This document shows, one piece after another, positions 1 through 64,000 of a stretch of 64,000 bases of DNA. The position numbers were made by a program, and so were the translations under genes. Numbering within the stretch: position 1 is the stretch's first letter; the number at the start of each line of letters is the position of its first letter. The notes below the pieces were generated by a model. That model had not been told where the DNA came from. It saw nothing but the letters and a program-made list of their open reading frames with translations, and did not search any database. The stretch comes from Candidatus Thorarchaeota archaeon (GTDB lineage: Archaea; Asgardarchaeota; Thorarchaeia; Thorarchaeales; Thorarchaeaceae). The DNA lies in NCBI GenBank assembly GCA_020348985.1, contig CP070761.1:1112921-1176920 (forward strand), in the 5' to 3' direction.

Positions 1-175
1 AATCATGCTTCCTCTATTCCTACTCTATCCCCTAATGGTGATCCCTGGGCTCTTCCTTTTGGTCCTCTCCTCAGAAATCCAGTTGGCTGAAGGTGTTTCT
101 CAGTTCGCATTGGTAGTTGGGTACGCTCAGCCCAGGGATTCACCTCCAGTCACAGTTTTGCTCAAGTGACCCCAA

Positions 176-1093
176 ATGAGTAAATCCAGTCTAAGAACAC
201 TGGCACGTGACCTCACAGTCGCCTTTAGGCTGGTGAGCAGGAACGTAACTTCATTTGCTTGGGCAATGTTCGGAATACTTATTGTTACTGCAATCATGGT
301 GGGTCTGCTCATTTTCTTTGTCACCATTCCCATCATTCTTACTTACGGGATCCAGTTCCTTGTTTGGTTGATCACACTAGTTGAAACGAGTTGGACGGCA
401 ACGAGCGGCACGGTCTTGTTGGGCATACTGTTCATCATATTCCTTCCACTATTGCTACCTGTTTTCGTTGCCCTCGGAGCTCTATACGGAATGGCAAGAG
501 AAATCGTTGAAAGTGAAGGCACGTCTGCTTCAGGTGTCTTCACTTGGTACAGAGCGAAGTTCCTCTCTCTAGCAGGCGCAGGCGTTCTTCAGTTTGTATT
601 GATAGTCGGGCCACTTATGCCTCTCTCATACTTCGTCCCTGACATCATCATGGGAAACATAACGACAGAGATGATGGCGCTCATCGTTATGGTCATCATA
701 GTCTGGGTGGTCTTCAGTTCTGGTTTCCTCTCACTCACATTTCCCGGGGTTATTGACAACCTCTCGGTTGTGAAGGCGGCTCGTCGTTCAATCAGTCTTT
801 CACGGAAGCATGTAGACAGGGTCTTCGGGATTTGGCTTACTTTCATACTGGTCTTCGCCTTTGCAGCCCTACCTACAATCCTCGGTGTTGTTTTTCAGTG
901 GTTCAGCTCAATCGATAATGAGATTATCATTGCCTACAGCATCCTAATGTTGATCCTTTTGCTCCTTGTTGTACTCCCTGCAATGAGCATTGCACAAACT
1001 CGAGCCTATCTAATACTTTCCGCACAGAGTGATCAGTCATTTGAACCAAATCACGAGGCTGACGAATTCGTTAGAGGAGGCACATATCAATGA
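176..1093 (+). CDS. Integral membrane protein (multi-TM), unknown function
   Basis: The 305-aa ORF has multiple long hydrophobic segments. Its stop overlaps the start of the next ORF (ATGA), which suggests an operon with the downstream regulator. Confidence 0.45.
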   Translation: MSKSSLRTLARDLTVAFRLVSRNVTSFAWAMFGILIVTAIMVGLLIFFVTIPIILTYGIQFLVWLITLVETSWTATSGTVLLGILFIIFLPLLLPVFVALGALYGMAREIVESEGTSASGVFTWYRAKFLSLAGAGVLQFVLIVGPLMPLSYFVPDIIMGNITTEMMALIVMVIIVWVVFSSGFLSLTFPGVIDNLSVVKAARRSISLSRKHVDRVFGIWLTFILVFAFAALPTILGVVFQWFSSIDNEIIIAYSILMLILLLLVVLPAMSIAQTRAYLILSAQSDQSFEPNHEADEFVRGGTYQ

Positions 1094-1722
1094 ATCCCGA
1101 GGTGTCAAAGAAACCGATGAGGGATTTTGAAGTTGTAACCGACCCGAAGGTGATAAAGCTCCTACTGGACACAACAAGGGCGGACATCGTATTCAAGTAC
1201 CTAGTTCAGGGCGAGATGACTGTCAAGCAGTTGGCCGACGCGATGCGGAAAAAGCCGGGAACAATACTTCACCATGTTCAGAAACTAAAAGACGCTGGAA
1301 TCATTGTCCTTGCGCGCACGAGAGAGACTCCAACTGGTATCATTGAGAGATACTACCGAGCGACAGCTAAAGAGTATAGACTGGGTATAAGTGAAATGCT
1401 GGGTGTCCAACAGATTATCTCGCAGACAATTGATGACCGTGTATCCTCAATAGTCTCGGGACTTTGGGTATATGGCATAAGAATTCCTCCTGAAGAGAGG
1501 CAAACGGCCAAGAAACTGCTGAAGAATCTAGTCCAACGGGAAGAGAAGCTAAGGGATGAGGTTCCGGTTCTAAGCGAAAAGGAGCATGAGAGCTTGCCGC
1601 CTGCCCTGAGAAGCGATTTGGCGGATGTGGTGCGGCAGTATGCGCTGCACAAGGATCCTCAATATCGCATCTTGCTCGAGGAGTGGTATGCGCTGCTGAT
1701 GAAGTATCATTCCGACTCGTGA
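1090..1722 (+). CDS. ArsR-like winged-helix transcriptional regulator with an uncharacterised C-terminal domain
   Basis: The N-terminus reads 'VFKYLVQGEMTVKQLADAMRKKPGTILHHVQKLKDAGIIV', an HTH motif typical of the ArsR/SmtB family. The ORF overlaps the upstream membrane protein gene by 4 bp. Confidence 0.5.
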   Translation: MNPEVSKKPMRDFEVVTDPKVIKLLLDTTRADIVFKYLVQGEMTVKQLADAMRKKPGTILHHVQKLKDAGIIVLARTRETPTGIIERYYRATAKEYRLGISEMLGVQQIISQTIDDRVSSIVSGLWVYGIRIPPEERQTAKKLLKNLVQREEKLRDEVPVLSEKEHESLPPALRSDLADVVRQYALHKDPQYRILLEEWYALLMKYHSDS

Positions 1723-1725
1723 CAC

Positions 1726-3318
1726 CTATCGCTTCTTTACTGAAGACAGGAAGACTACTGCAACCACGAACACAATCGAGAATCCTAGTCCGACACCGAG
1801 GAGAAGGTTCTCGAACTCGCCTGCAGGAGGTCCCGTCATGTTAGGATCCTCTGTTGATGTTGCAGTTGTTGTCGTGGTGGTTGCGATTGGGGGTTGCTCT
1901 GTAGTCGTGGGTTCAGGAAGGATGCCATGCGCATAATAGATGTCCATCTTTTCATCTCTGCCATCAGTCCAGACTACGTGTGGAATGCTCTCGTTGTCGA
2001 CACGGACTGTGAAATAGTCCCCAGGGCGAGTGAAGTTGTTGGATGTCCATTGCTCTGCAATCGGGATTGGATCGCTCAATGATACAATCTCTCTTTGCTC
2101 TCCCGAGATTGAAGCCTTCCTGTAGTAAGTTCTGTAGTATTCCCCACGCTCGTCATAGTACACAATGTGCAAGTTGCCTTCGGAGTCGATGTCCATTTCA
2201 GGTTGCCACTGATGTCCATCATGAATCGGATTGACCAGAATTCGATTGCTCCAAGTTACTCCGTAGTCATCGGAGTATCGGAGAAATACATCAAATACCC
2301 GCTCGGTCGAGTTGAATGTGTCCGACCAAAGAAGGTACAGCCTGTCGTTGTGGTCAAAGCGTATGACTGGGATTGTAATCTTGCTGGGACGTCTGTCTGC
2401 GTTTATCCACCATCCATGATGCCCGTCGTTATTGACAAACTGGGGTTCTGTGAAAGTGGCGCCGTCATCGTCACTTTTCGATAACAGGATTTCCCCACCT
2501 GAATCCGTAAACCATGTTGAGGCTACGAATAATGAGCCCTGGTTGCTCTGTGTGATATAAGGTGCCACATGCCCCTCGTCAGGATTCCCTATTGTCGTTG
2601 TATCGTGGAAAACTGCTGCCCCATCGTTTGAGATGGACACGCGGATAGTTACGTTACCACCTTCTGACGTATCTACATCATCATAGACCACGTAAACGGT
2701 TCCATCGTCATGGACAATCATAGTCTCTTTGTCGGCAAAATGCTGCCCACCCGAGGCCCTCACAGGATTCCAGGAAGAGCCAAGATCGTCACTCTTAGCC
2801 ACTGTGATTTGCGAAAAGTAAGGCCCCGAGACCGAGAACTCCAGATAAGCATAGTAGATGCTTCCATTGAACCAAACCAGCCAGGGATCAGACTGACGTG
2901 TGACAATATCATCGCCGGGGGCGCTTTGAGAGAAATCGATCTGAAAACTGAACATCGGCATGTGAAGGGGATGGGTCCACGAATCGCCCCCGTCAGTTGA
3001 TTTAGAAAAACTGACTCTAGCCCCGCCACCATTGTGAGTCTCGGAATTCTTCCAGCCGGCGAATAACACACCATCCTCACTAATCGCCAAGGTCGGCTCT
3101 ACCTGATGGTCATAAAGTGCATCATCTATTGAAAGCAGCTTGTTTTGGGAGAACGACACGATTTCTGTACTGTGACTCTCCGCTGACGAAACCCGACGTT
3201 CACCAGTCTCAATTGGATCTGTAACATCAGATGGAAAGCTGAAGCTTGCTAAAGGTGATATAATAAGTAGAAGAAACATGAATGTGAGCGCCACTCTCTT
3301 CATGCACTGTCGCCTCAT
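1726..3318 (-). CDS. Secreted BNR/Asp-box repeat (sialidase-like beta-propeller) protein with a Thr-rich linker and C-terminal TM anchor
   Basis: The protein starts with a signal peptide. It has repeated S-x-D-x-G-x-T/S-W Asp-box motifs (SKSTDGGDSW, SDDLGSSW, SDDDGATF, SDDYGVTW). Its C-terminus is 'TTTTTTATSTED...' followed by a hydrophobic helix and 'SSVKKR'. Confidence 0.6.
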   Translation of the reverse strand: MRRQCMKRVALTFMFLLLIISPLASFSFPSDVTDPIETGERRVSSAESHSTEIVSFSQNKLLSIDDALYDHQVEPTLAISEDGVLFAGWKNSETHNGGGARVSFSKSTDGGDSWTHPLHMPMFSFQIDFSQSAPGDDIVTRQSDPWLVWFNGSIYYAYLEFSVSGPYFSQITVAKSDDLGSSWNPVRASGGQHFADKETMIVHDDGTVYVVYDDVDTSEGGNVTIRVSISNDGAAVFHDTTTIGNPDEGHVAPYITQSNQGSLFVASTWFTDSGGEILLSKSDDDGATFTEPQFVNNDGHHGWWINADRRPSKITIPVIRFDHNDRLYLLWSDTFNSTERVFDVFLRYSDDYGVTWSNRILVNPIHDGHQWQPEMDIDSEGNLHIVYYDERGEYYRTYYRKASISGEQREIVSLSDPIPIAEQWTSNNFTRPGDYFTVRVDNESIPHVVWTDGRDEKMDIYYAHGILPEPTTTEQPPIATTTTTTATSTEDPNMTGPPAGEFENLLLGVGLGFSIVFVVAVVFLSSVKKR

Positions 3319-3513
3319 ACCATGGGATCTGGTCCTGTAGAGTGTGTCATCACTAACCCGAGCTCAAAAAAGTTGTTTACTGAGCAAACCAAAAGGATAG
3401 GACAAATACGAGAAAGATACTTTGTCGACCTACAAACTGGACCAACTGCTGTCTAGTCAGTTTCAAATACCAGGCGGTTGATTATCGTACAAAGCGGGCC
3501 TGCAAGAGATGAG

Positions 3514-4725
3514 ATGCCAATGAAAGAAATCCTAGTCAAGGCTGCAGAGATCATAATCGGAAACGGGGAGATGCTCGAGGACGCATCAGTTCATGTTCGA
3601 GGCAACAGAATAGCCGATGTCGGACCTGATGTGAAATCGCCAAATGCCGAAGTCATGGACTTCTCAGACCGTGTCATAATGCCAGGCATCATTGATACAC
3701 ACATACACGTTAGTCACGACGGTCAGAATCCAGATCCCAGGGAATCATCACTCTTCACCGACGAATACCTAGCAATTCGCGGAGCGAAACTGGCAGGGCA
3801 GATGCTGCAATATGGAATAACAACAGTTGCTGATGCTGCTGCAAGAAGCGATGTTTCATTTGCAGTGAAACAGGCGGTAGAAAAAGGAATAGTACGGGGA
3901 CCGAGAGTGCTTGCTTGCGGAAGAATGATCACGATAACCGGCGGCCGTGACAGGATATACGGACCAAATGAAGCAGACGGCATAGATGGAGTTCGTCGTG
4001 CAACAAGAGAGGAGCTCGGAAGAGGTGCTGATTTCATCAAGTTAGCTGCCACAGGAGCGATTTCGTCATCCAGGACAGAGAGCTTCAGTGCTCAATTCAC
4101 TCTGGAAGAACTGCGAGCGGCCGCGGAAGAGACACATAACGTAGGCAAGATGGCTCACGCTCATGCCTACGGGGACGCAGGAGTACAAAACACGATCCTG
4201 TCAGGCGTTGATGTTGTGGTGCATGGTCATCCACTGAGTGATGAATCCATTGACATGATGCTAGAGAATAAGACACTTCTAATGCCGACTCTTGTGACCT
4301 ATTACGAATCCCAGAAGCATCACGATGATGGGGACCTCCCTGACTACATGGTCCGGAAGGAAAGGGAGCTTTTCCCTCTAATAGAGAGTGGCATCAGAAA
4401 CTCGGTCAAGAAGGGAGTGGAGATTGTTTTAGGCTCGGACACAGGAATGCCTTACACTCCCTTTGGGCCTTCAACATTGATGGAACTAGAACTGCTTGTG
4501 AAAATGGGTGGGATGTCTGAGATGGATGCTATTGCGGCTGGAACTCTCAATGCAGCTAGGTCTCTGAAGATAGAATCCGACACAGGGACTATTGCTCCTG
4601 GCAAGTCCGCTGATTTCCTAATTCTGGGTGAAGATATCAATCCAGTGGACGACATCACATCACTACAGAAACTCGGTGCCATTGAGGCAGTCTTCCTGAG
4701 GGGAAAAAGAGTAATCGCCGAGTAA
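3514..4725 (+). CDS. Amidohydrolase-family metal-dependent hydrolase
   Basis: The ORF has a 'GIIDTHIHVSHDG' metal-binding HxH motif and the overall architecture of imidazolonepropionase/prolidase-like amidohydrolases. The track ORF starts at TTG 3478, but the first in-frame ATG (3514 or 3520) is the more likely start. Confidence 0.65.
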   Translation: MPMKEILVKAAEIIIGNGEMLEDASVHVRGNRIADVGPDVKSPNAEVMDFSDRVIMPGIIDTHIHVSHDGQNPDPRESSLFTDEYLAIRGAKLAGQMLQYGITTVADAAARSDVSFAVKQAVEKGIVRGPRVLACGRMITITGGRDRIYGPNEADGIDGVRRATREELGRGADFIKLAATGAISSSRTESFSAQFTLEELRAAAEETHNVGKMAHAHAYGDAGVQNTILSGVDVVVHGHPLSDESIDMMLENKTLLMPTLVTYYESQKHHDDGDLPDYMVRKERELFPLIESGIRNSVKKGVEIVLGSDTGMPYTPFGPSTLMELELLVKMGGMSEMDAIAAGTLNAARSLKIESDTGTIAPGKSADFLILGEDINPVDDITSLQKLGAIEAVFLRGKRVIAE

Positions 4726-5196
4726 CAAGTCCTCTAGTTTTTACTGAGATGGGAGGGACGGGGCTCTGCCCCGTCCGCCGTTCCTGACGAACGGCACATG
4801 GAGAGCAGGAGCTAATCCAATTACTTTCTCATTGTCTGAATGGACTGGCGAATCTGTTGGACTGCGTTCAGTCCTAGACTGATTCTTCTCTATCCTCTGT
4901 TCCCGGCGAAGCATCAACCAAGATGACCACAACGCCCCCCAGAATTATCTGCCCCCAACTTGACACGTGTCCAGCTGAATGGAGCGTTGTGATCGCGCTC
5001 AGAGAAGCCCAGTATGCGTGCGACTCTTGGGTTTCTCAGAGAGCTTGGTGGTGTATGCCTAGGCTTTTGCCAAGACGTGTTATTATGGGCAAATCAGTAT
5101 TTAACCGGGGGAGTTTCGGTTTGGAAATCAACTTCCCAGTTGGAAACTGGGTGATTCACTACTCAGATTCAGATTAGCCTGTTGGTCATTACCACA

Positions 5197-6105
5197 TCAA
5201 ATCACTAGCTCTGAGGAGTCTACATCTCTGACGCCCATCCTACGGGCGATTCTCTGCATGGCTCTTTTCGAGGCACTCCCTATCATCTCGTGGAAAACAA
5301 CCATGGGAAGGATGAATGCAATCGTTAGCAGAGGAAGCCCAACGGAACTGATGAAGCCTCTCAAAACAACTTCGTTGAACTGCCACCCAAAATTGACAAG
5401 CGGCACGTAGAAGTTACTGACGATCGATGTTATTGGTACTGTTATGATAGTGAATCCAGTCAAGAAATTGCTATACCATCGACCTACACCTATTGTGTCT
5501 GGACATCTTCTGGCCTCGAGTTCACTGGGCTTAATCTTAGTGACGATACCTGCATCGTTTAGTACCCACGTGGGCATGAAGAAGCCAAGAGTGACTGGAA
5601 CAACGATGACAGCAGCTACAATGGATGTGAGTGGACCATACCACTGTCGGGCCAGCATTGGGAGAATAGTCAAATCGTCCACTGGTTGATTGAACAGGTA
5701 GTCTGCCACAAGCCCATACACAAGCTGTCCTATTGAAAGGCTAAACAACGCGGGAATAACCGCCCTCTTGATCATGCGCATTGCTCCGAATTGCACTCCG
5801 AGGGGTACTATGCTCTGCTCGTATGTACGGACTCTTGCGATTCTATTCGCGAAAAGGAAGATTGTGGCAATTGGAATGATCAATATAAGGTACTCAGCTA
5901 TGAGGATTGGTACTATGAAGGTCAAGAGCCAAAGAACGTCGTCTTGCATGTCTCCCTCAACATATCTGATCATGTCATATGGATAGTACGAACCAAGAGT
6001 TGCTGCGAATATTCTCGATATCTGATCGACTATTATTGCTGCAGATGCAAAACCGGCAATTGCAAACGCCATTGGTGGAAGAAATCTCAGGAATCGATAC
6101 TTCAA
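5197..6105 (-). CDS. Integral membrane protein, unknown function
   Basis: The 302-aa ORF has about 7 hydrophobic helices and no recognisable catalytic motif. Confidence 0.4.
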   Translation of the reverse strand: MKYRFLRFLPPMAFAIAGFASAAIIVDQISRIFAATLGSYYPYDMIRYVEGDMQDDVLWLLTFIVPILIAEYLILIIPIATIFLFANRIARVRTYEQSIVPLGVQFGAMRMIKRAVIPALFSLSIGQLVYGLVADYLFNQPVDDLTILPMLARQWYGPLTSIVAAVIVVPVTLGFFMPTWVLNDAGIVTKIKPSELEARRCPDTIGVGRWYSNFLTGFTIITVPITSIVSNFYVPLVNFGWQFNEVVLRGFISSVGLPLLTIAFILPMVVFHEMIGSASKRAMQRIARRMGVRDVDSSELVI

Positions 6106-6233
6106 CGCAGTTCAGAGCTTTGGTGGAAAGCCCTGTATCTAAGTGTTGTCGGTGCCCTCTTTTCGCAAAACCATATGCTATTAGAAAGGGTTTTGTGCAA
6201 TGAATCAATGGAGATTGGACGGGGTTAATCGCT

Positions 6234-6485
6234 ATGGGAGAGAAGAAGAGAGTCGGTGTGGTAACACGCTATTTTGGGAAGATTAGCGTGGCTGCGATCA
6301 TGCTTGAAGACAGCCTTGAAGTTGGTGCGCGAATCAGCATTGAAGGAACAACGACAAACTTCGAGCAGAACGTGGCATCAATGCAGATTGACCGGGAGGA
6401 CATTCAGAAAGGCGAACCGGGCCAAGAGATTGCGATCAAGGTTGCCGACCGCGTAAGAGAGAATGACGTAGTCTATTTGGTATAA
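6234..6485 (+). CDS. Small beta-barrel protein resembling EF-Tu domain 2
   Basis: The 83-aa ORF reads 'KRVGVVTRYFGKISVAAIMLEDSLEVGARISIEG...', which resembles translation-factor domain II beta-barrels. It is a stand-alone small ORF. Confidence 0.3.
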   Translation: MGEKKRVGVVTRYFGKISVAAIMLEDSLEVGARISIEGTTTNFEQNVASMQIDREDIQKGEPGQEIAIKVADRVRENDVVYLV

Positions 6486-6515
6486 ATTGCTGTATCATGA
6501 GAAGAGTAATTCAGC

Positions 6516-7745
6516 TCATTCATTGGCTTCCTTATCCTTCCTTCTCTTTAGTTTAAGGGCTGTAACTATCCCCTTCTCTTTCATGACCTTCTTTCTCAGG
6601 TCGCCTTCTGTCATTGAGAAGAACTTGGTTCCAAATTGCTTCACACGATCCCAGTCAATTGGAATTCCAAGCCCAGGATCATCAGGAAGCTCGAGGAATC
6701 CGTCCTTTGGAACGATTGGTGATCTGAGTATCCCGTCTCGAAACTCCGGCGTCCAAGATCCGGGCTCGTGGGGATATTCCAGCGGGAGATTCCGATCTGC
6801 AACTGCGGCGACATGCATATTGGTCCACAGTCCAACTCCGTTCGTCCAAGTATGCGGGCTGAATCCCAAGTCTCTCTCTTGTACAGCTGATAGAGTCTTG
6901 AGTGTGTCTTTGAATCCAAAGACAGTAACGTCGGGCTGGTAAATGTCGAGACTTTCGAAGTGTAGGAATATTCTTGCCTCGTTCCAACCGGCATTGAGCT
7001 CAGCACCTGCCAGTTTGATTGGGCTCACTTTTCTGAGTTCTGCCATCTCCTCGTATGCATGCATGTCAAGTGGCTCCTCTAGCCACCAGAGATTCTGATC
7101 AGACACTTCTTCGACAAAGGCTTGTGCCCTTTCGAGATCCCAAGCTGGAATGTTGTCAACTATTGTTACTGGCCATCCACTATTGCTGTCGACCATCAGC
7201 GGAAACTCTGCATCAACAAGGGCCCTCGTTTTCCTTATTGATGAAACATCATCTTCTAACGACTTGGATTTGACCCTGAGCTTAGTTCCCGAGTAGCCCT
7301 CACTCTGTGCCTGCTCGACAATCTTCGCATGTCGTTTGGGTTCGCAGACTGATCCTGTAGACCAGTAGACCGGTAAGGGCTCATCAGAACCGCCCAGCAT
7401 CTTCCAAACAGGCACATCCGCGACTTGCGCCTTAATATCAAAGAAGGCTGCCTCCATCCAGAAATTTCTCCACCCCAAATATGATGCCTCTCTCATTCTC
7501 TGATGGGCCAGCTCAGTGTCACAGGGGTCAATCCCAAGAATGTAAGGTGCAAGTAGTCCGCCTAGTCCCTCCCGTTCATCACCAAAAGCAACACCTGCCG
7601 CCAGACCCTCACGATCGTCGTCCGTGGTTAGTCTCAATAGCGTGAAACGATTGTGTGTCTGCGGATAACCAGGTATCCATGATGAGTAGAATGCCTTCTT
7701 CAGAGGAATCGATATGTGATGTAGTTCAACCTTCACTATCTTCAT
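6516..7745 (-). CDS. Enolase-superfamily enzyme (mandelate racemase / muconate lactonizing enzyme-like)
   Basis: The N-terminus 'MKIVKVELHHISIPLKKAF...LRLTTDDDREGLAAG' is a capping domain. A 'VDSNSGW' metal-ligand region is characteristic of the MR/MLE family. The track ORF extends 8 codons upstream to 7769. Confidence 0.6.
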   Translation of the reverse strand: MKIVKVELHHISIPLKKAFYSSWIPGYPQTHNRFTLLRLTTDDDREGLAAGVAFGDEREGLGGLLAPYILGIDPCDTELAHQRMREASYLGWRNFWMEAAFFDIKAQVADVPVWKMLGGSDEPLPVYWSTGSVCEPKRHAKIVEQAQSEGYSGTKLRVKSKSLEDDVSSIRKTRALVDAEFPLMVDSNSGWPVTIVDNIPAWDLERAQAFVEEVSDQNLWWLEEPLDMHAYEEMAELRKVSPIKLAGAELNAGWNEARIFLHFESLDIYQPDVTVFGFKDTLKTLSAVQERDLGFSPHTWTNGVGLWTNMHVAAVADRNLPLEYPHEPGSWTPEFRDGILRSPIVPKDGFLELPDDPGLGIPIDWDRVKQFGTKFFSMTEGDLRKKVMKEKGIVTALKLKRRKDKEANE

Positions 7746-7892
7746 GGCGATTCTCACCAGTCCACGCAAAATGGTGACAAGAGAATAGACTCATAGTTCT
7801 TTCTGACCATAGGAACTGCAGATTCCGGGTGAAACCTCAAATGCGTTCATGAAAACCAGGCGTTCGTGAACATCTTGTTTTGGATGACTACT

Positions 7893-8170
7893 GCCAGAAA
7901 GGACTAGCGATGCCGCCCGAAGGGGCTATCGCAGGTTATGCGAACATTTGCCACACAAGAAAGGCCGCAGAGGCCAGAAGAAGACTAAGGTTCGCGAGGT
8001 TGGCGGTAAGCGCTACCCACACAGAACGGAGAGATGTACTGCTAACATTGCTCCTAACTGCAAGATATGGGTCAATGCAAATACTATGCCAGTTATTGGT
8101 GTCTGCAAACGCTGTTGGCAGGCAAAGAGCTCCAGAAACTGAGCGGCTCTGCCCCACCCCTATTTTTTCT
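7893..8170 (+). ncRNA. Candidate structured ncRNA, most consistent with RNase P RNA (alternative: SRP RNA)
   Basis: The 490-bp gap holds only short, low-quality ORFs. It contains 'GGUUGGCGGUAAGCGCUACC' followed by 'CACAGAAC', which resembles the RNase P CR-II/III motif 'GGGUGCGGUAAGAGCGCACC' and the 'ACAGAA' motif. 'GCAGGUUAUGCG' resembles a 'CCAGGUAACGCC' hairpin. It ends in a GC hairpin plus a T6 tract (8163-8168). Confidence 0.35.
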
Positions 8171-8502
8171 ATGTGTAGTTTGATTAGAAAGACAGCAAGG
8201 TATTGCTCGAATCTTACGTTTTAAGCATGCAAGACTGTGTCGTCAACAATTAGTCTGGAGTGTCTTGGAGCTGTTACCGGATGTCAGATGAATGTGAATC
8301 TCACAATGATTCCACCCATCGTCGAGGTCTTTGGAGGATTGGAATAATTGCAGTGGCCAGCGCATTGTGGATGGCTTATAGATCTGGAGGAAGACCATCA
8401 AGAATCCGCTATCCTTGTCAGCAGGCTGCATTGGCCAACATCCAAGCACTTCAAGTAGCTCTGCTGGCGTCAATTCCGAGTCTGGCAAGCATCGCCTCGA
8501 CA

Positions 8503-9960
8503 ATGCGGAGTCTAAGAACCCCAGCAATCCTGACATTGCTTGTTGTTGGCTCTGCAGTTGTCACTACAGATTCCTTTGCTGTAACCCCAAATTACTCATT
8601 CACCTCTGAAGATTACGATGTCAGAGTTCCCATCACGATTGCTCCAATAACATCAGCATCACCTGAGTCCGCTTCAGACATTTTCGTAGTGCAGAATTCT
8701 ACTAGGGCAGAAGGCAGTACTGACGATGCGGTGTCCACTTTATTCGAGATGATGTCTGGGCAAGATCTTCATTTCTACCAAACGGAATCCAATGAAGATG
8801 GACTGATTGCATCCGATGACGTTGTCCTTCTGAAGGTAAATGGACAATGGTCTTACAGGGGCGGTACCAACACCGATCTCCTCAGAAGTGTGATCAGGAT
8901 GATTATAGACCATCCTGATGGGTTCACTGGTGAAATTGTGGTCGCTGACAATGGTCAGGGGCTCGGAAGCATGGACAGGTACTACGCCAATTCATTCTAC
9001 CGCAATATCTCATTTCAGGAAGCAGTAGACACCTTTGATTCTCACAACATTTCCACTATCCTTTGGGACGACTTCAGAGACATGGAAGTCGAGGACTTTG
9101 ACCAAGGAGATTACGCTGCAGGTTACGTTCTAAGTGATGAGTGGAACCCGGAAACAGAAATCTATGTTTCCTATCCAAAGTTCACAACTGCATACGGAAC
9201 CTATGTCAGTTTCATGAAAGGCATATGGGATGACTCGACAGGATTTAATCACGACAGACTAAAGGTAATCAACATGCCAGTGTTGAAGACGCACTTTAGA
9301 TATGGAGTGACCGGGTGTGTGAAACACTACATGGGAGTGCCCAAAGGGGAAATCTTGGAGGGGACTACTCCTCACGAGCACTTCTCAATAGCTCTTGGTG
9401 GCATGGCGACCCTCATGGTTGAGACTCGCGCGCCAGTCTTGAACATCCTTGACGCGATCTGGGTCAACGCACGGCCCACGGAAAGCTCTACCAACGCAGG
9501 ACCGTCCACATCATACGGCACAGCAAGCTGGACCGACATAATCACGGCGAGTACTGATCCAGTGGGGCTTGACTATTGGGCCTCAAAGAACATTCTGATA
9601 CCAACGGCTCAGCATCTCGACTATACAGTCTACAACTCCATTGATCCAGACTATGAACCTACCAGTACTGGAATCATGGACGAGTCATTCCACAACTATC
9701 TAGAGAGGTCTATGTTGATCCTCAGAAACGCTGGATTTCAGGTCACCATGAATCAATCTGAAATGAACGTGTTTGTGGAGGCTTTGGCAGACGTCTTCAT
9801 TCCTACTACAACGACAACTACCACAACTGCGACAGACACAACTACAACAACAACTGATGACTTCCCACAACCTCTGGTGACCACAGTAGTGATTTCAGTA
9901 GCAGCTGTTGCAGTTTTGATCTTCATGGGGCTTGTGAGAAGAAAGTCAGATGCTCCTTAG
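8503..9960 (+). CDS. Secreted surface protein with a Thr-rich linker and C-terminal TM anchor, unknown function
   Basis: A signal peptide 'MRSLRTPAILTLLVVGSAVV' starts at the internal ATG 8503; the track ORF starts further upstream at 8260. The C-terminus is 'TTTTTTTTATDTTTTTTDD' followed by a TM helix and 'VRRKSDAP'. Confidence 0.55.
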   Translation: MRSLRTPAILTLLVVGSAVVTTDSFAVTPNYSFTSEDYDVRVPITIAPITSASPESASDIFVVQNSTRAEGSTDDAVSTLFEMMSGQDLHFYQTESNEDGLIASDDVVLLKVNGQWSYRGGTNTDLLRSVIRMIIDHPDGFTGEIVVADNGQGLGSMDRYYANSFYRNISFQEAVDTFDSHNISTILWDDFRDMEVEDFDQGDYAAGYVLSDEWNPETEIYVSYPKFTTAYGTYVSFMKGIWDDSTGFNHDRLKVINMPVLKTHFRYGVTGCVKHYMGVPKGEILEGTTPHEHFSIALGGMATLMVETRAPVLNILDAIWVNARPTESSTNAGPSTSYGTASWTDIITASTDPVGLDYWASKNILIPTAQHLDYTVYNSIDPDYEPTSTGIMDESFHNYLERSMLILRNAGFQVTMNQSEMNVFVEALADVFIPTTTTTTTTATDTTTTTTDDFPQPLVTTVVISVAAVAVLIFMGLVRRKSDAP

Positions 9961-10005
9961 AGATTCCAGCTAGGTACAATCCACTACAACAATATCAGAA
10001 ATCTC

Positions 10006-10353
10006 CTAGTCTATGTCTTTCCGATCATGTAGCTGGTGGCGAATCCATACCATTGGTGCCCTCAATGCAAGGCGAGGACCTGAGAATCTCATAACAGCGC
10101 GAATCTGTTGCCGCATGTCGGGCTTATAGCAGTGAACAGGACACTTGCGGCAAGTGGGCTTTTCTTCACCATAACGACACCTCGAAAGACGTGCATGTGA
10201 ATAGTCCAGCAGCTCAGCACATTCATCACAAATGTTTGAAACAGAATCATGCTTCTTTTCACAGTAGAATCGTATCATATTCTCTACTGTGTTCTTCTCA
10301 TCCTGAATCTTGGGACCGTCACGATGATACGAGCCATTGGGCATAATGTTCAA
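10006..10353 (-). CDS. Cys-rich metal-binding protein (YgbA / nitrous-oxide-stimulated-promoter family-like)
   Basis: The protein reads 'FYCEKKHD...CDECAELLDYSHARLSRCRYGEEKPTCRKCPVHCYKPDMRQQIRAVMRFSGPRL'. The motifs CxxC, CxKCPVHCY and MRxxGPR match my recollection of that family. Confidence 0.35.
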   Translation of the reverse strand: MNIMPNGSYHRDGPKIQDEKNTVENMIRFYCEKKHDSVSNICDECAELLDYSHARLSRCRYGEEKPTCRKCPVHCYKPDMRQQIRAVMRFSGPRLALRAPMVWIRHQLHDRKDID

Positions 10354-10837
10354 TCACCGGGCTGATCTGCACTCATGCCTATGTCTATGTAATAGTATCT
10401 GAAACGGCACAGAAAGAATTGTGCCCCATTCCAGCGCCCCGCAATTCCATTCTAGAACATGCTATTTCGGTCGTCCACGCAATAGGCCTGAGACATCGTT
10501 CTCAGTGATCTCGTGTATGTCAACAAAAAGAGACAGCTTGTTAGCCTTCGCCCAGGTTTCTGCAAGGTGTTTGGCGCGGGCTATTTGCAGTACCTCTCCT
10601 GTTGTCTTGCTCCATACCCCCCACATCCTAAGGAATCTCATGGAAACCTTGTCACGTTCTTCGGTAAATACCCAGTCGGACCCATCACTCATTGTGAAAC
10701 CGCGCTGGCACGAATCTATCTTTCTGTCATGAGAGATTTCGGCTGATAATAGTTATGCACGAACTAGTGGAAGACTTCCACAAGACAATGCTTAAGATGA
10801 CCGTGAATTGCGCCACACTACTCCGAGTTGAGTAAGG

Positions 10838-11137
10838 TTGTCTTGGTGCGTCATGGTCAAGGGCCCGTGTAGGGGTAAATCATGTGATTTCTGGGCTCGA
10901 GTCAAGATCAGAAAAGTCCCAGTCTTTGAAATGGTTGAAGAAATCAGAAAGTCCTTGGTCAGCGAATCGAATGAGTGTTACCAAACACAAGAGGAGGCAA
11001 TCCGCGGATTCTGGCGGTCATTGGGAATTCGTGACATGGATAGACTCAGCCGAGAAGCACCAGAGCTTTATGAGAAGATAAGGAGAGTTGAAGGTATTCT
11101 CCTTAACGAAGACGACTCCTCAACTGACCTAGAGTAG
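10838..11137 (+). CDS. Hypothetical protein
   Basis: The 99-aa ORF has reasonable composition and no recognisable motif. Confidence 0.3.
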   Translation: MSWCVMVKGPCRGKSCDFWARVKIRKVPVFEMVEEIRKSLVSESNECYQTQEEAIRGFWRSLGIRDMDRLSREAPELYEKIRRVEGILLNEDDSSTDLE

Positions 11138-11160
11138 ATACGCGTTCTATTCAAAGAAGC

Positions 11161-12801
11161 CTAGGAAGGTGCTCCTATCATATTGTCTCGATTCAGAAGC
11201 CACTTCGAATCAAGCACACCCTTGACCTTCTGCATCTCAGCAATTCCGTCAGTCCCATAAAGAACCTCCAGGAATGCACGTTTCAGCTTCCCGATTCCAT
11301 GTTCTGCCGCCACAGTGCCACCCATTTCAACAGCCTTCTTCGCAAACAACATGTAATTCTCCATACCTTGATCAACTTCCGCGGGATTGCGAGGTATCAT
11401 GTTGACGTGAAGATGGTTGTCTCCAATGTGTCCCCAGACGACAGTCTCCATGTCTTGTGCCGTGAGAACCTCACGATAGAAGTGAACATAGTCTCGAAGT
11501 GCGTCATCAGGGACTGCCATATCGGTACCAATCTTATGGATTTCAGGATACTGTGCCTTTCGCATGGCTATTGTTGCATTCACCGTCTCCGGAACGAAAT
11601 GGCGAACGGTCTTCATTTTCTGAAGCTCGGCTCTGTCTAGACCAGCCCAACTCGACTCTGATGATGAACCATGTTTGTTCAATATCACTTCAAGACCCAT
11701 CACCTTGTCCTCCATATCCTCATCCGTGTAAATAAATTCGAAGAAGATGATGGCCTGAGTTTCGTCAGTGAGCGCGGGCACTTTGATTCCTGATGTGCTT
11801 GCCTTCTCCCTAATCATCCGTATTGCGTTTGGCCCAAAGTACTCGAGAAATTCCATTTCGACTGGCGTATCGTCAGCTCTAATGTCGTAGACGAAGTTGA
11901 TGGCATCATCCTCACTGGGGAAGAAAGCCATAACAGTCATAATATTCTCAGGTAGGGCCATCAGGCCGAGTTCTACCAGAGTAATGACGCCAAGTATCCC
12001 CTCAGAACCAACGAACAAGTCAATGAGATCCATATCGGATTTTGCGTATAGTCCTGCCGCGTTCTTTGTCTTGGGCATACTATAGGTAGGGACCGATATC
12101 TCGGATTTGGATCCGTCAGTGTACTTAATCTCGAACTTTCCATTATCTGTCTTGACCTTACCTCTTACGATGTCCAAGACTTCTCCGTTCATCAATACCA
12201 CTCTGATTCGACGGACCCAGTCTCGCACTGCACCATACCTAAATGTCCGAGCACCGGATGCATTGCATGCAACTATGCCGCCAAGAAAAGCGCTCATCTC
12301 CGTTGGGTCCACAGGGAAGGTGAAATCCTGAGATTCCGATAAGAACCTCTCTAGTGCTGCTTTCTGTTCTTCACTTCCCTGGTCCGTTATGCCTTGCAAG
12401 TCCTTTGCCATGATCACGTTGACGAATTCTTCCAACAGCATCCCTGGCTCTCCTGCTGCAGAATAGAGACCGTCTCCCTCTGAGTATTCAAGATAGAGAA
12501 GCTTGTTCATTCTCTCCAGATTCAAGGTGATTCCGCCAAGTGGGACTGCTGCACCTGTAAGTCCCGTGCGACCTCCCTGAATGGTAACTGGAGTGTCATT
12601 CTCATTGGCCTCACGAAGAATGGCGGCCACTTCATCTTCTGTTGTGGGAAAGAAGATCTTCTCTGTTTTGCCATCGTAGGAATGACTCTCATCATCTAGA
12701 TAGAGCGCATAAACGTCCGTGATCTCGTCTTGGTTAGTCACTGCTTTCACCTGGGACAGGTCTGCTTCACCAGGTGCTTGTGCCGCGATCTTGTTTGTCA
12801 T
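11161..12801 (-). CDS. FAD-linked oxidase (GlcD / D-lactate dehydrogenase-like, PCMH-type FAD-binding)
   Basis: The N-terminal region is FAD-binding ('PVTIQGGRTGLTGAAVP'). The C-terminal tail 'HGIGKLKRAFLEVLYG' is typical of the FAD-linked oxidase C-terminal domain. Confidence 0.65.
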   Translation of the reverse strand: MTNKIAAQAPGEADLSQVKAVTNQDEITDVYALYLDDESHSYDGKTEKIFFPTTEDEVAAILREANENDTPVTIQGGRTGLTGAAVPLGGITLNLERMNKLLYLEYSEGDGLYSAAGEPGMLLEEFVNVIMAKDLQGITDQGSEEQKAALERFLSESQDFTFPVDPTEMSAFLGGIVACNASGARTFRYGAVRDWVRRIRVVLMNGEVLDIVRGKVKTDNGKFEIKYTDGSKSEISVPTYSMPKTKNAAGLYAKSDMDLIDLFVGSEGILGVITLVELGLMALPENIMTVMAFFPSEDDAINFVYDIRADDTPVEMEFLEYFGPNAIRMIREKASTSGIKVPALTDETQAIIFFEFIYTDEDMEDKVMGLEVILNKHGSSSESSWAGLDRAELQKMKTVRHFVPETVNATIAMRKAQYPEIHKIGTDMAVPDDALRDYVHFYREVLTAQDMETVVWGHIGDNHLHVNMIPRNPAEVDQGMENYMLFAKKAVEMGGTVAAEHGIGKLKRAFLEVLYGTDGIAEMQKVKGVLDSKWLLNRDNMIGAPS

Positions 12802-12951
12802 AGACTGTACACCCTTTCTGAACGGTCTGTCCTCAATCTGACCTAAATATCAATCATTGGTTTTGTCACAAGTTCTGTTAGCGAGCCCATACACGAAACC
12901 TTCATTGCATTAGGAGAGATTCCTTTTGCTACATTAGATGAGGTAAACTGA

Positions 12952-13851
12952 ATGAGGATTGCCGCGGTCTCAGACATCCACGTTCGGCCGGATGGAAGCG
13001 ATGAGGATCTAATCTCTGGAATCCACGACCGTGCTGTAGAACTCTCCCCAGATGTCTTCGTGATAGCAGGTGACATAAGCGACATGCTGAGCACGCTTTC
13101 TGAGACTCTCTCGAAACTCAGAATTCCCTCTATTCCAAACCTGTTTGTTCCAGGTAATCATGATGTTTGGTTTGAAGAGGACCAAGGCATTGGTTCGCTA
13201 GACAAGTACTCCAAAGGAATTGGGGAAACATGCAAGGAGAATGGGTTTGTATACCTTCCCGACGAGCCGCATCTATCCGGGAATTTGGCCTTTGTTGGCT
13301 CATTGGGATGGAGCGACTATTCATTCAGAAGAGAAGAGTTGAGTATTCCTGAGGAAGCCTATGAGCAAAAGCAATTCCGCGGTGCAGTATGGAACGACTT
13401 CTTCAACATAGATTGGACTTGGTCTGACAAAGAAGCCGCTGCTCTCTTCAACCAAAAGCTCGAATATGATCTTGGTGCACTAACCGATGATGTGCGCCAC
13501 GTCGTTTACGTTTCTCATCATTTGCCTTTCAAGGAGCTGACGCTCTACAAGGATAAACTTCCGTGGGATTTCTTCTCGGCCTACATGGGTTCTGTCGAAA
13601 CAGGACGAATCTTGAAGGATGACGGACGAGTGATTCTGACAATATCAGGTCATAGCCACATCAGAAACGTGGTCTCGATAGAAGGGATTACTGCTATCAC
13701 TGTGCCCATAGGCTATGGTCGACCCCCCGACAAAGACATGTCAGAATTGGCAGACAAATCTGTTGCAGGAATTGAGATCAACAGCGGCAGTGTCAAGCTC
13801 ACAGAATTCGTAGAAGGTGACATATGCGCTGACATGCCATATGTCTTCTAG
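12952..13851 (+). CDS. Calcineurin-like metallophosphoesterase
   Basis: The ORF carries 'MRIAAVSDIHV', 'VIAGDISD' and 'GNHD', the canonical metallophosphoesterase motifs. Confidence 0.65.
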   Translation: MRIAAVSDIHVRPDGSDEDLISGIHDRAVELSPDVFVIAGDISDMLSTLSETLSKLRIPSIPNLFVPGNHDVWFEEDQGIGSLDKYSKGIGETCKENGFVYLPDEPHLSGNLAFVGSLGWSDYSFRREELSIPEEAYEQKQFRGAVWNDFFNIDWTWSDKEAAALFNQKLEYDLGALTDDVRHVVYVSHHLPFKELTLYKDKLPWDFFSAYMGSVETGRILKDDGRVILTISGHSHIRNVVSIEGITAITVPIGYGRPPDKDMSELADKSVAGIEINSGSVKLTEFVEGDICADMPYVF

Positions 13852-13976
13852 ATTGGGCTGTTTGATGACGACACATTAAAGAGTTGGGTCCATCATCTGT
13901 CCATCGCTACTGTTTGCGATTGAAATCTGAGAAACATGGAAGGGCATGATTGTGTCGCTCAGGTGAAGAATGGAAT

Positions 13977-15410
13977 ATGAACGAGCTAGGCATCCCCGTT
14001 CTTTTGGTCTTTATTGGAACTTACATCGCAATTTCGAGTGAGAAAGTGAATAGGACCGGAATGGCACTTCTCGGAATGGGAGCAATAGGATTTGTCTTCT
14101 GGGCTGCAATTCTTCTTGGACTACCATCAACTCAGAATTGGGAAATCGGACCATTTGCTGAGATTGTCTTTCATATCGAATGGGATACTGTACTCTTCGT
14201 CACTTCGATGATGATAATTGTAGCAGTAGCCGCCGCCTCAGGAATGTTCCAGTATATAGCACTGATGCTTGTCAGGCCAAGCAGAGGAGATCAAAGGTAT
14301 CTCTTCGTAACCTTTCTTTTGTTTGTTCTAGGCATTTCATTGTTCTTCGATACCGTCTCAACCATGCTAATTATGGCACCACTTACCATAGAAGTCTGTA
14401 AGGCACTGGAGATTGATTTCAAACCGTTTCTCATAGCTGAGTCAATCACGTGTAATTTTGCCTCAATTCCTTCTATTGTTGGTGCAGTTCCGAATCTTGT
14501 CATTGCTACTCAAGTAGAAAGAGAGACTGGACGGTCGATCGTGGGAGAATTGTTCCTGGTCTTTTTGCCCTTAGCCATAATCCTCTTCGTAGTTTCAACC
14601 CCGCTCTTTCTCCGATATTACAAAGTGTCATTTGGAACTACTGATTCGCACAGAATGGAGGTTGTGGCGGAAATAGACCCCTCTTCAATGATAACGTCAA
14701 GACGAGACTTCTATGCATCTGCGATTGCAATCGTTATTCTTGTTGTGGGCTTCGGATTCGGTCCTGGATTTGGACTGCGCCCACCCGTTGTCGCTTTGGT
14801 CATCGCAGCTTTCTTCCTCATACTATCTCATGATCGTGCCAATGACTTCTTGATGAAGATCGGATGGGACACAGTGTTCTTCCTTGTTGGTCTCTTTGGT
14901 CTCGTAGGAGCGCTCATCATCACTGGCCTGATTGATGACCTGGCGGTATACACTTCTGCTATCATCGGAGACAATCTGACTATTGCGACATCGTTTATGA
15001 TTTGGATTCCCGCCATGCTTTCTGCCTTTCTAGACAACCTTCCAGTATCGATGGTCCTGGCACCTATAGCAGTCTTCGAGGGACTTCCAGCCGCAATAAC
15101 AGGGATCCTACCATTCGCACTAATCTTTGCCGTAAACATTGGGGGGTATATCTTCACTCCTCTTGGTTCACCAGCTAACATGGTTGCTATGGGATTCTCT
15201 GAGAGAGAGCACAATCCAATATCCTTCATGGAGTTCGCAAAGATAGGTACGATTCTGGGTTTCATTCATTTGGGGCTAGGCACAGGATGGTTACTTCTGG
15301 TTGGAATGTTCGGGATACTTCCAGTCTTCCTGATTGGCATGGCAATAGCGGTAGTCTTGCTAGCAATATTCATGAGGCCCTTTGTGAAAGCATCTTCAGA
15401 GCAAGCATGA
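13977..15410 (+). CDS. ArsB/NhaD-superfamily permease (anion/citrate-type transporter), paralog 1
   Basis: The protein is polytopic. It has a 'GTYIAISSEKVNRT' motif and internal duplication typical of ArsB/NhaD/CitMHS permeases. The likely start is ATG 13977, after an SD-like GGTGAAG. Confidence 0.5.
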   Translation: MNELGIPVLLVFIGTYIAISSEKVNRTGMALLGMGAIGFVFWAAILLGLPSTQNWEIGPFAEIVFHIEWDTVLFVTSMMIIVAVAAASGMFQYIALMLVRPSRGDQRYLFVTFLLFVLGISLFFDTVSTMLIMAPLTIEVCKALEIDFKPFLIAESITCNFASIPSIVGAVPNLVIATQVERETGRSIVGELFLVFLPLAIILFVVSTPLFLRYYKVSFGTTDSHRMEVVAEIDPSSMITSRRDFYASAIAIVILVVGFGFGPGFGLRPPVVALVIAAFFLILSHDRANDFLMKIGWDTVFFLVGLFGLVGALIITGLIDDLAVYTSAIIGDNLTIATSFMIWIPAMLSAFLDNLPVSMVLAPIAVFEGLPAAITGILPFALIFAVNIGGYIFTPLGSPANMVAMGFSEREHNPISFMEFAKIGTILGFIHLGLGTGWLLLVGMFGILPVFLIGMAIAVVLLAIFMRPFVKASSEQA

Positions 15411-15485
15411 GCCGAACAAACTAAATCGGTGGTCGAAGAGTGCTGTTCTGGTTTCTCAGTGTTGAGACTTAGGTGATTTGAAAGA

Positions 15486-16844
15486 ATGGAGCCTGTGACG
15501 TTTGCTGTCTTAGTGGTCTTCGTTGGAACCTATATCGCAATCTCATCTGAAAAGGTGAACAGGACTGCCGCGGCGCTGCTAGGAATGGGCCTCATAGGCG
15601 TGGTTCTCGTAGTAACCCGCACAAGTACCTTCAGACATGTTGTTGAGTTGATAGAATGGCATACCGTCTTGTTTGTTACTGCAATGATGGCAATCGTGAC
15701 TATTGCTGCCGGTTCAGGGATGTTCCAGTACTTGGCTATCCAGCTGACACGTCCCTCACATGGACTAACAAAGCGCCTGTTTGTCTATTTCCTTTCCTTT
15801 GTTTTCGTGATATCGATCTTCCTCGATACGACATCCACAATGCTGATCATGGCACCTCTAACCATCGAGGTATGCAAGGCTCTTGAGATTGATTTCAAAC
15901 CATTTCTAATCGCAGAAGCTGTCGTCTGTAATTTCGCATCAATCCCGACAATTGTGGGAGCTGTCCCAAACTTGGTCATCGCCGAAGCAGCATCCCTTGA
16001 TCAAGGATTGCTGTTTGTGTTGATGATGCCTCTCTCAATGCTTCTATTCGGTGTTTCAGTACCAATCTTCCTGTATTTCTTCAATAAGCAATTGACTCAA
16101 GCAGACACGGACCTAGTTGAAGAATTCTTGCTCATAGATGCCTCATACATGATAAGATCAAGGAGAGACTTCTACCTGTCGGTAATCGGAATAGGTGTCC
16201 TTGTTGTTGGTTTCACGTTGGGTCATACCATAGGTTTTCAGCCGTCGATGATTGCCATTGTTGTTGCCGCCTTCTTGCTTCTTCTAACAAGAGAGTGGGT
16301 TGATGATGTGTTGAAGAAGATCAACTGGGGAACCGTTTTCTTTTTGATTGGACTTTTCGGACTGGTGGCGGCGCTTCAGATAACTGGCGTAATAGTTGCC
16401 CTTGGTGATACAATAGAATCAATAATAGGGGCTAACGAAGCATTTGGCGTTCTCTTCATGTGTTGGGTTCCAAGCCTAGTTTCCGCGGTAGTTGATAACA
16501 TTCCAATTGCTACAATACTGGCACCAATCGCCACAGGGCTTGCAAGCACAAGTTGGTTACTGCCCTATGTTCTGATATTCGCAGTCAATGTTGGAGGATT
16601 TATTCTGCCCATCGGTGCTCCAGCCAATATACTGGCCATCTCGTTATCAGAGAAGGAGCGGAATCCAATCAGATTCTACGATTTCGCAAGGATAGCGACT
16701 CCGCTAGGTCTCCTGATGTTGGTTGTGGGAACTGGATGGTTCCTTCTAGTTGGAGTATTCGGAATACTGCCAGTCTTCTTGGCGGGTATTGTGATTGCCT
16801 CGGTTATGTTGGTAGTGTCAATGAGACTCTTCTTGAAAGCATGA
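15486..16844 (+). CDS. ArsB/NhaD-superfamily permease, paralog 2
   Basis: It is clearly paralogous to the upstream gene, sharing 'VGTYIAISSEKVNRT', 'MLIMAPLTIEVCKALEIDFKPFLIAE' and 'ILPVFL' blocks. An AGGTGAT Shine-Dalgarno sits 10 nt upstream. Confidence 0.5.
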   Translation: MEPVTFAVLVVFVGTYIAISSEKVNRTAAALLGMGLIGVVLVVTRTSTFRHVVELIEWHTVLFVTAMMAIVTIAAGSGMFQYLAIQLTRPSHGLTKRLFVYFLSFVFVISIFLDTTSTMLIMAPLTIEVCKALEIDFKPFLIAEAVVCNFASIPTIVGAVPNLVIAEAASLDQGLLFVLMMPLSMLLFGVSVPIFLYFFNKQLTQADTDLVEEFLLIDASYMIRSRRDFYLSVIGIGVLVVGFTLGHTIGFQPSMIAIVVAAFLLLLTREWVDDVLKKINWGTVFFLIGLFGLVAALQITGVIVALGDTIESIIGANEAFGVLFMCWVPSLVSAVVDNIPIATILAPIATGLASTSWLLPYVLIFAVNVGGFILPIGAPANILAISLSEKERNPIRFYDFARIATPLGLLMLVVGTGWFLLVGVFGILPVFLAGIVIASVMLVVSMRLFLKA

Positions 16845-16989
16845 ATGAATGCCAACTAGTCAACCGGTCGATGTTGATCACCCAATGCAAAACCTCCATA
16901 AATCCAAATTATACCTTCTTCAGATCATACATCTGCGGCTTACGAAAACTATGAAATGGGAGTTAATCTGAACCAATACAGACTGTCAA

Positions 16990-17487
16990 ATGCCTAAGCG
17001 CGCTCGATGTCCACATTGTGACAAGCTGTACAACAGAGATCTTTTGGACAGTCACATCAAGCGCTGTAGACAAAGGCGTAGAGTCGAATTACGAACGAAG
17101 GAACAGGACGGACGGAAGACCGTTGTAGTGGACGGCAATAACGTGGCGCATTATCTCTCAAGTGATGGAGTTCCAAGAGCATCTAATCTAGTCATAGCAC
17201 ACAGAAGTCTGTCTAATTCTGGGCTCAGTCCAGTCTTCGTTGTATCTGCGGCGCTGAAGCATAGAATAGACAAACCGGCCGCACTAAGTCAGATGATTGA
17301 TGATGGACTGCTCAGAGAGGCCCCTAGAGGAAAAGATGATGACCTCTTCATAATCAGAACTGCTCAAGAGTTGAGAGCTGATATCGTCTCAAATGACCGT
17401 TTCTTGAAGTATCTGAATCGGTTTCCTTGGTTGCCAGATAGGCTCCTTAGGTATCGGATGACACCAGCAGGTTTGATTCTCATCTAG
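16990..17487 (+). CDS. NYN-domain (Zc3h12a/Regnase-like PIN-fold) ribonuclease with an N-terminal C2HC zinc finger
   Basis: The N-terminal zinc finger is 'CPHCDKLYNRDLLDSHIKRC'. The NYN motifs are 'VVVDGNNVAHY', 'PVFVVSAALKHR', 'IVSNDRF' and 'RLLRY'. Confidence 0.55.
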   Translation: MPKRARCPHCDKLYNRDLLDSHIKRCRQRRRVELRTKEQDGRKTVVVDGNNVAHYLSSDGVPRASNLVIAHRSLSNSGLSPVFVVSAALKHRIDKPAALSQMIDDGLLREAPRGKDDDLFIIRTAQELRADIVSNDRFLKYLNRFPWLPDRLLRYRMTPAGLILI

Positions 17488-17496
17488 CTTGTGATT

Positions 17497-17871
17497 CTAC
17501 CTCTTGAACTGAAGCAGTTCCAATATATTACCAGAGGGGTCTCTAAATGCCATGAAAGTACCAGCTGGAAACTCCTGTGGTCCATCATGAAGGAACTCAA
17601 CACCTGAGTCCTTGAGTTTTCTCGAGGTCTTTTCCAGATTCTTGGTCTCAACAGCCAACACAACTTGTGATGATGATGGATAGGTGGCGGGGTTGGGTTC
17701 TTCCGTTTTCTCAATAACCACTGTGGGACCATCATTCTCAAGTGTGACCAAGCACGTCTCATCATACACATAATCAACTTTGAAACCTAGTTTGTTCACG
17801 TAGAAGTCTAGAGATGCCTCCATGTCTGTGACGTAGATTCCAATCACACAGAAACTTGACAGAGTATTCAC
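17497..17871 (-). CDS. VOC-family (glyoxalase / bleomycin-resistance fold) protein
   Basis: 'IGIYVTDMEASLDFYVNKLGFKV' is a typical glyoxalase-fold N-terminal motif. The ORF is 124 aa. Confidence 0.6.
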   Translation of the reverse strand: MNTLSSFCVIGIYVTDMEASLDFYVNKLGFKVDYVYDETCLVTLENDGPTVVIEKTEEPNPATYPSSSQVVLAVETKNLEKTSRKLKDSGVEFLHDGPQEFPAGTFMAFRDPSGNILELLQFKR

Positions 17872-18035
17872 CCGAGATGCTCACGCCAATTGATGCGTAA
17901 TAAAACAGGAGATTCAAGCATTTTTCAAACTGCATTGACTGGAAATCCAAGTAGGAAGTGTCATCGCATCAAAAGCGTTAAAATGACACAGAGATTGCTG
18001 ACTTAGACTGACACTTTGGTCGATGGTGAACATCA

Positions 18036-19808
18036 ATGTTGGCGAGCGAGCTGAAGAAACTCTACTTGAAGTTCTTCAAAGAGAGAGGACATGCTATCAT
18101 TCCGTCTGCCTCGCTCTTGCCAGAGCACGACCCAACTGTGCTTTTCATATCGGCTGGAATGCATCCTTTGGTTCCCTATCTTCTAGGTCAGCCCCACCCA
18201 ATGGGTAACCGATTGGCAGACTGTCAGAAGTGCCTGAGAACAACTGACATCGAAGAGGTAGGTGATGCAACGCACCTGACATTCTTGGAGATGTTGGGCA
18301 ATTGGAGTCTCAATGACTACTGGAAGAAAGAGGCAATCGAGTGGTCCTACGAATTCTTGACATCCAAGAAATGGTTGGGTTTTGACCCAGAGAAACTCTC
18401 TGTCACCGTTTTTGCCGGTGACGAAGATGCCCCCCGCGATGATGAAGCTGCAAAGATATGGAAGAGCTTGGGAATTCCAGAAGAACGAATTTACTACCTT
18501 CCGAAAGAAGAGAACTGGTGGGGGCCTGCAGGAACAACTGGCCCCTGTGGTCCATGCACTGAGATGTTCATTAGAATTGACGAGCTTCCGTTGTGTGGTC
18601 CTGAGTGCAGACCGGGCTGCAATTGCGGTGCTTGGTTTGAGATATGGAATGACGTCTTCATGTATTATAACAAGACAGCCGAAGGTAGCTATGAGCAGCT
18701 GGAGCACAGGAATATAGACACGGGTATGGGACTTGAACGCACGGCAGCTATGCTCCAAGGCAAAAAGACTGTCTACGAGATTGAGTTGTTTAGACCATTG
18801 ATGGAGAAGATTCGAGAACTCTCAGGAAAGAATGAAGTTACCGAGGAAGAAGACAAGCTTGAGAGAATCATAGCTGACCATGTCAGATCTGCCATCATGA
18901 TTATGGCTGACGATGCAAGGATTGCGCCTTCTAATTTGGAGCATGGATACATCGTACGCCGTCTGCTGAGAAAGGCGATTCACATTGGAGACAAGCTAGG
19001 AATCGGTTCAGGATTCATGCTCCAGCTTGCTGAGATTGTCATCGACATGCATAAGGACGCTTATGAAGAAGTGAAGCGGAACCGGGATTTCATATTGGAG
19101 AATCTTGAGCTTGAAGAAGCCAAGTTCAGGAAGACTCTTGGAAAGGCCCTGAGGAAGTTCGACAGAATCTTGCAGGAAGCTGGCACTGTGACAGGCAAAG
19201 ACGCGTTCCTGTTGTTCACCAGTTTCGGTCTTCCTCTGGAGATGACAAGAGACCTTGCAGAGGAGAAACGCATCGAGATCAACATGGAAGAATTCACGGA
19301 GGAGTTCGAGCGTCACAGAGAGATTTCGAGAACTGCGACAGAGTGGAAGTTCAGCGGCGGGTTGGCGGACCATAGCGAAGAGATTACTATGCTTCACACG
19401 GCCACTCATCTCTTGCAGGAGGCTCTTAGAAGAGTCCTCGGAGAAAAAGTGTCCCAGTCTGGCAGTAACATCACGAAAGAGCGCTTGCGATTCGACTTCA
19501 CATTCGATAGGAAGCTGACACCTGAAGAGGTGAAAGAAGTTGAGGACCTTGTCAACGGCGTGATTGGGAGGAACCTTGAGGTCACTCAGGAGTTCATGTC
19601 ATTGGATGACGCGTTGGCTAGTGGAGCGTTGGCATTCTTCAAGGAGACCTATGGTGATGAGGTCTCGGTATACTATGTGGGCGACTTCAGCAAGGAAATC
19701 TGTGGAGGACCCCATGTTCAAAGAAGTGGTCTACTAGGACGATTTAGAATTGCAAAGCAGAAGAAGATAGGAGCCGGCATAATTCGGATTAGAGCAGTTC
19801 TAGAATGA
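18036..19808 (+). CDS. alaS: Alanyl-tRNA synthetase, short form (catalytic + tRNA-recognition + editing core, no C-Ala domain)
   Basis: The N-terminus 'LKFFKERGHAIIPSASLLPEHDPTVLFISAGM' is bacterial-type. Internal motifs 'WFEIWNDVFMYYN' and 'IDTGMGLERTAAMLQG' match AlaRS. Editing-site motifs 'HTATHLL' and 'CGGPHV' lie near the C-terminus. The protein ends about 30 aa after the editing core, at 590 aa. Confidence 0.7.
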   Translation: MLASELKKLYLKFFKERGHAIIPSASLLPEHDPTVLFISAGMHPLVPYLLGQPHPMGNRLADCQKCLRTTDIEEVGDATHLTFLEMLGNWSLNDYWKKEAIEWSYEFLTSKKWLGFDPEKLSVTVFAGDEDAPRDDEAAKIWKSLGIPEERIYYLPKEENWWGPAGTTGPCGPCTEMFIRIDELPLCGPECRPGCNCGAWFEIWNDVFMYYNKTAEGSYEQLEHRNIDTGMGLERTAAMLQGKKTVYEIELFRPLMEKIRELSGKNEVTEEEDKLERIIADHVRSAIMIMADDARIAPSNLEHGYIVRRLLRKAIHIGDKLGIGSGFMLQLAEIVIDMHKDAYEEVKRNRDFILENLELEEAKFRKTLGKALRKFDRILQEAGTVTGKDAFLLFTSFGLPLEMTRDLAEEKRIEINMEEFTEEFERHREISRTATEWKFSGGLADHSEEITMLHTATHLLQEALRRVLGEKVSQSGSNITKERLRFDFTFDRKLTPEEVKEVEDLVNGVIGRNLEVTQEFMSLDDALASGALAFFKETYGDEVSVYYVGDFSKEICGGPHVQRSGLLGRFRIAKQKKIGAGIIRIRAVLE

Positions 19809-20047
19809 GCTTGTTTGGTTAGAGAATGCGGCTAGAGTGAGCTGGAAGGGTTACGAAGCTCGCGTGTTGAGTCTAGGATTCGAAGTCTTGAGTTTGCTTC
19901 CGAAAAGAGAAAAAAATCAGGTTGACAGAGAAATGGAGAGGCAACTCCCCATTTCAAGGGCCTAAGCCCGCGAAATCTCATTCCGAAAAGAGTTAGAAAT
20001 CATGATCTGCGTTTGAAACATTAAAAAAATGGGCGTGCCAATCGGGG

Positions 20048-20524
20048 ATGATTGGTTGCAGTTACGGAGAGGAGATTCAGATGACCGAAATGAATAGGTC
20101 TTGGAGAAGTGCACCTGTGTTCACAGCAGCAGGGGTCTTACTCATTGTGCAAGCCGTCGTTAGTAACGTGCTCATTTTGATGTTCTTGCCAGGTAGCTTT
20201 AGCATAATGTTTCTTCTTGGGTCCGTATTGGCCTTACTCGCCTTAACGATGTATGTCGGCGCTCAATTGGCTCGCACCTCGCGCATAGCATCTTTGTGGG
20301 GCTTGTTCTGGGGCATCTTGATTATTGTGGTGACGATTGGAATCCATGGTGGTCCATATGGTACACTCTTTGGTCCATACATCTCACCATCGATAGAAGC
20401 TATGGCTATCCTTCCGGGAATCGCTGGAGGAGTGCTTGGCGTTCTGGCGGCAGTCGTCTCATGGGCTGAGAACACAAGACCATCCACAATGAAAGCTGAG
20501 CCAGTCACCCATCTGACAGGTTGA
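20048..20524 (+). CDS. Small integral membrane protein
   Basis: The 158-aa ORF has four hydrophobic helices. Confidence 0.4.
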   Translation: MIGCSYGEEIQMTEMNRSWRSAPVFTAAGVLLIVQAVVSNVLILMFLPGSFSIMFLLGSVLALLALTMYVGAQLARTSRIASLWGLFWGILIIVVTIGIHGGPYGTLFGPYISPSIEAMAILPGIAGGVLGVLAAVVSWAENTRPSTMKAEPVTHLTG

Positions 20525-20684
20525 AATCCCTAAATAAGGACTAGCCCTGGAGCTGGCATCCAATTCATACAGACTTTTCTGTAGACCGAGTTCGGAAGCT
20601 AATATGTCTTATTCAATGTAATACTTTATAAGGACAGATGAAATGGGTATTATGTAATACCATTACATGGGGTAGAGCAAAGAA

Positions 20685-21677
20685 TTGTCAAGTTCATCGG
20701 GCGCGGCTCAGATAAGAGCACTAGCCGACGAAATCCTTCAAGAGGAGTCATTCCGGTTAGAAGGCCCAATTTGCCATGAATCAGTCTCATTGATTCCAAT
20801 TGTCACAACAGAGGAAGTAGGGAGCCAACCCAACTTCATGAACGCTGCCGAGGCGCTTTCCACGGGCGTACTGCAGATAATTGAAGGTGGAGACAGTGTA
20901 GAGCTCATTATAGCTCAAAACATGGGACAGATCCCTATCTTGATTGAAGAAGGAGAAGTTCTGAAAGCCGACGGCTCGCAGGACAGAATTGTCGTCACTA
21001 ACATCGTCATTCAGCCAGGCGACCGTATCAGAATCCCGGTCAAGTGTGTACATGCACCACATGCATTGCACGCCGGATCCAGATTCAGGTCAATTGGCGC
21101 TGGGTCGTACAATATGAGAGCTGGTCTCAAGCGTGCCAAGTATCAATCCATCATGACCGATGTTGAACACTATACGCCTGAACACGCCGTTGACCAAAGC
21201 GAAGTTTGGGAGAGCGCACGCCTAGAAGGTGTCGCAGCAGGGACAGCCGACCCAACAAAATACACTAAGGCTCTTGAGAAGCAGCGGAAGTCAGCTGAGA
21301 AGACCGCCAAGAAGTTCAGAAAAGAAATGCCAGAGAGGACATGTGGATTCATAGCGGTTGACAGCAAAGGCATTGTCCGCTCAATAGAGATCTACCGTTC
21401 TGCTCGTGCGTTCCAAGGACGGTCAGGTTTCATCGAGTCGCTCTTGATGGCATTCTCGAAGAAAGGGGAGAAGACCCAAGAGAACGAGGTGGCACTTTCG
21501 ACGGCTCTGCAGGTCTTGATGAAACTAAGGCGCATCTCAGATGAAACCGTGATTGTTCAGGAAGGTTCTGATAATCTACACATCCGAGTCGACGAATTGA
21601 CTGGCGAAGCCATAACCAGCAAGCAGCCTGACGGTACACACAGAGTCATTTATGCTTCACTGGGCACCACTGACTAG
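20685..21677 (+). CDS. Hypothetical protein
   Basis: The 330-aa ORF begins at a TTG, so the start is uncertain. It has no recognisable motif. Confidence 0.35.
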   Translation: MSSSSGAAQIRALADEILQEESFRLEGPICHESVSLIPIVTTEEVGSQPNFMNAAEALSTGVLQIIEGGDSVELIIAQNMGQIPILIEEGEVLKADGSQDRIVVTNIVIQPGDRIRIPVKCVHAPHALHAGSRFRSIGAGSYNMRAGLKRAKYQSIMTDVEHYTPEHAVDQSEVWESARLEGVAAGTADPTKYTKALEKQRKSAEKTAKKFRKEMPERTCGFIAVDSKGIVRSIEIYRSARAFQGRSGFIESLLMAFSKKGEKTQENEVALSTALQVLMKLRRISDETVIVQEGSDNLHIRVDELTGEAITSKQPDGTHRVIYASLGTTD

Positions 21678-21774
21678 GAAACCGGTCAGGGCGCGAAAGC
21701 GGGACAACGACGTCGAGGGGGTGTGGGACCCCATCGAACCCCCACCCCCTTGGCGTCAACATGTCTTGCATGCT

Positions 21775-22215
21775 TCAGTTTTCTTCATTCTGAGAATTAT
21801 CGTTGGCTTCCGACATATGCTGCTGACATATTCTCCAGTTCCCACCGCGTTTTTCTAGAACCCCGGTCCATCGAATATCTCTCGTGCCCCATGGTTTGCC
21901 ATCGAATTCTCCTTCGTCATCTACGACAGCTGAAAACCAGGCCACGTCTCCACTCTTTGAGATTACAATTCTCAGATCTCTAATATCAAATCCTTTAGCT
22001 ATGTTTCGTGGATCCATCCATCCGTCCAAGAATTTCTCAAACTGGCCCCACCCTATGACAGTACTCTTAGAGTCTGGATAATATGTAAAGAAGTCGTCAT
22101 CTTGAGCAAAAATGCCCTCAAATAGTGCTCGATCTTTGGTTAGAGCCCATCCGAAAGCATCATGAAGAATTCTGCTGATTTCGTTTACAACTTTGGTTCT
22201 ATTTGAAGTGAGCAA
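21775..22215 (-). CDS. SnoaL-like / NTF2-fold protein (DUF4440-like)
   Basis: The 146-aa ORF has a 'WFSAVVDDEGEFDGKPW...GGNWRICQQH' C-terminal pattern typical of NTF2-like folds. Confidence 0.45.
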   Translation of the reverse strand: MLTSNRTKVVNEISRILHDAFGWALTKDRALFEGIFAQDDDFFTYYPDSKSTVIGWGQFEKFLDGWMDPRNIAKGFDIRDLRIVISKSGDVAWFSAVVDDEGEFDGKPWGTRDIRWTGVLEKRGGNWRICQQHMSEANDNSQNEEN

Positions 22216-22401
22216 ATCAAGTCAATGAGAAGTCGATTTTCTTCTGAGTCTTAAGTCTACTCAGCAAAGCAACTCAAGTGCGTGTTAGCGGTGGAGAGAG
22301 AATAGAGACAGTAAGAACTATCTGAGCTTCTGTCATAGTTCTGCACCCCGAGCTTTGACTACTCCGGTAATCGAGTGAATGGTCTTCGTGTGGATTGCTA
22401 G

Positions 22402-23070
22402 GTGAAACTGATGGCGTTTTCAAGAATCTTTGGATCTGGCGACAAGAAACTACAGAAGAGAGCTGATGAATTGTTACTAAAGCTGAGCAAGGACTTCCAA
22501 GCTGCAAGTGCCAAGCTTCATGCCGCCGCCAAGGCTTGGAGCAAGGGTGATGTTAAGGTACTTGAGGAGATTGTTGGGGAGATTATAGAGATTGAGAGAG
22601 AAGCGGATTGCCTCAAGGACGAACTTGTAAACAGCATATTCTCTAAACATGCTTACCTTCCTCAACAGACACAAGATAGGCACGAGCTTGTTATGCACAT
22701 GGACGCAGTAATTGATGCCGCTGAAGAGGCCATTAGGTTGATGGCAATTGGGAAGAAGCGTAAGCCGCCCAAGTTGCTGGTCGAGATTGCTGAGAAATGC
22801 TGGTACTGCACGGACATGCTCCAGGACGCAATCAAGCTAATCTTCATTGACTTCGATGCAGCAGTTGAGTTGTCACATAAGATTGAAAAAGTCAGAGAGG
22901 AAGCACGGTCTCTGAAGTTCAAACTGCACGACCGGCTCTTCAATGATCCGAAGTGTGACCCAATTGATTCGAGTTATTACCACCATCTATCGCGAAGAAT
23001 CATTGATGTGGCGATCCAGGCTGAAATAACAAGTGATTTCATCCGAGCGTTGGCTGTGAAGTACTCGTAG
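22402..23070 (+). CDS. PhoU-like DUF47-family phosphate transport regulator
   Basis: The composition is coiled-coil/helical, as in the DUF47 family. It sits immediately upstream of the PiT transporter, which is the conserved gene pair. An AGGTGA Shine-Dalgarno lies 7 nt upstream. Confidence 0.55.
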   Translation: MKLMAFSRIFGSGDKKLQKRADELLLKLSKDFQAASAKLHAAAKAWSKGDVKVLEEIVGEIIEIEREADCLKDELVNSIFSKHAYLPQQTQDRHELVMHMDAVIDAAEEAIRLMAIGKKRKPPKLLVEIAEKCWYCTDMLQDAIKLIFIDFDAAVELSHKIEKVREEARSLKFKLHDRLFNDPKCDPIDSSYYHHLSRRIIDVAIQAEITSDFIRALAVKYS

Positions 23071-23088
23071 AACAGGGGGCAGTATGCA

Positions 23089-24114
23089 TTGGACCTTGTT
23101 CTCATAGCATTGCTAGGCATCGGTTTCATTGTGGGTGCGGCAGTAGGTTCTAATGACGAAACTTGGAGTCCTGCTGTTGGTGCTCACATTCTCACTGTCA
23201 CTGCGGCGGTGGCTATTGGTGCAATCATCAATTTTGTAGGAGCTGTCTCTCTGGGCGGGGGCGTATCTAACAAAGTAGGTGGTGAGCTAGTCAACTACAC
23301 TCCAATGACCAATGAAATGGTATTCGCCATACTCATCTCAATGGCAATATGGCTTCTTGTTGCCTCGGCGACGAAAGGACTTCCGATAAGCACAACTCAA
23401 TGTATCGTAGGCGCCGTCATGGGAATTGCAGCATATGCAGCCTTCTTAGGAATGACAGGTTGGGGTGCTGATACGATAAACTGGGGCATTGTGATTGAGA
23501 TCTTTGCTGGCTGGATAGTCTCTCCGATAATCGGATTCTTCATTGCAGGTGTAGTGTACTTGGGGGTCAGGCGTTTTCAGAGAAGAGCCCAAGGATTTAC
23601 GGGCAGGGAGAGGCAAGAACAGATAGCAGGGTGGGGTCTGGTAATATTCCTCCTCATTACATCATTGAGCAGGGGAGGCAACGATGTCGCCAATGCAGTA
23701 GCTCCCCTAGTGGTCATGCCAATGTTTCAAGCCCCCGTTGTCATTAATGGACTAGTCCTTCCCGGATACATTGTCCCATTGATCGCTGGTGGTCTAGGAA
23801 TGGCAATGGGTCTGATTGTAGTGGGAAGAAAAGTGATCAAAACCCTGGCCACCGAAGTTGTGACTCTTTCACCTTCTTCAGCACTTTCCGCTAGCGTGTC
23901 TGTATCACTAGTCATGTTTGTTGGCACCTATTTTGGTTTCCCCCTGAGCGGAACCCATGTTCTAGTCGCTGCTCTCATTGCAGTAGGATTTGTAGCAAAG
24001 ACAGATGTCAGTTCAAAACAGGTGAAGAACATCATCATCTCGTGGATTATCACAGTTCCAATCTCTGCAGTCTTGGCAATAGCCATATTCGCAGGGATGC
24101 TGTTCATAATCTAA
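23089..24114 (+). CDS. Inorganic phosphate transporter, PiT family
   Basis: The protein carries the signature 'GGNDVANAVAPL' and a second PiT repeat. It is polytopic. Confidence 0.7.
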   Translation: MDLVLIALLGIGFIVGAAVGSNDETWSPAVGAHILTVTAAVAIGAIINFVGAVSLGGGVSNKVGGELVNYTPMTNEMVFAILISMAIWLLVASATKGLPISTTQCIVGAVMGIAAYAAFLGMTGWGADTINWGIVIEIFAGWIVSPIIGFFIAGVVYLGVRRFQRRAQGFTGRERQEQIAGWGLVIFLLITSLSRGGNDVANAVAPLVVMPMFQAPVVINGLVLPGYIVPLIAGGLGMAMGLIVVGRKVIKTLATEVVTLSPSSALSASVSVSLVMFVGTYFGFPLSGTHVLVAALIAVGFVAKTDVSSKQVKNIIISWIITVPISAVLAIAIFAGMLFII

Positions 24115-24117
24115 GGC

Positions 24118-24882
24118 CTAGTCGACGCTTATCTTGGCAGCTTCGTGCATTCTGTGAATCAGAATGTAGTCTTTCGCCAAAGACCCAAGTTCTTTTGCCT
24201 CTTCCTCTGTAAGGTGAACTCTATGACCTGCCAAAGGAGCCACATTCCGAGTCGCTTCTATTATTGCCAAATCCGCAGCTAGTACCAGATTCTGTGCTCC
24301 TTCTGATATTCTTGTGTCGCCAGTGAACGCAATCACGGTTTCGCCAACTTGAATCTTGTATCCAACTGCAGGCATGAGTAAGTCCTTGGCGGGGTCAGGA
24401 TTCTCAAGACCAAAGTGCTCCACGTCATGCACATTGATTTTGAAGAAGTCGGAGTCAAATCCAACCCCATCTCTCACTTCTTGTACTCGGATTCCAAACT
24501 TCGTTGTTGGTCGGTAGACCTCTCTGAAGCTCTTGACCATCTTCAAGACTTCATCACAGCCTGCCGGGACCAGGATGTCGAGTGATGATGTCCTACCAAG
24601 CATCCGCATGAAACCCAGCAAGCTGTGAAGGCCCCCCATGTGATCGAAATGACCGTGAGTTATGCAGACCATGTCGATTTCTTCGACAAAGTCTGTACCT
24701 AGAAGAGCTAGGAGATCTCTCAGAACACCGTCCCCAACGTCTGCTAGAAGGTATTTGCCAGTGAACTTGGACGAGACAACAACAGTAGTGCTCACTCCTG
24801 CTACGCTATAGGGCACGTCCACTCTTACCTCATCGTTCTCCCAACTAGCGGAATAGTTCTCATCAGTCATATTCGTCACCAA
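24118..24882 (-). CDS. Metallo-beta-lactamase-fold hydrolase
   Basis: The ORF has the 'ITHGHFDHMGG' HxHxDH motif. Confidence 0.6.
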   Translation of the reverse strand: MVTNMTDENYSASWENDEVRVDVPYSVAGVSTTVVVSSKFTGKYLLADVGDGVLRDLLALLGTDFVEEIDMVCITHGHFDHMGGLHSLLGFMRMLGRTSSLDILVPAGCDEVLKMVKSFREVYRPTTKFGIRVQEVRDGVGFDSDFFKINVHDVEHFGLENPDPAKDLLMPAVGYKIQVGETVIAFTGDTRISEGAQNLVLAADLAIIEATRNVAPLAGHRVHLTEEEAKELGSLAKDYILIHRMHEAAKISVD

Positions 24883-24944
24883 GTGGGTTTTAGATACCAG
24901 TTCAACAAAAGCCTGCCGAGTGTGTATGCCTCAACAATCGTCCT

Positions 24945-25376
24945 TTAGGTGAGGCCTCTAAGCAATACTGCATCATCAGCGTGCTCAGATGCCAGATCCT
25001 CGAACTCGTATGATGCCTCTGGAAGAAAAGAGATCTTTGAGGCTGCTGCGGTAAAGAATTCCTTTAGGGTATCCTGAACAGCGGCAGCAATTCCAATCAA
25101 TGCAGAATCGTCTGCTTCAGGGGAGGCACCAGTCTTCAAAGGGAAGTCGTCACTATCCAATCCGGTAATGGGCTCAAGTATCATCTCAGTGACGTTTTCC
25201 CTGCGGACTCTCATCAAGTTCCGAATCCGTCTTTGTCCCTTCAGCATGATATCTTCGAAAACTGCCCTCGCATCCTGTCTAACAACTCTGTCAACTATTT
25301 CTTCGAAGAAAGCGCTCGACCTCTGTTCAATGTCAAGCGCATAACTGAGCACTGCTCCGAAAGTTCCAAGCTCCAT
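24945..25376 (-). CDS. Hypothetical protein
   Basis: The 143-aa acidic ORF has no recognisable motif. Confidence 0.3.
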   Translation of the reverse strand: MELGTFGAVLSYALDIEQRSSAFFEEIVDRVVRQDARAVFEDIMLKGQRRIRNLMRVRRENVTEMILEPITGLDSDDFPLKTGASPEADDSALIGIAAAVQDTLKEFFTAAASKISFLPEASYEFEDLASEHADDAVLLRGLT

Positions 25377-25569
25377 TTAGTCACCAGGCTTCCTTGCTCG
25401 GCCTGTTTCATCATTGCATATATCCCTGATGATTGCTCTATTGAACGAAAGCCCCTGGTAACTAGCTAAAATCCAGAATTGTAACCTTCTTCAATTCCCA
25501 ATCCTAGAGCATCGAGTTGGTGGCCCATATCATACTGCTTATTTTCTATTCAATATGCTCTGAATAATC

Positions 25570-26427
25570 ATGAGTCCCATTGAGTTGTCAAGGGATACGA
25601 TAGTGCGGATTTCAGTCTTCATTGTAATCTACACACTATTTGGGCTGCTTATTCCAATTCAGGGATATGTTTCCATAAGTTTTGCAATTGGGACATTGAT
25701 TACAGCTGTCCTCTATGGCTTTGCTTTGTACTACATGAACACAAACATCCCATTGGGAAGAAAAGCCCGGATATTGATAACATGGATTGCTGTCTATGTA
25801 ATTCAGATGCTAAATCCAGTTCTAGAGGGCATCTTTTTCACAACTCAATTTGAGGGGCAACCAGAGTTAGCATTTGGAGCGGTTGTATTTGGACTCGTTC
25901 TTACTCTACCCACAGCTCTAGTATCAGGAGTTCTGTTCAGTCCAACGGGAGAGGTCACAAGCTTTGATCAACTTAGAAAGAAATACTTCATCGAATGGAC
26001 TTCCTCACAGTTTGCAGTACGGTTCATTATCGCATCTATGCTGTGGCTAGTCATATACTACACAATTGGAACTATCATTGCACCATTGGTACTTCCCTAT
26101 TATACTGATGGAGGTGTAGGCTACGACTTGACACTGCCTGCGGCTGAGATTGTAATACTTCTTCAGACCGTTCGAGGATTCATCTATGTCCTCAGTGTTT
26201 TCCCGATTGTCATCTCGGTGAAGCTAGATAAGAAACCGCTTGCAATCATATTGGTTGCACTTCTCTACATCGCAGGCGCGCTGGCCGTCTTTGTCATATC
26301 TGAGCAATTTCCAGTCTACCTACGATTTGTTCATGGAATTGAATTGTTTGTTGATTCATTGATTGCGGGTACAGTGATCTCCTTTATTCTAGGGAAATCT
26401 GACAAATCAATCCAAATCATCGATTGA
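25570..26427 (+). CDS. Integral membrane protein, unknown function
   Basis: The 285-aa ORF has about 8 hydrophobic helices. Confidence 0.4.
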   Translation: MSPIELSRDTIVRISVFIVIYTLFGLLIPIQGYVSISFAIGTLITAVLYGFALYYMNTNIPLGRKARILITWIAVYVIQMLNPVLEGIFFTTQFEGQPELAFGAVVFGLVLTLPTALVSGVLFSPTGEVTSFDQLRKKYFIEWTSSQFAVRFIIASMLWLVIYYTIGTIIAPLVLPYYTDGGVGYDLTLPAAEIVILLQTVRGFIYVLSVFPIVISVKLDKKPLAIILVALLYIAGALAVFVISEQFPVYLRFVHGIELFVDSLIAGTVISFILGKSDKSIQIID

Positions 26428-26578
26428 GAGCAGTTTTCGGACCCTGAGCTATCAGTGATCTTCATCAGTTTCAGAGCCTTCTCTTCTATGTTGTTTATTG
26501 AAATGAGTATCAAGCGCAGCCATCCCAAGGGCCCAACTAGAATAGTAGGGTGGGTGGGCGGAGACTCCCACAACTTCG

Positions 26579-28042
26579 TCAGAACCACCTACTAATCACA
26601 ACTTTCGACTCGCAGAAGAAATCGACTGCATCCTGTCCCTGACCATGAAGGTCTCCGAAAAATGAGTCCTTCATTCCTGAGAATGGAAACGTGGCTATCG
26701 GTGCTGCAACTCCAATATTGATACCGATGTTTCCGGCCTTCACGCGGTACTGGTACTCTCTTGCAGTCTTCCCACTTGAAGTGAAAACTGAGGACGCATT
26801 TCCGTACCGGTTTGCGTGGATAATGTCAATGGCCTCATCCAAATCCTTGACCTGAATGATGTTGATTACTGGTCCGAAGATTTCCTCCTGGGCTATGTAC
26901 ATCTCCGGAGTGACCTTGTCAAAGATACATGGTCCAACGAAGTAGCCACTAGGATGTTCGGGAACCTCGATGCCACGACCATCAACGATTAGGTCTGCAC
27001 CTTCCTTCAGGCCTTCATCGATGCACTTGAGCACATGTTCCATCCCGCCTTTGGATGCCAGAGGCCCCATTTGCACACCCTCTTCTAGACCGTTCCCAAC
27101 CTTCAGTCTTTTTGCACCTTCAACTAGAGCCTGCTTGAGTGGCTCATGGATGTCGCCAACTGCCAGAATAACCCCTCCTGCAAGACATCTCTGACCTGTG
27201 CAGCCGTAGAAGGAAGTCAGAAGGGCGGCTACTGTGCTCTCTAGATTGCAGTCAGGCATAACGGTTAGGAAGTTCTTTGCTCCTGACTGTGACTGCGCCC
27301 TCTTGCCTTGCTCAGCGCATTTCTGGTAGAGAAGCTTTCCAACTCGAGTAGAACCCACAAAGGACATGCCAACCGTGTCAGGGCTCTCGATCATTGCATT
27401 TACTACTTCGGAACCGCCGTGAACAAGGTTCAGGACACCCTTTGGAAGACCGAGTTCGTCGATTATCTCAAACTGCTTCACCTGACTCAACGGGACCTGC
27501 GGCGAGGGCTTCACAATGTACGTGTTACCAGTACCAACTGCAAAAGGCCAGAACCATGTCGGCACCATTCCTGGGAAATTGAATGGTGCAACGCAGAAGA
27601 ATACGCCAAGTGGCTGCTTGATTACCATTTCATCGATTCCCGCAGCAATATCCTCAGTGTTGTATCCCATCTGAAGTGAAGGGATACTTGTTGCGCATTC
27701 AATATTCTCAATCGTCCTTCGGTACTCACCGCGCGCTTCGTCGATGATCTTCCCCTGCTCCATGGTAAGTATCTTCGACAGCTCCTCGAAATTGTCTTCG
27801 AAGGCAGCGCGTATTCTGTTTAGATGTCTAACACGCGTAAAGACAGGTGTCCTTCTCCACCGTTCAAATGCGGCCTTAGCGGCTGCTATTGCAGCTTCAG
27901 CTTCTTCAGCAGTAGACATGGGGGTCTTCGCAATGACTTCGCCGGTTGCAGGATTGAAAACATCTTGGGTCTTCTTGGACTTTGATTCAACCCAGCGCCC
28001 ATTGATGTAGTTTTTCACAACTTCTACGGTCACTATGGTCAC
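26579..28042 (-). CDS. mmsA: CoA-acylating methylmalonate/malonate-semialdehyde dehydrogenase (ALDH family)
   Basis: The N-terminus is 'VKNYINGRWVESKS...VFNPATGEVIAKTPMSTAEEAEAAIAAAKAAF'. The length and ALDH catalytic region ('FYGCTGQRCLAG') match MMSDH. Confidence 0.7.
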   Translation of the reverse strand: MTIVTVEVVKNYINGRWVESKSKKTQDVFNPATGEVIAKTPMSTAEEAEAAIAAAKAAFERWRRTPVFTRVRHLNRIRAAFEDNFEELSKILTMEQGKIIDEARGEYRRTIENIECATSIPSLQMGYNTEDIAAGIDEMVIKQPLGVFFCVAPFNFPGMVPTWFWPFAVGTGNTYIVKPSPQVPLSQVKQFEIIDELGLPKGVLNLVHGGSEVVNAMIESPDTVGMSFVGSTRVGKLLYQKCAEQGKRAQSQSGAKNFLTVMPDCNLESTVAALLTSFYGCTGQRCLAGGVILAVGDIHEPLKQALVEGAKRLKVGNGLEEGVQMGPLASKGGMEHVLKCIDEGLKEGADLIVDGRGIEVPEHPSGYFVGPCIFDKVTPEMYIAQEEIFGPVINIIQVKDLDEAIDIIHANRYGNASSVFTSSGKTAREYQYRVKAGNIGINIGVAAPIATFPFSGMKDSFFGDLHGQGQDAVDFFCESKVVISRWF

Positions 28043-28111
28043 TTCCGTTGAGGGAGAAGTGCTTCAGTGGTGCAGCTATTTGATTCTTATGCACTGTCAG
28101 GCTGCAACGTT

Positions 28112-29320
28112 TCATGATGTATGAACAAACTGGACAGCGTTGTCATCACAGACAATGGCGCACAGCCCGCATCCATCGCATTTCTCTGGATTGACAGTGG
28201 CAGTCCCATCTCTAATCTGAATGGCAACGTAGCCTCCATCGGCGCACGCAACTACACACTTCTTGCACGCGGTGCAGAGGTCACTTGAGACCTCAGCGAC
28301 AACTGGGGAGAGCTTGGATAACGCCTCCCATGTGATGATCTTGGGCAGCGCTTTACCCACGATTTCTTCCAGTGTTGAGTAACCCTTGCGGTCCATGAAC
28401 GAACTGAGATCTGATGTCATGCCTTTGATAATGCCAAACCCATACCACATGGCTGCCGTGCAAACCTGAAGCGTCTTGGCACCGGCCATTAGATACTCTG
28501 TGGCACTACGCCAGTCTTCGATTCCGCCGATGCCGGAGATGGGAATCTTTGGAAATGCACGTGCTATCTGTGAAACAAAGCGCAGACCTATTGGTCGAAT
28601 TGCAGGACCGCAGAACCCTCCATAGGTGCTGAGCTGCTCTTTCGGGTCAGCTCCATAAGCAATTGGATGCGGCGTTGCTGTCTCAACATCGATCCCCACC
28701 AATGACTCCACAGTATTAATCGCAGCTAGAGCATCGGCACCTCCATTCACCGCCGCTTCGGCTATAGGAACCATATCGGTGACGTTTGGTGTAAGCTTGA
28801 CCATCACAGGGAGATTGGTGCCCTTCTTTGCTCCACGTGTTACGGTTTCGACTAAGTCAGCGTTTTGACCAATGGCAGCTCCCATATGACGTTCTGGTGA
28901 TCCATGAGGGCAAGAGACATTCAGCTCAATTGCGTCCACTCCTGCATTTGTCATCTTCTTGGCCAAAGAGGTCCATCCTTCTGGTGCAGGGTCACTCATT
29001 ATACTAGCAACTATGACAAAATCTTCTGGTGCTTCTTTCTTGATCTTGGGGAGCCAATCGTCAGTCCAAGTTTCCAGTGAAGCCCTAGAGATTAGCTCAA
29101 TGTTGTTCATTCCAATCAAGTCTGGTCCCTTTCGCAGAGCGCCAAGCCGTGTTCTCGGGTCAACAGTTGGTGTTTCTGCAACAGTCTTGATTACAGCTCC
29201 CCCCCATCCAAGTTTCGCTGCACGAACTATGTGACGTGCATCCATTGTGGGGGGAGCTGATGAAAGCAAAAAGGGATTCTTGAAGCGAATTCCCGCAAAA
29301 TCAATCTCTAGCTGTTTCAT
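28112..29320 (-). CDS. preA: Dihydropyrimidine dehydrogenase PreA-like subunit (DHOD-family TIM barrel + 2x[4Fe-4S])
   Basis: The N-terminus 'MKQLEIDFAGIRFKNPFLLSSAPPT' is an FMN-barrel start. The C-terminus carries two ferredoxin motifs, 'CTACKKCVVAC' and 'CDGCGLCAIVCDDNAV'. Confidence 0.65.
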   Translation of the reverse strand: MKQLEIDFAGIRFKNPFLLSSAPPTMDARHIVRAAKLGWGGAVIKTVAETPTVDPRTRLGALRKGPDLIGMNNIELISRASLETWTDDWLPKIKKEAPEDFVIVASIMSDPAPEGWTSLAKKMTNAGVDAIELNVSCPHGSPERHMGAAIGQNADLVETVTRGAKKGTNLPVMVKLTPNVTDMVPIAEAAVNGGADALAAINTVESLVGIDVETATPHPIAYGADPKEQLSTYGGFCGPAIRPIGLRFVSQIARAFPKIPISGIGGIEDWRSATEYLMAGAKTLQVCTAAMWYGFGIIKGMTSDLSSFMDRKGYSTLEEIVGKALPKIITWEALSKLSPVVAEVSSDLCTACKKCVVACADGGYVAIQIRDGTATVNPEKCDGCGLCAIVCDDNAVQFVHTS

Positions 29321-29406
29321 TCATACTCCATCCTTTCAGCAATCAGAGGCACAAGGCAGCCTTCCCCTAAAGTCTTTAGGCCAGTGTTTGCATTCAGACT
29401 TCGCGT

Positions 29407-30756
29407 TTGGTGAGGATAATGACAGACGATTTGGTGCCTGAAGAACTAAGAAAAGCTTACACAGACAAGGAGATACTTGCCATAGAGAAGAAGCACCTGG
29501 TGCCCGCAGTTGGGCACTACTATGAAGACCCGATTCTGTTCGTGAAAGGAAAGGGAGCAGTCCTCGAAGACAGTGCTGGAAAAGAATACATTGACTTATT
29601 CGCAGGTATCTGCACAACCATAACAGGATATTCACATCCCAAGTTTGTTGCAACGATCAAGTGGCAAGCTGAGCAGCTTGTCTACACAAGCTCACTTTAC
29701 TCAACGATTCCATACGCACTTCTCATCAAGAAACTGGCTGAGATTGCTCCGGCTGGTCTTACGCAGTCTTACATTGTGAACAGTGGATCTGAGGCAAATG
29801 AGCATGCGCTCTTCATGGCTAGGAAGTACAAGCAAAACCCCTATGTTGTCGCCTGTCACCATGCATATCATGGCAGGACTACATTGGCACGTGAGATAAC
29901 GACAGCAGGCTGGCGCACCGTACCCGAAGCACATCCTCCTGGCGTTCGTTTTGCTCCTAACGGCTACTGTTATCGCTGTCAATTTGGAAAGGAGTTCCCA
30001 GAGTGTGACTTTGAGTGTGCGCGCTACTTGCGGGAAATAATCCGGACTGAGACCAATAGGGCCATTGCAGCTTTCATCGCAGAGCCGATTCAGGGTGTTG
30101 GAGGCATAGTACAGCCTCCTTCCGATTACTTCAAGATAGTGCACGAGATTGTAAAGGACTTTGATGGCCTTTTCATATCAGATGAAGTCCAGACAGGTTT
30201 CGGGCGAACGGGCGAGAAATGGTGGGGCATTGAGCACTCTGGCGTGGAACCAGACGTCGTGACAATGGCCAAGGGCTTTGGAAGCGGCATTCCCATCGGG
30301 GGCTTCATGACTCGTCCCGAGATTGCAGAAGATTACACAATGACTGACAGCTTTGCTACTTTCGGTGGCAATCCTTTGTCGTGTGCGGCGGCATTGGCTG
30401 TCATTGAAATCATAGAGGAGAGCAACTACGTCGAGAGAGCTACCAGGAATGGGGGCCACTTCAAGAAAGAATTGGAGGCACTCAAGGAGGACCATCGCTT
30501 GATTGGTGATGTCCGCGGACAGGGCATGATGTTGGGAATAGAGCTTGTTCGAGATAGGACCACCAAGGAGCCTGCTTCTGAAGAAATGGTCAAGCTCATG
30601 GAACTCTGTAAGGAAGATGGCCTACTCATCGGTAAGGGGGGTTTTGATGGCAATGTAATCCGCCTTCAGCCACCTCTGGAGTTGACAACAGAACAGATTG
30701 ACAAAGCTTGCGAGATAATTGACAAGTCCCTTGCAGAGATTGAGAAGTCTATATGA
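29407..30756 (+). CDS. Class III (omega) aminotransferase, beta-alanine / 4-aminobutyrate type
   Basis: The ORF has the AT-III fold, including 'FISDEVQTGFGRTGEKWW' around the PLP lysine region. Confidence 0.7.
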   Translation: MVRIMTDDLVPEELRKAYTDKEILAIEKKHLVPAVGHYYEDPILFVKGKGAVLEDSAGKEYIDLFAGICTTITGYSHPKFVATIKWQAEQLVYTSSLYSTIPYALLIKKLAEIAPAGLTQSYIVNSGSEANEHALFMARKYKQNPYVVACHHAYHGRTTLAREITTAGWRTVPEAHPPGVRFAPNGYCYRCQFGKEFPECDFECARYLREIIRTETNRAIAAFIAEPIQGVGGIVQPPSDYFKIVHEIVKDFDGLFISDEVQTGFGRTGEKWWGIEHSGVEPDVVTMAKGFGSGIPIGGFMTRPEIAEDYTMTDSFATFGGNPLSCAAALAVIEIIEESNYVERATRNGGHFKKELEALKEDHRLIGDVRGQGMMLGIELVRDRTTKEPASEEMVKLMELCKEDGLLIGKGGFDGNVIRLQPPLELTTEQIDKACEIIDKSLAEIEKSI

Positions 30757-30787
30757 AAGACTTGTCAGTTGATGGATTGGCGGCCAC

Positions 30788-31114
30788 TCATATTTGGGCG
30801 GCCTTCGAAGACTGACTAGACCTCTTTCTAAGCATCTGGAAGAATGTGAGCAGTACGAAGGTAACAGCTGACCATACAAGCAAGTCCAAGAGCAACCCGA
30901 TTACCAAGAGGGTCATTGGACCAGCCCCAGGATAAACGAACTGCGCCAGCCAGGGGAATGGATATCCATACGACGACATGCCTAGCAACGTCATATTTGG
31001 CAGAAATCCCGATACCAGAGTTATTGCAGATCCCCCAAAAAGAGAGTACGCCGCTTTCCGACTGAGTGCCATGGATGGTGGCTGCGGAGTTTCACCAAAT
31101 GTCATCGCAATCAC
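30788..31114 (-). CDS. Small membrane protein
   Basis: The 108-aa ORF has two hydrophobic helices. It lies in an otherwise 490-bp gap. Confidence 0.3.
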   Translation of the reverse strand: MIAMTFGETPQPPSMALSRKAAYSLFGGSAITLVSGFLPNMTLLGMSSYGYPFPWLAQFVYPGAGPMTLLVIGLLLDLLVWSAVTFVLLTFFQMLRKRSSQSSKAAQI

Positions 31115-31246
31115 CAGAAGTTTGCTCTATTAGTTATATCAGAAACTGAACTAACTAATTTTTCGGTGCCAGGACACTCCGCAGGTCCAGTGAGACGGCA
31201 TATGGCCGTCCTGAATGGGATGGAGTCTTATTTGTGGGGCATTCGT

Positions 31247-32113
31247 CTAGAGATCAATGAGCTCATCATATGTTTCCGGTCGTCTGTCACGGTAGAATTG
31301 CCAGACATTTCGGACTTCACGAATCATATCCAGGTCGATTTCTGCAACGACCACTTCTTCCTTATCTCGAGAACCTTGAGTGACTATCTGTCCTCGTGGA
31401 TCCACTACGTAGCTTGAGCCATAGAATATCCCAGTCCCCCATGGCTCTTCACCAACTCTGTTTGTTGCACCAAGGAAGTAACCGTTTGCGACGGCATGAG
31501 CTGGTTGTTCAAGCGTCCAGAGATGTTCCGATAGGCCCGCAACGGTCGCGGACGGATTAAAGACAATCTCAGCACCATTCAGGCCCAAAGCTCGTGCCCC
31601 CTCTGGGAAGTGTCTATCATAGCAGATATACACCCCAATGTTTCCAAACTCAGTCTCAAACACTGGGTACCCAAGATTTCCGGGGCGGAAGTAGAATTTC
31701 TCCCAGAAACCGGGATCCAGATGCGGTATGTGGTTCTTTCTGTACCTTCCCAGTATAGAGCCGTCTGTCCCGAAGACTACTGCGGTATTGTAGTAGACTC
31801 CAACCTCTTCCTCCTCGTACATGGGGGCAATCAGGACCATCCCGTGCTGTTTCGCCAGTCTACCCATCCTATCAGTCAAAGGACCAGGAATAGGTTCTGC
31901 ATACTTGTACCATCGACGATCTTGCTCAGCGCAGTAGTAGGGGCCGAAGAATAGCTCTTGGAAGCAGAGAATCTGAACGTCCTGCTGTTCGGCGACTGTA
32001 GCAAAGCCCTCATGCTTCCGAATCATCTTCTCAATGTTTTCTTCAATATCCTTCTCTGTTTCAACACTGCCTTCCCATTCAGCCTGAACTAGACCTACAC
32101 GAACCTTCCTCAT
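31247..32113 (-). CDS. Beta-ureidopropionase / N-carbamoyl-amino-acid amidohydrolase (nitrilase/CN-hydrolase superfamily)
   Basis: 'MRKVRVGLVQ' at the likely true start is typical of CN-hydrolases. The Cys-Glu-Lys triad context is present. The track ORF has a spurious 27-codon N-terminal extension. Confidence 0.65.
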   Translation of the reverse strand: MRKVRVGLVQAEWEGSVETEKDIEENIEKMIRKHEGFATVAEQQDVQILCFQELFFGPYYCAEQDRRWYKYAEPIPGPLTDRMGRLAKQHGMVLIAPMYEEEEVGVYYNTAVVFGTDGSILGRYRKNHIPHLDPGFWEKFYFRPGNLGYPVFETEFGNIGVYICYDRHFPEGARALGLNGAEIVFNPSATVAGLSEHLWTLEQPAHAVANGYFLGATNRVGEEPWGTGIFYGSSYVVDPRGQIVTQGSRDKEEVVVAEIDLDMIREVRNVWQFYRDRRPETYDELIDL

Positions 32114-32233
32114 CGACTTCAACTCCGTTGAACGGTGCCTTGACCCATTTAGGAGCCGTCTATTAGGCCTTTTCCCCAGCCGCTCCCAAACCATTTATGG
32201 CAGCATTGCCTGGGGAGGAGGGAGGCCGCTCTC

Positions 32234-33625
32234 GTGACAGATTATGACATAATTATCAAGAACGGATTGGTTGTCACTGACACAGATCAGAAGGATGTTG
32301 ATGTTGCTGTCAAGGATGGTAAGATTGCAGCAGTCGAAAAGAAGCTAGACGGTGGTTCAGCAACGGATGTGATTGATGCCAAGGGAATGTACGTCTTCCC
32401 TGGCGGGATTGATGTCCACGTACACTTCCAATTGCCGTTCTCTGGAACGGTATCTGCAGACGACTTCGAGAACGGCACAAAAGCAGCAGCTTGCGGAGGC
32501 GTAACAACCGTTCTCGACTTTGCGATTCAGACGAAGGGCGAGTCAATTATGAAAGCGGTTGAAGCACGACGTGCTGAAGCAGACCCCAACGTCTGCGTTG
32601 ACTACGGACTGCACGCGGCTATTACTGATTGGAATGAGCAAACACAAGCCGAAATCAAGGAAGTAATTGATTATGGAATTCCCACTTTCAAGATGTTCAT
32701 GATCTACAAGAATGAAGGCTGGATGGCCGATGATGGAATGCTGTTCCAGGCTCTTGAAGAGACCGCGAAGCACGGGGGGCACATTGGAGTCCATGCGGAG
32801 AGTGTCTTTGTCCTTGACATGTTGATAGAAAGATATGCTCAGGAGAAGGAGAAGTGGGGAGCCTACGGTCATGCATTATCTAGACCATGCTATACTGAAG
32901 AGGAGGCCATTATTAGGGCTATCAAGTGGGCCGAAGTCACTGGAGGGCAGTTGTACATCGTCCACATGTCTACTGGCGAAGGAGCAGACGCTGTGAAGGC
33001 TGCCAGAGAAAAGGGTGTTAGAGTCTTTGCCGAGACCTGTCCTCAATACCTGCTTCTGGATGATGAGGTCTTCAAAGGTGAGAATGGTCATCTGTACGCA
33101 ACTTGTCCTCAAATCAAGAAACCTCATGATAGCGTTCGCCTTTGGGAGGGGCTCAAGAATGGAGAGGTACAGATCGTTGCGACTGATACCTGTACATTCA
33201 ACACAGAACAGAAGGCGGCTTGGAATGGCGATTTCACAAAGATTCCATTCGGAATGCCTGGCGTGGAGACAATGGTTCCACTGATGCATACGGAGGGCGT
33301 TGGCAAGCATGGCCTATCGCTGAGTCAGCTAGTGGCATTGGTAAGCACAAATCCAGCTAAGCTGTTTGGCATGTATCCCGAGAAGGGAGCCCTAGAAGTG
33401 GGCAGCGATGCGGACATAGTGGTCTTCGATCCCAAGAAGAAAGTTACAATCAAGGCTGAGAACCTTCAGACAAATTGCGACTGGAGCCCATTCGAGGACT
33501 GGAAGCTCGAGGGCTACCCGGCTACAACCATCTCGCGTGGCAAGGTTGTCGCAGAGGATGGCAAGTTTGTTGGAGAAATGGGTCACGGTCGTTTCTTGAA
33601 GAGGAAACCATACGGCAAGCTCTAG
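32234..33625 (+). CDS. Dihydropyrimidinase / D-hydantoinase (cyclic amidohydrolase)
   Basis: 'DYDIIIKNGLVV...GGIDVHVHFQLPF' is the DHPase/hydantoinase N-terminal and HxH motif. The start is GTG, preceded by a GGAGGAGGGAGG Shine-Dalgarno. Confidence 0.7.
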   Translation: MTDYDIIIKNGLVVTDTDQKDVDVAVKDGKIAAVEKKLDGGSATDVIDAKGMYVFPGGIDVHVHFQLPFSGTVSADDFENGTKAAACGGVTTVLDFAIQTKGESIMKAVEARRAEADPNVCVDYGLHAAITDWNEQTQAEIKEVIDYGIPTFKMFMIYKNEGWMADDGMLFQALEETAKHGGHIGVHAESVFVLDMLIERYAQEKEKWGAYGHALSRPCYTEEEAIIRAIKWAEVTGGQLYIVHMSTGEGADAVKAAREKGVRVFAETCPQYLLLDDEVFKGENGHLYATCPQIKKPHDSVRLWEGLKNGEVQIVATDTCTFNTEQKAAWNGDFTKIPFGMPGVETMVPLMHTEGVGKHGLSLSQLVALVSTNPAKLFGMYPEKGALEVGSDADIVVFDPKKKVTIKAENLQTNCDWSPFEDWKLEGYPATTISRGKVVAEDGKFVGEMGHGRFLKRKPYGKL

Positions 33626-33626
33626 G

Positions 33627-34136
33627 TCAATCTTCTTCGCCAATGTCCTCGTTCCACAGCGTAGGATTGGCTTCAATGAAGTCGGTCATCATCTTAATGC
33701 ACTCTTTGTCCTGAAGTATGACTAGTTCGACTCCACGGTTACGAACGAAGTCCTCAGGACCTTGGAAGGTCATGTTTTCGCCAACCACGACTTTGCGGAT
33801 CCCATAGAGGAGGACTGCTCCGCTACACATGTCACACGGCGACAGCGTGGAGTAAAGTGTGGCTCTTTGATACTCTGAAGCCGTCAAACGGCCGGCATTT
33901 TCCAGAGCGTCCATCTCTGCATGAAGAATAACGCTACCCTTCTGTATTCTTTGGTTATGGCCGCGGCCTACAATCTTCCCATCAATAACAAGAACCGATC
34001 CTATTGGAATGCCCCCATCTTCGAGTCCTTTCTTCGCTTCAGCAATTGCTGCTGCCATGTAGAACCGAGTCTTGGCTTCTGGTGAGGATATCCTCAACGG
34101 TTCCTTCTTCGGCATTACGTTTCCCTCCAACAACAT
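33627..34136 (-). CDS. CDA-fold zinc deaminase (cytosine / nucleoside deaminase-like)
   Basis: The ORF carries 'HAEMDALENAG' and 'SPCDMCSGAVLLYGI', the H(A/C)E...PCxxC zinc-binding motifs. Confidence 0.6.
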   Translation of the reverse strand: MLLEGNVMPKKEPLRISSPEAKTRFYMAAAIAEAKKGLEDGGIPIGSVLVIDGKIVGRGHNQRIQKGSVILHAEMDALENAGRLTASEYQRATLYSTLSPCDMCSGAVLLYGIRKVVVGENMTFQGPEDFVRNRGVELVILQDKECIKMMTDFIEANPTLWNEDIGEED

Positions 34137-34244
34137 ACACAGTGGAACATTCTCTGGCCAACTACCCGCATTTCAGTTTATTCACTGGTATAGGTTCTGA
34201 CTGGAGAATTGTGGACTCCCGAGGCAGTCGTGAATCATTCTCCG

Positions 34245-35525
34245 CTAGTCGTAGCCAAGAGGGGGAACTCTGGCCAGCCAATTCATGAAATAGGCGATGG
34301 CGACTGAAACAACAAGACCGATTGTAGCTGTAATCAGCAGATCAATCCAGCTTGGGATTGCACCGCTCAGAATCTGCATCCAGCTCCAGTAGGTCCCTGA
34401 CAAGGTCATTCCTGCGAATGCGACCTTCATGAGGGGAACCTTGACGCTCTTGGTCTGGAAGATTCCCATATCGGTCATAGCAGCTGCAAGGGCTCCACCC
34501 TTGTTCGGCTTGAGCTTCAACTTCTTGGAGAACTTCCCAACTGGCATCTTGGACTTGGGTCTCATTACTTTCATTGCTTTTGGCGCATAGTCTGCTATGT
34601 CCTGTGAGAAATATGCGACTGCGGCAGAACTTTCGATTTTGCATTTCGAACAGTTTGGAGCGTCGACCTTCCACTTCTTGCCGCACTTGGGACAACGTTT
34701 TCCGTCCCAGGCCTTCCCGGCCGCTTCAGAGACTCTTCGTTTGAGCTCTTCTTTGTCTACGCTCTCTTGGTCCTTCTTCCTCCTGGGCCTCCTTCTGAGA
34801 ACTACCGCTCTTGGGAATATGCCAACATCTGAGCCTCGCTTCGCGCCCCTCATTTTGCGCGCGGCAAGTATTCCCTGCTGGAAATCATCCATAGCCATCA
34901 AGAGACCGAAGACTGACATCACGGTGAAACCAAGAGTGATGAGCCCGGTCACAGACATGATTGCGGCGGGACCTGTGGGACCGACTTGGAGTACAAAGTC
35001 CTCAGTCACCGTAACGTTTGTGTCTGGGTCTGTCAAGAGCGAGTAAGTGAAGGAGAAGACTCCTGTGACAGTACCTGAGAACAGACTTAGACCGCCAACC
35101 CCCAGTATTGTCCCGATGTCCAGCGATTCGTTAAGCAGGTCGGCGCTGAAACCTGAGGGGAGGAAGGTATTGATGTCAAACGGCTGATTGATGATTGGAA
35201 TGGATAAGTATGACATCGTAAATAGTCCTGAGTGAAGCGTAAGGTTCTCTATGACATTTATGCTCAGTTCAATTGCTAGTGCCGTACTAAGATCAACCGG
35301 GATTGGACTGCTCAAATTGGAATGGTAAGCGGAGACATTATTTACTTCAACTAAGAAATGGAAGTTGTCATCTCCACTCCAACCTGTAGGCGGCAAAGAC
35401 TGTACTGGCACCAAGATAAATGACCAAAGTAGACCCGTAATCATCAGAAGTGATAGTAGCTCTGGTAGCGACCGTTTCATCTTGTGGCGACTCTCCCGTT
35501 TGGAGCGTTCATTGAACTGAAGCAT
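34245..35525 (-). CDS. Membrane protein with an extracellular domain and a cytoplasmic zinc-ribbon
   Basis: The protein has a signal peptide, then a TM, then a basic cytoplasmic segment with 'CPKCGKKWKVDAPNCSKC', then C-terminal TM helices. Confidence 0.4.
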   Translation of the reverse strand: MLQFNERSKRESRHKMKRSLPELLSLLMITGLLWSFILVPVQSLPPTGWSGDDNFHFLVEVNNVSAYHSNLSSPIPVDLSTALAIELSINVIENLTLHSGLFTMSYLSIPIINQPFDINTFLPSGFSADLLNESLDIGTILGVGGLSLFSGTVTGVFSFTYSLLTDPDTNVTVTEDFVLQVGPTGPAAIMSVTGLITLGFTVMSVFGLLMAMDDFQQGILAARKMRGAKRGSDVGIFPRAVVLRRRPRRKKDQESVDKEELKRRVSEAAGKAWDGKRCPKCGKKWKVDAPNCSKCKIESSAAVAYFSQDIADYAPKAMKVMRPKSKMPVGKFSKKLKLKPNKGGALAAAMTDMGIFQTKSVKVPLMKVAFAGMTLSGTYWSWMQILSGAIPSWIDLLITATIGLVVSVAIAYFMNWLARVPPLGYD

Positions 35526-35593
35526 ACCTATCCGCGCTTAATAATCAGTCTGGCATGTTCTCGACTTGAAGAAGACAAAAAACTTCCCGGTTT

Positions 35594-35914
35594 CTAATTT
35601 GATCCCTTGAAGGCTTCCTCTATCTGTCTATCGAACTCCTCATCGTCTTCGTCAGGATCGTAGATGATATGACTCTTCATCTTCGCCTCTACTGGGGTTT
35701 GCCAGTTTGTTGAGGCGCCGAAGCCAATGCCTCCAACCATGAAAAGCACGTTAAGAATGGCGAAGAGGGACGTTGCTTCGATAATGCCCATGTTTGCAAT
35801 AAGCAGGTAGATTATGAGCCCTCCAAGAACACCCATTATGAGGCCTAGTCCAATGCGGTCTGCAATCCGGAGGCTCTTCTGTCCGCCCAAGACTCTGCCC
35901 AGCATGAAACCCAA
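35594..35914 (-). CDS. Small Gly-rich membrane protein
   Basis: The 106-aa ORF has glycine-zipper-like TM segments and an acidic C-terminus. Confidence 0.35.
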   Translation of the reverse strand: MGFMLGRVLGGQKSLRIADRIGLGLIMGVLGGLIIYLLIANMGIIEATSLFAILNVLFMVGGIGFGASTNWQTPVEAKMKSHIIYDPDEDDEEFDRQIEEAFKGSN

Positions 35915-36051
35915 GAAGGCAGCTGGAATAGCGAATAGAAGGTCAAGATAGGATGTCAGGAACTGCAGCGCGGAAGCCTCCTGATGGATTCCCCTTCCGA
36001 AGGACGATTGATAATCCTTCGCATTTACGCCCCTAGTCTACTAATTGAGGT

Positions 36052-36621
36052 CTACAGCTGCCATCGGTCCCAATGGACTACTTCTTCGAAAGGTCTTCTC
36101 GGGGAACGGATTTGCTCCTGTGCCAGGTGCTTCTCACTCAGATGTGATGCATCTCCTTCAAAGCCAAAGAATACAACAGCTGCAATTCGGTATTCTTCCG
36201 GCAGTCCTATTACTTCTCCTAGAACTTCTTCCCTCCATCCTGCTGTGGGATGTGCTATCAAGCCAAGATGTACTCCTTGTAGAAGCATGTTCTCCACTGC
36301 GAGACCGACATCCATCATGAAATACGGTAGCTTGTGTGCCGGACATCCCCCATCAGGCCTTGCGGCAACGATAATCATAACTGGTGCTCTCGCTGCCCAG
36401 TAGTTTCCTCTGCTCATGCCTTCATTCGCTTTCTCTCGGACGGCAGGGTCTCTGATAACAATGAAATTCCAAGCTTGCGCATTTCCACAAGATGGCGCCC
36501 TTCGACCAGCCTCCAGTATCGAATTGATCATTTCATCTGATACAGGCTTGTCGGGGTCATAGGCTCTTCCACTTCTACGCTCTTCTATTTCCCTTAGAAT
36601 CGTATGAATCCCCTCCAACAA
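36052..36621 (-). CDS. Nitroreductase-family FMN oxidoreductase
   Basis: 'ILEAGRRAPSCGNAQAWNFIVI' is the canonical nitroreductase motif. Confidence 0.65.
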   Translation of the reverse strand: MLEGIHTILREIEERRSGRAYDPDKPVSDEMINSILEAGRRAPSCGNAQAWNFIVIRDPAVREKANEGMSRGNYWAARAPVMIIVAARPDGGCPAHKLPYFMMDVGLAVENMLLQGVHLGLIAHPTAGWREEVLGEVIGLPEEYRIAAVVFFGFEGDASHLSEKHLAQEQIRSPRRPFEEVVHWDRWQL

Positions 36622-36630
36622 TCAAAGATG

Positions 36631-36813
36631 CTACTCTGCAAGCTTCATCTTCTTTCCATGATGCTCAGGAATTGGGTGGACTCCACAGTTTGGTCCCATC
36701 CAGCAGTGTAGCTCATCTCCGGCTTGATGCATTTCCTGGCCGCAGTGCATCGGCACTGGTTCCTCATATCCACACTCTTCACATACAAGTTTAGCCATGT
36801 CTTCTCCTCCCAT
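36631..36813 (-). CDS. Small Cys/His-rich metal-binding protein
   Basis: The 60-aa ORF has CEECG...HCGQEMH...HCW...NCGVH spacing. It lies 9 bp upstream of the nitroreductase gene. Confidence 0.3.
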   Translation of the reverse strand: MGGEDMAKLVCEECGYEEPVPMHCGQEMHQAGDELHCWMGPNCGVHPIPEHHGKKMKLAE

Positions 36814-36891
36814 GCTGCTCTTGGTTCACAGCGTTAATTGTGTGTTAACGATGATTAACCCTTTATGAATTTGCGCCTATGGCAACTAGCA

Positions 36892-38157
36892 CTAGTCGCT
36901 CTTCGGATAGTACTTCGCCGGATCCTCAGAGTAGACTTTCTCTATAGTCTTATGTGCTCCAGGTGTGTCCAATTCCACATCGCGCTTCAGGGAGCGATCT
37001 TCACCAAGAACTTCCTTGAAGATTTCATTCTGGATTATCAGCCGCTGTACTTCATTGCTGCCGGTCCAGATTGTTGACAGACGTGCATCGCGATATAGTC
37101 GTTCGATTGGATAGACGTCGGTGTATCCAATCCCCCCTAGAATCTGCATTGACTCGTGTACCGACTTGAAACCTGCTTCAGTACCATATGCCTTTGCCAT
37201 GGAGACTTCTTTCCTGCACCATGTCCCAGTATCAGCCACCTTAGCAGCTCGATACACCAGACCCCTCGCAGCATCCAACTCCATTTGACAGTCGGCTACC
37301 TTGAAGCTGATTCCTTCGAATCTACGGATGGGTCTGCCAAAAGCTTCCCTCTTGTCAGCGTATCTTATTGCTATATCCAGTGCCACTTGACCCATTCCAA
37401 TGCATCCTGCAGCAGAAGTCAAGCGTTCCGGAACCATCATTGCATTGAAGACATCATTTCCTCCATGAAGCTTGCCGAGAAGGTTTGACTCTGGAATTTC
37501 AGTGTTTTCCATTACGATTCTTGCGGCCCCCATTCCACGACAGCCCAACAATTCATACTCTTCCTCAACACGGACTCCGTGGTCTCTGTCTACGAGGAAT
37601 GCACTAAGTGATTCGTGAGGCTTGGCGTCGAAGCTAGTCTTGGCATAGACGAGAAAGTAGTCGGCACCCACACCGCCTGCTACGAAACGCTTCTCACCAT
37701 TTAGAATGTAACTGTCGCCTTCTTTGATTGCAGTGGTGATTGTGCCAAAGAAATCCGATCCGCTGCGAGGCTCGGTAAGACCCTCGCCGCCTATTTTCTC
37801 TCCTTTTAGAGTTGACAGGAGATAGTTTCGCTTTTGCTCTTCTGTGCCAAACTTCTCTATTCCCTCTCCGACGATGCTGGGTAGTGAATATGCACAGCCA
37901 AGTGCGATACCCAGAACACCGATTTCCTCTATGGCCGCCATCTCTGAAACCCATCCCAGGCCACGCCCACCATACTTCTTCGGAAACCTGAGTCCCAGCA
38001 GATTCTCGGCACTTGCGGATTTCACAAACTCATACGGATACTCCTTTTCCCTCGAGTCCATCTTGAGAATGAGATTACGGTCAACTTTGTCCCGGACAAA
38101 CGCACGTACCTCGTCTCGAATCTTCTTCTCCTCCTCGCTTAGTAGAATCTCGAACAT
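36892..38157 (-). CDS. Acyl-CoA dehydrogenase
   Basis: The C-terminus carries the ACAD motif 'GGIGYTDVYPIERLYRDARLSTIWTGSNEVQR'. Confidence 0.7.
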   Translation of the reverse strand: MFEILLSEEEKKIRDEVRAFVRDKVDRNLILKMDSREKEYPYEFVKSASAENLLGLRFPKKYGGRGLGWVSEMAAIEEIGVLGIALGCAYSLPSIVGEGIEKFGTEEQKRNYLLSTLKGEKIGGEGLTEPRSGSDFFGTITTAIKEGDSYILNGEKRFVAGGVGADYFLVYAKTSFDAKPHESLSAFLVDRDHGVRVEEEYELLGCRGMGAARIVMENTEIPESNLLGKLHGGNDVFNAMMVPERLTSAAGCIGMGQVALDIAIRYADKREAFGRPIRRFEGISFKVADCQMELDAARGLVYRAAKVADTGTWCRKEVSMAKAYGTEAGFKSVHESMQILGGIGYTDVYPIERLYRDARLSTIWTGSNEVQRLIIQNEIFKEVLGEDRSLKRDVELDTPGAHKTIEKVYSEDPAKYYPKSD

Positions 38158-38180
38158 TGTCTAACCTCTTTTCCATCTGA

Positions 38181-38573
38181 TTACTCGCTTCGTAATAAAG
38201 AATCCAGGGTTTCTTGTGAGCCGCCATCTCGAGATACTAGGATAGCCTCAGTAGGACATACTAACTCGCAAACCATGCAGAATATGCAGTCTCTCTCGCC
38301 TGATGGATCAACAACCTCAGTTTCGAGGTCTGAGACCCATTTGGTGAACACAATCGTCGGGCATGCATCTACGCACTTCATGCATCCTACGCATGATTCA
38401 ATGTGTACAGCAACAAGCTCTCCGTGAATCGTCCCGTCGTGCTCACTTTCAGACTTCCAGACCGAGTGTCCTTCATGGCTGCCTCTCTTGGACCATCTAG
38501 ATCTGAAATGCTTGTCAATTGGCACAAGTCCTGAAGGTGCTCTGTCCTTAAAGAGTGTCACCACAGGATGCAC
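38181..38573 (-). CDS. 4Fe-4S ferredoxin-domain protein
   Basis: The ORF has 'CVGCMKCVDACP' and 'CIFCMVCELVCP' cluster motifs. Confidence 0.55.
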   Translation of the reverse strand: MHPVVTLFKDRAPSGLVPIDKHFRSRWSKRGSHEGHSVWKSESEHDGTIHGELVAVHIESCVGCMKCVDACPTIVFTKWVSDLETEVVDPSGERDCIFCMVCELVCPTEAILVSRDGGSQETLDSLLRSE

Positions 38574-38629
38574 CTAGTTAATTGCTTCAACCGCTCGGCA
38601 TTTTATGGTGTTCTTGAAAGGCACCGTAG

Positions 38630-41521
38630 ATGCGAACCCTTATGCGACGAAACATGAGTAGGCTTTGGCCTGTGATCTATGCAATCTCTACTTTGAGAAA
38701 CAGACCGTTTGTCAGCGCAGGCTTGACGCTGGTCCTTGGATTGGGACTTGCACTTCCGGTTACGGTCTTCGCTTGGTCAGAAACAGGAATTGCTATTGCA
38801 GCTCATGACTACTCTGCGGACAGCGTCTATCAGTTCAGATTCAGCACTCAGGGAACAGATACTTCCAGCACGGTGAGAAATGCTGCCGACTATGCTGCAA
38901 CAATCGATATCGTCGAAGCGGCTGACTACATTCCGTCAACGTCTGGCATACTCACAGGAGGTAGATTCGGCACGTGGACATGGTACCACATGAACATGCC
39001 ACTAGACATGATGAATCTCGTTGACGCGAGAGTAATCCCTCTGACCGACGAACAGATAGAGCGGTGGACGGGAGAGTTCAATTGCAGAGGTCAGTTCTCA
39101 TTAGAAGATGGTGAGGTGTTGGTTTCACAGCAAGTAGTGAACCTCGCCTCTACACACTTTGGTGAAATCCTTGACATCGGAAGCACAATCAGTATTGATG
39201 TGCTGACTCAAGTTACAAGGCGAGACGGTAACGTTTCACGAAACCAGGCAATAGTAACTAGTCTCTCCAGTCTAACAATTGTAGGAATCTATTCGCCAAA
39301 ATCCATTCTGACACAAATTGGAAGAGCGTTCGAATCGGTTGAAAGAGGCACAGGTGACCCCCTGCGGAATGACCATGCACACGTTCTCGGAATAGACCAT
39401 TCATTGATTATCAGACGTGACTCTCTATCCTATTTTGAACTCTACAATATGGGAGTACAAGGCACCTTCCCACCTAGCGTGCTTCTGAAGGTTTCAGAAG
39501 ATGTAATCGCGGATCTAGATGTGGGTGAGTTGGAGTCTGTGCTGTTGTCTGTGAAATCGCTCATAGAGAGCAGATACCGCACGTTGACCGTGATTGGTGT
39601 GTTGGAAACCAGAAGACTCTCAGCCCAGATTGAGGCGTATTCGCGAAGTCTAATGTTGGCAATGCTGTCTGTACCAGTCATCTTGGTATCTCTTGTTCTG
39701 AGTGTTTTCACCACTGAGGCCGCGTTGACGCGTAGGAAAGGGGAGGTCAGTACGCTTAGAGCGAAGGGTGCAAGCTACAATCAGATTCTCGGAATGTTTG
39801 TTGCAGAGGCAATGATAATCGCTGCCTGTGCCTTCCTGCTTTGCTGTATCGTGGCAGTCTTCGCAGCCCCATTAATGGGTTCTATGACAGGAGGCCTGCT
39901 TGTAGACCCTACGAGGTACGCCCTCTTCGTGGCAAATCTGAGAATCCCGCACTCCGCCCTGCTGATTGCATTTGGAATGTCACTCTTCCTTGTGGGCGCG
40001 TATCAAGTCCAATTGAATCGGCTTTTCGACGTACGTGACATCGCTCAGCTGAACAGACCACACTGGTCAGAGGCAGTACGAGATGTCAGAAGGAGTCCGC
40101 TTCTGCTTTCATTCTTGTTTGTAGCTGCAGGAGTAGCGGCATTGCCGCTCGCCTCTGTCCAAAGCACGAATATAGCAGCCATTGAGATTCTGTTTATTGC
40201 ACTGGCTCTCTTCGCACTCTCGCACCTTGGATCCAACATTCTTCGACCGACTGTGGCACGATTGTTTAGTGGTTCACACAGAGGCCTTGGCGAGGTTTCA
40301 ATCTATGTAAATCGCAGTATCATGAGGAGAAGAAAACAACTCATTCCAATCCTCGTGATTCTGACTTTGACGATAACCACCACCAACGTGCTTCTTGTCG
40401 AGAACTACAGCTTTGAGAAATCGATGCAACAAGAAATCGATTACGCAGTTGGAGCCGACATTCGAATTGAAGGAAACAGAATCCCCCTGACTATGATAGA
40501 ACAGCTCCAAGAGGGCTTTGGAGTAACTTACGTCACTCCGGTGGCGATTGGTGATGTCTATGTGGGAACAAGCCGGCTGACTCTGGTCGGAGTGGACCCA
40601 ATCTCATACCTCAATGTCGGTCGATTCATCTCTAGTTCATTCGTCGATAGGACCCCTTCGTCTGCTCTGACCAAGTTGTCAACTGCGCCCGATGGAATCA
40701 TCCTCTCAGTATTCCATTCGCAGGTCTGGAACAAGACAGTGGGAGATTCGATGGAGATACAGTATACTGTAGAGCTGGAAAGTGTTTCACGTCAGCTTGA
40801 AGTAACAGACATCATGAACAGCGCCCCTGGTCTTGGGTATTCATCGCCGGGCTTGGAAGAGAGTAGAAATGTTGGCAGATCCTACGGGTTCCAGATAGGT
40901 AACGGTTTTGCACTGGTGAACATGGAGCTGTTTGAATCCATCTTCAGTTCCGATTCCACGAATAGATTCTTGGCGAAGCTTGGAGAGCCGAGTGAAGCGC
41001 GAATACAGGTTTATCGCATAATAGACAGTCTTCGCGTAGATGTCTACTCTCCGTTGGTTTCGGAGACTCTGAGCAGTGATTTCGGGACTACTCTGTATTC
41101 AAAGGGCGTTGCTGGCATAACTTCAATCTCAGCAGTCATGTGTTGCCTTATGGGCATATTTGCTATTGGCCTCTTTATGGGTTCTGTTGTGAGGGAGCGC
41201 AAGCCCGAATATGCAATTCTTAGGGCAATGGGGGCTACAAGAAGAAAGATCGTCTTTGCAGTCATTGGAGAGTTTGCAGGACTGCTACTGGTGACTGTAA
41301 TCCTTAGCATTGTGTTGGGATTTATCATAGGAGGCTCAATGACAGTCTTAGTGTTCGCTCTCTCGCCTTACGTTAACTTGATTCCTCCAGTAGCCCATTA
41401 TCCCATCGCGATTCTATCATTGGCGGTAATCACCCAGATCGGTGTGTTCGCAGCTGTTAACTTTGGCCCCGCTAGATCTGCTGGCACTACAGATATGATC
41501 GCAGAACTGAGGAATCTCTGA
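38630..41521 (+). CDS. Large FtsX-family (MacB-like) ABC transporter permease with two FtsX/4-TM modules and large extracytoplasmic domains
   Basis: The 963-aa protein has an N-terminal TM, an extracellular domain, a 4-TM block, a second extracellular domain and a second 4-TM block. No ATPase gene is adjacent. Confidence 0.5.
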   Translation: MRTLMRRNMSRLWPVIYAISTLRNRPFVSAGLTLVLGLGLALPVTVFAWSETGIAIAAHDYSADSVYQFRFSTQGTDTSSTVRNAADYAATIDIVEAADYIPSTSGILTGGRFGTWTWYHMNMPLDMMNLVDARVIPLTDEQIERWTGEFNCRGQFSLEDGEVLVSQQVVNLASTHFGEILDIGSTISIDVLTQVTRRDGNVSRNQAIVTSLSSLTIVGIYSPKSILTQIGRAFESVERGTGDPLRNDHAHVLGIDHSLIIRRDSLSYFELYNMGVQGTFPPSVLLKVSEDVIADLDVGELESVLLSVKSLIESRYRTLTVIGVLETRRLSAQIEAYSRSLMLAMLSVPVILVSLVLSVFTTEAALTRRKGEVSTLRAKGASYNQILGMFVAEAMIIAACAFLLCCIVAVFAAPLMGSMTGGLLVDPTRYALFVANLRIPHSALLIAFGMSLFLVGAYQVQLNRLFDVRDIAQLNRPHWSEAVRDVRRSPLLLSFLFVAAGVAALPLASVQSTNIAAIEILFIALALFALSHLGSNILRPTVARLFSGSHRGLGEVSIYVNRSIMRRRKQLIPILVILTLTITTTNVLLVENYSFEKSMQQEIDYAVGADIRIEGNRIPLTMIEQLQEGFGVTYVTPVAIGDVYVGTSRLTLVGVDPISYLNVGRFISSSFVDRTPSSALTKLSTAPDGIILSVFHSQVWNKTVGDSMEIQYTVELESVSRQLEVTDIMNSAPGLGYSSPGLEESRNVGRSYGFQIGNGFALVNMELFESIFSSDSTNRFLAKLGEPSEARIQVYRIIDSLRVDVYSPLVSETLSSDFGTTLYSKGVAGITSISAVMCCLMGIFAIGLFMGSVVRERKPEYAILRAMGATRRKIVFAVIGEFAGLLLVTVILSIVLGFIIGGSMTVLVFALSPYVNLIPPVAHYPIAILSLAVITQIGVFAAVNFGPARSAGTTDMIAELRNL

Positions 41522-41643
41522 TCCTTCGGCTGGACGGATGATGCGTCTAGATTCATAATGATTAATCCCTTAAGGCGAGGATTCGTCTAATTGACTGTCA
41601 AGATTCATATGGAAAATCCAGTATCATTTGAGGGCGGCCACCG

Positions 41644-42135
41644 ATGGACGAAATCTACATCAGGTATTGGACAACAACAGGACGCGAGAGAATCGAGCCC
41701 TATATGACCAATAGGACAGAAATAAGTCTCGAGTATCGCGACATAGCCGCCATAGACATATTGCCTCTGGTATGGTGCAAGGGTCTGCGCCTACTAAGCC
41801 TCAGAGGAAATCATCTAGCAAACTTGGATTTGATGTCTTTGGCCAGCTGCCCGAATCTCGAGATGTTGAAGCTGAGCTACAACAAACTTCAGGCAATTGA
41901 CCTTACACCACTTGGCCAGTGCACGAATCTGAAGGAATTGTCCCTAGAAAGGAATAGATTCACCTCACTGGATCTTTCCCCACTGTTTGAGTGTCCAAGA
42001 CTTGTTGACCTTGGAATGGACGATTCGATCGAGTTGACGGCCGATTTGATGTTGAGATCAGTCGGAAATTGGCCGGATGTGTTGGTTAACAGATTCTACA
42101 AGATCAAGTGGGAAGTTCCGGCGTACCTCGGCTGA
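41644..42135 (+). CDS. Leucine-rich repeat protein
   Basis: The ORF has tandem LxxLxLxxNxL units, including 'LRLLSLRGNHLANLDL', 'LEMLKLSYNKLQAIDL' and 'LKELSLERNRFTSLDL'. Confidence 0.55.
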   Translation: MDEIYIRYWTTTGRERIEPYMTNRTEISLEYRDIAAIDILPLVWCKGLRLLSLRGNHLANLDLMSLASCPNLEMLKLSYNKLQAIDLTPLGQCTNLKELSLERNRFTSLDLSPLFECPRLVDLGMDDSIELTADLMLRSVGNWPDVLVNRFYKIKWEVPAYLG

Positions 42136-42216
42136 AGGATTCGTGCTAGTCCCGAACCAATCCATTAATAGTAGTTTTCAGAGTCGGAGAGTAGACTTTC
42201 AAGGTGGAATCCGACC

Positions 42217-43581
42217 ATGCAGGTTAGGGATACACTCTGCAACCCAGAGAAGTGCAGCGGAGATTGTCTTGATGCTTGCAAGCATGTTCATGGCGAGGAT
42301 TCACCCCTCGGATTCTCAAGGGAGGCCCGCAGACCAATTATCAATCTCAACACTTGTACTGAATGCCTGGCCTGTTTGAGAGAGTGTCCATTTGATGCAA
42401 TCGTGATAGCTACATCATCGGGAGAAAAGTCACGCCAGTCGCCTTTTGCTCTCGTATCAACTAGGGATGCATCAACTGTTAGACCGTACGAAGTATCAGA
42501 TGACTATCAGAGATTTCCAGAGATTGATGTAATCTTCGCTAGAGTCTATCACGATCCGGATTTCAGCCATTACACGCGTGGCATCTACTCGGATGCTCGT
42601 AGGATGATAGACAAGCGAATTCCCGGCTATGGCCGTGCTGACTTCGAACTGGGGGCGAGTACTTGGAAACTTTACGACAATAGAAAGCAAGCGTCTGAAA
42701 CCTATGACTGGCAAAAGACTCCCGCCCTGAGATCAAAGCCCTCCAAGCCAGACAGGAGGAAACTCACAAAACGAATCAAACGTGCGGCAAAGTTCCTTGG
42801 TGCAGCACTTATTGGCGTAGCAGATCTGGATAGAAGATGGATTTACTCAACTAGTATTGAGGGAGACGAGTATATCTTCCCGGAAGGAATCAATCGTGCG
42901 ATAGTTGTTGCCATCGAGATGGACTATGATCTAATAGATACATCACCTGCATATCCTGCAGCGGTAGCTACAGCAAGGGGCTACTCGCAGATGGCGTATA
43001 TTGAGATTCATCTTGCTGAATTCATCCAAAGGATGGGATATCGGGCAATTTCGTGCGGCAACAATGTCGCATTAAGTGTCCCGCTTGCGATAGATGCTGG
43101 ACTCGGTCAATACGGGAGACATGGCATTCTAATCACGAAGGAGTATGGGCCCCGGGTTCGAATCGCGAAGATACTGACCGACATGCCGCTCATTCCCGAC
43201 AGACCAGATGCTGAGTTTTGTAAGTCGGTTGTGGAGTTCTGCAAGGCCTGTGAGAAATGCGCAATAACGTGTCCTTCTCAGTCTATTCCATACGGCATAG
43301 ATAGGACATGGAAGGGCATGACCAAGTCGAACAATCCGGGAGTCAAGAAGTGGTTCGTGGAACCTGAGACCTGTTATGCATTTTGGGTGCAGAATGGTAA
43401 TGATTGTTCGAACTGTATAAGATCATGTCCGTATAACAAACCGAATAACCTGCTGCATAAGTTCACATTATGGGTTATTCAGCACATGCCTTGGCTGAAC
43501 AGATTTGTAGTCATGATGGATTACCTATTTGGCTTTGGAAGACAGAGGAACCCACAAACAGTTTGGGCAAAGCATGATTAG
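42217..43581 (+). CDS. Reductive-dehalogenase-like (RdhA/QueG-family) iron-sulfur protein with an extra N-terminal ferredoxin-like Cys cluster
   Basis: 'GRHGILITKEYGPRVRIAKILTDMPL' is followed by 'CKACEKCAITCP' and 'CSNCIRSCPYN', the RdhA-type cluster motifs. The N-terminus has additional 'CTECLACLRECP' motifs. Confidence 0.45.
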   Translation: MQVRDTLCNPEKCSGDCLDACKHVHGEDSPLGFSREARRPIINLNTCTECLACLRECPFDAIVIATSSGEKSRQSPFALVSTRDASTVRPYEVSDDYQRFPEIDVIFARVYHDPDFSHYTRGIYSDARRMIDKRIPGYGRADFELGASTWKLYDNRKQASETYDWQKTPALRSKPSKPDRRKLTKRIKRAAKFLGAALIGVADLDRRWIYSTSIEGDEYIFPEGINRAIVVAIEMDYDLIDTSPAYPAAVATARGYSQMAYIEIHLAEFIQRMGYRAISCGNNVALSVPLAIDAGLGQYGRHGILITKEYGPRVRIAKILTDMPLIPDRPDAEFCKSVVEFCKACEKCAITCPSQSIPYGIDRTWKGMTKSNNPGVKKWFVEPETCYAFWVQNGNDCSNCIRSCPYNKPNNLLHKFTLWVIQHMPWLNRFVVMMDYLFGFGRQRNPQTVWAKHD

Positions 43582-43611
43582 AGGTCTATTCCCTAGGGAG
43601 AGAGAACTGAA

Positions 43612-44373
43612 TTGAGCTCATTTGATGAATTGGCACTAGCATACGATAGGGTGATTGACTGGGAGAAGCGGCTGCAGAGAGAGATTCCATTCTTGGTTGA
43701 TAGTTTGCTAGAGATTGCGGAGCCCCGGGTCTTGGACATCGCATGCGGGAGTGGCAGACACTCTGTCGCTCTAGCAAAGAGGGGTGCAAGAGTCACGGGC
43801 TTCGACAACAGCAAGGAAATGATTCAGGCTGCAAAGGAGCTCGCCGAGCAGAATGGCGTTTCGACGAAGTTCTTCTTAGCAGATATGACTGATTTTGCAG
43901 AGATGGTGAGAGACGAGTTCGATCTTGTCGTCTGCCTTGGTAATTCGCTTGCCCTCTTACCGAACACAGATGCCTTGACCAGGTTACTAACTGAAGTCCA
44001 TTCACTACTAGACAAGAACGGTCGGTTTGCCTTTCAAGTCCTGAATTTCCAAGAGATTGTATCAACAGGCTTCAGAGTGTTCCCAATGAAGACAGGAGTA
44101 ACTGAATACGGAGAAGAGGTAGTATTCTCAAGATTCTATGACCATTCAGGCAGTTCCACTCACTCCAAACTCATCTTGACCTCCCATGTCAAAGAGGGAG
44201 AGAATTGGAGGGTCGTATCTAACTCATTGGACGTTCTACGTCTTGACAAGCCAACTGTAAGTCAATCACTGTCCGCGGCCGGGTTTTCCGATTTCCAGCT
44301 ATTCGGTGACTACCAAGAATCATCGTTCTCGGGAACAAGCGACAGGAATATTGTGGTTCGCGCTCATAGATAA
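43612..44373 (+). CDS. Class I SAM-dependent methyltransferase
   Basis: 'VLDIACGSGRHSVALAKRGARVTGFD' is motif I of the class I methyltransferase fold. Confidence 0.65.
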   Translation: MSSFDELALAYDRVIDWEKRLQREIPFLVDSLLEIAEPRVLDIACGSGRHSVALAKRGARVTGFDNSKEMIQAAKELAEQNGVSTKFFLADMTDFAEMVRDEFDLVVCLGNSLALLPNTDALTRLLTEVHSLLDKNGRFAFQVLNFQEIVSTGFRVFPMKTGVTEYGEEVVFSRFYDHSGSSTHSKLILTSHVKEGENWRVVSNSLDVLRLDKPTVSQSLSAAGFSDFQLFGDYQESSFSGTSDRNIVVRAHR

Positions 44374-44449
44374 GAAGCTAAACTCTCTTCAGAACTGAGT
44401 CGCCATAGTTCTCGAAGTCTTCTCCTTCTTTCGCGGACTCCAATCCCTC

Positions 44450-44746
44450 TCAAATCTCATCATCTGAGACCTTCACAAGGTAGGACCGCCATCTCATTCC
44501 ATCGAATGCCTGAGGCACTGGTTCAAGGATGATATCAAACCGGATTTCGTCCGAGGTTCTGTGGTACTCGACCTCATTGCTTACAAAACCGTATGAGAAG
44601 CCAATCTTTCGAAGGAATTTCTTGTTTCGAACATCATAGTACATGAGTCCAATTTCCGCGTTCTCAAACTTCTCGTCCCTGTAGGACTCATGGCGGCTCA
44701 TAATGAATCTGTCATTGAGTTCAAGTGTGAAAGTGGCTGTGGTCAC
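44450..44746 (-). CDS. Hypothetical small protein (possible lipocalin/nitrobindin-like beta-barrel)
   Basis: The ORF begins at a GTG. The frame stays open about 25 codons upstream ('WKFLVGEWKGGTPGGFGEEGEV'), so the start is uncertain. Confidence 0.3.
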   Translation of the reverse strand: MTTATFTLELNDRFIMSRHESYRDEKFENAEIGLMYYDVRNKKFLRKIGFSYGFVSNEVEYHRTSDEIRFDIILEPVPQAFDGMRWRSYLVKVSDDEI

Positions 44747-44902
44747 GACTTCGCCCTCTTCACCAAATCCGCCTGGTGTTCCACCTTTCCATTCGCCGAC
44801 AAGAAACTTCCAATCATCTAATGGGGTTTCAGAGCTTATACCGGGAGAGACCCACCACTCTTCTGATTTATCTACTGGTTAGTGACAAAGTGAAAGGAGG
44901 AA

Positions 44903-45721
44903 GTGACCAAGTTGGAGACTGGCTTGCACAAGAAGCATGTTGTTTTGACCGGAGCCTCGGGAGGGATAGGAACTGAGTTGACTCGTCTTCTTCTTGATGA
45001 AGGAGCAAACGTCACAGGCTCCTTCTATAGCTCCAAAAGAGAACTAGCAGAGCTACTGAGTCAGTATCCAGATCAGCTTTCAGTCGTGAAGACGGACATT
45101 AGAGAGGAGGCCGATGTGAAGGGCCTCTTTGTCCGAGCCAACGATGCATTCGGAAGAGCTGACGTCCTTGTGGCAAATGCTGCTATTGCAAATCTTGAGG
45201 AAAAGCCAATCCACGAGATGTCTCTAAACCAGTGGACCAACACTCTTTCAATCAATCTCACTGGAACATTCCTGAGTGCCAAGCACTTCTTCTCGAATCT
45301 CCAGGAGTACCCTGGGGAAGATGCTTCGTTGATATTGGTAGGCTCTACTGCAGGGCATTTCGGGGAAGCATGGTTTGCAGACTATGCCACTTCAAAGGCC
45401 GCACTATACGGCCTGCTGATGAGTTTGAAGAATGAAATAGTCCACCTTGCTCCAAGGGGAAGAGTGAACCTTGTCAATCCAGGGTGGACGATGACCAAGA
45501 TGGCCGAAGAGGCTCTCATGGATCCTGAGAAGGTAAAGCGCATTCACCAAACGATCCCAATGCGCAAGACCGCATTACCTGCCGATATCGCTCATGTCAT
45601 ACTCTTTTTGGTTTCCGACTATTTGTCCGGTCATATTAGTGGACAGGCAATTACTGTTTCTGGAGGCATGGAGGGACGTGTACTCTATGATCTAGAAAGG
45701 TCTGATGACTACAAGCACTAG
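44903..45721 (+). CDS. Short-chain dehydrogenase/reductase (SDR)
   Basis: The ORF has a 'VLTGASGGIGTEL' Rossmann motif and a 'YATSKAAL' catalytic YxxxK. Confidence 0.7.
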   Translation: MTKLETGLHKKHVVLTGASGGIGTELTRLLLDEGANVTGSFYSSKRELAELLSQYPDQLSVVKTDIREEADVKGLFVRANDAFGRADVLVANAAIANLEEKPIHEMSLNQWTNTLSINLTGTFLSAKHFFSNLQEYPGEDASLILVGSTAGHFGEAWFADYATSKAALYGLLMSLKNEIVHLAPRGRVNLVNPGWTMTKMAEEALMDPEKVKRIHQTIPMRKTALPADIAHVILFLVSDYLSGHISGQAITVSGGMEGRVLYDLERSDDYKH

Positions 45722-45748
45722 AAGCATTCAGCTGTTGATTTGGCTGAG

Positions 45749-47392
45749 CTATTCAGACATTGCCATGCGAGTTGCACCAACTCTGATTATCAGAAGCCCA
45801 ACAGCTATCAAAGCGATACTTGGAGCAAGTAGGGCAAGGGCCATATTGCTGGAATCGATTATCATTGAGATGAGAAGCGCCGGTTGTGATACCAAGAATA
45901 TGGTCAACATTGTGGCACCAGTGTTGTCTTTGAATATCTGGCTTCCAGCATCTTCGTAGTTTGGGTTGTTAGCGGTAACGCCTATACTGATGAGAATCGA
46001 ACCCATGACTGCAATTGACGCGCATCCAAGAATGACGAATGCATCTGCAAGGGGCAAGCCAATAATCAGTGTAATGAGAAGGGCAGTAATCGCGGCCATT
46101 GGGAACCCGAATATGAATGACTGGCCGATTCTTGCCTTCATGTACTTCATCACCCCTTTTGGGGTGCTCTTCAACATCCATAGTTGGTCCTTTGAGTCCA
46201 AGAACCCGATTCCACCGAATGTGAGACCGCCAATCACGGATAGTAGGTTCACAGCCGCCAATCCGGAAACGAAGAGCCTGAGCTCACAACTGAGATCCAA
46301 GAAGGCAGCACTGTTGACCATAAGGGGAAATACTACAGCAATCACTACTCCGAAAGCAATCTTCGAGATGTTCTGTGCCTTCCTTCCGAAGTCCTTCATT
46401 GCTGTAACCAGTAATGTACCATAAGGCGTGGGAAGGACCCATCTTATTCCTTGCAGCACAGGATTCTCTCTTCCGGTTGTCACAATCTGCTCGTAACGGG
46501 GGCCGAAGCCAAGTTTGAATACTCGATCGGATGTCAAGAAAGCCAGACCTATCATCAACAGCGTAAATGCTGACAGTAAGAACGTACAAAGCTGAGGATT
46601 GCTGCCCAAGACAGACTCGTAGGCCAATATGCTGGATGCAGGCAGATTGATTCCGTTGAACAGGATGGTTATCCAAGTAATCAAATCCGCACCCCAGGTG
46701 AACGGGAATAACATGGCACCTTGAGCACCGAGAACGCTGGAAATGGTCTCAGTGGAGAAAAGCATTCCATAGAGAGGGAGAATGGCGACGAAGCCAAGAA
46801 TTACAGAAAGGGCTTTTGCTATATCATTGCCTCTGGGAGAGTCGCCAATCTTTGCTTGTATCGCAGTTGTCAGCAGAGTAGACGTCCAGAGTGTAATCAA
46901 AGCCACGAAGAACAATGCCAAATACATCAGAGCCTGTCCAACCAGAGTGACCTGATAGACTAGTGCAAAGGGTGAAATAACACAAGGCGCAATGAAGAGA
47001 ACTGCAAGACCGTAGATTGGAACTCTCCCCATGAATGTGCCCGTCATAATGTCCCTTGTTCGAACGTTATTGCTGAGCATTATCTCCCATTGCCCAATCT
47101 TGATCTCTTGAAGAGCATAGGAAATCGGATAGACGAGCCACATCAGCCACAAGAACATGATAAGAGAACGCATGTATTCAGGAAATGATGCAATCAGAGA
47201 AGCTTCGAGTGTGGCACCAAACCAGTCCATCACAAAAGAAGCCAGGAATGGAGCCACAATCAAAGCCCAGATTGTGCCGAGAACGAGGAGGGCTCCGCCT
47301 AATGTCCTACGGCGCTTCCTTTGTCTTGAGGTCAGGACAAGAAACTCGACCCTTGCAACATGATACCACTTTCCCGTCATGACCTCGCCCAT
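45749..47392 (-). CDS. Large polytopic permease, paralog A (putative ABC-2 exporter membrane component)
   Basis: The 547-aa ORF has at least 12 TM helices. It shares 'ARVEFLVLTS', 'QEIKIGQWEIMLSNNVRT(R/K)DI' and 'DSPRGNDIAKAL' blocks with the ORF at 49354..51042. It is in the same operon as the ABC ATPase. Confidence 0.5.
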   Translation of the reverse strand: MGEVMTGKWYHVARVEFLVLTSRQRKRRRTLGGALLVLGTIWALIVAPFLASFVMDWFGATLEASLIASFPEYMRSLIMFLWLMWLVYPISYALQEIKIGQWEIMLSNNVRTRDIMTGTFMGRVPIYGLAVLFIAPCVISPFALVYQVTLVGQALMYLALFFVALITLWTSTLLTTAIQAKIGDSPRGNDIAKALSVILGFVAILPLYGMLFSTETISSVLGAQGAMLFPFTWGADLITWITILFNGINLPASSILAYESVLGSNPQLCTFLLSAFTLLMIGLAFLTSDRVFKLGFGPRYEQIVTTGRENPVLQGIRWVLPTPYGTLLVTAMKDFGRKAQNISKIAFGVVIAVVFPLMVNSAAFLDLSCELRLFVSGLAAVNLLSVIGGLTFGGIGFLDSKDQLWMLKSTPKGVMKYMKARIGQSFIFGFPMAAITALLITLIIGLPLADAFVILGCASIAVMGSILISIGVTANNPNYEDAGSQIFKDNTGATMLTIFLVSQPALLISMIIDSSNMALALLAPSIALIAVGLLIIRVGATRMAMSE

Positions 47393-47400
47393 TCCACAGC

Positions 47401-47646
47401 CTAACTTGCCTGACTAGGTACTACTGCTTTTCGAAGTTGTCTTCCCAGATACCATATTATGGACATGGCAATGACGGCAAGAACAATGGAAACCGCAAAT
47501 CGTGCAGGACCCATTTCCTCTCCGGGAATCAAATCTCCAATAGCATTCAACGCAATTATCATAATGACAATGACAACTGCAGTGGAATTCTCAGTGTTCT
47601 TGTCTCTAGTCACTGTTCCTGTTCCATTGGTGTCAACCGAATTCAT
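47401..47646 (-). CDS. Small membrane protein
   Basis: The 81-aa ORF has two hydrophobic helices. It is spaced 8 bp from permease A inside the operon. Confidence 0.35.
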   Translation of the reverse strand: MNSVDTNGTGTVTRDKNTENSTAVVIVIMIIALNAIGDLIPGEEMGPARFAVSIVLAVIAMSIIWYLGRQLRKAVVPSQAS

Positions 47647-47675
47647 GCTTCAGATTCCTCCACTAATTCACTATC

Positions 47676-49187
47676 CTACGTGCCAATCCTTCGTCTCAGG
47701 ACGAGAGCAAGCACAACTACCACACCGAAAGCTCCAGTCAACGGCAAAATCAGTGACATTGGCTGTGCCTGGCTTTCCAACGCGGCCTGAAGTGCGATCC
47801 CTGCGGCCCTCCACGAATCTGCAGTAGCAAGCAAATGACCTGCTATGTCAGCCAAATCCTGTCTGTGGTTCTCAAGAACTACATCGAGGTTTCTACTCGA
47901 GTCGAATTCCTCGACCATTTCAAAGAACGTGTTGGATAATAGAGAGTCGTGATTGGCCAGGTAATCGAAATCAACCAATGTTCCGTTGTCACTCAGTGCG
48001 TCCAAGTGTGTTAGGGCATTCTGACCTGCGACGAGAAAATCGGTCAAATCAAAGTCAGTCAGAAGTCTTGGGAGTGACTCCAGAGCTGTGCGGTATGAGA
48101 GATACTGGAGTGTCAACATGAACTCGAGAAACATCCCAAGATTGGCCAGACGATCAATCTGGTCCTCGAAGTTGTCATATTCCTCAATGTAGAGAGCAAC
48201 ACCTTCTGGAGTGATGTCATAGCTGAGCCCTCGGAATGCCTTTTCGCCGAAGTTTAGGAAGAAAGCGTCTTCGTCCGTAAAGGGGATATAGGATTCTTGC
48301 GCTCCAAGCAGCCTTGACGCCACAAACTCACCGAGTTCTGTTTGGAAGTCAGGTTTCGTCCCATTCTCAGGTTTTATTGTCGTCGTCCCGTAGGCAAATG
48401 CACCCCAAGCATTGTTCAGCTGAGAGTAGTTCATTGTGTAACGCCATCTGCCATCTTCGGGGTAACCAAAATCGTCACCAAAGGCGCCTACACCAGGATC
48501 CAAAATCTCAACGGTCTCGCTCGTATCATTATACCCTATCGCCAGGACAGCATGACCTGAGACAGGGGCAGTTGTGTTTTGGAAAAGTCCATAGTCACGT
48601 AGGATTTGATAGTCGTCAGGGGGGAGATAGTAGGGATCAGTCCACAAGACAACGGGATATCCCTCGTCCAGCGTGTTCTTCATGATCTCAAACGCATCAT
48701 TCCAGCCATGGATTGTATTGATGTCCGGATTCCACTGCGACCATAGCTCAATAGCTGTGTCGACCCAAGGAGAGGTCTCGCTAAGATAGAATTTCTGTTC
48801 TAGTCCGTAGAAGTCACAAATGGGGACCAATTGGCCGACCTGAATGTAAGCAGAACCAGCTAGGAACGTCATTGTGTCGTTAAAGCGAATGTATGCTGCC
48901 GAGAATCCGATTCCCGATGCTGCAAAGAACTCGTGGAGAGTCAAAGGGACCTCTGCGCCGCCAAGAGCCATTGTAACTGCAGCCCAGAAACAGAATCCGC
49001 TAATCTCCTGCCATACATAAGGTGTATCCTGAATCAGTGCTGAACCATCAATGGAAATGGTATGGTCAGGACCCGCAATTACAGGCCCTGACCTATTGTC
49101 GTGTAAGGAGATAGGAAACAATGATAGCGAAAGCAGTAGGAGGACCATGATGGTCATTCGTGTCTTAGGTGAACGAACGACCACCAT
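47676..49187 (-). CDS. Secreted papain-like cysteine peptidase (C39-like / BtrH-N-like) with a C-terminal TM anchor
   Basis: The protein has a signal peptide, a candidate catalytic Cys in 'QEISGFCFWAAVTMALGG', a candidate His in 'SGHAVLAIGYND', and a C-terminal hydrophobic helix followed by 'RRRIGT'. Confidence 0.5.
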   Translation of the reverse strand: MVVVRSPKTRMTIMVLLLLSLSLFPISLHDNRSGPVIAGPDHTISIDGSALIQDTPYVWQEISGFCFWAAVTMALGGAEVPLTLHEFFAASGIGFSAAYIRFNDTMTFLAGSAYIQVGQLVPICDFYGLEQKFYLSETSPWVDTAIELWSQWNPDINTIHGWNDAFEIMKNTLDEGYPVVLWTDPYYLPPDDYQILRDYGLFQNTTAPVSGHAVLAIGYNDTSETVEILDPGVGAFGDDFGYPEDGRWRYTMNYSQLNNAWGAFAYGTTTIKPENGTKPDFQTELGEFVASRLLGAQESYIPFTDEDAFFLNFGEKAFRGLSYDITPEGVALYIEEYDNFEDQIDRLANLGMFLEFMLTLQYLSYRTALESLPRLLTDFDLTDFLVAGQNALTHLDALSDNGTLVDFDYLANHDSLLSNTFFEMVEEFDSSRNLDVVLENHRQDLADIAGHLLATADSWRAAGIALQAALESQAQPMSLILPLTGAFGVVVVLALVLRRRIGT

Positions 49188-49353
49188 CAGTCACCCCTGG
49201 ATCCGACATTTAACAGCTTCAATGCACTGTCGACTTCACGTTGGGTTGGATTATTGCTCAGTCGCAAATCGTACATGGTTTTGGGGCGCTGGTGAAATCC
49301 AGCACCATTCTTACCGTGTCGATATCTGAGTATTCCCGGCCCCTCCATTAGAG

Positions 49354-51042
49354 CTACACCTCAACCTTGCCCAGGCTTCTGACGCCCAAGAACAGCATCA
49401 GGCCACCCATGAGCAACAATGCCACTGGACCCATGATGGCTTGTGTGAACCAGAAACCATCTACACCGAAGATGTTCTCAATGACGCGAAAGATGTTGAC
49501 ATCCAATGCGATACTGAAGAATATGTCGATGAAGAGGGGAGCAATCAGTGTAAACTGGGTCAACAACATGGAGCCTATTAGAACACTCTGATGGGCTGGA
49601 GACTTCGTGTCTTCATAGTTAGGGTTCTGAGCTGTCATGCCCATGCTTACCATGACAGCACCGCAAACTATGATGTATGAAGATGCAATCATCTGCAACG
49701 CCATCAATGGCTCAAGTGCAAACATGACACTGACTACAACACTTGGAGCAAGACTTAGAGGAAAGGCCAGTAGGAATCCTGACGCGAGTCTGGCACGCAT
49801 GAAGCGAGAAGCACCAGATGGTGCACTCCGGATTATCCAAAGCTGGTCCTTGCTCTCAAGGAATCCTGTTCCTGCGAATGGGAAGACTCCGACAACACCA
49901 ATCATTATGCCAATCATTGGCAGAATATCCATGGCCGTGACGGTGTCACCATCGTAGACAGCAATCTGGGACATGATAATCGGAAGTACTACCGCCAGTA
50001 CAACACCGTAGAGAATCTTTGAAATATTCTGAACCTTTCTGCCAAAGTCCTTCAGACTCACCACTGTCAACGCACCAAAAGATCCCTTGGCTGCTCTCCG
50101 GACTCCGCGTATCACAAAGTTCTCTCGACCTACAGTTGTGACGGTCTCAGTGCGCACACCGGCACTGATTGTGAAAACTCTGTCTGCAGCACTTAATGCA
50201 ATTGGCACCCATACCAAGCCGAATGCTGCTGTTAGGAGTAGACTCGTCCACATGTCGAGCTGCAAAATCGCCCCAAAGCCCAGTATCTGAGAGCCAGTCA
50301 AACCAATACCATTGAAGGCTATCGCAATCCAGCTGACCAAGTCTGCTGGCCATGTGAATGGCATTAGCAGAAATGCATTCATTCCTAGAATATCAGACAA
50401 CACTGGCATGAAGAACATCACACCGTACATAGGCACTATCACAATCAGTGCAATAACGAAGGTCAATGCCTTAGCTATGTCGTTTCCGCGTGGTGAATCC
50501 CCAAGTCTTGCTTGGACCAATGCCGTCACGAAGTTGGAGAGCCAGATGGTTGAAAGAACCATGGCTGCAATCGCACTGTATACCAAAGCCTGACCTAGGA
50601 ACGAAACTTCAAACGCTAGCATGAATGGAGATATCATTAGGGGAGCAAGTATCACTACAACCAATCCGTAGAATGGTATCTTGCCAGCGAAAGTGCCAAT
50701 GATTATGTCCTTTGTTCTCACGTTGTTTGAGAGGAAAATCTCCCATTGACCAATCTTAATCTCCTGTAGGGCGAAGGACAGTGGGTATAATAGCAACAAT
50801 ATCCACAGGAACAGCATTACTGTACGCATGAGTCCAGGGAACATAGACATCAACAGTAGTCGAATCTGTGACATTGGAATCAGCGACTGTATGATGAAGC
50901 CCATGATCGTTGGTGCCAAGTACGCGGCCCATACGATAGCTAATGCATACATGCTTGCCACGGTGACTGTTCTGTGGCTCCTGAAGCTCGAGGTCAAGAC
51001 GTAGAACTCAGCCTTCGCGATGCTTAGCCACTTTCGGGTCAA
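49354..51042 (-). CDS. Large polytopic permease, paralog B (putative ABC-2 exporter membrane component)
   Basis: The 562-aa ORF is paralogous to 45749..47392. It lies 4 bp downstream of the ABC ATPase gene. Confidence 0.5.
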   Translation of the reverse strand: MTRKWLSIAKAEFYVLTSSFRSHRTVTVASMYALAIVWAAYLAPTIMGFIIQSLIPMSQIRLLLMSMFPGLMRTVMLFLWILLLLYPLSFALQEIKIGQWEIFLSNNVRTKDIIIGTFAGKIPFYGLVVVILAPLMISPFMLAFEVSFLGQALVYSAIAAMVLSTIWLSNFVTALVQARLGDSPRGNDIAKALTFVIALIVIVPMYGVMFFMPVLSDILGMNAFLLMPFTWPADLVSWIAIAFNGIGLTGSQILGFGAILQLDMWTSLLLTAAFGLVWVPIALSAADRVFTISAGVRTETVTTVGRENFVIRGVRRAAKGSFGALTVVSLKDFGRKVQNISKILYGVVLAVVLPIIMSQIAVYDGDTVTAMDILPMIGIMIGVVGVFPFAGTGFLESKDQLWIIRSAPSGASRFMRARLASGFLLAFPLSLAPSVVVSVMFALEPLMALQMIASSYIIVCGAVMVSMGMTAQNPNYEDTKSPAHQSVLIGSMLLTQFTLIAPLFIDIFFSIALDVNIFRVIENIFGVDGFWFTQAIMGPVALLLMGGLMLFLGVRSLGKVEV

Positions 51043-51046
51043 GACA

Positions 51047-51817
51047 TCACCTCCAGGCCAGGAGTGCTTCGCGGTCTACTTGACCTCCAACTATCTGCAG
51101 GTAGGCTTCCTCAAGGTCGCTGACATGGGCTGCCTGGATTATATCCTCAGGAGAGCCAAGTGTGACTAGCTCACCTTCGTTCAGAATCCCTATGACGTCA
51201 CAGACATCTTCGGCGAAGCTTGTCATGTGCGTGCAGATGAAGAAGCTCGTCTCGGTCTCTTCTGCGAGGACAAGAATCAAGTCCTTCACAAGTGCACTTG
51301 CAGAGGGATCAAGCCTTGAAGTGGGCTCGTCCAGAAAGACTAGCTTTGGCTCATGTAGCAGAGTAGAGGCTACCAACACTTTTTGCTTCATACCAGAAGA
51401 GTACGACTCCAGAAGGTCATCTTGTCTTCCCTCAAGACCAAGCATTCCAAGTAATGCGTCAATCCTCTTCATGAGAGACTCGCCATTGTGGTCGTTGAGT
51501 GCGCCAATGAACTCAAGAAACTCAACAGCTGAGAGTTTCGAGTAAAGCCCCGGTGACTCAGGAAGGAGACCAGTGATTGCTTTGATCTCGTCTCTCTGGG
51601 TGTCAATATCAAGTCCGCAGACCTTTCCTCTCCCGCTCGTCTGTTTGAGCAAGCCAGACAGAATACGAACGGTGGTTGTCTTGCCGGCCCCATTAGGACC
51701 AAGGAAACCGAATCTGCTTCCAGCACGTACCTCTAGATCGAGGTCCACAACTGCGCGAACTGGCCCGAAGGTCTTGTTCAGCGCTTCTGTTTGAATCACT
51801 ATACCGTTTCCGGTCAT
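51047..51817 (-). CDS. ABC transporter ATP-binding protein (ABC-2/CcmA-like)
   Basis: The ORF has Walker A 'GPNGAGKTT', the signature 'YSSGMKQKV' and Walker B 'LVFLDEPTSRLD'. Confidence 0.75.
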   Translation of the reverse strand: MTGNGIVIQTEALNKTFGPVRAVVDLDLEVRAGSRFGFLGPNGAGKTTTVRILSGLLKQTSGRGKVCGLDIDTQRDEIKAITGLLPESPGLYSKLSAVEFLEFIGALNDHNGESLMKRIDALLGMLGLEGRQDDLLESYSSGMKQKVLVASTLLHEPKLVFLDEPTSRLDPSASALVKDLILVLAEETETSFFICTHMTSFAEDVCDVIGILNEGELVTLGSPEDIIQAAHVSDLEEAYLQIVGGQVDREALLAWR

Positions 51818-51832
51818 CGTTAATCACTTGTA

Positions 51833-51887
51833 AATCTTTACCGATTACAGGTATACTTAGCATAATGTTTATATATAAATCTTTACC
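51833..51887. promoter_or_regulatory. TATA-like box (TTTATATATAAA, 51868-51879) flanked by an 11-bp direct repeat AAATCTTTACC (51833-51843 and 51877-51887)
   Basis: These are read directly from the 129-bp divergent intergenic region between the ABC ATPase gene (-) and the 202-aa ORF (+). The TATA box lies about 79 bp upstream of the ATG at 51947. A TTCCGGAA palindrome lies further downstream. Confidence 0.35.
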
Positions 51888-51946
51888 ATAAAGCAGTAGA
51901 GATTAACCCGGAATACTTAAGTTCCGGAAGAACACGAGGAAACAAA

Positions 51947-52555
51947 ATGGGACTACTCTCAATTCACGAATCAGTTGTCTGGTGGGAATACCAGCACGGT
52001 AAATCCACTGGCGATATATTCAGTGAGTATGAGAGACCCATGCCAACTCCGAAACATGTCCTTGATGTCTACGGGCGTCTAATTGACGAAAAAACAAAGA
52101 GCGATGAGGACAAGAAGAAGGAGAAGGAAAAGATTCAGACAACAGAGCTGAAGAGTGCAGCTTACGTGTCACGTGTTCTCAGCAGGGCGAAGGAAAAGAT
52201 TGGCAAGGAGCTCAGTAATCATGCCAACAGCCATCGTCTTGATGTTGAGACAGTCTTGGATGACAAGGGGTACTTGAAGGGCTTCGATTATCAGGCCAAT
52301 ACGGAAGTATTCATCATCTTCACTTTGGATTTAGGAGTGGTAGTCTGGTACAGGCACGACTCTTATGCTGGGAAGCTCTGTCCCGACTGTCCGAAGGAAG
52401 AGGAATGTAGACAGACACTTGATACGACTCTGCTTGAATACGACTTGACGCTTAGGCCGGATCAAGAAGAGCTTCACATGACACGGCAGTCGATTGCAAT
52501 CTTCAACAAGCTTGCGGCCAAGGAAGTTCCTCGCTACAAGAGACAAGAAGAGTAA
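51947..52555 (+). CDS. Hypothetical protein (Cys-containing 'CPDCPKEEEC')
   Basis: The 202-aa ORF is the first gene downstream of the TATA promoter. Its 3' end overlaps the start region of the next gene. Confidence 0.4.
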   Translation: MGLLSIHESVVWWEYQHGKSTGDIFSEYERPMPTPKHVLDVYGRLIDEKTKSDEDKKKEKEKIQTTELKSAAYVSRVLSRAKEKIGKELSNHANSHRLDVETVLDDKGYLKGFDYQANTEVFIIFTLDLGVVVWYRHDSYAGKLCPDCPKEEECRQTLDTTLLEYDLTLRPDQEELHMTRQSIAIFNKLAAKEVPRYKRQEE

Positions 52556-52568
52556 TGGATGTGAGATA

Positions 52569-53318
52569 ATGAGTTCGGGATACGATGAACGAGTGATTAA
52601 GCCTCCTTTGGAGTCAGTGGCGTTTGGTAGGGTATTCAAGCCCACAGCGTCGCTTCGCAACAAGTACTGGTTTATAGCCATCATCACCGCCCTTATCATG
52701 TATTTGACGACTATTGGAACATTCTTCGGAATAATGTACATGGTCTATTCAATCAATCAGACTCTGTTTCAATGGCAGACCTGGTTCGACTCGTTCTGGG
52801 GACCAGTGAACTTCTGGTTCTGGGGAATTGCCTTGGTGATTCTGATACCTTACATTGTCGGCGTACCTATCTACCTGAACAGGTTCGAGTACTCTGTAAG
52901 AGGCGAGTCCGGTGAAACGATGCCGGAGGTTTATGTCAAGAAGGGCATCATTAACGTAACCGTCAAGCATGTTCCTCTGAGAACGATTACCAATATATCA
53001 ACAAGGACAGGACCGTTTGACAGACTCTTCAAGATTGGCAATGTTGAGATTCACACAGCAGGGCAATCTGGCAGCTACTATGAAGCAGGAAAGCCGGAGG
53101 AAAAAATCGAGGGAATCGTGTTCTACGAAGAACTTAGAGACTACATACTTGGTGAGATGCGGAAGCTGAAGGGCACTTATGCAGTTGGAACCGAGGTACT
53201 CACACCTGATGAGACTCCTATACCTGGAAACATAGACGAAGCTATTCTCACGACGCTTCGACAGCTTCGCGACATCTTGAGAAGAATGGACGAGAAACTA
53301 GACCGAGGAGGATATTGA
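52569..53318 (+). CDS. bPH_2 (YdbS/YdbT-like bacterial PH domain) membrane protein, paralog 1
   Basis: 'VIKPPLE' is followed by 2 TM helices, then 'YVKKGIINVTVKHVPLRTITNISTRTGPFDRLFKIGNVEIHTAGQSG', which matches the bPH_2/DUF304 consensus ending in 'TAG'. The internal ATG 52569 is the more likely start. Confidence 0.5.
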   Translation: MSSGYDERVIKPPLESVAFGRVFKPTASLRNKYWFIAIITALIMYLTTIGTFFGIMYMVYSINQTLFQWQTWFDSFWGPVNFWFWGIALVILIPYIVGVPIYLNRFEYSVRGESGETMPEVYVKKGIINVTVKHVPLRTITNISTRTGPFDRLFKIGNVEIHTAGQSGSYYEAGKPEEKIEGIVFYEELRDYILGEMRKLKGTYAVGTEVLTPDETPIPGNIDEAILTTLRQLRDILRRMDEKLDRGGY

Positions 53319-53320
53319 AA

Positions 53321-53428
53321 ATGCGACCGTTGAGTAGACGCGTGCTGGCCATATTGAGCGTTATGGGCACCTTCTCGAGTCTCTTCATCTACTTTCTACT
53401 GATTAGTCTATCAGGAGGGTTCTCATAA
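53321..53428 (+). CDS. Small hydrophobic peptide (35 aa), member of a local family
   Basis: I translated this myself; it is below the ORF-track cut-off. It reads MRPLSRRVLAILSVMGTFSSLFIYFLLISLSGGFS. Its stop overlaps the ATG of the next gene (TAATG). Confidence 0.3.
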   Translation: MRPLSRRVLAILSVMGTFSSLFIYFLLISLSGGFS

Positions 53429-54168
53429 TGGGTAAGGAAAAGAGTAGCAAAGTAATCAAACCACCACTGGAGAGGATTGCAAGCGGGAAGGTCTTCAGAC
53501 CAGCGAGAGCTTTCATCTACAAGGGATGGTTTGATGGCATCTTGGTTGCCATTGGAATTTGGTTGTTTGGAGTAGTGTGTGCGTTTGGAATCGGTTGGAT
53601 TGTTGTCGTAGCAGAAGGCATTCTTGTTGAAGAATTCTGGGGAGCGGTAGCCTACTGGTGGGGACCCGCCAATTTCTGGTATTGGCTGATAACGGCAATA
53701 TGGCTGACCCCTGCGGTGATAATCTGGCCGTTCTATGTTCGAAGAATCGAATACTCTGTAATTGCAGAAAGCGGGAAAACAATGCCCGAGATCTACGTCA
53801 GGAAAGGCATAATCACGATTACTGAGAAGCACGTTCCGTTCCGCACGATCACAAACATCTCAAGTCGCGCCGGTCCGATTGACAGGCTCTTCGGAATAGG
53901 GAGCGTGTGGATCCAGACCGCGGGATACTCAGGCGGCGCTCAGGCGGGAGCAAAACCCGAGGAGAAGTTGGAGGGCATTCACATCTTTGAGGCGGTTAGG
54001 GACTTTGTCCTCAGAGAGCTTCGTAGGTTCAGAGACCCCTATGTGACTGGAACAGAAGTCGTATCTCCAAGACCTGAAGCGGCCGTGACAGAAGGGACAT
54101 CCTCGCAGGAAGAAATCCTTGGTGTTCTGAGAGAGATCAGAGATCTGCTCAGGCGCGAGAGAGAATAG
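53428..54168 (+). CDS. bPH_2 (YdbS/YdbT-like) membrane protein, paralog 2
   Basis: 'VIKPPLE', 2 TM helices and 'YVRKGIITITEKHVPFRTITNISSRAGPIDRLFGIGSVWIQTAGYSG' make it paralogous to the upstream gene. Confidence 0.5.
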   Translation: MGKEKSSKVIKPPLERIASGKVFRPARAFIYKGWFDGILVAIGIWLFGVVCAFGIGWIVVVAEGILVEEFWGAVAYWWGPANFWYWLITAIWLTPAVIIWPFYVRRIEYSVIAESGKTMPEIYVRKGIITITEKHVPFRTITNISSRAGPIDRLFGIGSVWIQTAGYSGGAQAGAKPEEKLEGIHIFEAVRDFVLRELRRFRDPYVTGTEVVSPRPEAAVTEGTSSQEEILGVLREIRDLLRRERE

Positions 54169-54178
54169 CAGTCTAAGA

Positions 54179-54367
54179 GTGATGAGAATGGTTTCAGCAA
54201 GCAGAGTACTGGGAATCATCCTAGTGGTCGCGGGATTCGTTCTTATCCTCTTCCGAGTTGTCGAAGCCATAGCAGGATTCCCCTTCCTCATGGAGCAATT
54301 GCTATTGGGATTCTTCGTTTTGTTGATAGGGCTATCATTGATGGGGAGACTACGTAAGATTGGATAG
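54179..54367 (+). CDS. Small membrane peptide (62 aa), same local family
   Basis: 'SRVLGIILVVAGFVLILF...' has two hydrophobic helices and shares the R-V-L-x-I motif with the other peptides. Confidence 0.35.
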   Translation: MMRMVSASRVLGIILVVAGFVLILFRVVEAIAGFPFLMEQLLLGFFVLLIGLSLMGRLRKIG

Positions 54368-54379
54368 GAGAAATGTAAA

Positions 54380-54484
54380 TTGAGTAGCAGAATCGTTGCG
54401 CGTTTCATTGTTTTACTGATTGGGATTATCCTGTTCGTGATTTTCCTGTTTGGGTTTTTCATGATGGGCGGATCTTTCTCGTAG
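54380..54484 (+). CDS. Small hydrophobic peptide (about 34 aa, TTG start), same local family
   Basis: I translated this myself. It reads (L)SSRIVARFIVLLIGIILFVIFLFGFFMMGGSFS. The start codon is uncertain. Confidence 0.25.
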   Translation: MSSRIVARFIVLLIGIILFVIFLFGFFMMGGSFS

Positions 54485-54528
54485 AACTTCATGAATGGAC
54501 GTGAGTATCTGACGGGATGTGGTGACGA

Positions 54529-54798
54529 TTGGTTTTAGGAAGACGAGACCGAGGAGTCGTTTTGGCTATCGCAGGACTCTTCCTAATGTTCTTTCAGATA
54601 ATCGATCTAGTCATTGGAGGGTCCTACTTCGGCGGCTTTGGACTCCTGGGAGCATTCATCTTTCTGATTGGATTGACCGTTGTCGGAAGAGCATTGACTA
54701 GCAGAAAGGCTGCATGGTATTCTACCTTCTTCATTGGCATTGTGTTGTTTGTGTTCTTCCTAGTCGTCTACCTAATGAAGGGAGGAATGCTACCCTAG
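54529..54798 (+). CDS. Small membrane protein (89 aa), same local family
   Basis: 'RGVVLAIAGLFLMFFQIIDLVIGG...' has three hydrophobic helices. Confidence 0.35.
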   Translation: MVLGRRDRGVVLAIAGLFLMFFQIIDLVIGGSYFGGFGLLGAFIFLIGLTVVGRALTSRKAAWYSTFFIGIVLFVFFLVVYLMKGGMLP

Positions 54799-54815
54799 GA
54801 TAGGAGTCTGCTAGA

Positions 54816-54911
54816 ATGGTTACAGTTCAAAGAGTTGTCTTCAAAATCGCCCTCATGATTGTGGCAATTGTGCTTCTCCTGATAGGATTGTTCCTCTTTT
54901 CGATGTTCTAG
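54816..54911 (+). CDS. Small hydrophobic peptide (31 aa), same local family
   Basis: I translated this myself. It reads MVTVQRVVFKIALMIVAIVLLLIGLFLFSMF. A GGAG-like sequence lies upstream. Confidence 0.3.
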   Translation: MVTVQRVVFKIALMIVAIVLLLIGLFLFSMF

Positions 54912-54991
54912 GCGGGGTGGCCCAGTCTAGGCTCTTCAAACCCATGAGATAAAAGGGAGAGGAACGGTCTGTTTCCGGTTAGGATTCTACT

Positions 54992-56260
54992 ATGGCCATA
55001 GAGGACACACCATTCGTGTACAGAACACGATTAGACAAAAGCCTCTATGCATTCTATTACGCTACTGAGGGTTTCGCCACCACTGGAATCCTTACTTTTC
55101 TGCCCCTATACGTGAGGGATTATGTCCTTATCCCTGAGGCCCTTCTTGGGATCCTTTTGGCAATAGCAGCGATTCCAGCATTCATTAAGGTTTTCTATGG
55201 CCTTGTTAGCGATTCTAGATCCATTGGTGGGATGGGGCACAGAAGACCCTATGTACTCCTCTCAGTTCCGATGACTATTGGAGCATGGCTACTGTTTCCA
55301 TTAGTCACCGAGGCGGTTCTGTTCACTACATTGGTATTTCTTGCCTCTGTTGGATTCTCGATAGGAGACACTGCTGTTGATGCTTGGGCAGTAGAGATAA
55401 CTCCAACGAAAGAGAGGGGATCAATGATGGGGATTGCTTGGGGAGCTCAGGGGATTGCTTCGGTCATGGGAGCGCTTGCAACCACCATCGTTGGACCGGC
55501 ATATGGATTCACAACAGCTTTCGCCTTGCTTGGGATAGTCCAAGGATTTGGTGGAATTGTCTGGTTTGTATTCGCAAGAGAGAAGCCTATTGTGCACAGG
55601 AAGACGATCCACGGTACACTAGGATCATTGAAAGAGGAACTGAGACACAGGTATCTTTGGCTTGCATTCTTGGCCTTCATATTCGGCGGCTTTGTGTTTG
55701 GAGTGGGCTCCAATTTCATGACCTTGTTCTTTGAAGATGTTGTAGGCGCATCCGAGACAGAGATAGGAGTGTTGGTTCTTGTCTGGTCTCTGATGTTCTT
55801 TGTGGGCGGAGCGATTGGTGGTTCAGTTTATGATAGATTCAAAGACCATCGGACAGGAATCTACACAATAGCGCCGGTCTATGCCATCTCACTGTTCATG
55901 CTCACCCTCAATCAACATGGGGCATATGAGCTGGCATACGCGACTGCGATTTTCTACGGCCTAGGCAGCGGACTAACGACGGCAGCAGTCATGGGGTTTG
56001 CTGCTCGGATAACACCTGCCGTTGTCACTGGAACTGTATTTGCAGTTATTACGTCTTTTGTGAACATAGGCCGGGCAGGGCTTGGGAATGTGTACTTGGG
56101 CTACATGGTGACGAACTACGACTACACACTGGCGTTCACTTTAGGAGCACTCATCGCATTTCCCATTATCTTGTTAGCTCGATTCATTGATCACCCAAGA
56201 CTTCATGAAGAGCTTGTTGAAAAACCTGCTATTGAAGAATCAACCTACGAAAATGAATAA
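54992..56260 (+). CDS. MFS transporter
   Basis: The 422-aa ORF has 12 predicted TM helices in two 6-TM halves separated by a central loop. Confidence 0.6.
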   Translation: MAIEDTPFVYRTRLDKSLYAFYYATEGFATTGILTFLPLYVRDYVLIPEALLGILLAIAAIPAFIKVFYGLVSDSRSIGGMGHRRPYVLLSVPMTIGAWLLFPLVTEAVLFTTLVFLASVGFSIGDTAVDAWAVEITPTKERGSMMGIAWGAQGIASVMGALATTIVGPAYGFTTAFALLGIVQGFGGIVWFVFAREKPIVHRKTIHGTLGSLKEELRHRYLWLAFLAFIFGGFVFGVGSNFMTLFFEDVVGASETEIGVLVLVWSLMFFVGGAIGGSVYDRFKDHRTGIYTIAPVYAISLFMLTLNQHGAYELAYATAIFYGLGSGLTTAAVMGFAARITPAVVTGTVFAVITSFVNIGRAGLGNVYLGYMVTNYDYTLAFTLGALIAFPIILLARFIDHPRLHEELVEKPAIEESTYENE

Positions 56261-56290
56261 CCTCAAAGGCGAGAGAGTCGTAGTTCTGCC

Positions 56291-56398
56291 ATGACACCTA
56301 CGAGACTCATCCTCAAGGTCATTCTTCTGGTCTTTGTCGTTTTGCTTCTGGTAATCATCCTGTTGATTCAGTTTGGTCTTGTTCCAGGCCTTTCCTAG
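56291..56398 (+). CDS. Small hydrophobic peptide (35 aa), same local family
   Basis: I translated this myself. It reads MTPTRLILKVILLVFVVLLLVIILLIQFGLVPGLS. Confidence 0.3.
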   Translation: MTPTRLILKVILLVFVVLLLVIILLIQFGLVPGLS

Positions 56399-56410
56399 GA
56401 GTGATGATAG

Positions 56411-56518
56411 ATGAGTGGGAGGATTGTCCTGAGAATCGCTGTTCTATTTCTGCTGATTCTATTACTCGCAATCTTTTTGCTTGGTTACTTTGTGCTCGGT
56501 GGAGGACTTTTTGGCTAG
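56411..56518 (+). CDS. Small hydrophobic peptide (35 aa), same local family
   Basis: I translated this myself. It reads MSGRIVLRIAVLFLLILLLAIFLLGYFVLGGGLFG. Confidence 0.3.
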   Translation: MSGRIVLRIAVLFLLILLLAIFLLGYFVLGGGLFG

Positions 56519-56610
56519 GGGGACAGCCTTGAGGGGCTCGTTTTCCTGAAGCAAGAATGGGAGAGGCACTGTAACGGTGAGCCCAGTCTCTTCATGAATT
56601 GATTCTTGCC

Positions 56611-57459
56611 CTATCCCAGATTCATACCGAGATCGTCCACAAGCTTCTCGAAATTGCGAAGACTTTGCTGGGCATTATCTCTGTCACGAACTTCGAATAC
56701 GTACTGGATTGGTGATGGAGCAATCTCAGTCAAGAAGCGAAGCGGAGGCTCGAAGTCGATTGTACCCTCACCCACTATTTGATGTGAACCACATCGTTCA
56801 GACCAATCGTGAATGTGTACTACAGAGACAGATCTCCTATGTTTGTGGAAAACTGTCCAATCCTTGTCCTTGATCCTGCCCGTTGAATCGTAGAGCTTTG
56901 GTATATCGACACATAGCTTTAGCCCTTCCGAAATGAGAGATTCAATCGCGTCGTGGACAAGCGGGGTCCAGTTGTGGTTCTCAAGGACAATATCAACGTC
57001 TGGAGAGGCATAGTCTATCAATTCAAGCAAGTTTCCAACCAGTGTGTTTAGGAAGTCGCCATAGAATGCCTTCACGAACTCATCTTTCATCATTCGTGCC
57101 TGTTTCAGGCTCGGTAAGACTCCAGCGTGGACAACGAGATTTGTACTTGAGACGCTAACACTTCGGGCAAAGTCGATGATCCTCTTCAGGTAATGAATGA
57201 TGGCTCTCTTTACTGGTGCGTACGTAGCAAAGAGACTGATATCGTCACCAGGAGCGTGAAAACCCCAACCCACTCTGAGCTCTTGGGAGAGGTCTCGCAG
57301 CTTTTTTTTCTGCTCTTGGCTGTACTTCTCTGGAGCGAAGCGAGGGACACCAATGTCAGGGACGATGGAGGTCCAGTTATTCCCAGATGCGTAGTTTAGG
57401 GCATCCTCAAGTGAGCTATCATAGACCACGTGGTAGGCCCGATTGCTTGGAAGTGGCAT
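56611..57459 (-). CDS. Xylose-isomerase-like TIM-barrel protein (sugar phosphate isomerase/epimerase family)
   Basis: 'NLVVHAG' and 'IVLENHN' blocks are typical of the AP-endonuclease-2/xylose isomerase-like fold. Confidence 0.4.
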   Translation of the reverse strand: MPLPSNRAYHVVYDSSLEDALNYASGNNWTSIVPDIGVPRFAPEKYSQEQKKKLRDLSQELRVGWGFHAPGDDISLFATYAPVKRAIIHYLKRIIDFARSVSVSSTNLVVHAGVLPSLKQARMMKDEFVKAFYGDFLNTLVGNLLELIDYASPDVDIVLENHNWTPLVHDAIESLISEGLKLCVDIPKLYDSTGRIKDKDWTVFHKHRRSVSVVHIHDWSERCGSHQIVGEGTIDFEPPLRFLTEIAPSPIQYVFEVRDRDNAQQSLRNFEKLVDDLGMNLG

Positions 57460-57519
57460 GAGGTGTAGGAGGTCTTTACGGCGGATTATAATCTGTTCTG
57501 AGATGAATTCGTACGTGAA

Positions 57520-58068
57520 TCAATTGGTCCCAGGCTGTTCTGGCATGTCAGTCGTCTCCCACCAAGGGACCGATTCAGGAAGACCTTCCCAGATATCCGG
57601 CTCCTTTGGAGGGGGTATCACTCTCAAGAGAACCCATGAGAGCAGTGGAAGGACTAGAGTAGGTGCAGTGATGCTGACGTAGTAAATCGAGGGATAGAGG
57701 ATGAGCGGCATCAGAGAAATGACACCTATGAGAGTAAAGGGAGTTTCGCTGGCAACTGCCGCCCATTTCACTCGTCGGATTCTGACTCTCCGTCGGTAGA
57801 GCCGCATCATCTCGTAGGCGAGCCATAATCTGAAACCAGTGAAGGGGAAGGTCTGGACTATAATGAATGGGTGGAGAATGGGAGGGCCACCCCAGCTGTA
57901 GTATACCCACAACATAGCCATGACGTTAATGGTGACTTCACCATAACCCATTATCACCACGCCTGCAGGGCCGAACAAGGCAACTACGAACATTACAAGA
58001 CCAATTACTCGTGATCTACGGATTTCTTCCGTGGTTACCACTCGGATTTCATCTCCGACTTGGCTCAA
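57520..58068 (-). CDS. Integral membrane protein
   Basis: The 182-aa ORF has about 4 hydrophobic helices. Confidence 0.35.
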   Translation of the reverse strand: MSQVGDEIRVVTTEEIRRSRVIGLVMFVVALFGPAGVVIMGYGEVTINVMAMLWVYYSWGGPPILHPFIIVQTFPFTGFRLWLAYEMMRLYRRRVRIRRVKWAAVASETPFTLIGVISLMPLILYPSIYYVSITAPTLVLPLLSWVLLRVIPPPKEPDIWEGLPESVPWWETTDMPEQPGTN

Positions 58069-58187
58069 ACGTCAACACCAGGTAACAGCTCTGGGCAAGA
58101 GGCCCTCACGTCTGCTTAAGTGGATTGCCATAATCCTAGAGATGTTCCGTCTGAGTAGGAGAATCCTTGACGTAGGGATATAGGGCA

Positions 58188-59465
58188 CTACTCTGTCCTC
58201 CGGACATAGATGATTGCAACAGCAATCACTGCCAAGAATGTGACAGCAACTGGTATGAAGAGAGAGGGAGGCGGCGTTGGGAGAGGTGATGACATGAAAT
58301 ACGTATTCATGGCAGTGAAGATATCTGTATTATCGACCGTTTCAACGCTTTCATTGAAGACATCACCTTTCCAGTAGAGAGGAACGTCTGTTGCAGTGTG
58401 GTAAGTAGTGCCCCATTCGACAGTTATGTTGTTGGCGCGCTCGATTCTGAGCTGTCGATTGGCAGACTCTTCATTGGTATCGCTCGGCAAAGTGTCGCTG
58501 AGAGTGTGCCCAAGAATGGTCAGCCCCGCGGTTTCATGGTCAGCAGTGACGATCAAGACCGTGTTCGGATGGTCGCTGATGTATTCGAGAGCGGTTCCTA
58601 CTGCCTTGTCAAATGCAATAAGTTCCAGTGCAGTATCAACTCGATCATGATCATGGGCAGCATGGTCTATCTTCCCCCCCTCAACGATGAGAAAGAATCC
58701 TTCAGGGTCTTGTGAGAGAATCTCAATTGATTTTGCAGTCATTTCTGAGAGGGAGGGGCTCTCATCAAAGTCTCGACCTTGTTCGAAGGGCATATGGTCA
58801 TAGGAGAAGAGGCCCAAGACCTTTCCACTTGTTACGGCCAGTAATTCGTCTCTGTCTTGAACGAACGAGTACCCGTTGTCGACCATGGCATCGATTTCAC
58901 TGGTGTTGAAGTATCGACTGCCGCCCCCCAAAAGAACTTCTACTCCTGCTTCTTCGATAATCTGACGGGTTATCTCTTGGTAAGAATTCCGATTCGCAAC
59001 ATGTGTCATGAAAGCAGCTGGAGTACCATGTTGAATGGTTGTCCTCGTTACAACTCCGGTTGACTTTCCAAAGGTCTGAGCAACATCTACGATTGTCTCC
59101 AAGACTACACCGTTAGGATCAATCCCGACGAAGCTGTTGTTGATTTTCACACCAGTAGCTATTGCCGTTGCGGCGGCAGACGAATCCGTAACGTTCGAGT
59201 CAGCACTGCAGGTTGTGACATTCGCGCTGAAAGGAAGTTGTTCCATAATCAGACTATTGCTAGGTCCCACCTCGACCCATCGTCCTAGCTTAACATGCTC
59301 TGGCCCCATTCCGTCACCAATCATGAGAATTATGCTCAGGGGTTCATCATCTGACAAAACGCGTGCTTTAGATCCATCAAGTGTATCAGCGGTGGCAGGA
59401 GACATCCAGCAGGCCGAAAGCAGCATCAGAATAACAGTAGTGTGGAGCTTCAGTTTCGTTATCCT
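58188..59465 (-). CDS. phoA: Alkaline phosphatase (PhoA family), secreted with a C-terminal TM anchor
   Basis: The ORF has 'LMIGDGMGPEHV' and 'VTDSAAAATAIATGVK', the PhoA active-site serine context. A signal peptide follows the internal Met 'MRITKLKL...'. The C-terminus is 'PLPTPPPSLF' followed by a TM helix and 'YVRRTE'. Confidence 0.7.
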   Translation of the reverse strand, partial: RITKLKLHTTVILMLLSACWMSPATADTLDGSKARVLSDDEPLSIILMIGDGMGPEHVKLGRWVEVGPSNSLIMEQLPFSANVTTCSADSNVTDSSAAATAIATGVKINNSFVGIDPNGVVLETIVDVAQTFGKSTGVVTRTTIQHGTPAAFMTHVANRNSYQEITRQIIEEAGVEVLLGGGSRYFNTSEIDAMVDNGYSFVQDRDELLAVTSGKVLGLFSYDHMPFEQGRDFDESPSLSEMTAKSIEILSQDPEGFFLIVEGGKIDHAAHDHDRVDTALELIAFDKAVGTALEYISDHPNTVLIVTADHETAGLTILGHTLSDTLPSDTNEESANRQLRIERANNITVEWGTTYHTATDVPLYWKGDVFNESVETVDNTDIFTAMNTYFMSSPLPTPPPSLFIPVAVTFLAVIAVAIIYVRRTE

Positions 59466-59628
59466 CATTGCCAGACCGAAAGTCAACATGCTCCTAGCGA
59501 TATAAAGGCCGTTGAAGCAGCAAGAACCGATGAGCGAATCTGATTTCCTGGTCGCAATTGCTGTCATTTAGGCAGGCTAATATCAACACTACTCCACACC
59601 TGAAGAGGAGAAGTGAATCTGGAGGTGT

Positions 59629-60618
59629 TTGCTTTTGGAAGTAGAAGCAGCAATCATAAAGCTTCCAAAGAATGATACAGCAGTCTTGGATTGGGCACCC
59701 GACGGAAAGCAATTCGCAACTGGACATTCGAACGGTCAAGTCAAGCTATACGAGAACGAAGAACAGGTGGCTTTGTTAGAAGGCCACAAGAAAGCCGTAA
59801 CTTCCATAGCATGGAGCCCCGACGGTCGCGCTTTTGCCACTGCTGGCCACGACAACAGAGTTCTGCTCTGGCGTGACGGAACACTGTTAGCCGATCTGGG
59901 AGGTCACAAGCGGCCAGTCTACGAATTGGGATGGAGTTCAGACTCGGAGCTTCTGGCTTCTTGTTCAGGCGACGGCAATCTAATCATCTGGCACGAAGTT
60001 GAGAAGGCTGCGACTCTCATTGGTCATGAGAAAGCCGTGACAAGCCTTTCTTGGAGTCCGGACGGAGATTCCTTGGCTTCGGGTTCAGCAGATGCCACCG
60101 TACGTGTATGGGATCGTGATGGTAATCTGGTGTCTGTCTTGAAAGGCCACAATGACGCCATGGCAAGGGTTGCTTGGTCTCCTGATGGTGGTTCCAAGCT
60201 TCTGGCTTCAAGCTCCTATGACAATACCGCCAGACTTTGGAGAAACTCAGAGGAAGTTGCTGTAATGACTGGCCACAAAGATCGCGTATTCGGCTTGGGA
60301 TGGCGTCCGGATGGAGAAATCCTAGCGACCGGAGGCGGATTCAAAGATGCCATGGTAAAGCTGTGGAAAAGCGATGGTAACGAGATGGCAAACCTGACTG
60401 GTCATAGAAGCAGTGTCTATCAGATAAAGTGGCGACCAGACGGCTCAATGTTTGCATCTTCATCGTTCGACAAGAGTGTAAGATTGTGGAACTTGGAGAA
60501 AGAACTGGCAGTTCTGAAAGGGCACTCTGGGCCAGCCCTTGGAATCAAGTGGAGCCCCAATGGAAAGACTCTGGCGTCTACGGGAACTGGGACTATTGCC
60601 CTCTGGCATGTTCCCTAG
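59629..60618 (+). CDS. WD40-repeat protein (7-bladed beta-propeller)
   Basis: The ORF has seven 'GH(K/R)xxVxx(I/L)xWSPDG' repeats. The start is a TTG, with a GGAGG Shine-Dalgarno immediately upstream. Confidence 0.7.
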   Translation: MLLEVEAAIIKLPKNDTAVLDWAPDGKQFATGHSNGQVKLYENEEQVALLEGHKKAVTSIAWSPDGRAFATAGHDNRVLLWRDGTLLADLGGHKRPVYELGWSSDSELLASCSGDGNLIIWHEVEKAATLIGHEKAVTSLSWSPDGDSLASGSADATVRVWDRDGNLVSVLKGHNDAMARVAWSPDGGSKLLASSSYDNTARLWRNSEEVAVMTGHKDRVFGLGWRPDGEILATGGGFKDAMVKLWKSDGNEMANLTGHRSSVYQIKWRPDGSMFASSSFDKSVRLWNLEKELAVLKGHSGPALGIKWSPNGKTLASTGTGTIALWHVP

Positions 60619-60699
60619 ATTAGGCAAAGCAGAGCTAGCTAGAAAAAGTGTCTGACCAAGCGGGCACAACCCTACTTGGCCCGACAATTTGAATTGGGT

Positions 60700-61035
60700 C
60701 TACTCAGGGACCCACATTGGTGTTAGTCTTGTGGCCTCAGAAGAAACTCGAACCTCATTTAGCTTCTCGGTAAGGCGCTTGTAGCGCTCGTCGTTTCTGA
60801 GTCCTTCTACTTTCGCATTGTAGTCGGCCTCATCTTCATATCGGGTCATGTAGTAGGCTTGCGAACGATCCCCTTCTACCTCCCAGAAACCAAGAATGTC
60901 TACTTCGTGTTCTTTGTAAATCTCTTCAAACTGCTCACGAAGTTCATCTAGAATGCCCAATGCATCATCTCTTGCTCTAGTGTGATATAGCATGTAAAGA
61001 GCCATAGAAATCACGAATGAACTATAGTTAATCAC
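60700..61035 (-). CDS. NIPSNAP-like (dimeric alpha/beta-barrel) protein
   Basis: 'YMLYHTRARDDALGILDELREQFEEIYKEHEVDILGFWEVEG...YYMTRYEDEADY' matches the NIPSNAP pattern. Confidence 0.4.
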   Translation of the reverse strand: MINYSSFVISMALYMLYHTRARDDALGILDELREQFEEIYKEHEVDILGFWEVEGDRSQAYYMTRYEDEADYNAKVEGLRNDERYKRLTEKLNEVRVSSEATRLTPMWVPE

Positions 61036-61098
61036 CCACTAAAGAATCTTCCCATTCGAGACTACATTGGAAGATTTTGAGCGGACTAGTCGGAATCT

Positions 61099-61791
61099 CT
61101 ACTTCAGAGCCTTATGAATAGCAGCAACCCCTAGCATCAGGCGTCTGAATCCCACTTCTTTGAATCCTGCTTCCTTCAGTATTTGAGCTAGCTCATCGGC
61201 GGTATAGAATCGTCTGACTGTGCTTGAGAGGTATGCATAGCCCCGTTTTGATCCTGATATGAACTGGCCGAATCGTCTCGCTACATTGTCTACATAGAAG
61301 TGGAAGAATCTTTTCAGAAGTTTCGATTCCGGTTGGCTCGTTTCCAGATTGAGAAACATGCCGCCTGGTTTCAGCACTCTGTGAAATTCACCGAATGTCG
61401 CCGTAATCGCTTTTCGAGATAGGTTGATGTTTCGCGTTGCGAATGCAATTGTAACAAGGTCGAAGGAGTTGTCTTGAAAAGGTAGAACAGTCGCATTGGC
61501 GAGGCTAAAGGACACTAGTTTCGCATCGTGCTTGCTTGCTGCTGAATCAAGCATCGGGAGACAGAAATCCAGAGCGGCAACGTTTCTCTTTCCACCCCCA
61601 AACTTGTGCAGATATAGGGCCATTTCACCAGTTCCACTGCAGACATCGAGCCACTTGGCCCCACCATGGCTTGCCGCCTCGGCCGCTGCGATTCTTCGCC
61701 AGAGTATGTCTAGATAGAATGTCATCGCACGGTTTGCCGACTCGTAATTGGGTGATGCCTCCACGAATATCCTCTGAATACCAATTGCCAT
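61099..61791 (-). CDS. ubiE: UbiE/MenG-type (demethylmenaquinone / ubiquinone) C-methyltransferase
   Basis: The ORF has 'MTFYLDILWRR' and 'WLDVCSGTGEMALYL' (SAM motif I), with length and layout typical of UbiE/COQ5. Confidence 0.6.
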   Translation of the reverse strand: MAIGIQRIFVEASPNYESANRAMTFYLDILWRRIAAAEAASHGGAKWLDVCSGTGEMALYLHKFGGGKRNVAALDFCLPMLDSAASKHDAKLVSFSLANATVLPFQDNSFDLVTIAFATRNINLSRKAITATFGEFHRVLKPGGMFLNLETSQPESKLLKRFFHFYVDNVARRFGQFISGSKRGYAYLSSTVRRFYTADELAQILKEAGFKEVGFRRLMLGVAAIHKALK

Positions 61792-61898
61792 CGACCGCGC
61801 TCCTGTAATAAGTCAGCACTGCTAGGTTTGCCGTGAAAGGGGAAATTAGCCCTTCCGATATTTTTCGAATGTTCTCTTGCAAGTATTACCACAATGGA

Positions 61899-62888
61899 TC
61901 AACGGCGTCTTACTATGACTGCAACGACTAACACGATTCCTACTGACACTACAGCTACAGTAACGCCTGGGTCTGGAATCGACAATTCAGTGTTATTGTC
62001 AACTGTACCACCATCCGTGGGACTAGTGGGTATTGAAATGGTGGTGGTGGTGGTTGTTGTAGGGACAATGAGAGATTCGTCAACCAACCATCTGGATACC
62101 CTAAGCATAAGATCCCATTCGCTGTCCGGATCATCTAGTTCGTCCCAATTGTCGGTGCCATCACGGGCGTCACCTTCCTCGTACTCCGGATGTGGACTAG
62201 ACAAGAAGACAGTCCCGTACTCATACTTGAACGCAATCATGGCAGGTAGACCGTTTCGTGGATATGACATGACAGTGATTATCTCAGACATGTCATCGGA
62301 ATCGAAGTAGGCTGAATTCCAGAACATAGTTGTGTAATTCGCAGGGAGGTCGGAAAGTTCAGGCCCGGTTGAGTTGTGATTGACTGTCATCTCGGTTAGG
62401 TAAGTCCCTATGCTATAGCCAGGATTTTCCGACACATAGGATCCATTGAACAGACCGATTCGGCCCCTTGTGCCTAGTAGCGACCCGCCACATATTCCGA
62501 AATACGAGCCACCGTTAGCCACAAACTGACGAATTGCTTCCATTCCCTCGACCCCAAGATATATCGCATAGGACCCAGTGGAACCACCTGGTACTGCTAG
62601 TATGTCATACTCGTCAAGAATCCCATTCTTTATCTCAGTTGAGTTGACATAGCTCACATTTGCATTCATCCAGCCAAACATGGCATTGAGTGCAGCTGTG
62701 CTGTCTTCAAGGGTGCCTCGATCGCTGTATACTGCAACCTTAACATCCATGAGATCTGCAGAAGTATATGACTGAGCCATCGAGTCTTGAATACCGATTG
62801 GACTAAGGACGGTCACTAGAAGAATAGTCAACAGTAGCAAAGGGTCTCTTCGCACATTCAGCTTCGGCCAAGGGAAACTCATCGTCAA
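61899..62888 (-). CDS. Secreted class-I glutamine-amidotransferase-like protein with a Thr-rich linker and C-terminal TM anchor
   Basis: The protein has a signal peptide. 'ILAVPGGSTGS...FVANGGSYFGICGGSLLG' includes a GxCxG nucleophile elbow. The C-terminus is 'VPTTTTTTTISIPTSPTDGG' followed by a TM helix and 'RRR'. Confidence 0.45.
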   Translation of the reverse strand: MTMSFPWPKLNVRRDPLLLLTILLVTVLSPIGIQDSMAQSYTSADLMDVKVAVYSDRGTLEDSTAALNAMFGWMNANVSYVNSTEIKNGILDEYDILAVPGGSTGSYAIYLGVEGMEAIRQFVANGGSYFGICGGSLLGTRGRIGLFNGSYVSENPGYSIGTYLTEMTVNHNSTGPELSDLPANYTTMFWNSAYFDSDDMSEIITVMSYPRNGLPAMIAFKYEYGTVFLSSPHPEYEEGDARDGTDNWDELDDPDSEWDLMLRVSRWLVDESLIVPTTTTTTTISIPTSPTDGGTVDNNTELSIPDPGVTVAVVSVGIVLVVAVIVRRR

Positions 62889-63343
62889 CGCCTCATATTG
62901 GTTCCGAGAGTAGCAGTGACGTGCTATAATAGACTGAGTTTCAGCGCAAACTCTTCACTGCAAGTGGAACTTGTTCTGAAAAGGAGCCTTTGACTCCATT
63001 TGCGCCTGTTTCTAAAACATTATACATTTTCGTTCAGCCTATACGTCGGGGATTGTCATGCTGATGATCTATCTCACAGTTGTAGTGGCTGTATTCGCCC
63101 TTGCATCTTACTTCTATGGCTTCGTTGCTGAACGGAGACATGGAAACTGGATTGCAAGGAACAGTACGGGAAGGGGGTCAATCCCGCACCAGGACGACCC
63201 TTGGTCGCTCATCCTCTTCGATTGTGATTTCGGAGCATCTGCTCAGACTAGCGGCCCTGCAAGGACATTGAAGATCTCAGGACTGGACAAGGCCCAGCAT
63301 TGAGATTACAGTAGCGGGGACTTGGAACACGTGTTCCAAATGC

Positions 63344-64000
63344 CTAGGCGTCAGCCATTATTTCGATTTGATTTATTGTGTCACTGAGTCCCTCTCTATA
63401 GCTTGGGTACTTCAGTTGCCAGCCAAGTTCGCGCTTAGCCTTCTCGTTCGAAACGACACAGTCCATTTTCATCGTTTCCATCAGTTCTTTTCCAATGACA
63501 AGCCTACCAATGAAGCCAGGAATTGTACGAACCTTGGATATTCCCATGCACTCAGCCATGAATTCAGAGAACTCTCTCATAGTGCAAGGTGTGTCGTCAG
63601 CAAGAATGTAGGATTCTCCCAGAGGCATCTTGTCTATCGCCAACGCATACGCCTCGGCACAGTCTTCTACGTGGACTCGGGGAATTCTATTGGCTCCTTC
63701 TCCAAACACACCGAACCTGCCTGACTTCATCATCCGGTACATTTGCATGAATTGACCGCCCGGCCCATAGATCTGACCTGGAATCATTCTTATGAGAGGC
63801 GGACTGCCTTTCTCAATAGCCTTCGCTATCAGACGGTCTACGCCTACCCCAACCTTAGTCAAGCCAAACCTCTCTATAGGCCAGCTTTCATCAGCTACTT
63901 CTCCTGGTCCTGTGCGGTAACTGGTTCCTAAGGTAATGATTACTGGGCATGACAACTCTTCTCCGACAGCTAGAGATGTAGAGATGAACTGAGTTGTCCG
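63344..64000 (-). CDS. NAD-dependent epimerase/dehydratase-family protein, C-terminal part (5' end lies beyond the window)
   Basis: The C-terminal half of the extended-SDR fold is present. The reading frame stays open to the window edge, and the track 'M' at 63955 is a TTG. Confidence 0.5.
   Translation of the reverse strand, partial: RTTQFISTSLAVGEELSCPVIITLGTSYRTGPGEVADESWPIERFGLTKVGVGVDRLIAKAIEKGSPPLIRMIPGQIYGPGGQFMQMYRMMKSGRFGVFGEGANRIPRVHVEDCAEAYALAIDKMPLGESYILADDTPCTMREFSEFMAECMGISKVRTIPGFIGRLVIGKELMETMKMDCVVSNEKAKRELGWQLKYPSYREGLSDTINQIEIMADA

Follow-up and report, generated by a model that had tools for sequence, protein, structure and literature searches.

A predicted reductive pyrimidine catabolic cluster with a PreA-type DPD subunit and no neighbouring PreT gene in a Candidatus Thorarchaeota genome

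Described DPD systems

The only characterised ferredoxin-dependent DPD is PydAc of Clostridium chromiireducens, which bears an N-terminal Fdx1 domain and accepts reduced ferredoxin or methyl viologen, though not NAD(P)H, as electron donor for uracil reduction (Wang et al. 2020, PMC7332683). PreT-PreA of E. coli is an NAD-dependent DPD, as summarised in that paper (Hidese et al. 2011, cited in PMC7332683), which likewise cites, for Bacillus megaterium, an extended Pyd pathway that takes uracil to acetyl-CoA (Zhu et al. 2020) and, for Bacillus smithii, an extension by a beta-alanine aminotransferase (Yin et al. 2019). Among bacterial PydA proteins, 2781 of 3419, including those of these two Bacillus species, have a Pyr_redox_2 partner in an adjacent ORF (Wang et al., PMC7332683), so a real partner is normally linked. 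Hermodarchaeota genomes, described as similar to those of other Asgard archaea, encode many ferredoxin-reducing oxidoreductases, namely POR, KOR, VOR, IOR and AOR (PMC8163825). A literature search on DPD, dihydropyrimidinase or dihydropyrimidine in Thorarchaeota or Asgard archaea returned nothing relevant.

The pyrimidine catabolic genes

The stretch analysed here is a 64-kb window out of a 3.16-Mb contig of the MAG of an uncultured Candidatus Thorarchaeota archaeon. The ORF list, Pfam and NCBIfam located all six pathway genes within 26579–34136, confirming the original prediction that contiguous genes cover reductive pyrimidine degradation. The cluster had been called near-complete; the pathway set stands as proposed, but from the free base onward it is in fact complete, and the conserved unit reaches one gene further, to a seventh at 24945–25376 (− strand). 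The same genes, with their order and strand pattern, are kept in about 20 other Asgard loci, so the cluster is no chance grouping, and the seven-gene order extends across loci named Thorarchaeota, Hermodarchaeota and Promethearchaeota. Judged from sequence, the genes at 26579–34136 are a reductive pyrimidine catabolic cluster leading from cytosine, uracil or thymine to acyl-CoA; enzyme identities rest on family models, and the order of reactions is taken from the established pathway.

The pathway would begin with a yeast-type (Fcy1-type, CDA-fold) cytosine deaminase (33627–34136, −; Pfam dCMP_cyt_deam_1) that converts cytosine to uracil. Its best solved-structure matches were yeast cytosine deaminases (E 5.5e-44, 153 bits), covering residues 27–167 including the C-terminal helix, whereas TadA reached at most 80 bits; the true start probably lies near codon 27 of the ORF. 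The deaminase gene adjoins that of dihydropyrimidinase in Asgard loci too. After reduction of uracil or thymine, which would take place at the FMN site of PreA, the ring of dihydrouracil or dihydrothymine would be opened by dihydropyrimidinase, a member of the D-hydantoinase family (32234–33625, +; TIGR02033 484 bits, cut-off 393). This enzyme matched D-hydantoinase and dihydropyrimidinase structures in the PDB with up to 388 bits, and is 79–84% identical among the Asgard loci. Adjacent to it and divergent, with the DPD catalytic module in the same cluster, lies the gene of a nitrilase-superfamily beta-ureidopropionase (31247–32194, −; Pfam CN_hydrolase), which would release NH3 and CO2 from N-carbamoyl-beta-alanine to give beta-alanine, or beta-aminoisobutyrate in the thymine branch. 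It resembles the type solved from animals (Drosophila and human beta-ureidopropionase, 202–204 bits); N-carbamoylputrescine amidase (187 bits) and D-carbamoylase (103 bits or less) ranked lower, and the AguB model of NCBIfam stayed below its cut-off (238 versus 410).

The class-III (omega) aminotransferase (29407–30756, +; Pfam Aminotran_3, 332 bits), encoded divergently from PreA, would carry the amine on to the semialdehyde. Its top PDB match was human ethanolamine-phosphate phospho-lyase (255 bits), followed by GABA transaminases; the phospho-lyase is a paralogue of AGXT2, the beta-alanine/beta-aminoisobutyrate transaminase. From its conserved position we infer conversion of beta-alanine or beta-aminoisobutyrate to malonate or methylmalonate semialdehyde. 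The last step, to acetyl-CoA or propionyl-CoA, would fall to a CoA-acylating malonate/methylmalonate-semialdehyde dehydrogenase (MMSDH; 26579–28042, −; TIGR01722 513 bits, cut-off 448.5), whose gene is the next one downstream of PreA in the majority of Asgard loci; it matched the B. subtilis enzyme with 447 bits, and the mitochondrial enzyme, at 423 bits, scored close to this top bacterial match. For the cytosine deaminase (Fcy1), the nitrilase-type ureidopropionase (UPB1) and the aminotransferase (an AGXT2-family protein), the best solved-structure matches were eukaryotic. A small ORF in the gap between the aminotransferase and ureidopropionase genes (30788–31114) was left out of the cluster as a hydrophobic, cysteine-free and non-conserved sequence.

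PreA itself (28112–29320, −), the PreA-type DPD catalytic subunit, scored 450 bits against NF006183 (cut-off 335). Its 402 residues form an FMN TIM-barrel, which begins 3 residues after the N-terminus, and a single C-terminal 2x[4Fe-4S] ferredoxin domain; Pfam detected neither a Fer4_20 domain nor an FAD/NAD(P)H domain. Two CxxCxxCxxxC motifs (C349/352/355/359 and C381/384/387/391) provide the eight cluster cysteines, in keeping with the two 4Fe-4S clusters proposed originally. Residues 533–847 and 911–997 of pig DPD aligned with PreA at 258 bits in the PDB sequence match, compared with 115 bits for DHOD B, and the uracil-binding and catalytic residues of the pig enzyme are retained: PreA N73, N134, S136, C137, N202 and T203 align with pig N609, N668, S670, C671, N736 and T737. 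The AF2 model (pLDDT 95.4) gave TM scores of 0.87–0.91 to pig DPD versus 0.69 to DHOD B. Class 1B DHOD models failed on the protein (NF005574, 202 versus a cut-off of 269; TIGR01037, 199 versus 270), and Pfam scans of the window revealed no PyrK-like gene. By these comparisons the PreA homolog falls with DPD rather than with DHOD or Dus, as the original prediction required; its wording of the step as dihydrouracil to uracil has to be reversed, the catabolic direction being uracil to dihydrouracil by PreA. Identity to E. coli PreA is 40%, and a special affinity of the Asgard protein to eukaryotic DPD was rejected, as the distances were the same as to E. coli PreA. In a neighbour-joining distance tree without bootstrap support, the sister of the Asgard PreA clade comprised two members at 42–46% identity, P0243, a PreA fused to FAD_binding_5 and CO_deh_flav_C, and P0245, whose gene is divergent from etfAB. 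Detached PreA genes in three loci (L006, L007 and L009) have methyltransferases, PadR and alkaline phosphatase as neighbours and no redox partners.

The seventh gene (24945–25376, −) encodes a ferritin-like four-helix-bundle protein of 143 aa. It follows the MMSDH gene immediately in at least 13 Asgard loci, with a gap of 12 nt in two of them (L069 and L070), and belongs to a family of 432 proteins whose named members are all Asgard. In the family alignment the motif RRENxTEMILEPI and several glutamates are invariant; neither Cys nor His is conserved, and ExxH motifs are lacking. Pfam Ferritin_2 was matched weakly by 20 of 28 family members, and Foldseek with the AF2 model (pLDDT 95.4) found weak Dps/ferritin-like matches (best E 3.6e-3, TM about 0.7). 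In the window, a multi-pass membrane ORF of 285 aa (25570–26427, +), hydrophobic throughout, lies on the opposite strand between the MMSDH and ferritin-like genes; it had no Pfam match even at E 10 and no tblastn counterpart in the 26 Asgard loci, and on this sequence evidence it is specific to this genome and outside the conserved unit.

Electron input to PreA

On balance, we consider it somewhat probable that the locus encodes a full pyd pathway with a minimal DPD, PreA without PreT, which would draw its electrons from a soluble carrier of low potential, ferredoxin being the most likely. The two [4Fe-4S] clusters of PreA would accept electrons singly from ferredoxin, instead of receiving them from NAD(P)H through the PreT flavoprotein, and ferredoxin is suggested because the same logic was shown experimentally for clostridial PydAc, which has one ferredoxin domain more. 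The ferredoxin-type donor of the original prediction thus stays the best reading through the PydAc precedent (PMC7332683), with ferredoxin dependence itself deduced; with that precedent published, the idea is less novel than had been assumed. Partners were sought by tblastn (E <= 0.1) in the window and in 367 kb from 26 related Asgard loci. The probes were PreT of E. coli and of the closest fused relatives (P0244 and P0252, PreT moiety only), Fdx1 domains taken from three PydAc-like proteins, EtfA/B, and the C-terminal CoxM-like part of P0243. Neither set contained a match to PreT, Fer4_20 ("Fdx1"), CoxM-like FAD protein or ETF at this threshold, nor a separate Fdx1-like ORF; the best hit of E. 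coli PreT in the window had E = 2, and the claimed lack of a PreT-like gene in the cluster was upheld there, in the window and in all 26 loci. As a positive control, the same PreT probe found the PreT half of a fused enzyme in locus L074 (E 7e-78). One bacterial-looking contig (L073) likewise carries a pyd cluster with PreA alone, so this arrangement is not confined to Asgard archaea. Three observations count against ferredoxin: PydAc, the sole characterised example, retains the N-terminal Fdx1 domain that Asgard PreA lacks, the cluster has no ferredoxin gene conserved across the Asgard loci, and the NCBI equivalog model names the protein 'NAD-dependent ... PreA'. A ferredoxin ORF at 38181–38573 was rejected as a dedicated donor, being paired with an acyl-CoA dehydrogenase and near PreA in one other locus only.

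A conventional, NAD(P)H-dependent PreA heterotetramer, completed by a PreT/GltD-like flavoprotein whose gene lies at some other place in the genome, seems rather unlikely. The protein does pass the NCBI PreA equivalog model, the related L074 cluster (beta-ureidopropionase 64% identical) uses a fused PreT-PreA, and the PreT search in this genome covers 64 kb of the 3.16-Mb contig; nevertheless, a probe that works on L074 found no PreT in either the window or the other Asgard loci (367 kb), the partner is adjacent in about 81% of bacterial PydA (PMC7332683), and the seven-gene synteny is tightly maintained without it. Service by some other unlinked flavoprotein module, such as ETF or a CoxM-like FAD protein, is improbable. 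It is prompted by the nearest non-Asgard relatives, given the FAD-domain fusion of P0243 and the etfAB neighbours of P0245, but ETF or CoxM-like sequences were not found in the window or the Asgard loci, and the affinity to these two proteins, only 42–46% identical, rests on the unbootstrapped distance tree.

Another candidate for the partner that PreA lacks is the ferritin-like protein, which could serve it structurally, as a subunit, or by carrying electrons or metal. In most loci its gene comes straight after PreA-MMSDH in the same orientation, and in L024 directly after PreA; the named members of its family are all Asgard, like the orphan PreA clade, and the motif and glutamates are invariant. 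We nonetheless regard this role as quite doubtful: with no conserved Cys/His and no ExxH motifs the protein has no obvious redox centre, so that an Fe-S or di-iron carrier is out, and its fold matches Dps/ferritin-like proteins weakly and DPD domain I not at all, so that a domain I remnant is out as well. The gene is moreover absent downstream of PreA in four loci (L003, L006, L007 and L009), and the L024 copy is without the motif. A different reading, also raised in the original prediction, takes the dihydropyrimidinase and the CN-hydrolase as a hydantoinase/carbamoylase system for 5-substituted hydantoins and not for pyrimidines. Dihydropyrimidinases and D-hydantoinases do form one family, the top PDB matches are named D-hydantoinase, and D-carbamoylases belong to the CN-hydrolases. 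However, the CN-hydrolase scores 204 bits with beta-ureidopropionases versus 103 bits with D-carbamoylases, the two genes are invariably accompanied by those of a cytosine deaminase, a DPD subunit, an omega-aminotransferase and MMSDH, enzymes that have no role in hydantoin conversion and fit only pyrimidine catabolism, and Pfam scans of neighbouring genes revealed no hydantoin racemase or permease, making this reading highly improbable.

If ferredoxin does reduce PreA, ferredoxin-linked pyrimidine catabolism would extend from Clostridia to Asgard archaea, the smallest DPD architecture would be an FMN barrel with one di-cluster domain, and names like 'NAD-dependent ... PreA' would be over-specific for hundreds of archaeal proteins. 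The gene set suggests that sediment Thorarchaeota can use the nucleobases of extracellular nucleic acids for nitrogen and acetyl-CoA; a conserved ferritin-like protein whose named members are all Asgard is also linked to the pathway. The advance is incremental, as the pathway chemistry and the principle of ferredoxin dependence are already published. A bolder proposal, which we hold to be decidedly unlikely, is an uncharacterised Asgard minimal DPD class in which a PreA homodimer with two [4Fe-4S] clusters per chain would be reduced directly by ferredoxin and the ferritin-like protein would act as a dedicated accessory subunit; given the eukaryotic structure matches of the other enzymes, the cluster might also throw light on how eukaryotic pyrimidine catabolism arose.

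Comparison with known systems

PreA corresponds to domains IV–V of mammalian DPD (pig, PDB 1GTE/1H7W; 258 bits, TM about 0.9), with the equivalent of Cys671, the substrate residues and the cluster cysteines kept, but without domains I–III (N-terminal FeS, FAD, NADPH) and the 848–910 insertion. There was no special affinity to the mammalian type, since a full-length fused DPD representative of 1019 aa was just as distant as E. coli PreA. With the latter (Hidese et al. 2011, as cited in PMC7332683) it shares domain composition and passage of the PreA equivalog model; in E. coli, however, preA overlaps preT in one operon and the genome has no other pyd genes, whereas the Asgard locus has the full pyd pathway and no PreT in 64 kb. 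The chemistry of the Bacillus pathways is likewise present (DPD, dihydropyrimidinase, ureidopropionase, beta-alanine aminotransferase and malonate-semialdehyde dehydrogenase), although the Asgard cluster lacks the Pyr_redox_2 partner and has a yeast-type cytosine deaminase and a ferritin-like gene in addition. Its ureidopropionase is of the nitrilase type, whereas an M20 peptidase occupies that position in L073, the sole bacterial-looking PreA-only cluster examined.

The closest parallel to ferredoxin-reduced PreA is PydAc (Wang et al. 2020, PMC7332683), which likewise belongs to a Pyd cluster, that of a strict anaerobe, combines an FMN barrel with a C-terminal two-cluster domain, and has no FAD/NAD(P)H domains and no Pyr_redox_2 neighbour. 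PydAc-type relatives are about 40–42% identical to Asgard PreA. In contrast to the Asgard protein, PydAc keeps the N-terminal Fdx1 domain (Fer4_20) and so has four clusters in about 500 aa, an architecture exemplified by P0255, whereas Asgard PreA has 402 aa and two clusters and comes from an archaeal host; since it has kept only the C-terminal ferredoxin domain, the Asgard enzyme is the smaller variant.

Cluster genes and their order in Asgard archaea

ORF listing and family scans recovered all of the genes named in the original prediction of a reductive pyrimidine degradation (pyd) cluster, and sequence and structure comparison established the identities of their products. The PreA homolog has a 100% identical counterpart on a 3,157,342-bp contig of a Candidatus Thorarchaeota MAG, so the window belongs to an Asgard archaeon and not to a bacterium. 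A CoA-acylating methylmalonate/malonate-semialdehyde dehydrogenase (MMSDH; 26579–28042, minus strand; TIGR01722, 513 bits, cut-off 448.5; 420–447 bits against solved MMSDHs) is followed by PreA (28112–29320, minus; NF006183, 450 bits, cut-off 335), a class-III aminotransferase (29407–30756, plus), a CN_hydrolase (31247–32194, minus), a dihydropyrimidinase (32234–33625, plus; TIGR02033, 484 bits, cut-off 393) and a CDA-fold deaminase (33627–34136, minus). The last is a cytosine deaminase of the yeast Fcy1 type; the Fcy1-type match (E = 5.5e-44, 153 bits) reached the C-terminal helix, and tRNA adenosine deaminases scored 80 bits at most. The top solved relative of the aminotransferase was human ethanolamine-phosphate phospho-lyase, a member of the AGXT2 family, with GABA transaminases next; its substrate was provisionally assigned from gene context only. 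Adjoining the deaminase is a 426-aa membrane protein (34245–35525, minus) whose central part holds a zinc-ribbon-like CxxC...CxxC segment; it matched nothing in Pfam significantly and lacks a counterpart among the other Asgard loci.

A scan of species-representative genomes yielded 23 Asgard loci with a PreA ortholog (67–78% identity), and exact-protein look-ups gave more. Most Asgard loci share the order deaminase (+), dihydropyrimidinase (−), ureidopropionase (+), aminotransferase (−), PreA (+), MMSDH (+); the cluster is real and its synteny conserved. The closest relatives (loci L006, L007 and L009; PreA 77–78% identical) have methyltransferase and PadR genes after PreA, not MMSDH. A 1001-aa AAA/TPR gene sits between aminotransferase and PreA in L006, and PreA lies apart from all other pyd genes in L009.

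Examination of these loci also revealed a small gene, missed in the original prediction, after MMSDH in at least 13 of them, at a gap of 12 nt in L069 and L070. Its counterpart in the window encodes a 143-aa ferritin-like protein (24945–25376, minus) with no Pfam match of its own; Ferritin_2 was weakly matched by 20 of 28 members of its family. The family has 432 members, every named one from Asgard archaea, and shares an invariant RRENxTEMILEPI motif, with conserved Cys/His absent. The predicted structure is a four-helix bundle (pLDDT 95.4) with weak matches to Dps and other ferritin-like proteins (best E = 3.6e-3). In this genome only, MMSDH is parted from the ferritin-like gene by an opposite-strand ORF (25570–26427, plus) for a 285-aa multi-pass membrane protein; nothing in Pfam matched it, the other Asgard loci lack a counterpart, and it could be a permease or a plain insertion.

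Further along the window, a 2x[4Fe-4S] ferredoxin-like ORF (38181–38573, minus) lies directly upstream of an acyl-CoA dehydrogenase gene (36892–38157, minus; AcrC-like but under the model cut-off). The pair recurs 5 kb from PreA in the Thorarchaeota locus L024 (6393–6737 and 6787–8052) and was seen in no other Asgard locus. Unlinked to the pyd cluster are genes for an ARPP-1 domain protein (20685–21677, plus), a small leucine-rich-repeat protein (41644–42135, plus) and a reductive-dehalogenase-like Fe-S protein (42217–43581, plus; weak match); reductive dehalogenases are on record in Asgard genomes (PMC8163825).

PreA as a dihydropyrimidine dehydrogenase module

The assignment of the PreA homolog to dihydropyrimidine dehydrogenase (DPD), as opposed to DHOD or Dus, held in family models, sequence and structure. 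Class-1B DHOD models scored ~200 bits, under their cut-offs; pig DPD residues 533–847 and 911–997 aligned to PreA at 258 bits, versus 115 bits for DHOD B; and the AlphaFold2 model (pLDDT 95.4) superposed with a TM of 0.87–0.91 on pig DPD versus 0.69 on DHOD B. The active site is conserved: N73, N134, S136, C137, N202 and T203 aligned with pig N609, N668, S670, C671, N736 and T737, to which the pig structure papers assign uracil binding and the role of catalytic acid. Each chain carries two clusters, at CxxCxxCxxxC motifs (C349–C359 and C381–C391) that are invariant or nearly so across 114 relatives. The FMN barrel begins 3 residues after the protein start, and the family scan found no Fer4_20 domain in window PreA. 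Note that 'NAD-dependent dihydropyrimidine dehydrogenase subunit PreA' is the NCBI and JGI label for this protein and for its Asgard orthologs, which number in the hundreds; wherever PreT is not found nearby, the NAD dependence that the label implies is unsupported.

Electron-input modules in the cluster and among relatives

The reported lack of PreT, the flavoprotein partner of PreA, was borne out: when the entire window was searched by tblastn with the PreT of E. coli (NC_000913, in which the preT and preA genes overlap), no match fell below E = 2. No linked NAD(P)H module was detected. At E ≤ 0.1, neither this probe, nor the PreT portions of the two nearest fused relatives, nor three Fdx1 domains of the type found in PydAc, the ferredoxin-dependent DPD of Clostridium chromiireducens, matched anything in the window and 26 Asgard loci (367 kb). 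The PreT probe was sensitive enough: in L074, which encodes a related enzyme with PreT and PreA fused, it picked up the PreT portion at E = 7e-78.

Searched exhaustively, the 50%-identity representatives yielded 8343 matches, among which the Asgard clade was reduced to a single representative (66% identity; next best 49%). The comparison set comprised 114 near-full-length sequences, from the matches listed, nine Asgard sequences and E. coli PreA. PreA-only proteins predominated (81/114), and 22 were fused to PreT; nine were extended at the N-terminus by 60 aa or more, among them Fdx1 fusions of ~500 aa that resemble PydAc (P0255 was confirmed to carry Fer4_20), and two were extended at the C-terminus. 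In a neighbor-joining tree, which carries no bootstrap support, the Asgard clade was monophyletic and sister to P0243 and P0245, its closest relatives outside Asgard archaea. P0243 (L064, 2741–4831) joins PreA to a CoxM-like FAD domain in one protein (FAD_binding_5 and CO_deh_flav_C), and P0245 (L066, 1789–3132) is encoded divergently from etfAB; neither arrangement was found in the DPD literature examined. In L074, a ureidopropionase (64% identical) and an aminotransferase (51%) adjoin the fused PreT-PreA. These varied architectures indicate that, in nature, the PreA module has been joined to several modules for electron input. Nor are Asgard archaea alone in having PreA-only pyd clusters: a bacterial-looking one (M20 peptidase, PreA, dihydropyrimidinase, aminotransferase, Fe-ADH), in which PreT was not found, includes P0246 (45% identical).

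Electron donor and comparison with known enzymes

In pig DPD, the C-terminal clusters lie between the partner chain's N-terminal clusters and FMN. We somewhat favor a route in which a soluble carrier of low potential, most likely ferredoxin, would pass electrons to Asgard PreA via its C-terminal clusters; if PreT is missing, the distal cluster should be exposed. Ferredoxin-reducing oxidoreductases are numerous in Hermodarchaeota genomes, which have been described as resembling other Asgard archaea (PMC8163825).

In a survey of PydA covering bacteria only, a Pyr_redox_2 protein was adjacent in 2781 of 3419 cases and fused in 29 (PMC7332683). A PreT-like partner encoded unlinked to the Asgard cluster is conceivable but rather unlikely in our view, the PreT probes having found none in the loci searched. 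Other flavoprotein donors, of which the sister group offers two examples, seem less likely still; CoxM-like FAD domain and EtfA/B probes had no match at E ≤ 0.1 in the window and 26 Asgard loci (367 kb). The hydantoin reading, under which the dihydropyrimidinase and its carbamoylase neighbor would work on hydantoins, is highly improbable: the CN-hydrolase scored 202–204 bits against Drosophila and human beta-ureidopropionase and 187 bits against N-carbamoylputrescine amidase, versus 103 bits against D-carbamoylases.

The ferredoxin interpretation of Asgard PreA appears reasonable, and published precedent exists. Wang et al. (2020; PMC7332683) characterized PydAc from a Pyd cluster of C. chromiireducens; the enzyme has no FAD/NADPH domains, and its reduction of uracil runs on reduced ferredoxin or methyl viologen but not on NAD(P)H. 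A PydAc-like enzyme, UacX, has since been proposed for reductive urate degradation (PMC12507026), and extended pathways reaching malonate semialdehyde and acetyl-CoA occur in Bacillus (cited within PMC7332683). Our full-text literature search found no relevant link of Thorarchaeota or other Asgard archaea to DPD or dihydropyrimidinase. What is new here is the Asgard archaeal host, in contrast to the Clostridium host of PydAc, the associated ferritin-like gene and the further-reduced, two-cluster architecture, whereas in PydAc both of the ferredoxin domains are kept and the theoretical content is 16 Fe per monomer (PMC7332683).

Follow-up and report, generated by a model that had tools for sequence, protein, structure and literature searches.

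A candidate 'extrude and cut' envelope module in a Thorarchaeota genome

A Thorarchaeota (Asgard) archaeon encodes an ABC ATPase, a 12-TM permease and a membrane-tethered cysteine enzyme in a three-gene core that is conserved among its relatives. The best reading of this core, put forward tentatively, is an envelope module that may 'extrude and cut'. A dimer of the DrrA-type ATPase would pair with a permease in which two six-helix halves are fused in an ABC-2 (type V exporter) fold. The papain-fold Gln-Cys-His-Asp enzyme would be held at the outer face of the membrane by a C-terminal TM helix that is continuous with its helical domain. The exporter would then take a compound that is hydrophobic or amphipathic, and probably peptide-like, out of the membrane or cytoplasm, and the tethered enzyme beside it would cleave the compound outside the cell, or possibly transacylate it instead. 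The most likely purpose would be the handling of a membrane-active peptide, as self-protection or release, since bacterial clusters of bPH_2 and ABC genes export leaderless membrane-active peptides. Clustering of the loci identified no conserved small secreted-peptide gene within the operon, which counts against this reading.

Gene layout and conservation of the locus

The window is the entire 64,000-nucleotide stretch of DNA that was analyzed. Five co-directional ORFs run along its minus strand from 51817 to 45749, all of them located as the original prediction had claimed: the 256-aa ATPase (51047..51817), the 562-aa permease 1 (49354..51042), the 503-aa cysteine enzyme, here termed the peptidase (47676..49187), an 81-aa membrane protein (47401..47646) and the 547-aa permease 2 (45749..47392). 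The reported spacing of 4–8 bp holds for two of the four junctions, ATPase/permease 1 (4 bp) and 81-aa gene/permease 2 (8 bp), and does not hold for permease 1/peptidase (166 bp) or peptidase/81-aa gene (29 bp). Within the 166-bp gap is a 53-aa hydrophilic ORF of uncertain reality (49187..49348, minus strand) that was absent from the original gene list. On the other side of the ATPase gene, a divergent intergenic region (51818..51946) contains a palindromic TATA-like element, TTTATATATAAA, at 51868-51879. It precedes the ATPase ATG by 51 nt and the ATG of a divergent gene, p202, by 68 nt. From its sequence, this element may be a promoter. The ABC and enzyme genes may also be co-transcribed, less certainly so in the window given its 166-bp gap between permease 1 and the enzyme.

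The unit composed of the ATPase, the 12-TM permease and the enzyme is conserved in approximately 25 loci, with a 202-aa protein, bPH_2 membrane proteins in tandem and a very small hydrophobic ORF encoded in the divergent direction. When gene order was compared as had been proposed, the ATPase-permease-enzyme adjacency was found to be kept across a deep Asgard clade, but the five-gene layout was not. A peptidase placed between two paralogous permeases is present in none of approximately 26 related ABC-linked loci and only in the window. In the closest relative (permease 85% identical) the second permease is absent, and seven loci have a second ATPase only.

Outside the core are three lineage-specific additions: permease 2, the 81-aa protein and the 53-aa ORF. 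The 81-aa protein contains two hydrophobic segments, consistent with two TM helices, and has no significant Pfam match; its sole homolog is a 78-aa gene at the equivalent position in locus L081 (68% identical). The 53-aa ORF is intact at the equivalent position in L081 and L082, where the two copies are identical to each other and 64% identical to that of the window, and it is missing from all other loci. It has no family match, and its substitutions show no third-codon-position bias (9 synonymous and 19 non-synonymous codon changes).

A neighbor-joining tree separates the peptidases into a clade of approximately 30, with identity down to approximately 35–40%, that is ABC-linked wherever the flank allows, and a clade of approximately 48 that is never ABC-linked. 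The first clade has two exceptions, L021 and L006. In L021, the peptidase adjoins p202 alone, and the two sister loci of L006 have flanks that do not reach far enough to show ABC linkage. In most loci, the upstream stop is located 165–182 nt before the YxWQE motif and the intergenic gap is therefore almost zero.

These observations bear on a second explanation, unlikely but deserving of serious weight, in which the two activities are co-located and mechanistically independent. The enzyme would be a general cysteine peptidase, acting at the surface or in nutrition, of a sediment archaeon that degrades proteins, and it would share an operon with an ordinary efflux pump for co-regulation only, for instance as part of an envelope-stress regulon that includes the bPH_2 proteins. 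The larger clade agrees with this explanation in that its approximately 48 paralogous loci have no ABC genes, with architecture and invariant residues unchanged, and genomes have two or three peptidase paralogs. Extracellular peptidases are also discussed, in at least part of the literature, for Asgard sediment genomes including Thorarchaeota. Since these ABC-free loci exist and remote permease relatives, in Helarchaeota and Jordarchaeia, are plain two-gene ATPase-permease transporters, each component works alone elsewhere, and thus enzyme-exporter coupling is not obligatory. On the other hand, adjacency has been kept despite peptidase identities of approximately 35–40%, mostly with a near-zero gap, which is unusual for unrelated functions, and the grouping of the ABC-linked peptidases in a clade of their own suggests specialization. 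Under 'extrude and cut', enzyme and exporter would be coupled physically or functionally.

The tethered cysteine enzyme

In the profile check suggested with the original prediction, the peptidase passed Pfam Peptidase_C39_2 (PF13529) at 27.4 bits against a gathering score of 24, with only the His-side half of the profile aligned. All 37 homologs match both PF13529 and PF14399 (BtrH_N), for which the window protein scores 20.8, under the Pfam cutoff of 29.7. None of the 37 family members matches the classical Peptidase_C39 (PF03412). The resemblance to C39/BtrH that had been noted is correct at the level of the C39-like/BtrH papain-fold superfamily and unsupported with respect to the classical C39 family. 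The two motifs noted at the outset are present and contain Cys66 and His212, a dyad that is invariant, together with Q60 and D230, in the 37 homologs at identities down to 35%. The Gln-x5-Cys spacing of this Gln60-Cys66-His212-Asp230 active site is papain-like.

The top sequence match was 3erv, a 'putative C39-like peptidase', in which the Cys and His are aligned. While the Gln/Cys motif and a His-x-G-Y...DP motif align between Peptidase_C39_2 / 3erv and the window enzyme, the Asgard enzymes have an extra helical domain of approximately 190 aa and a C-terminal membrane anchor, their family is Asgard-restricted, and in one clade they occur with an ABC exporter. To our knowledge, Asgard archaea have no peptidoglycan. 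Most of the Peptidase_C39_2 members named in the papers found are phage endolysins or enzymes that lyse the cell wall.

At its amino terminus the peptidase carries a hydrophobic helix (9–30), its C-terminal TM helix (474–499) is followed by RRRIGT, and both of these terminal helices have basic residues on the cytoplasmic flank. N-glycosylation sequons are more frequent than expected (7 against 2.6), with N401 found in all 37 homologs and N220 in 32 of them. Because of the N-terminal signal/anchor helix, the C-terminal anchor and the conserved sequons, the peptidase should face outward, and the sequence suggests that it is probably N-glycosylated. The terminal helices and sequons agree with the original description of a separate, extracytoplasmic, anchored protein and not a domain fused to the transporter.

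The AF2 model of the peptidase (pLDDT 86.8) may be considered in terms of the signal/anchor helix, a catalytic domain (approximately 50–275), a helical domain (281–470) and the C-terminal TM helix, with the last helix (442–501) continuous with the membrane anchor. It has the two-part BtrH/CtaG/CcbD architecture, and its top PDB fold matches were AziU3/U2, CtaG and CcbD (E = 5e-6 to 2e-4). The BtrH/CtaG/CcbD/AziU3 group matches with a TM-score of 0.55–0.61 (normalized to target) and has the Cys-His-Asp triad in common with the window enzyme, at an identity of just 10–13%. These nearest solved folds are intracellular carrier-protein-dependent ligases and not hydrolases, which counts against 'extrude and cut'.

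An extracellular ligase or transpeptidase, where an amine would resolve the acyl-Cys intermediate and the exported compound would be attached or cyclized at the cell surface, is improbable. Such a role is consistent with the best PDB matches, all of which are amide-forming transacylases with a papain-like N-domain, a helix-rich C-domain and the same triad, and with the match of every homolog to BtrH_N. However, BtrH, CtaG, CcbD and AziU3 are cytoplasmic members of biosynthetic gene clusters that draw acyl groups from carrier-protein thioesters, a source not available outside the cell, whereas the window enzyme is predicted to be extracytoplasmic and anchored, and no carrier protein or biosynthetic genes were found nearby. 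The window protein also falls below the BtrH_N cutoff, and its closest relative at the sequence level is a C39-like peptidase. The 'extrude and cut' reading would favor hydrolysis over transfer.

The ABC ATPase and its permeases

The ATPase matches PF00005 in Pfam (4.1e-24), and its top NCBIfam match is TIGR01188 drrA (2.7e-59, under the trusted cutoff), in keeping with a DrrA-like, ABC-2-associated type. In approximately 20 related loci, the operon begins with a gene 72–82% identical to it. A tblastn search with this ATPase as the query found it to be the sole ABC ATPase in the window, and permease 2 presumably shares it.

The two permeases are paralogous as had been claimed, with 42% identity over 503 aa (E = 3e-139). 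Permease 1 has approximately 12 hydrophobic segments and 498 homologs, all unnamed Asgard proteins; out of 1.84 billion proteins, just 204 cluster representatives belong to the family. Permease 2 appears to be accessory and variable in position. It retains every family-invariant residue in the alignment, and L002 and L011 have orthologs with 50–51% identity upstream of the peptidase, beside a second ATPase. Permease 2 is missing in L081 and most loci.

The 'ABC-2' label given to these permeases has only indirect support, and profile searches of Pfam and NCBIfam with the window's permeases returned no match. Remote family members have weak, sub-threshold matches to ABC2_membrane or ABC2_membrane_3. 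Confidence in the AF2 model of permease 1 is mediocre (pLDDT 68). The fold matches of this model, among them a fused 12-TM mycobacterial ABC-2 pump (8k1n), PmtCD, NosY and ABCG2, are weak with a best E of 8e-3. Like Rv1217c-Rv1218c (8k1n), NosFY, ABCG2 and the peptide exporter PmtCD, the window has one ATPase gene, DrrA-like in type, and a permease of approximately 530–560 aa with two six-helix halves. Unlike these systems, which are its best fold matches, the window permease has no detectable sequence-profile membership and belongs to a family confined to Asgard archaea.

In bacteria, FtsEX controls the papain-fold hydrolases PcsB, CwlO and RipC. A similar mechanotransducer, in which the tethered extracellular enzyme would be turned on and off through ATP hydrolysis, is very unlikely at this locus. 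It would make sense of an extracellular papain-fold enzyme that is encoded with an ATPase and a permease and whose long helical domain enters the membrane by its last helix, and a cargo gene was looked for and not found. FtsX-type partners, however, belong to type VII and combine four TM helices with a large extracytoplasmic domain, and the window permease differs from them in its 12 TM helices, short outer loops and ABC-2-like fold.

Double-glycine processing and the divergent neighbors

The original prediction had hinted at peptide maturation and export, read here as a split peptidase-containing ABC transporter (PCAT) with a C39-type enzyme that would strip double-glycine leaders from exported ribosomal peptides. 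Nothing found points specifically to maturation-export, and the search for a substrate gene was negative. The locus does not represent a classical system for processing double-glycine bacteriocins, and the split PCAT has very little chance of being correct. As in PCATs, a papain-fold Cys/His peptidase is genetically coupled to an ABC exporter; the enzyme shares its superfamily and catalytic residue set with C39, its gene is operon-linked to the exporter, and a cluster of small ORFs is located 2.4 kb upstream. In PCATs, however, the C39 domain is fused to a type IV exporter and leader removal is cytoplasmic (Havarstein 1995, cited by PMC6393860), whereas the window enzyme is a separate, outward-facing protein of another Pfam family (PF03412 in none of 37) with an ABC-2/type V-like exporter. 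PCAT1 was a low-probability fold match to the peptidase (prob 0.38). The search for double-glycine leaders that had been proposed identified no such ORF between 36 and 62 kb of the window, and the nearby small ORFs encode membrane micro-proteins.

The latter are four very hydrophobic plus-strand ORFs (54179..54911) at 54179-54367 (62 aa), 54380-54484 (34 aa), 54529-54798 (89 aa) and 54816-54911 (31 aa), and are probably the 'small-peptide cluster' of the original prediction. They encode hydrophobic membrane proteins of 31–89 aa and not precursors that bear leaders. L081 has a called 31-aa gene with 68% identity to the 31-aa ORF, and a single-TM ORF of 30–33 aa follows the last bPH_2 gene in 9 of 9 loci inspected.

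The two tandem bPH_2 (YdbS/YdbT-like PH-domain) membrane proteins of 274 and 246 aa (52494..54168, plus strand) match PF03703 (5e-10 and 3e-9) and have two TM segments each. In related loci with sufficient flank, p202 is followed by between one and five such genes in tandem. Their bacterial relatives DdE/DdF, Orf7/8 and LnqC/D are required for the export of leaderless bacteriocins and adjoin ABC transporter genes, although most ydbS/ydbT pairs do not (PMC8657885). The analogy to the Firmicutes clusters for EntDD14 (ddABCDEFGHIJ), aureocin A53 and lacticin Q is one of gene syntax only, with bPH_2 membrane proteins, small ORFs and an ABC transporter side by side. The window differs in having no cationic amphipathic peptide gene and in small ORFs that are extremely hydrophobic single-TM micro-proteins, and an extracellular cysteine enzyme is absent from the bacterial clusters.

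The 202-aa soluble protein p202 (51947..52555, plus strand), a possible regulator, is the most consistent neighbor of the ABC operon. In every ABC-linked locus with sufficient flank, a homolog (50–63% identity) and the ATPase gene are arranged head-to-head, and in two loci p202 is beside a peptidase without ABC genes. Clustering placed the family in 23 loci, in a cluster that also holds shadow ORFs. No match to p202 was found in Pfam or the PDB. Its invariant residues include C145, C148 and C154, and its amino terminus, judged by eye only, is HTH-like.

Operon layout and conserved gene order

Five open reading frames (ORFs) run in the same direction on the minus strand of the window, and each is present in the sequence at the size given in the original prediction. 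An ABC ATPase of 256 aa (51817-51047) is followed by permease 1 (562 aa, 51042-49354), the papain-fold peptidase referred to here as the enzyme (503 aa, 49187-47676), a protein of 81 aa that has two hydrophobic segments (47646-47401), and permease 2 (547 aa, 47392-45749). The two large membrane proteins are paralogs as proposed, with 42% identity over 503 residues (E = 3e-139). The tight spacing of 4–8 bp that had been described applies to two of the four junctions (4 and 8 bp), but the other two measure 166 and 29 bp. A basic, hydrophilic 53-aa ORF (49348-49187, minus strand), missing from the initial gene list, lies in the 166-bp gap, which separates permease 1 from the enzyme. The GC content is approximately 48% and even along the window, and there is no sign of a foreign island. 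No Rfam matches were obtained between 44 and 56 kb. The ATPase gene is separated by a 129-bp divergent region from the gene of a 202-aa protein, p202. Within this region, a perfectly palindromic TATA-like element, TTTATATATAAA (51868-51879), could serve as a promoter element for both genes.

A scan for enzyme loci, limited to one genome per species, returned 77 loci, nearly all of them from Thorarchaeota, from Hermodarchaeota or from MAGs that carry the label Promethearchaeota. The enzymes were grouped by BLAST-based synteny and a neighbor-joining tree. In a group of about 30 that includes the window, an ATPase and a permease gene lie upstream of the enzyme gene wherever the flank length allows judgement. 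The exceptions in this linked group are L021, in which the enzyme adjoins only p202, and L006, for which two sister loci have flanks of insufficient length for a judgement. In most linked loci, the stop codon upstream of the enzyme falls 165–182 nt before the YxWQE motif, and thus there is essentially no gap before the enzyme gene. The other group, of about 48, has no ABC genes nearby. Several of these stand-alone loci adjoin a DsbH-like thioredoxin-domain gene. In both that were inspected (L001, 8001-11605; L003, 2769-6362) the enzyme gene is arranged tail-to-tail with a thioredoxin-domain gene of this type encoding approximately 700 aa, and radical-SAM and acetyltransferase genes are also near.

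The remaining genes of the window operon are less constant. L002 and L011 have a second ATPase and permease 2, both upstream of the enzyme, seven linked loci have a second ATPase without permease 2, and about a dozen have neither. In the closest relative, L081 (permease 1 85% identical), the order is ATPase, permease 1, 53-aa ORF, enzyme and 78-aa protein; an SDR gene comes immediately afterwards, and permease 2 is absent. Since L081 has no permease 2 and both L002 and L011 place it upstream, the location of the peptidase between two permeases is a local peculiarity. The same absence in L081 led us to discard the idea of a functional cage, formed by the two flanking permeases, around the peptidase gene. 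The proposed five-gene synteny holds in the linked group for the ATPase, permease and enzyme but not for permease 2 and the 81-aa protein; judged by gene order, the conserved core is these three genes. In Helarchaeota and Jordarchaeia, remote relatives of the permease occur as bare ATPase-permease pairs in which the enzyme gene is absent.

Both the 53-aa ORF and the 81-aa protein were found only in the window, L081 and L082. The copies of the ORF in L081 (10695-10856) and L082 (3342-3503) are identical to each other, and have the same length as the window ORF with 64% identity. Since the substitutions show no third-position bias (9 synonymous versus 19 non-synonymous codons), the 53-aa ORF is regarded as just a candidate gene.

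The seven loci with two different ATPases and one 12-TM permease (L012, L013, L014, L020, L023, L025 and L042; for example L012, 8592-9452) share the order ATPase1, permease, ATPase2, enzyme, an arrangement implying that one pseudo-symmetric permease carries a heterodimeric pair of ATPases. When the window operon (45749-51817) was compared with L002, L004, L011 and L081, permease 1 was 73–74% identical to the two-ATPase loci but only 47–56% identical to single-ATPase loci. The enzyme, in contrast, was nearest to the single-ATPase locus L004 (61%) and only 40–43% identical to the two-ATPase loci. The mosaic appearance of the operon points to a rearrangement or recombination in the past, and this may be the source of the 166-bp and 29-bp gaps and of the displaced permease 2. 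A MarR/HTH-type gene of 91–96 aa occurs directly after the enzyme in 13 ABC-linked loci (L002, 8139-8414, and 12 others) and is absent from the window.

Family, fold and predicted topology of the enzyme

An NCBI protein from a 3.16-Mb contig of a Candidatus Thorarchaeota MAG has 100% identity to the enzyme; a separate look-up by exact sequence gave no record. The enzyme matches Peptidase_C39_2 (PF13529) with 27.4 bits, above the gathering cutoff of 24, in an alignment that spans just profile positions 86–142, the His-side half. The same profile was matched by 37/37 aligned homologs (best E = 2.4e-13). With BtrH_N, the enzyme scored 20.8 bits, under the 29.7 cutoff, and all 37 homologs matched at E ≤ 1 (best 3.4e-9). 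The classical Peptidase_C39 profile (PF03412) matched neither the window enzyme nor the 37 homologs at E ≤ 1. The proposed Cys/His pair was confirmed: in the alignment of enzyme homologs (37 sequences, ≥35% identity), Q60, C66, H212 and D230 are invariant, and the Gln-x5-Cys spacing is identical to that of papain. A profile search of PDB sequences identified 3erv, a 'putative C39-like peptidase' whose Cys and His motifs line up with those of the enzyme. Of the five features that define bacteriocin-processing C39 peptidases, the enzyme lacks four. It belongs to Peptidase_C39_2 by family and is BtrH-like in structure. This domain assignment is not new because existing NCBI names for these proteins include 'C39 family peptidase' and 'BtrH N-terminal domain-containing protein'.

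The AlphaFold2 (AF2) model of the enzyme was good (pLDDT = 86.8, pTM = 0.82). It begins with a helix (aa. 7–22) and a disordered linker, followed by an alpha/beta, papain-like catalytic domain (approximately aa. 50–275) and an all-helical domain (aa. 281–470). The final helix (aa. 442–501) is continuous with a C-terminal TM segment. The top PDB matches identified by Foldseek were AziU3/U2, CtaG and CcbD (E = 5e-6 to 2e-4; TM-score 0.55–0.61 relative to the target), followed by xylellain and a primitive phytochelatin synthase; the C39 domain of PCAT1 was matched only at a probability of 0.38.

Several features indicate that the catalytic domain is extracytoplasmic, a prediction made from sequence. 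Both terminal hydrophobic helices bear basic flanks (MVVVRSPKTRM... and ...RRRIGT). The enzyme contains seven N-glycosylation sequons versus 2.6 expected, a number that about 1% of shuffles reach. Two of these are conserved, N401 occurring in 37/37 sequences and N220 in 32/37. Like the Asgard enzyme, a classical C39 domain has a catalytic Cys/His pair assisted by Gln and Asp; however, it is cytoplasmic and fused to the amino terminus of a type IV ABC exporter. The Asgard enzyme is a separate gene product that carries both a signal/anchor helix and a C-terminal TM segment, is not fused to an exporter, and is predicted to face outward.

The structural relatives also raise the question of a different chemistry. 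CtaG is a papain-like ligase with a two-part architecture and a Cys-His-Asp triad (PMC12865890), and the model of the Asgard enzyme, papain-like and then helix-rich, corresponds to this two-part fold. A role as a ligase or transpeptidase has these relatives in its favor but is improbable, as it would lack an extracellular acyl donor. BtrH-like transacylases are cytoplasmic, use a carrier-protein-bound acyl donor and belong to a biosynthetic cluster, whereas the Asgard enzyme is predicted to be extracytoplasmic. Neither a carrier protein nor biosynthetic genes were identified among the conserved neighbors.

The ATPase and the permease family

The ATPase matches PF00005 and is an ordinary ABC ATPase; its best NCBIfam match is TIGR01188 (drrA, 2.7e-59) at 200.9 bits, under the 312 cutoff. 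No Pfam or NCBIfam model, ABC-2 membrane profiles included, matched either permease. A word-indexed search returned 498 permease homologs, the matches listed being 'hypothetical' Asgard proteins of approximately 560 aa, and a full HMM search identified only 204 clusters among 1.84 billion representatives. Named remote clusters belong to Jordarchaeia/Freyarchaeota, Helarchaeota and other Asgard lineages. Sub-threshold matches to ABC2_membrane or ABC2_membrane_3 were present in the N-terminal half of six out of ten remote relatives.

Hydropathy analysis gave approximately 12 TM segments. The best-conserved loops form a duplicated pattern (QWEI/QLWI and GDSPRGND/NPNYEDTKSP) and, from ABC-2 topology, we infer that they lie on the cytoplasmic side. 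The AF2 model of the permease was modest (pLDDT = 68, pTM = 0.52) and best resembled the fused 12-TM mycobacterial ABC-2 pump 8k1n, followed by PmtCD, NosY and ABCG2/G5G8. With regard to a type V transmembrane fold, the Foldseek probability was approximately 1.0 for 8k1n, PmtCD and NosY, and 0.9–0.98 for most ABCG entries, with E ≥ 8e-3 and low TM-scores throughout. 'ABC-2 exporter' is a reasonable class for the operon, assigned indirectly. The permease family itself is undescribed.

The divergent unit and the candidate mechanism

Opposite the linked operon, the divergent unit consists of p202 together with between one and five bPH_2 membrane proteins in tandem. For p202, there was no Pfam match above threshold and no sequence or profile match in the PDB; an HTH-like N-terminus is an impression only. 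If the first TTG is taken as its start, the first bPH_2 ORF shares 62 bp (52494-52555) with the end of the 202-aa gene; its true start is probably further downstream.

Directly after the last bPH_2 gene, a single-TM ORF of 30–33 aa occurs in the window (54816-54911, plus strand) and in 9/9 ABC-linked loci inspected, among them L010 (4337-4432), L012 (1598-1690), L015 (5118-5213), L055 (3111-3200) and L081 (5645-5740), all on the minus strand. It is extremely hydrophobic (GRAVY ~2) with a basic N-terminus, and its length and hydrophobicity are kept while the sequence diverges. The ORF is probably a real membrane micro-protein. In the window, its counterpart is the 31-aa member of four hydrophobic ORFs at 54179-54911 (62, 34, 89 and 31 aa), which most likely represent the 'small-peptide cluster' of the original prediction. 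These ORFs look like membrane micro-proteins and not secreted peptides.

A search for a substrate bears on the double-glycine model, in which a C39 peptidase cleaves leader peptides during export. A regular-expression scan of 25–120-aa ORFs between 36 and 62 kb, with limited sensitivity to atypical leaders, identified no double-glycine-leader peptides. When all ORFs of 25 aa or more from the ABC-linked loci were clustered against each other, shadow ORFs of conserved genes dominated the result and no conserved precursor-like gene emerged inside the operon. Since PF03412 is unmatched, the enzyme is separate and outward-facing, the permease is ABC-2-like and there is no double-glycine ORF, the classical C39/PCAT reading was discarded, and the double-glycine model is considered highly improbable. 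The suggestion of peptide maturation was not borne out. A known defense system was also considered and rejected, as PADLOC gave just generic ABC/AAA ATPase similarity.

PmtCD exports phenol-soluble modulin peptides. Because the bPH_2 proteins are constant and PmtCD is among the fold matches, the handling of membrane-active peptides with cleavage outside the cell, or 'extrude and cut', is tentatively favored. In such an envelope module, the best supported of the explanations, the ABC-2-type exporter would expel a hydrophobic or amphipathic compound, the cysteine enzyme tethered at the outer face would act on it, and expelled membrane-active peptides would be cleaved outside the cell. Firmicute relatives of the bPH_2 proteins (DdE/DdF, Orf7/8 and LnqC/D) are required for leaderless bacteriocin export and adjoin ABC genes (PMC8657885). 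Leaderless-bacteriocin export clusters and the Asgard block both place bPH_2 membrane proteins beside ABC transporter genes; however, the former encode a cationic amphipathic peptide and the latter has no such gene, its conserved small ORFs being single-TM micro-proteins with GRAVY ~2.

The main rival is that the surface peptidase and the pump are each autonomous and only co-regulated. The enzyme and permease families each occur separately, as this explanation would have it, and it is nonetheless considered unlikely; if true, the operon would contain a correctly annotated surface peptidase beside an efflux pump. A mechanotransduction role similar to that of FtsEX is highly improbable. The whole conserved block (micro-TM peptide genes, tandem PH-domain membrane proteins, p202, the ABC-2 exporter and the BtrH-type enzyme in its tethered form) might also be an Asgard-specific means of releasing small hydrophobic peptides and covalently processing them at the surface, with the enzyme as an extracellular transpeptidase or ligase instead of a simple protease. 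Such surface processing, which is quite improbable, would be the first BtrH/CtaG-type chemistry outside the cytoplasm and the first archaeal pathway for exporting leaderless peptides.

Among known prokaryotes, Asgard archaea are the closest relatives of eukaryotes and, to our knowledge, almost nothing is known experimentally of their cell-surface biochemistry. The enzyme family is recurrent in Thorarchaeota-type genomes, several of those sampled having two or three copies. No papers on the family were found in the literature searched; where C39 is mentioned, in a 2017 MEROPS survey and an archaeal 'dark matter' review, the context is a different one. Three features seem not to have been described in that literature: the two-part architecture of the enzyme, anchored and facing outward; its restriction to Asgard archaea; and its stable linkage, specific to one clade, to bPH_2 proteins and an Asgard-only ABC-2 exporter. 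If the coupling of pump and enzyme is functional, it would be a new combination of an exporter with an extracellular papain-fold enzyme, in contrast to bacteriocin transporters, whose C39 domain is fused and cytoplasmic, and a testable entry into Asgard envelope function by way of the ectodomain, a Cys66 mutant and the micro-peptides.

The surroundings of the window operon are syntenic with relatives. Three further genes of this neighborhood are on the plus strand. The gene at 38630-41521 encodes a 963-aa protein with an FtsX domain in its L081 counterpart; a tblastn search with the operon ATPase as query identified no ABC ATPase beside it. The other two encode a 163-aa protein with a leucine-rich-repeat-like sequence by eye (41644-42135) and a protein that carries 4Fe-4S cluster domains and matches a reductive dehalogenase below threshold (42217-43581).

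Follow-up and report, generated by a model that had tools for sequence, protein, structure and literature searches.

The function of bPH_2 proteins is itself poorly understood. Export of the leaderless bacteriocin EntDD14 requires the YdbS/YdbT-type PH proteins DdE and DdF, homologues of which are LnqC/D and aureocin A53 Orf7/8 (PMC8657885), and ydbT/ydbS mutations change how well S. aureus resists pleurocidin and pexiganan (bioRxiv 10.64898/2026.07.05.736553). The leaderless-bacteriocin locus (EntDD14/L50) is the closest known analogue of the locus described here. We analyzed a 64-kb stretch of a Candidatus Thorarchaeota genome (hereafter the window), in which two YdbS-like bPH_2 genes are interleaved with small hydrophobic ORFs.

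Coding evidence for seven small hydrophobic ORFs

All seven of the predicted small ORFs, P1 to P7, are present at their predicted coordinates, and so are the two bPH_2 proteins and the MFS transporter announced with them (Table 1). The small ORFs fill, on a single strand, the gaps between the bPH_2 and MFS genes, and their GRAVY values range from 1.18 to 2.35. The window holds 13 small ORFs with a GRAVY above 1.2, six of which lie inside the cluster, as do all four with a GRAVY of at least 2.0. The clustered hydrophobic ORFs share one strand and do not overlap one another, and their clustering in the window is far above chance expectation. No Pfam or NCBIfam family covers P1 to P7, and every database member with a source name is labelled "hypothetical protein."

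TABLE 1 Features of the operon and its neighbors, in window coordinates
Feature	Position	Strand	SD-like site	Identity to close relatives	Remark
562-aa polytopic membrane protein	49354-51042	-			Presumed permease partner of ABC ATPase
ABC transporter ATPase, DrrA/ABC-2-exporter type	51047-51817	-			Divergent neighbor of operon
Divergent promoter region	51836-51879	+			Degenerate palindrome, then TATA box
u202	51947-52555	+			Operon leader; predicted transcription regulator, HTH fold
bPH_2 membrane protein #1, 249 aa	52569-53318	+		L001, 86%, dN/dS 0.06	PF03703, E 5e-10
P1, 35-aa single-pass micro-protein	53321-53428	+	GGAGGA (6 nt)	L001, 55% aa, dN/dS 0.29; L086, 62% aa, pN/pS 0.40	Translationally coupled to bPH_2 #2
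bPH_2 membrane protein #2, 246 aa	53428-54168	+		L001, 78%; L086, 86%	PF03703, E 2.6e-9
P2, two-TM hairpin micro-protein	54179-54367	+			62 aa from GTG 54179
P3, 34-aa single-pass micro-protein	54380-54484	+	AGGAG	L001, 59% aa, dN/dS 0.12; L086, 76% aa, pN/pS 0.26	Canonical member of clade-wide family
P4, 89-aa three-TM protein	54529-54798	+	GGTGA	L086, 59% aa, pN/pS 0.36	Fusion of hairpin (P2-like) and single-pass (P3-like) parts
P5, 31-aa single-pass micro-protein	54816-54911	+	AGGAG	L001, 68% aa; L086, 43% aa
MFS transporter, 422 aa (MFS_1/BT1; weakly AmpG-like)	54992-56260	+			MFS_1, E 1e-41
P6, 35-aa single-pass micro-protein	56291-56398	+	None found upstream of start	L001, 80%, dN/dS 0.21	Paralogue of P7
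P7, 35-aa single-pass micro-protein	56411-56518	+	GGAGTGA	L001, 65%, dN/dS 0.47	Paralogue of P3; last gene of operon
AP_endonuc_2 gene	56611-57459	-			Convergent with P7; first gene past operon

Very short ORFs of this kind might be untranslated frames arising from T-rich, hydrophobic-codon-rich intergenic DNA, since hydrophobic peptides align easily; moreover, P6 has no SD-like site, and some genome annotations leave small ORFs uncalled. We consider this barely credible. At nucleotide identities of 67-80%, the reading frames retain their starts, stops, and lengths, and two close relatives, L001 and L086, keep the small ORFs in frame with similar lengths despite near-saturated synonymous sites. 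Depression of pN below pS is confined to the annotated frame (pooled pN/pS of 0.38, versus 0.78 and 1.54 in the other frames, for the two close relatives), which speaks against random codon usage; for the 32-aa peptide, compared over nine distant orthologues, the ratio is 0.35. The annotated start is preceded by an SD-like site in five of the seven window peptides. Of 56 small TM ORFs within operons, 66% have such a site of at least 5 nt, compared with 12% of 4835 control ORFs (Fisher p 3e-21). The peptides also resemble one another beyond composition-preserving shuffles, and all 32 significant family matches fall on the operon strand (see below). On this sequence evidence, P1 to P7 are genuine translated genes. 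For the seven taken together, the chance explanation is refuted; P2 or P6 singly may still prove untranslated. For P2, ATG 54188 (59 aa) is a more likely start than GTG 54179, because an SD-like site precedes that start only.

Two peptide classes and a fusion

The original prediction grouped all seven peptides into one family with a shared core. Pairwise similarities, expressed as z scores against composition-preserving shuffles, bear this out for subsets: z is 11 for P2 with the N-terminal part of P4, 8.5 for P3 with P7, 8.1 for P3 with the C-terminal part of P4, 4.9 for P6 with P7, and 3.2-3.5 for P5-P6, P3-P5, and P5-P7. It does not extend to the whole set, as P1 has no significant similarity to any other window peptide and the remainder fall into a single-pass class (P3, P5, P6, P7, and the C-terminal third of P4) and a hairpin class (P2 and the N-terminal two thirds of P4). 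The seven peptides make up two classes, a natural fusion of both (P4), and an analogue by position (P1). In topology the fusion is consistent, and it is conserved: its counterpart in L086 is also an 89-aa fusion.

The single-pass family measures 30-34 aa and keeps the motif (A/G)-I-I-L-F across genera. An iterated family HMM gave 32 matches at E below 1e-3, all inside operons. Searched exhaustively, 1.84 billion representative proteins yielded 16 clusters, all of 30-34 aa, with no member embedded in a larger protein. An HMM built solely from distant loci recognizes P3 (E 5.6e-5) and the P5 orthologues of L001 and L086 (E around 1e-3); window P5 scores E 33. P1, which was left out of the family HMM, is not recognized by it (E above 100) and occupies the slot after bPH_2 #1 that holds the 32-aa peptide in distant loci; it is an analogue by position only. 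P7 likewise stands in the terminal slot of the 30-32-aa peptide of distant operons, and P2 weakly matches their hairpin genes of about 70 aa (hhalign E 2.5e-4, probability 43%).

The peptides evolve fast, with dN/dS values 3-6 times those of neighboring genes, and their copy number and order vary among close relatives. The order differs in L001, and P2 is missing from L086, an 86% relative, and therefore represents a recent gain or loss. Such fast evolution and copy-number change are typical also of toxin, bacteriocin, or immunity genes.

Operon architecture across Thorarchaeota

In operons of the Thorarchaeota type, an HTH regulator is accompanied by two to four bPH_2 genes, and an ABC exporter usually lies divergent to them. 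Among 26 such operons that are complete and non-redundant, 21 carry one or more small TM ORFs, at recurrent positions; the other five lack the peptides, which are therefore not obligatory. The peptide modules have fixed positions, behind the first and behind the last bPH_2 gene, and the contexts of the database matches L087 and L090 agree with this synteny. On contig L089, two family members lie in tandem without a bPH_2 gene anywhere within 6.9 kb. In loci with one bPH_2 gene (mostly from Bathyarchaeia), no convincing small TM ORF follows that gene. Because the peptides are genuine, conserved, syntenic with bPH_2 genes, and covered by no family, the proposal of an undescribed membrane-peptide system stands.

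bPH_2 #1, a YdbS-like protein, consists of a TM hairpin and one bacterial PH domain and likely starts at ATG 52569, the start used in the relative L001, rather than at TTG 52494. bPH_2 #2 has 1318 relatives, of which those with a source name are mostly from Thorarchaeota, and confidence in its AF2 model is limited to the TM hairpin (residues 27-106). The MFS transporter, by contrast with the original prediction, is not a component of the conserved system: of the complete operons, just those of the window and L001 have it. It is a lineage-specific insertion into the peptide array. L086 has a partial ORF at the same position with about 71% nucleotide identity to the MFS gene.

Related loci have four bPH_2 genes against two in the window, where P2 to P7 fill the space of the other two. 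The peptides might then be decayed remnants, chiefly TM hairpins, of a third and fourth bPH_2 gene, and tblastn gave a single weak match of a bPH_2 TM hairpin to the P4 region (29% over 65 aa, E 0.035). This origin is very improbable. tblastn found no PH-domain remnant, hhalign gave both peptide classes a probability below 1% against bPH_2, equal to that of an unrelated permease control, and the exhaustive protein search placed no family member within a larger protein. In at least seven loci the same classes occur alongside four intact bPH_2 genes, and the peptides show in-frame purifying selection and SD-like sites. Together, these results largely refute the debris explanation; the peptides have no detectable similarity to bPH_2 genes of the kind expected of fragments of a disrupted larger gene.

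Coupling to neighboring genes is tight. As predicted, the P1 stop (TAA, 53426-53428) overlaps the bPH_2 #2 start (ATG, 53428) in a TAATG; one-nucleotide spacers separate 32-aa and 70-aa genes in distant operons, and in L090 the start of the terminal a:30 gene overlaps the stop of bPH_2 #4. Such overlaps and 1-15-nt spacers tie the peptides to downstream genes, and the peptides lie between paralogous genes whose stoichiometry may matter. They could accordingly be translated spacers or sensors rather than stable functional proteins, either couplers that set downstream expression ratios or MifM-style monitors of membrane insertion. We regard this as unlikely, given purifying selection on the peptide sequence, the persistence of the (A/G)-I-I-L-F motif, and terminal peptides (P7; a:30 elsewhere) with no downstream gene to control. 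Chains of 30-35 aa would also be too short for an arrest that needs an emerged, still-tethered TM segment.

Promoter, regulator, and divergent exporter

The predicted TATA promoter is real. Its box, TTTATATATAAA (51868-51879), follows a palindrome with the consensus GTTTAC-N10-12-GTAAAC (CTTTAC...GTATAC in the window). In an alignment of six intergenic regions, from the window and five related loci, the ATATAAA core is invariant, and conservation extends to the palindrome arms; we infer an operator role for the palindrome.

The upstream gene described as a 202-aa unknown is present, and it can be assigned further, as an HTH regulator and conserved partner. u202 combines an N-terminal sigma70-region-4/LuxR-type HTH with a C-terminal alpha/beta domain containing invariant H137, C145, C148, and C154. 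Both this regulator and the divergent DrrA-type ABC exporter had been overlooked as conserved partners. The ATPase (Pfam ABC_tran, E 4e-24) has its best NCBIfam match in the drrA subfamily (E 2.7e-59), yet under the family cutoff, and is divergent from u202 in most Thorarchaeota-type loci with enough upstream sequence. Homologues of the 562-aa protein (559-578 aa), for which no Pfam or NCBIfam family was matched, adjoin the ATPase in most such loci.

Candidate partners of a bPH_2 complex

The most likely reading, although one that we hold to be about evenly balanced, is that the peptides serve a bPH_2 complex as small membrane subunits or as modulators. They would form an accessory layer of a conserved operon of Thorarchaeota, the core of which is u202 and two to four paralogous single-domain YdbS-like bPH_2 proteins. 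Two modules, a single-pass helix of 30-35 aa with its N-terminus inside and its C-terminus outside and a two-helix hairpin of 56-70 aa, would insert in the membrane beside the bPH_2 TM hairpins and act on a complex that may deal with membrane or peptide stress. The window lineage lacks the third and fourth bPH_2 genes; its peptide set has grown by tandem duplication and fusion (P4), and the MFS gene has been inserted among the peptides. Physical association with bPH_2 proteins and a physiological role are what we infer from this arrangement.

We counted as partner-like features the TAATG coupling of P1, the conserved P4 fusion, the helix profile, and the lack of peptides after a single bPH_2 gene; counted on the other side were the five operons without peptides, the L089 tandem, the fast evolution and variable copy number, the purely positional link of P1, the score of window P5, and the missing SD-like site of P6.

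Comparison with leaderless bacteriocin loci

Basic residues flank the hydrophobic helices in cytoplasm-facing segments (the N-terminus of single-pass peptides, the P2 C-terminus, and the P4 internal loop). The peptides begin with a positively charged N-terminus that leads into an unbroken hydrophobic helix, and the five smallest have a net charge of just +2 to +3, all at the N-terminus. By composition, the peptides look like membrane anchors rather than amphipathic bacteriocins, with a hydrophobicity like that of KdpF and Ibs-type peptides. Leaderless bacteriocins have a net charge of +4 to +6 and low overall hydrophobicity, neither of which the window peptides show; EntL50A and lacticin Q (GRAVY 0.2-0.3, charge +6) form a Trp/Lys-rich amphipathic helix that is absent here, where GRAVY is 1.2-2.35. 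The toxin or pore-former reading of the original prediction is thus not favored, and its alternative of assembly partners fits better.

The peptides could nevertheless be leaderless membrane-active cargo, archaeocin-like weapons or self-targeting membrane toxins, that bPH_2 proteins export or insert into the membrane post-translationally, with the ABC exporter, and in the window also the MFS transporter, giving export or immunity. The locus would then be an archaeal counterpart of EntDD14/L50, a less likely but still conceivable reading. The roles of PH proteins in EntDD14 export and in pleurocidin and pexiganan resistance agree with it, as do fast evolution, tandem duplication, presence/absence variation in close relatives, and the L089 tandem without bPH_2 genes. 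The five smallest peptides (31-35 aa) would leave the ribosome before their helix emerges and would therefore need post-translational handling. Against it stand the peptide positions, which are fixed across genera.

The L50 locus contains an HTH-like small protein, a small three-TM protein, PH proteins, an ABC transporter, and tandem small peptide genes, a parts list that it has in common with the Thorarchaeota operon, although the small proteins of the latter have no sequence similarity to the L50 proteins. The L50 bacteriocin genes form a separate divergent unit, whereas the Thorarchaeota peptide genes lie inside the bPH_2 operon, with translational coupling, and the L50 ABC transporter is of the MacB/FtsX type rather than DrrA-like. 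The Thorarchaeota bPH_2 proteins are of the type used by bacteria in handling small peptides.

P1 to P7 are conserved micro-membrane-proteins

The original prediction had described seven small hydrophobic ORFs on the + strand, interleaved with two bPH_2 genes and an MFS gene. All seven, called P1 to P7 here, are present on that strand at the positions listed in the table. The TAATG overlap was borne out as well, with the stop codon of P1 overlapping the start of bPH_2 #2, and Pfam assigned bPH_2 to both ~250-aa proteins and MFS_1 to the 422-aa protein, as had been proposed.

Features of the bPH_2 operon and its neighborhood (positions in the window)
Feature	Position	Strand	Description
C39_2-like protein	47676-49187	-	503 aa; N-terminal signal-like helix, C-terminal TM anchor; weak partial Peptidase_C39_2/BtrH_N match, 27.4 bits
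53-aa ORF	49187-49348	-	hydrophilic, basic, MEGPGILRYRHGKNG...VGSRGD; between the ABC permease and C39_2-like genes
ABC permease	49354-51042	-	562 aa, polytopic; no Pfam/NCBIfam model; 559-578 aa in most Thorarchaeota-type loci
Divergent promoter, ABC ATPase/u202	51836-51879		ATATAAA core invariant in six loci
u202	51947-52555	+	202-aa operon leader; uncharacterized family of 526 proteins (Thorarchaeota, Bathyarchaeia, Hermodarchaeota)
bPH_2 #1	52569-53318		249 aa
P1	53321-53428	+	
bPH_2 #2	53428-54168		246 aa
Antisense ORF	53929-54492	-	187 aa; over the bPH_2 #2 3′ end and P2/P3
P2	54179-54367	+	
P3	54380-54484	+	
P4	54529-54798	+	
P5	54816-54911	+	
P6	56291-56398	+	
P7	56411-56518	+	

P1 to P7 are very hydrophobic (GRAVY 1.18 to 2.35), with basic residues adjoining the hydrophobic helices. 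The single-pass peptides carry a net charge of +2 to +3, located at the N-terminus only, contain no Trp, and have no leader. The 64-kb window contains 13 small ORFs with GRAVY >1.2, of which 6 fall in this 3.2-kb stretch, as do all four of those with GRAVY >=2.0.

Two close relatives, L001 and L086, whose bPH_2 #2 proteins are 78% and 86% identical to that of the window, were used for coding tests. In L001, P1, P3, P5, P6, and P7 have in-frame homologues, and there is one two-TM ORF besides; L086 has kept P1, P3, P4 (at the same 89-aa length), and P5, and P2 is missing from it. Every peptide showed pN < pS despite near-saturated synonymous sites. Relative to L001, dN/dS was 0.12 to 0.47 for the peptides and 0.05 to 0.07 for the large genes. 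Relative to L086, the pooled pN/pS was 0.38 in the annotated frame, compared with 0.78 and 1.54 in the other two frames of the same DNA. SD-like sites of 5 to 6 nt with proper spacing precede P1, P3, P4, P5, and P7; P2 has one only ahead of the ATG at 54188, and none was found for P6. In related loci, 56 small TM ORFs lying inside operons have such a site in 66% of cases, and 4835 small ORFs used as controls have one in 12% (Fisher p 3e-21). We conclude that P1 to P7 are genuine genes of a Thorarchaeota bPH_2 operon, encoding conserved micro-membrane-proteins, and it is most improbable that they are chance ORFs.

Neither L001 nor L086 conserves the 187-aa antisense ORF. At its position these relatives stay free of stop codons for at most 89 and 80 codons, respectively, and we therefore regard the ORF as spurious. 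A search for known RNA families with Rfam, which would miss a novel antisense RNA, gave no match in 51500-57000 at E <=0.1.

The peptides are not remnants of bPH_2 genes

Both bPH_2 proteins score well above the PF03703 gathering cutoff of 22 bits (39.9 bits for #1 and 37.7 for #2). In the AF2 monomer of bPH_2 #2, an N-terminal TM hairpin precedes the PH domain (helices 27-63 and 67-106, pLDDT ~90); the overall pLDDT is 60.5, with a poorly modelled PH part, which makes the model unfit for fold search. NCBIfam has no family for either protein, and PDB sequence searches with bPH_2 #2 and u202 returned no matches.

Most Thorarchaeota operons contain four single-domain bPH_2 genes (L002-L005, L009, L010, L013, L090, and others). 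The number of archaeal units equals the 1+3 PH units of YdbS plus YdbT and of DdE plus DdF. Orthologues of units 1 and 2 only have been kept in the lineage of the window. Because related loci carry four bPH_2 genes where the window carries two, the peptides could be bPH_2 remnants. However, tblastn with 14 bPH_2 proteins detected nothing of a PH domain across the peptide regions, hhalign of either peptide class against bPH_2 gave <1% probability, equal to the permease control, and the same peptide classes occur elsewhere alongside four intact bPH_2 genes. Gene debris is thus a very unlikely origin for P1 to P7.

Two modules make up most of the peptide set

Similarity among the peptides was scored as z relative to composition-keeping shuffles, with P4 divided into its hairpin N-terminal two thirds, P4(N), and its single-pass C-terminal third, P4(C). 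P2 and P4(N) are clear paralogues (z 11). A second, single-pass network links P3 with P7 (z 8.5), P3 with P4(C) (8.1), P6 with P7 (4.9), and P5 with P6, P3 with P5, and P5 with P7 (3.2 to 3.5). P1 matched no other peptide in the shuffle test, and its group went unrecognized by a leave-out HMM (E >100). An HMM built exclusively from distant loci recognized P3 (E 5.6e-5) and the orthologues of P5 in L001 and L086 (~1e-3); P4(C) was borderline (E 0.03), and the window copy of P5 reached just E 33. P6 and P7 are linked to the single-pass family through paralogy to P3 alone (z 4.9 to 8.5).

Together, the shuffle scores and the leave-out HMM distinguish a single-pass module of one helix from a hairpin module of two. 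The proposal of one family of seven therefore holds only in part: the single-pass network and the hairpin pair are two separate classes, and P1 is like none of the others, a small TM ORF whose conservation is clear and which has the family position and no detectable family sequence. P4 joins the hairpin and single-pass modules in a natural fusion, which is conserved in L086. The C-terminal GG motif that had been noticed is real but is confined to this lineage. The window hairpins are modestly related to the 70-aa hairpins of distant operons (hhalign E 2.5e-4, probability 43%). As DNA-level repeats among the peptide genes amounted to short, chance-level matches only, their duplications are not recent at the DNA level. 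Searches of NCBIfam and Pfam yielded no family for the micro-proteins.

Regulator, transporters, and other neighbors

Just upstream of the ATATAAA core of the divergent promoter lies a conserved palindrome, GTTTAC-N10-12-GTAAAC, which is degenerate in the window (CTTTAC...GTATAC) and is a likely operator, to be bound by a dimeric HTH regulator of which u202 would be one. The confident AF2 model of u202 combines a sigma-region-4/LuxR-like HTH with an alpha/beta domain, and its invariant residues H137, C145, C148, and C154 form a possible zinc site. A scan for bacterial sigma-70 promoters and terminators returned about the number expected from shuffled sequence; these are bacterial models and are not meaningful for an archaeon.

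NCBIfam has no family for u202, the ABC permease, or the C39_2-like protein. The 562-aa permease may represent an unclassified ABC-2-like permease family. The best NCBIfam match of the ABC ATPase is DrrA-type, under the model cutoff; the PADLOC defense models gave nothing specific, with generic ATPase matches only for this protein. L001 and L005, one of the four-bPH_2 loci, have homologues of the C39_2-like protein on the downstream side of the ABC permease, and a role in peptide processing is conceivable. The stop of the 53-aa ORF abuts the start of the C39_2-like gene; this ORF is conserved and called in L001 and absent from all other loci.

Among complete operons, the MFS gene is found in the window and L001 only, and L086 has a partial ORF at the MFS position with ~71% nucleotide identity to the window gene. 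Given this distribution, the gene looks like a lineage-specific insertion. Two scans of metagenome contigs, with the MFS protein and with an MFS alignment, gave no confirmed locus, so that the MFS-peptide link was traced as far as L001 and L086.

The micro-proteins recur in related operons and are under-annotated

With u202 as a single-copy anchor, 80 loci were recovered; they come from genomes of Thorarchaeota, Bathyarchaeia, and Hermodarchaeota. A bPH_2 gene follows u202 in every locus long enough to reveal the downstream gene. Thorarchaeota-type loci have 2 to 4 tandem bPH_2 genes. In most of those of sufficient length, the upstream flank carries an ABC ATPase gene in divergent orientation together with a ~563-aa permease gene, and the downstream flank carries a convergent AP_endonuc_2 gene. 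Small TM ORFs, one or more per operon, occur in 21 of 26 complete non-redundant operons. Two layouts recur, together with shorter variants: one has four bPH_2 genes followed by a 30- to 32-aa peptide, and the other has a 32-aa peptide and then a 70-aa hairpin between the first bPH_2 gene and the remaining three, and ends with a 30-aa peptide. In the single-bPH_2 loci, mostly from Bathyarchaeia, the small TM ORFs after the bPH_2 gene were spurious-looking only.

The iterated single-pass HMM produced 32 matches at E <1e-3 (30 unique sequences), all of them inside operons and on the operon strand. Searches of large databases recovered unnamed 30- to 38-aa proteins only. An exhaustive HMMER search of 1.84 billion representatives identified 16 clusters, all of 30 to 34 aa and none within a larger protein. 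Two database matches, L087 and L090, have the same operon as their context. A 6.9-kb metagenome contig, L089, bears two tandem members of the single-pass family (4370-4465 and 4529-4627) without a bPH_2 gene, showing that the family is not strictly tied to bPH_2 operons. The neighbors on this contig are a gene for a 273-aa protein of unknown function, a Peptidase_M3 gene, and a PadR gene.

Terminal 30- to 32-aa genes are uncalled in the source annotations of L002 (8281-8373), L005 (7513-7605), and L004 (a 32-aa ORF after the fourth bPH_2 gene), and three of the six small ORFs of L001 are called. The family is under-annotated, with members missed in several genome annotations. A literature search on Asgard small membrane proteins found nothing relevant.

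Possible roles of the micro-proteins

A membrane partnership of the micro-proteins with the bPH_2 proteins is the best-supported mechanism, and we give it roughly an even chance of being correct. The micro-proteins keep fixed places in the operon, are translationally coupled, include a conserved fusion, and have the chemistry of membrane anchors, all of which favors it. Its chief competitor, that the peptides are cargo or toxins handled by the bPH_2 and ABC proteins, has a smaller though appreciable probability: it is favored by how fast the peptides evolve and change in copy number, by the precedent of the bacteriocins, and by L089 as the exception. A specific form of this idea is that the peptides would be leaderless bPH_2 cargo, made completely in the cytoplasm and exported or inserted into the membrane posttranslationally by the bPH_2 complex, some of them acting as membrane-active archaeocins or toxins with the ABC and MFS proteins providing immunity. 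We consider this form doubtful. If true, it would mean that a bPH_2-dependent leaderless-peptide pathway, hitherto seen in Bacillota bacteriocin loci only, is common to bacteria and Asgard archaea, and Asgard archaea would have their first peptide-based system of antagonism. A function as regulatory small ORFs is unlikely.

This analysis defines a conserved family of 30- to 34-aa Asgard membrane proteins that figures in neither Pfam nor NCBIfam and is often missed by gene callers. The family is tied to YdbS/YdbT-type PH proteins, whose molecular function is unclear even in bacteria. With its HTH regulator, four single-unit bPH_2 paralogues mirroring the 1+3 arrangement of YdbS/YdbT and DdE/DdF, micro-proteins, and ABC exporter, the operon offers a compact system for testing whether bPH_2 proteins hold small hydrophobic peptides as subunits, insert them, or export them. 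Three close relatives, the window lineage included, show micro-protein evolution over a short distance: peptides have been duplicated, gained, and lost, a hairpin has fused with a helix, and a transporter gene has been inserted.

Comparison with known systems

KdpF, AcrZ, and CydX are proteins of <50 aa with a single TM helix whose genes sit in the partner operon and are translationally coupled; the sequences of such proteins, like those of the archaeal peptides, drift fast under a hydrophobicity constraint, and gene callers often miss them. P1, P3, P5, P6, and P7 resemble them in being single-TM proteins of <50 aa coupled in the bPH_2 operon, whereas P2 and P4 are larger. These proteins have no homology to P1 to P7, and up to seven paralogous copies with rapid copy-number change would be unusual for subunits. 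The type I toxins Ibs, Hok, Fst, and TisB are of similar size and extreme hydrophobicity, and their tandem multiplication is common. However, they are stand-alone genes repressed by antisense RNAs, while the archaeal ORFs are operon-internal with SD-like sites, the locus has no Rfam RNA, and the antisense ORF is not conserved. Double-glycine peptides processed by C39 proteases were also considered and rejected, as the GG of the archaeal peptides lies 2 to 4 residues from the C-terminus and not at a leader/core junction.

Like the archaeal bPH_2 proteins, YdbS and YdbT of B. subtilis and S. aureus (PF03703; COG3402/COG3428) have a TM hairpin followed by a PH domain and are encoded by adjacent, co-oriented genes; the bacterial proteins have been linked to both envelope stress and membrane-active peptides. 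In S. aureus, ydbT/ydbS mutations alter antimicrobial-peptide resistance (bioRxiv 10.64898/2026.07.05.736553). The archaeal operon differs in having 2 to 4 single-domain paralogues rather than a 1+3-domain pair and u202 in place of sigma-W control, and no co-encoded micro-proteins are described for ydbST in the cited literature.

The leaderless-bacteriocin loci of Bacillota used for comparison were those of enterocin DD14 (ddABCDEFGHIJ), enterocin L50, lacticin Q (lnq), and aureocin A53. Export of leaderless bacteriocins needs YdbS/YdbT-type PH proteins, namely, DdE/DdF, LnqC/D, and aureocin A53 Orf7/8 (PMC8657885), and the three-TM protein DdD, encoded just upstream of the PH proteins, gives immunity (PMC13262744). 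The enterocin L50 locus that we retrieved combines an 89-aa HTH-like protein with a three-TM protein of 90 aa; it also encodes PH proteins, 143 and 460 aa in length, together with accessory proteins and an ABC transporter of the MacB/FtsX type. This whole gene set is divergent from the two bacteriocin genes.

The archaeal peptides are uniformly hydrophobic anchors, whereas these bacteriocins are cationic, amphipathic, and saposin-like, rich in K and W, with GRAVY near 0 to 0.5; EntL50A, whose sequence was verified at 100%, has a GRAVY of 0.20 and a charge of +6, as opposed to GRAVY values above 1 for all of P1 to P7. Because this defining peptide feature differs, the archaeal peptides fall outside the leaderless-bacteriocin class. 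They are encoded inside the bPH_2 operon and not in a separate divergent unit, the archaeal bPH_2 proteins are single-domain paralogues of ~245 aa, and the ABC system pairs a DrrA-type ATPase with the unclassified 562-aa permease where L50 has MacB/FtsX. The host is an Asgard archaeon, and no antimicrobial activity is known for the archaeal peptides. The L50 C, D, E, and F proteins gave no significant match to either peptide profile by hmmsearch or hhalign, and the bPH_2 domain is the only part common to the L50 and archaeal loci by sequence.

The likenesses lie in organization. Leaderless-bacteriocin loci place tandem genes for 30- to 50-aa leaderless peptides beside two YdbS/YdbT-type PH proteins, a small HTH-like protein heads the bacteriocin operon, and an ABC transporter is present (PMC8657885, PMC13262744), as a dedicated, divergent ABC transporter adjoins the archaeal operon. 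DdD is a small cationic three-TM protein of ~90 aa with a topology comparable to that of P4. The window locus has two bPH_2 genes and its relatives have up to four, single-domain in each case where the bacterial loci have a 1+3-domain pair; one YdbS-type unit plus three YdbT-type units (DdE/DdF) correspond to four single-unit archaeal bPH_2 paralogues. This hints at a functional complex of four (2TM+PH) units.
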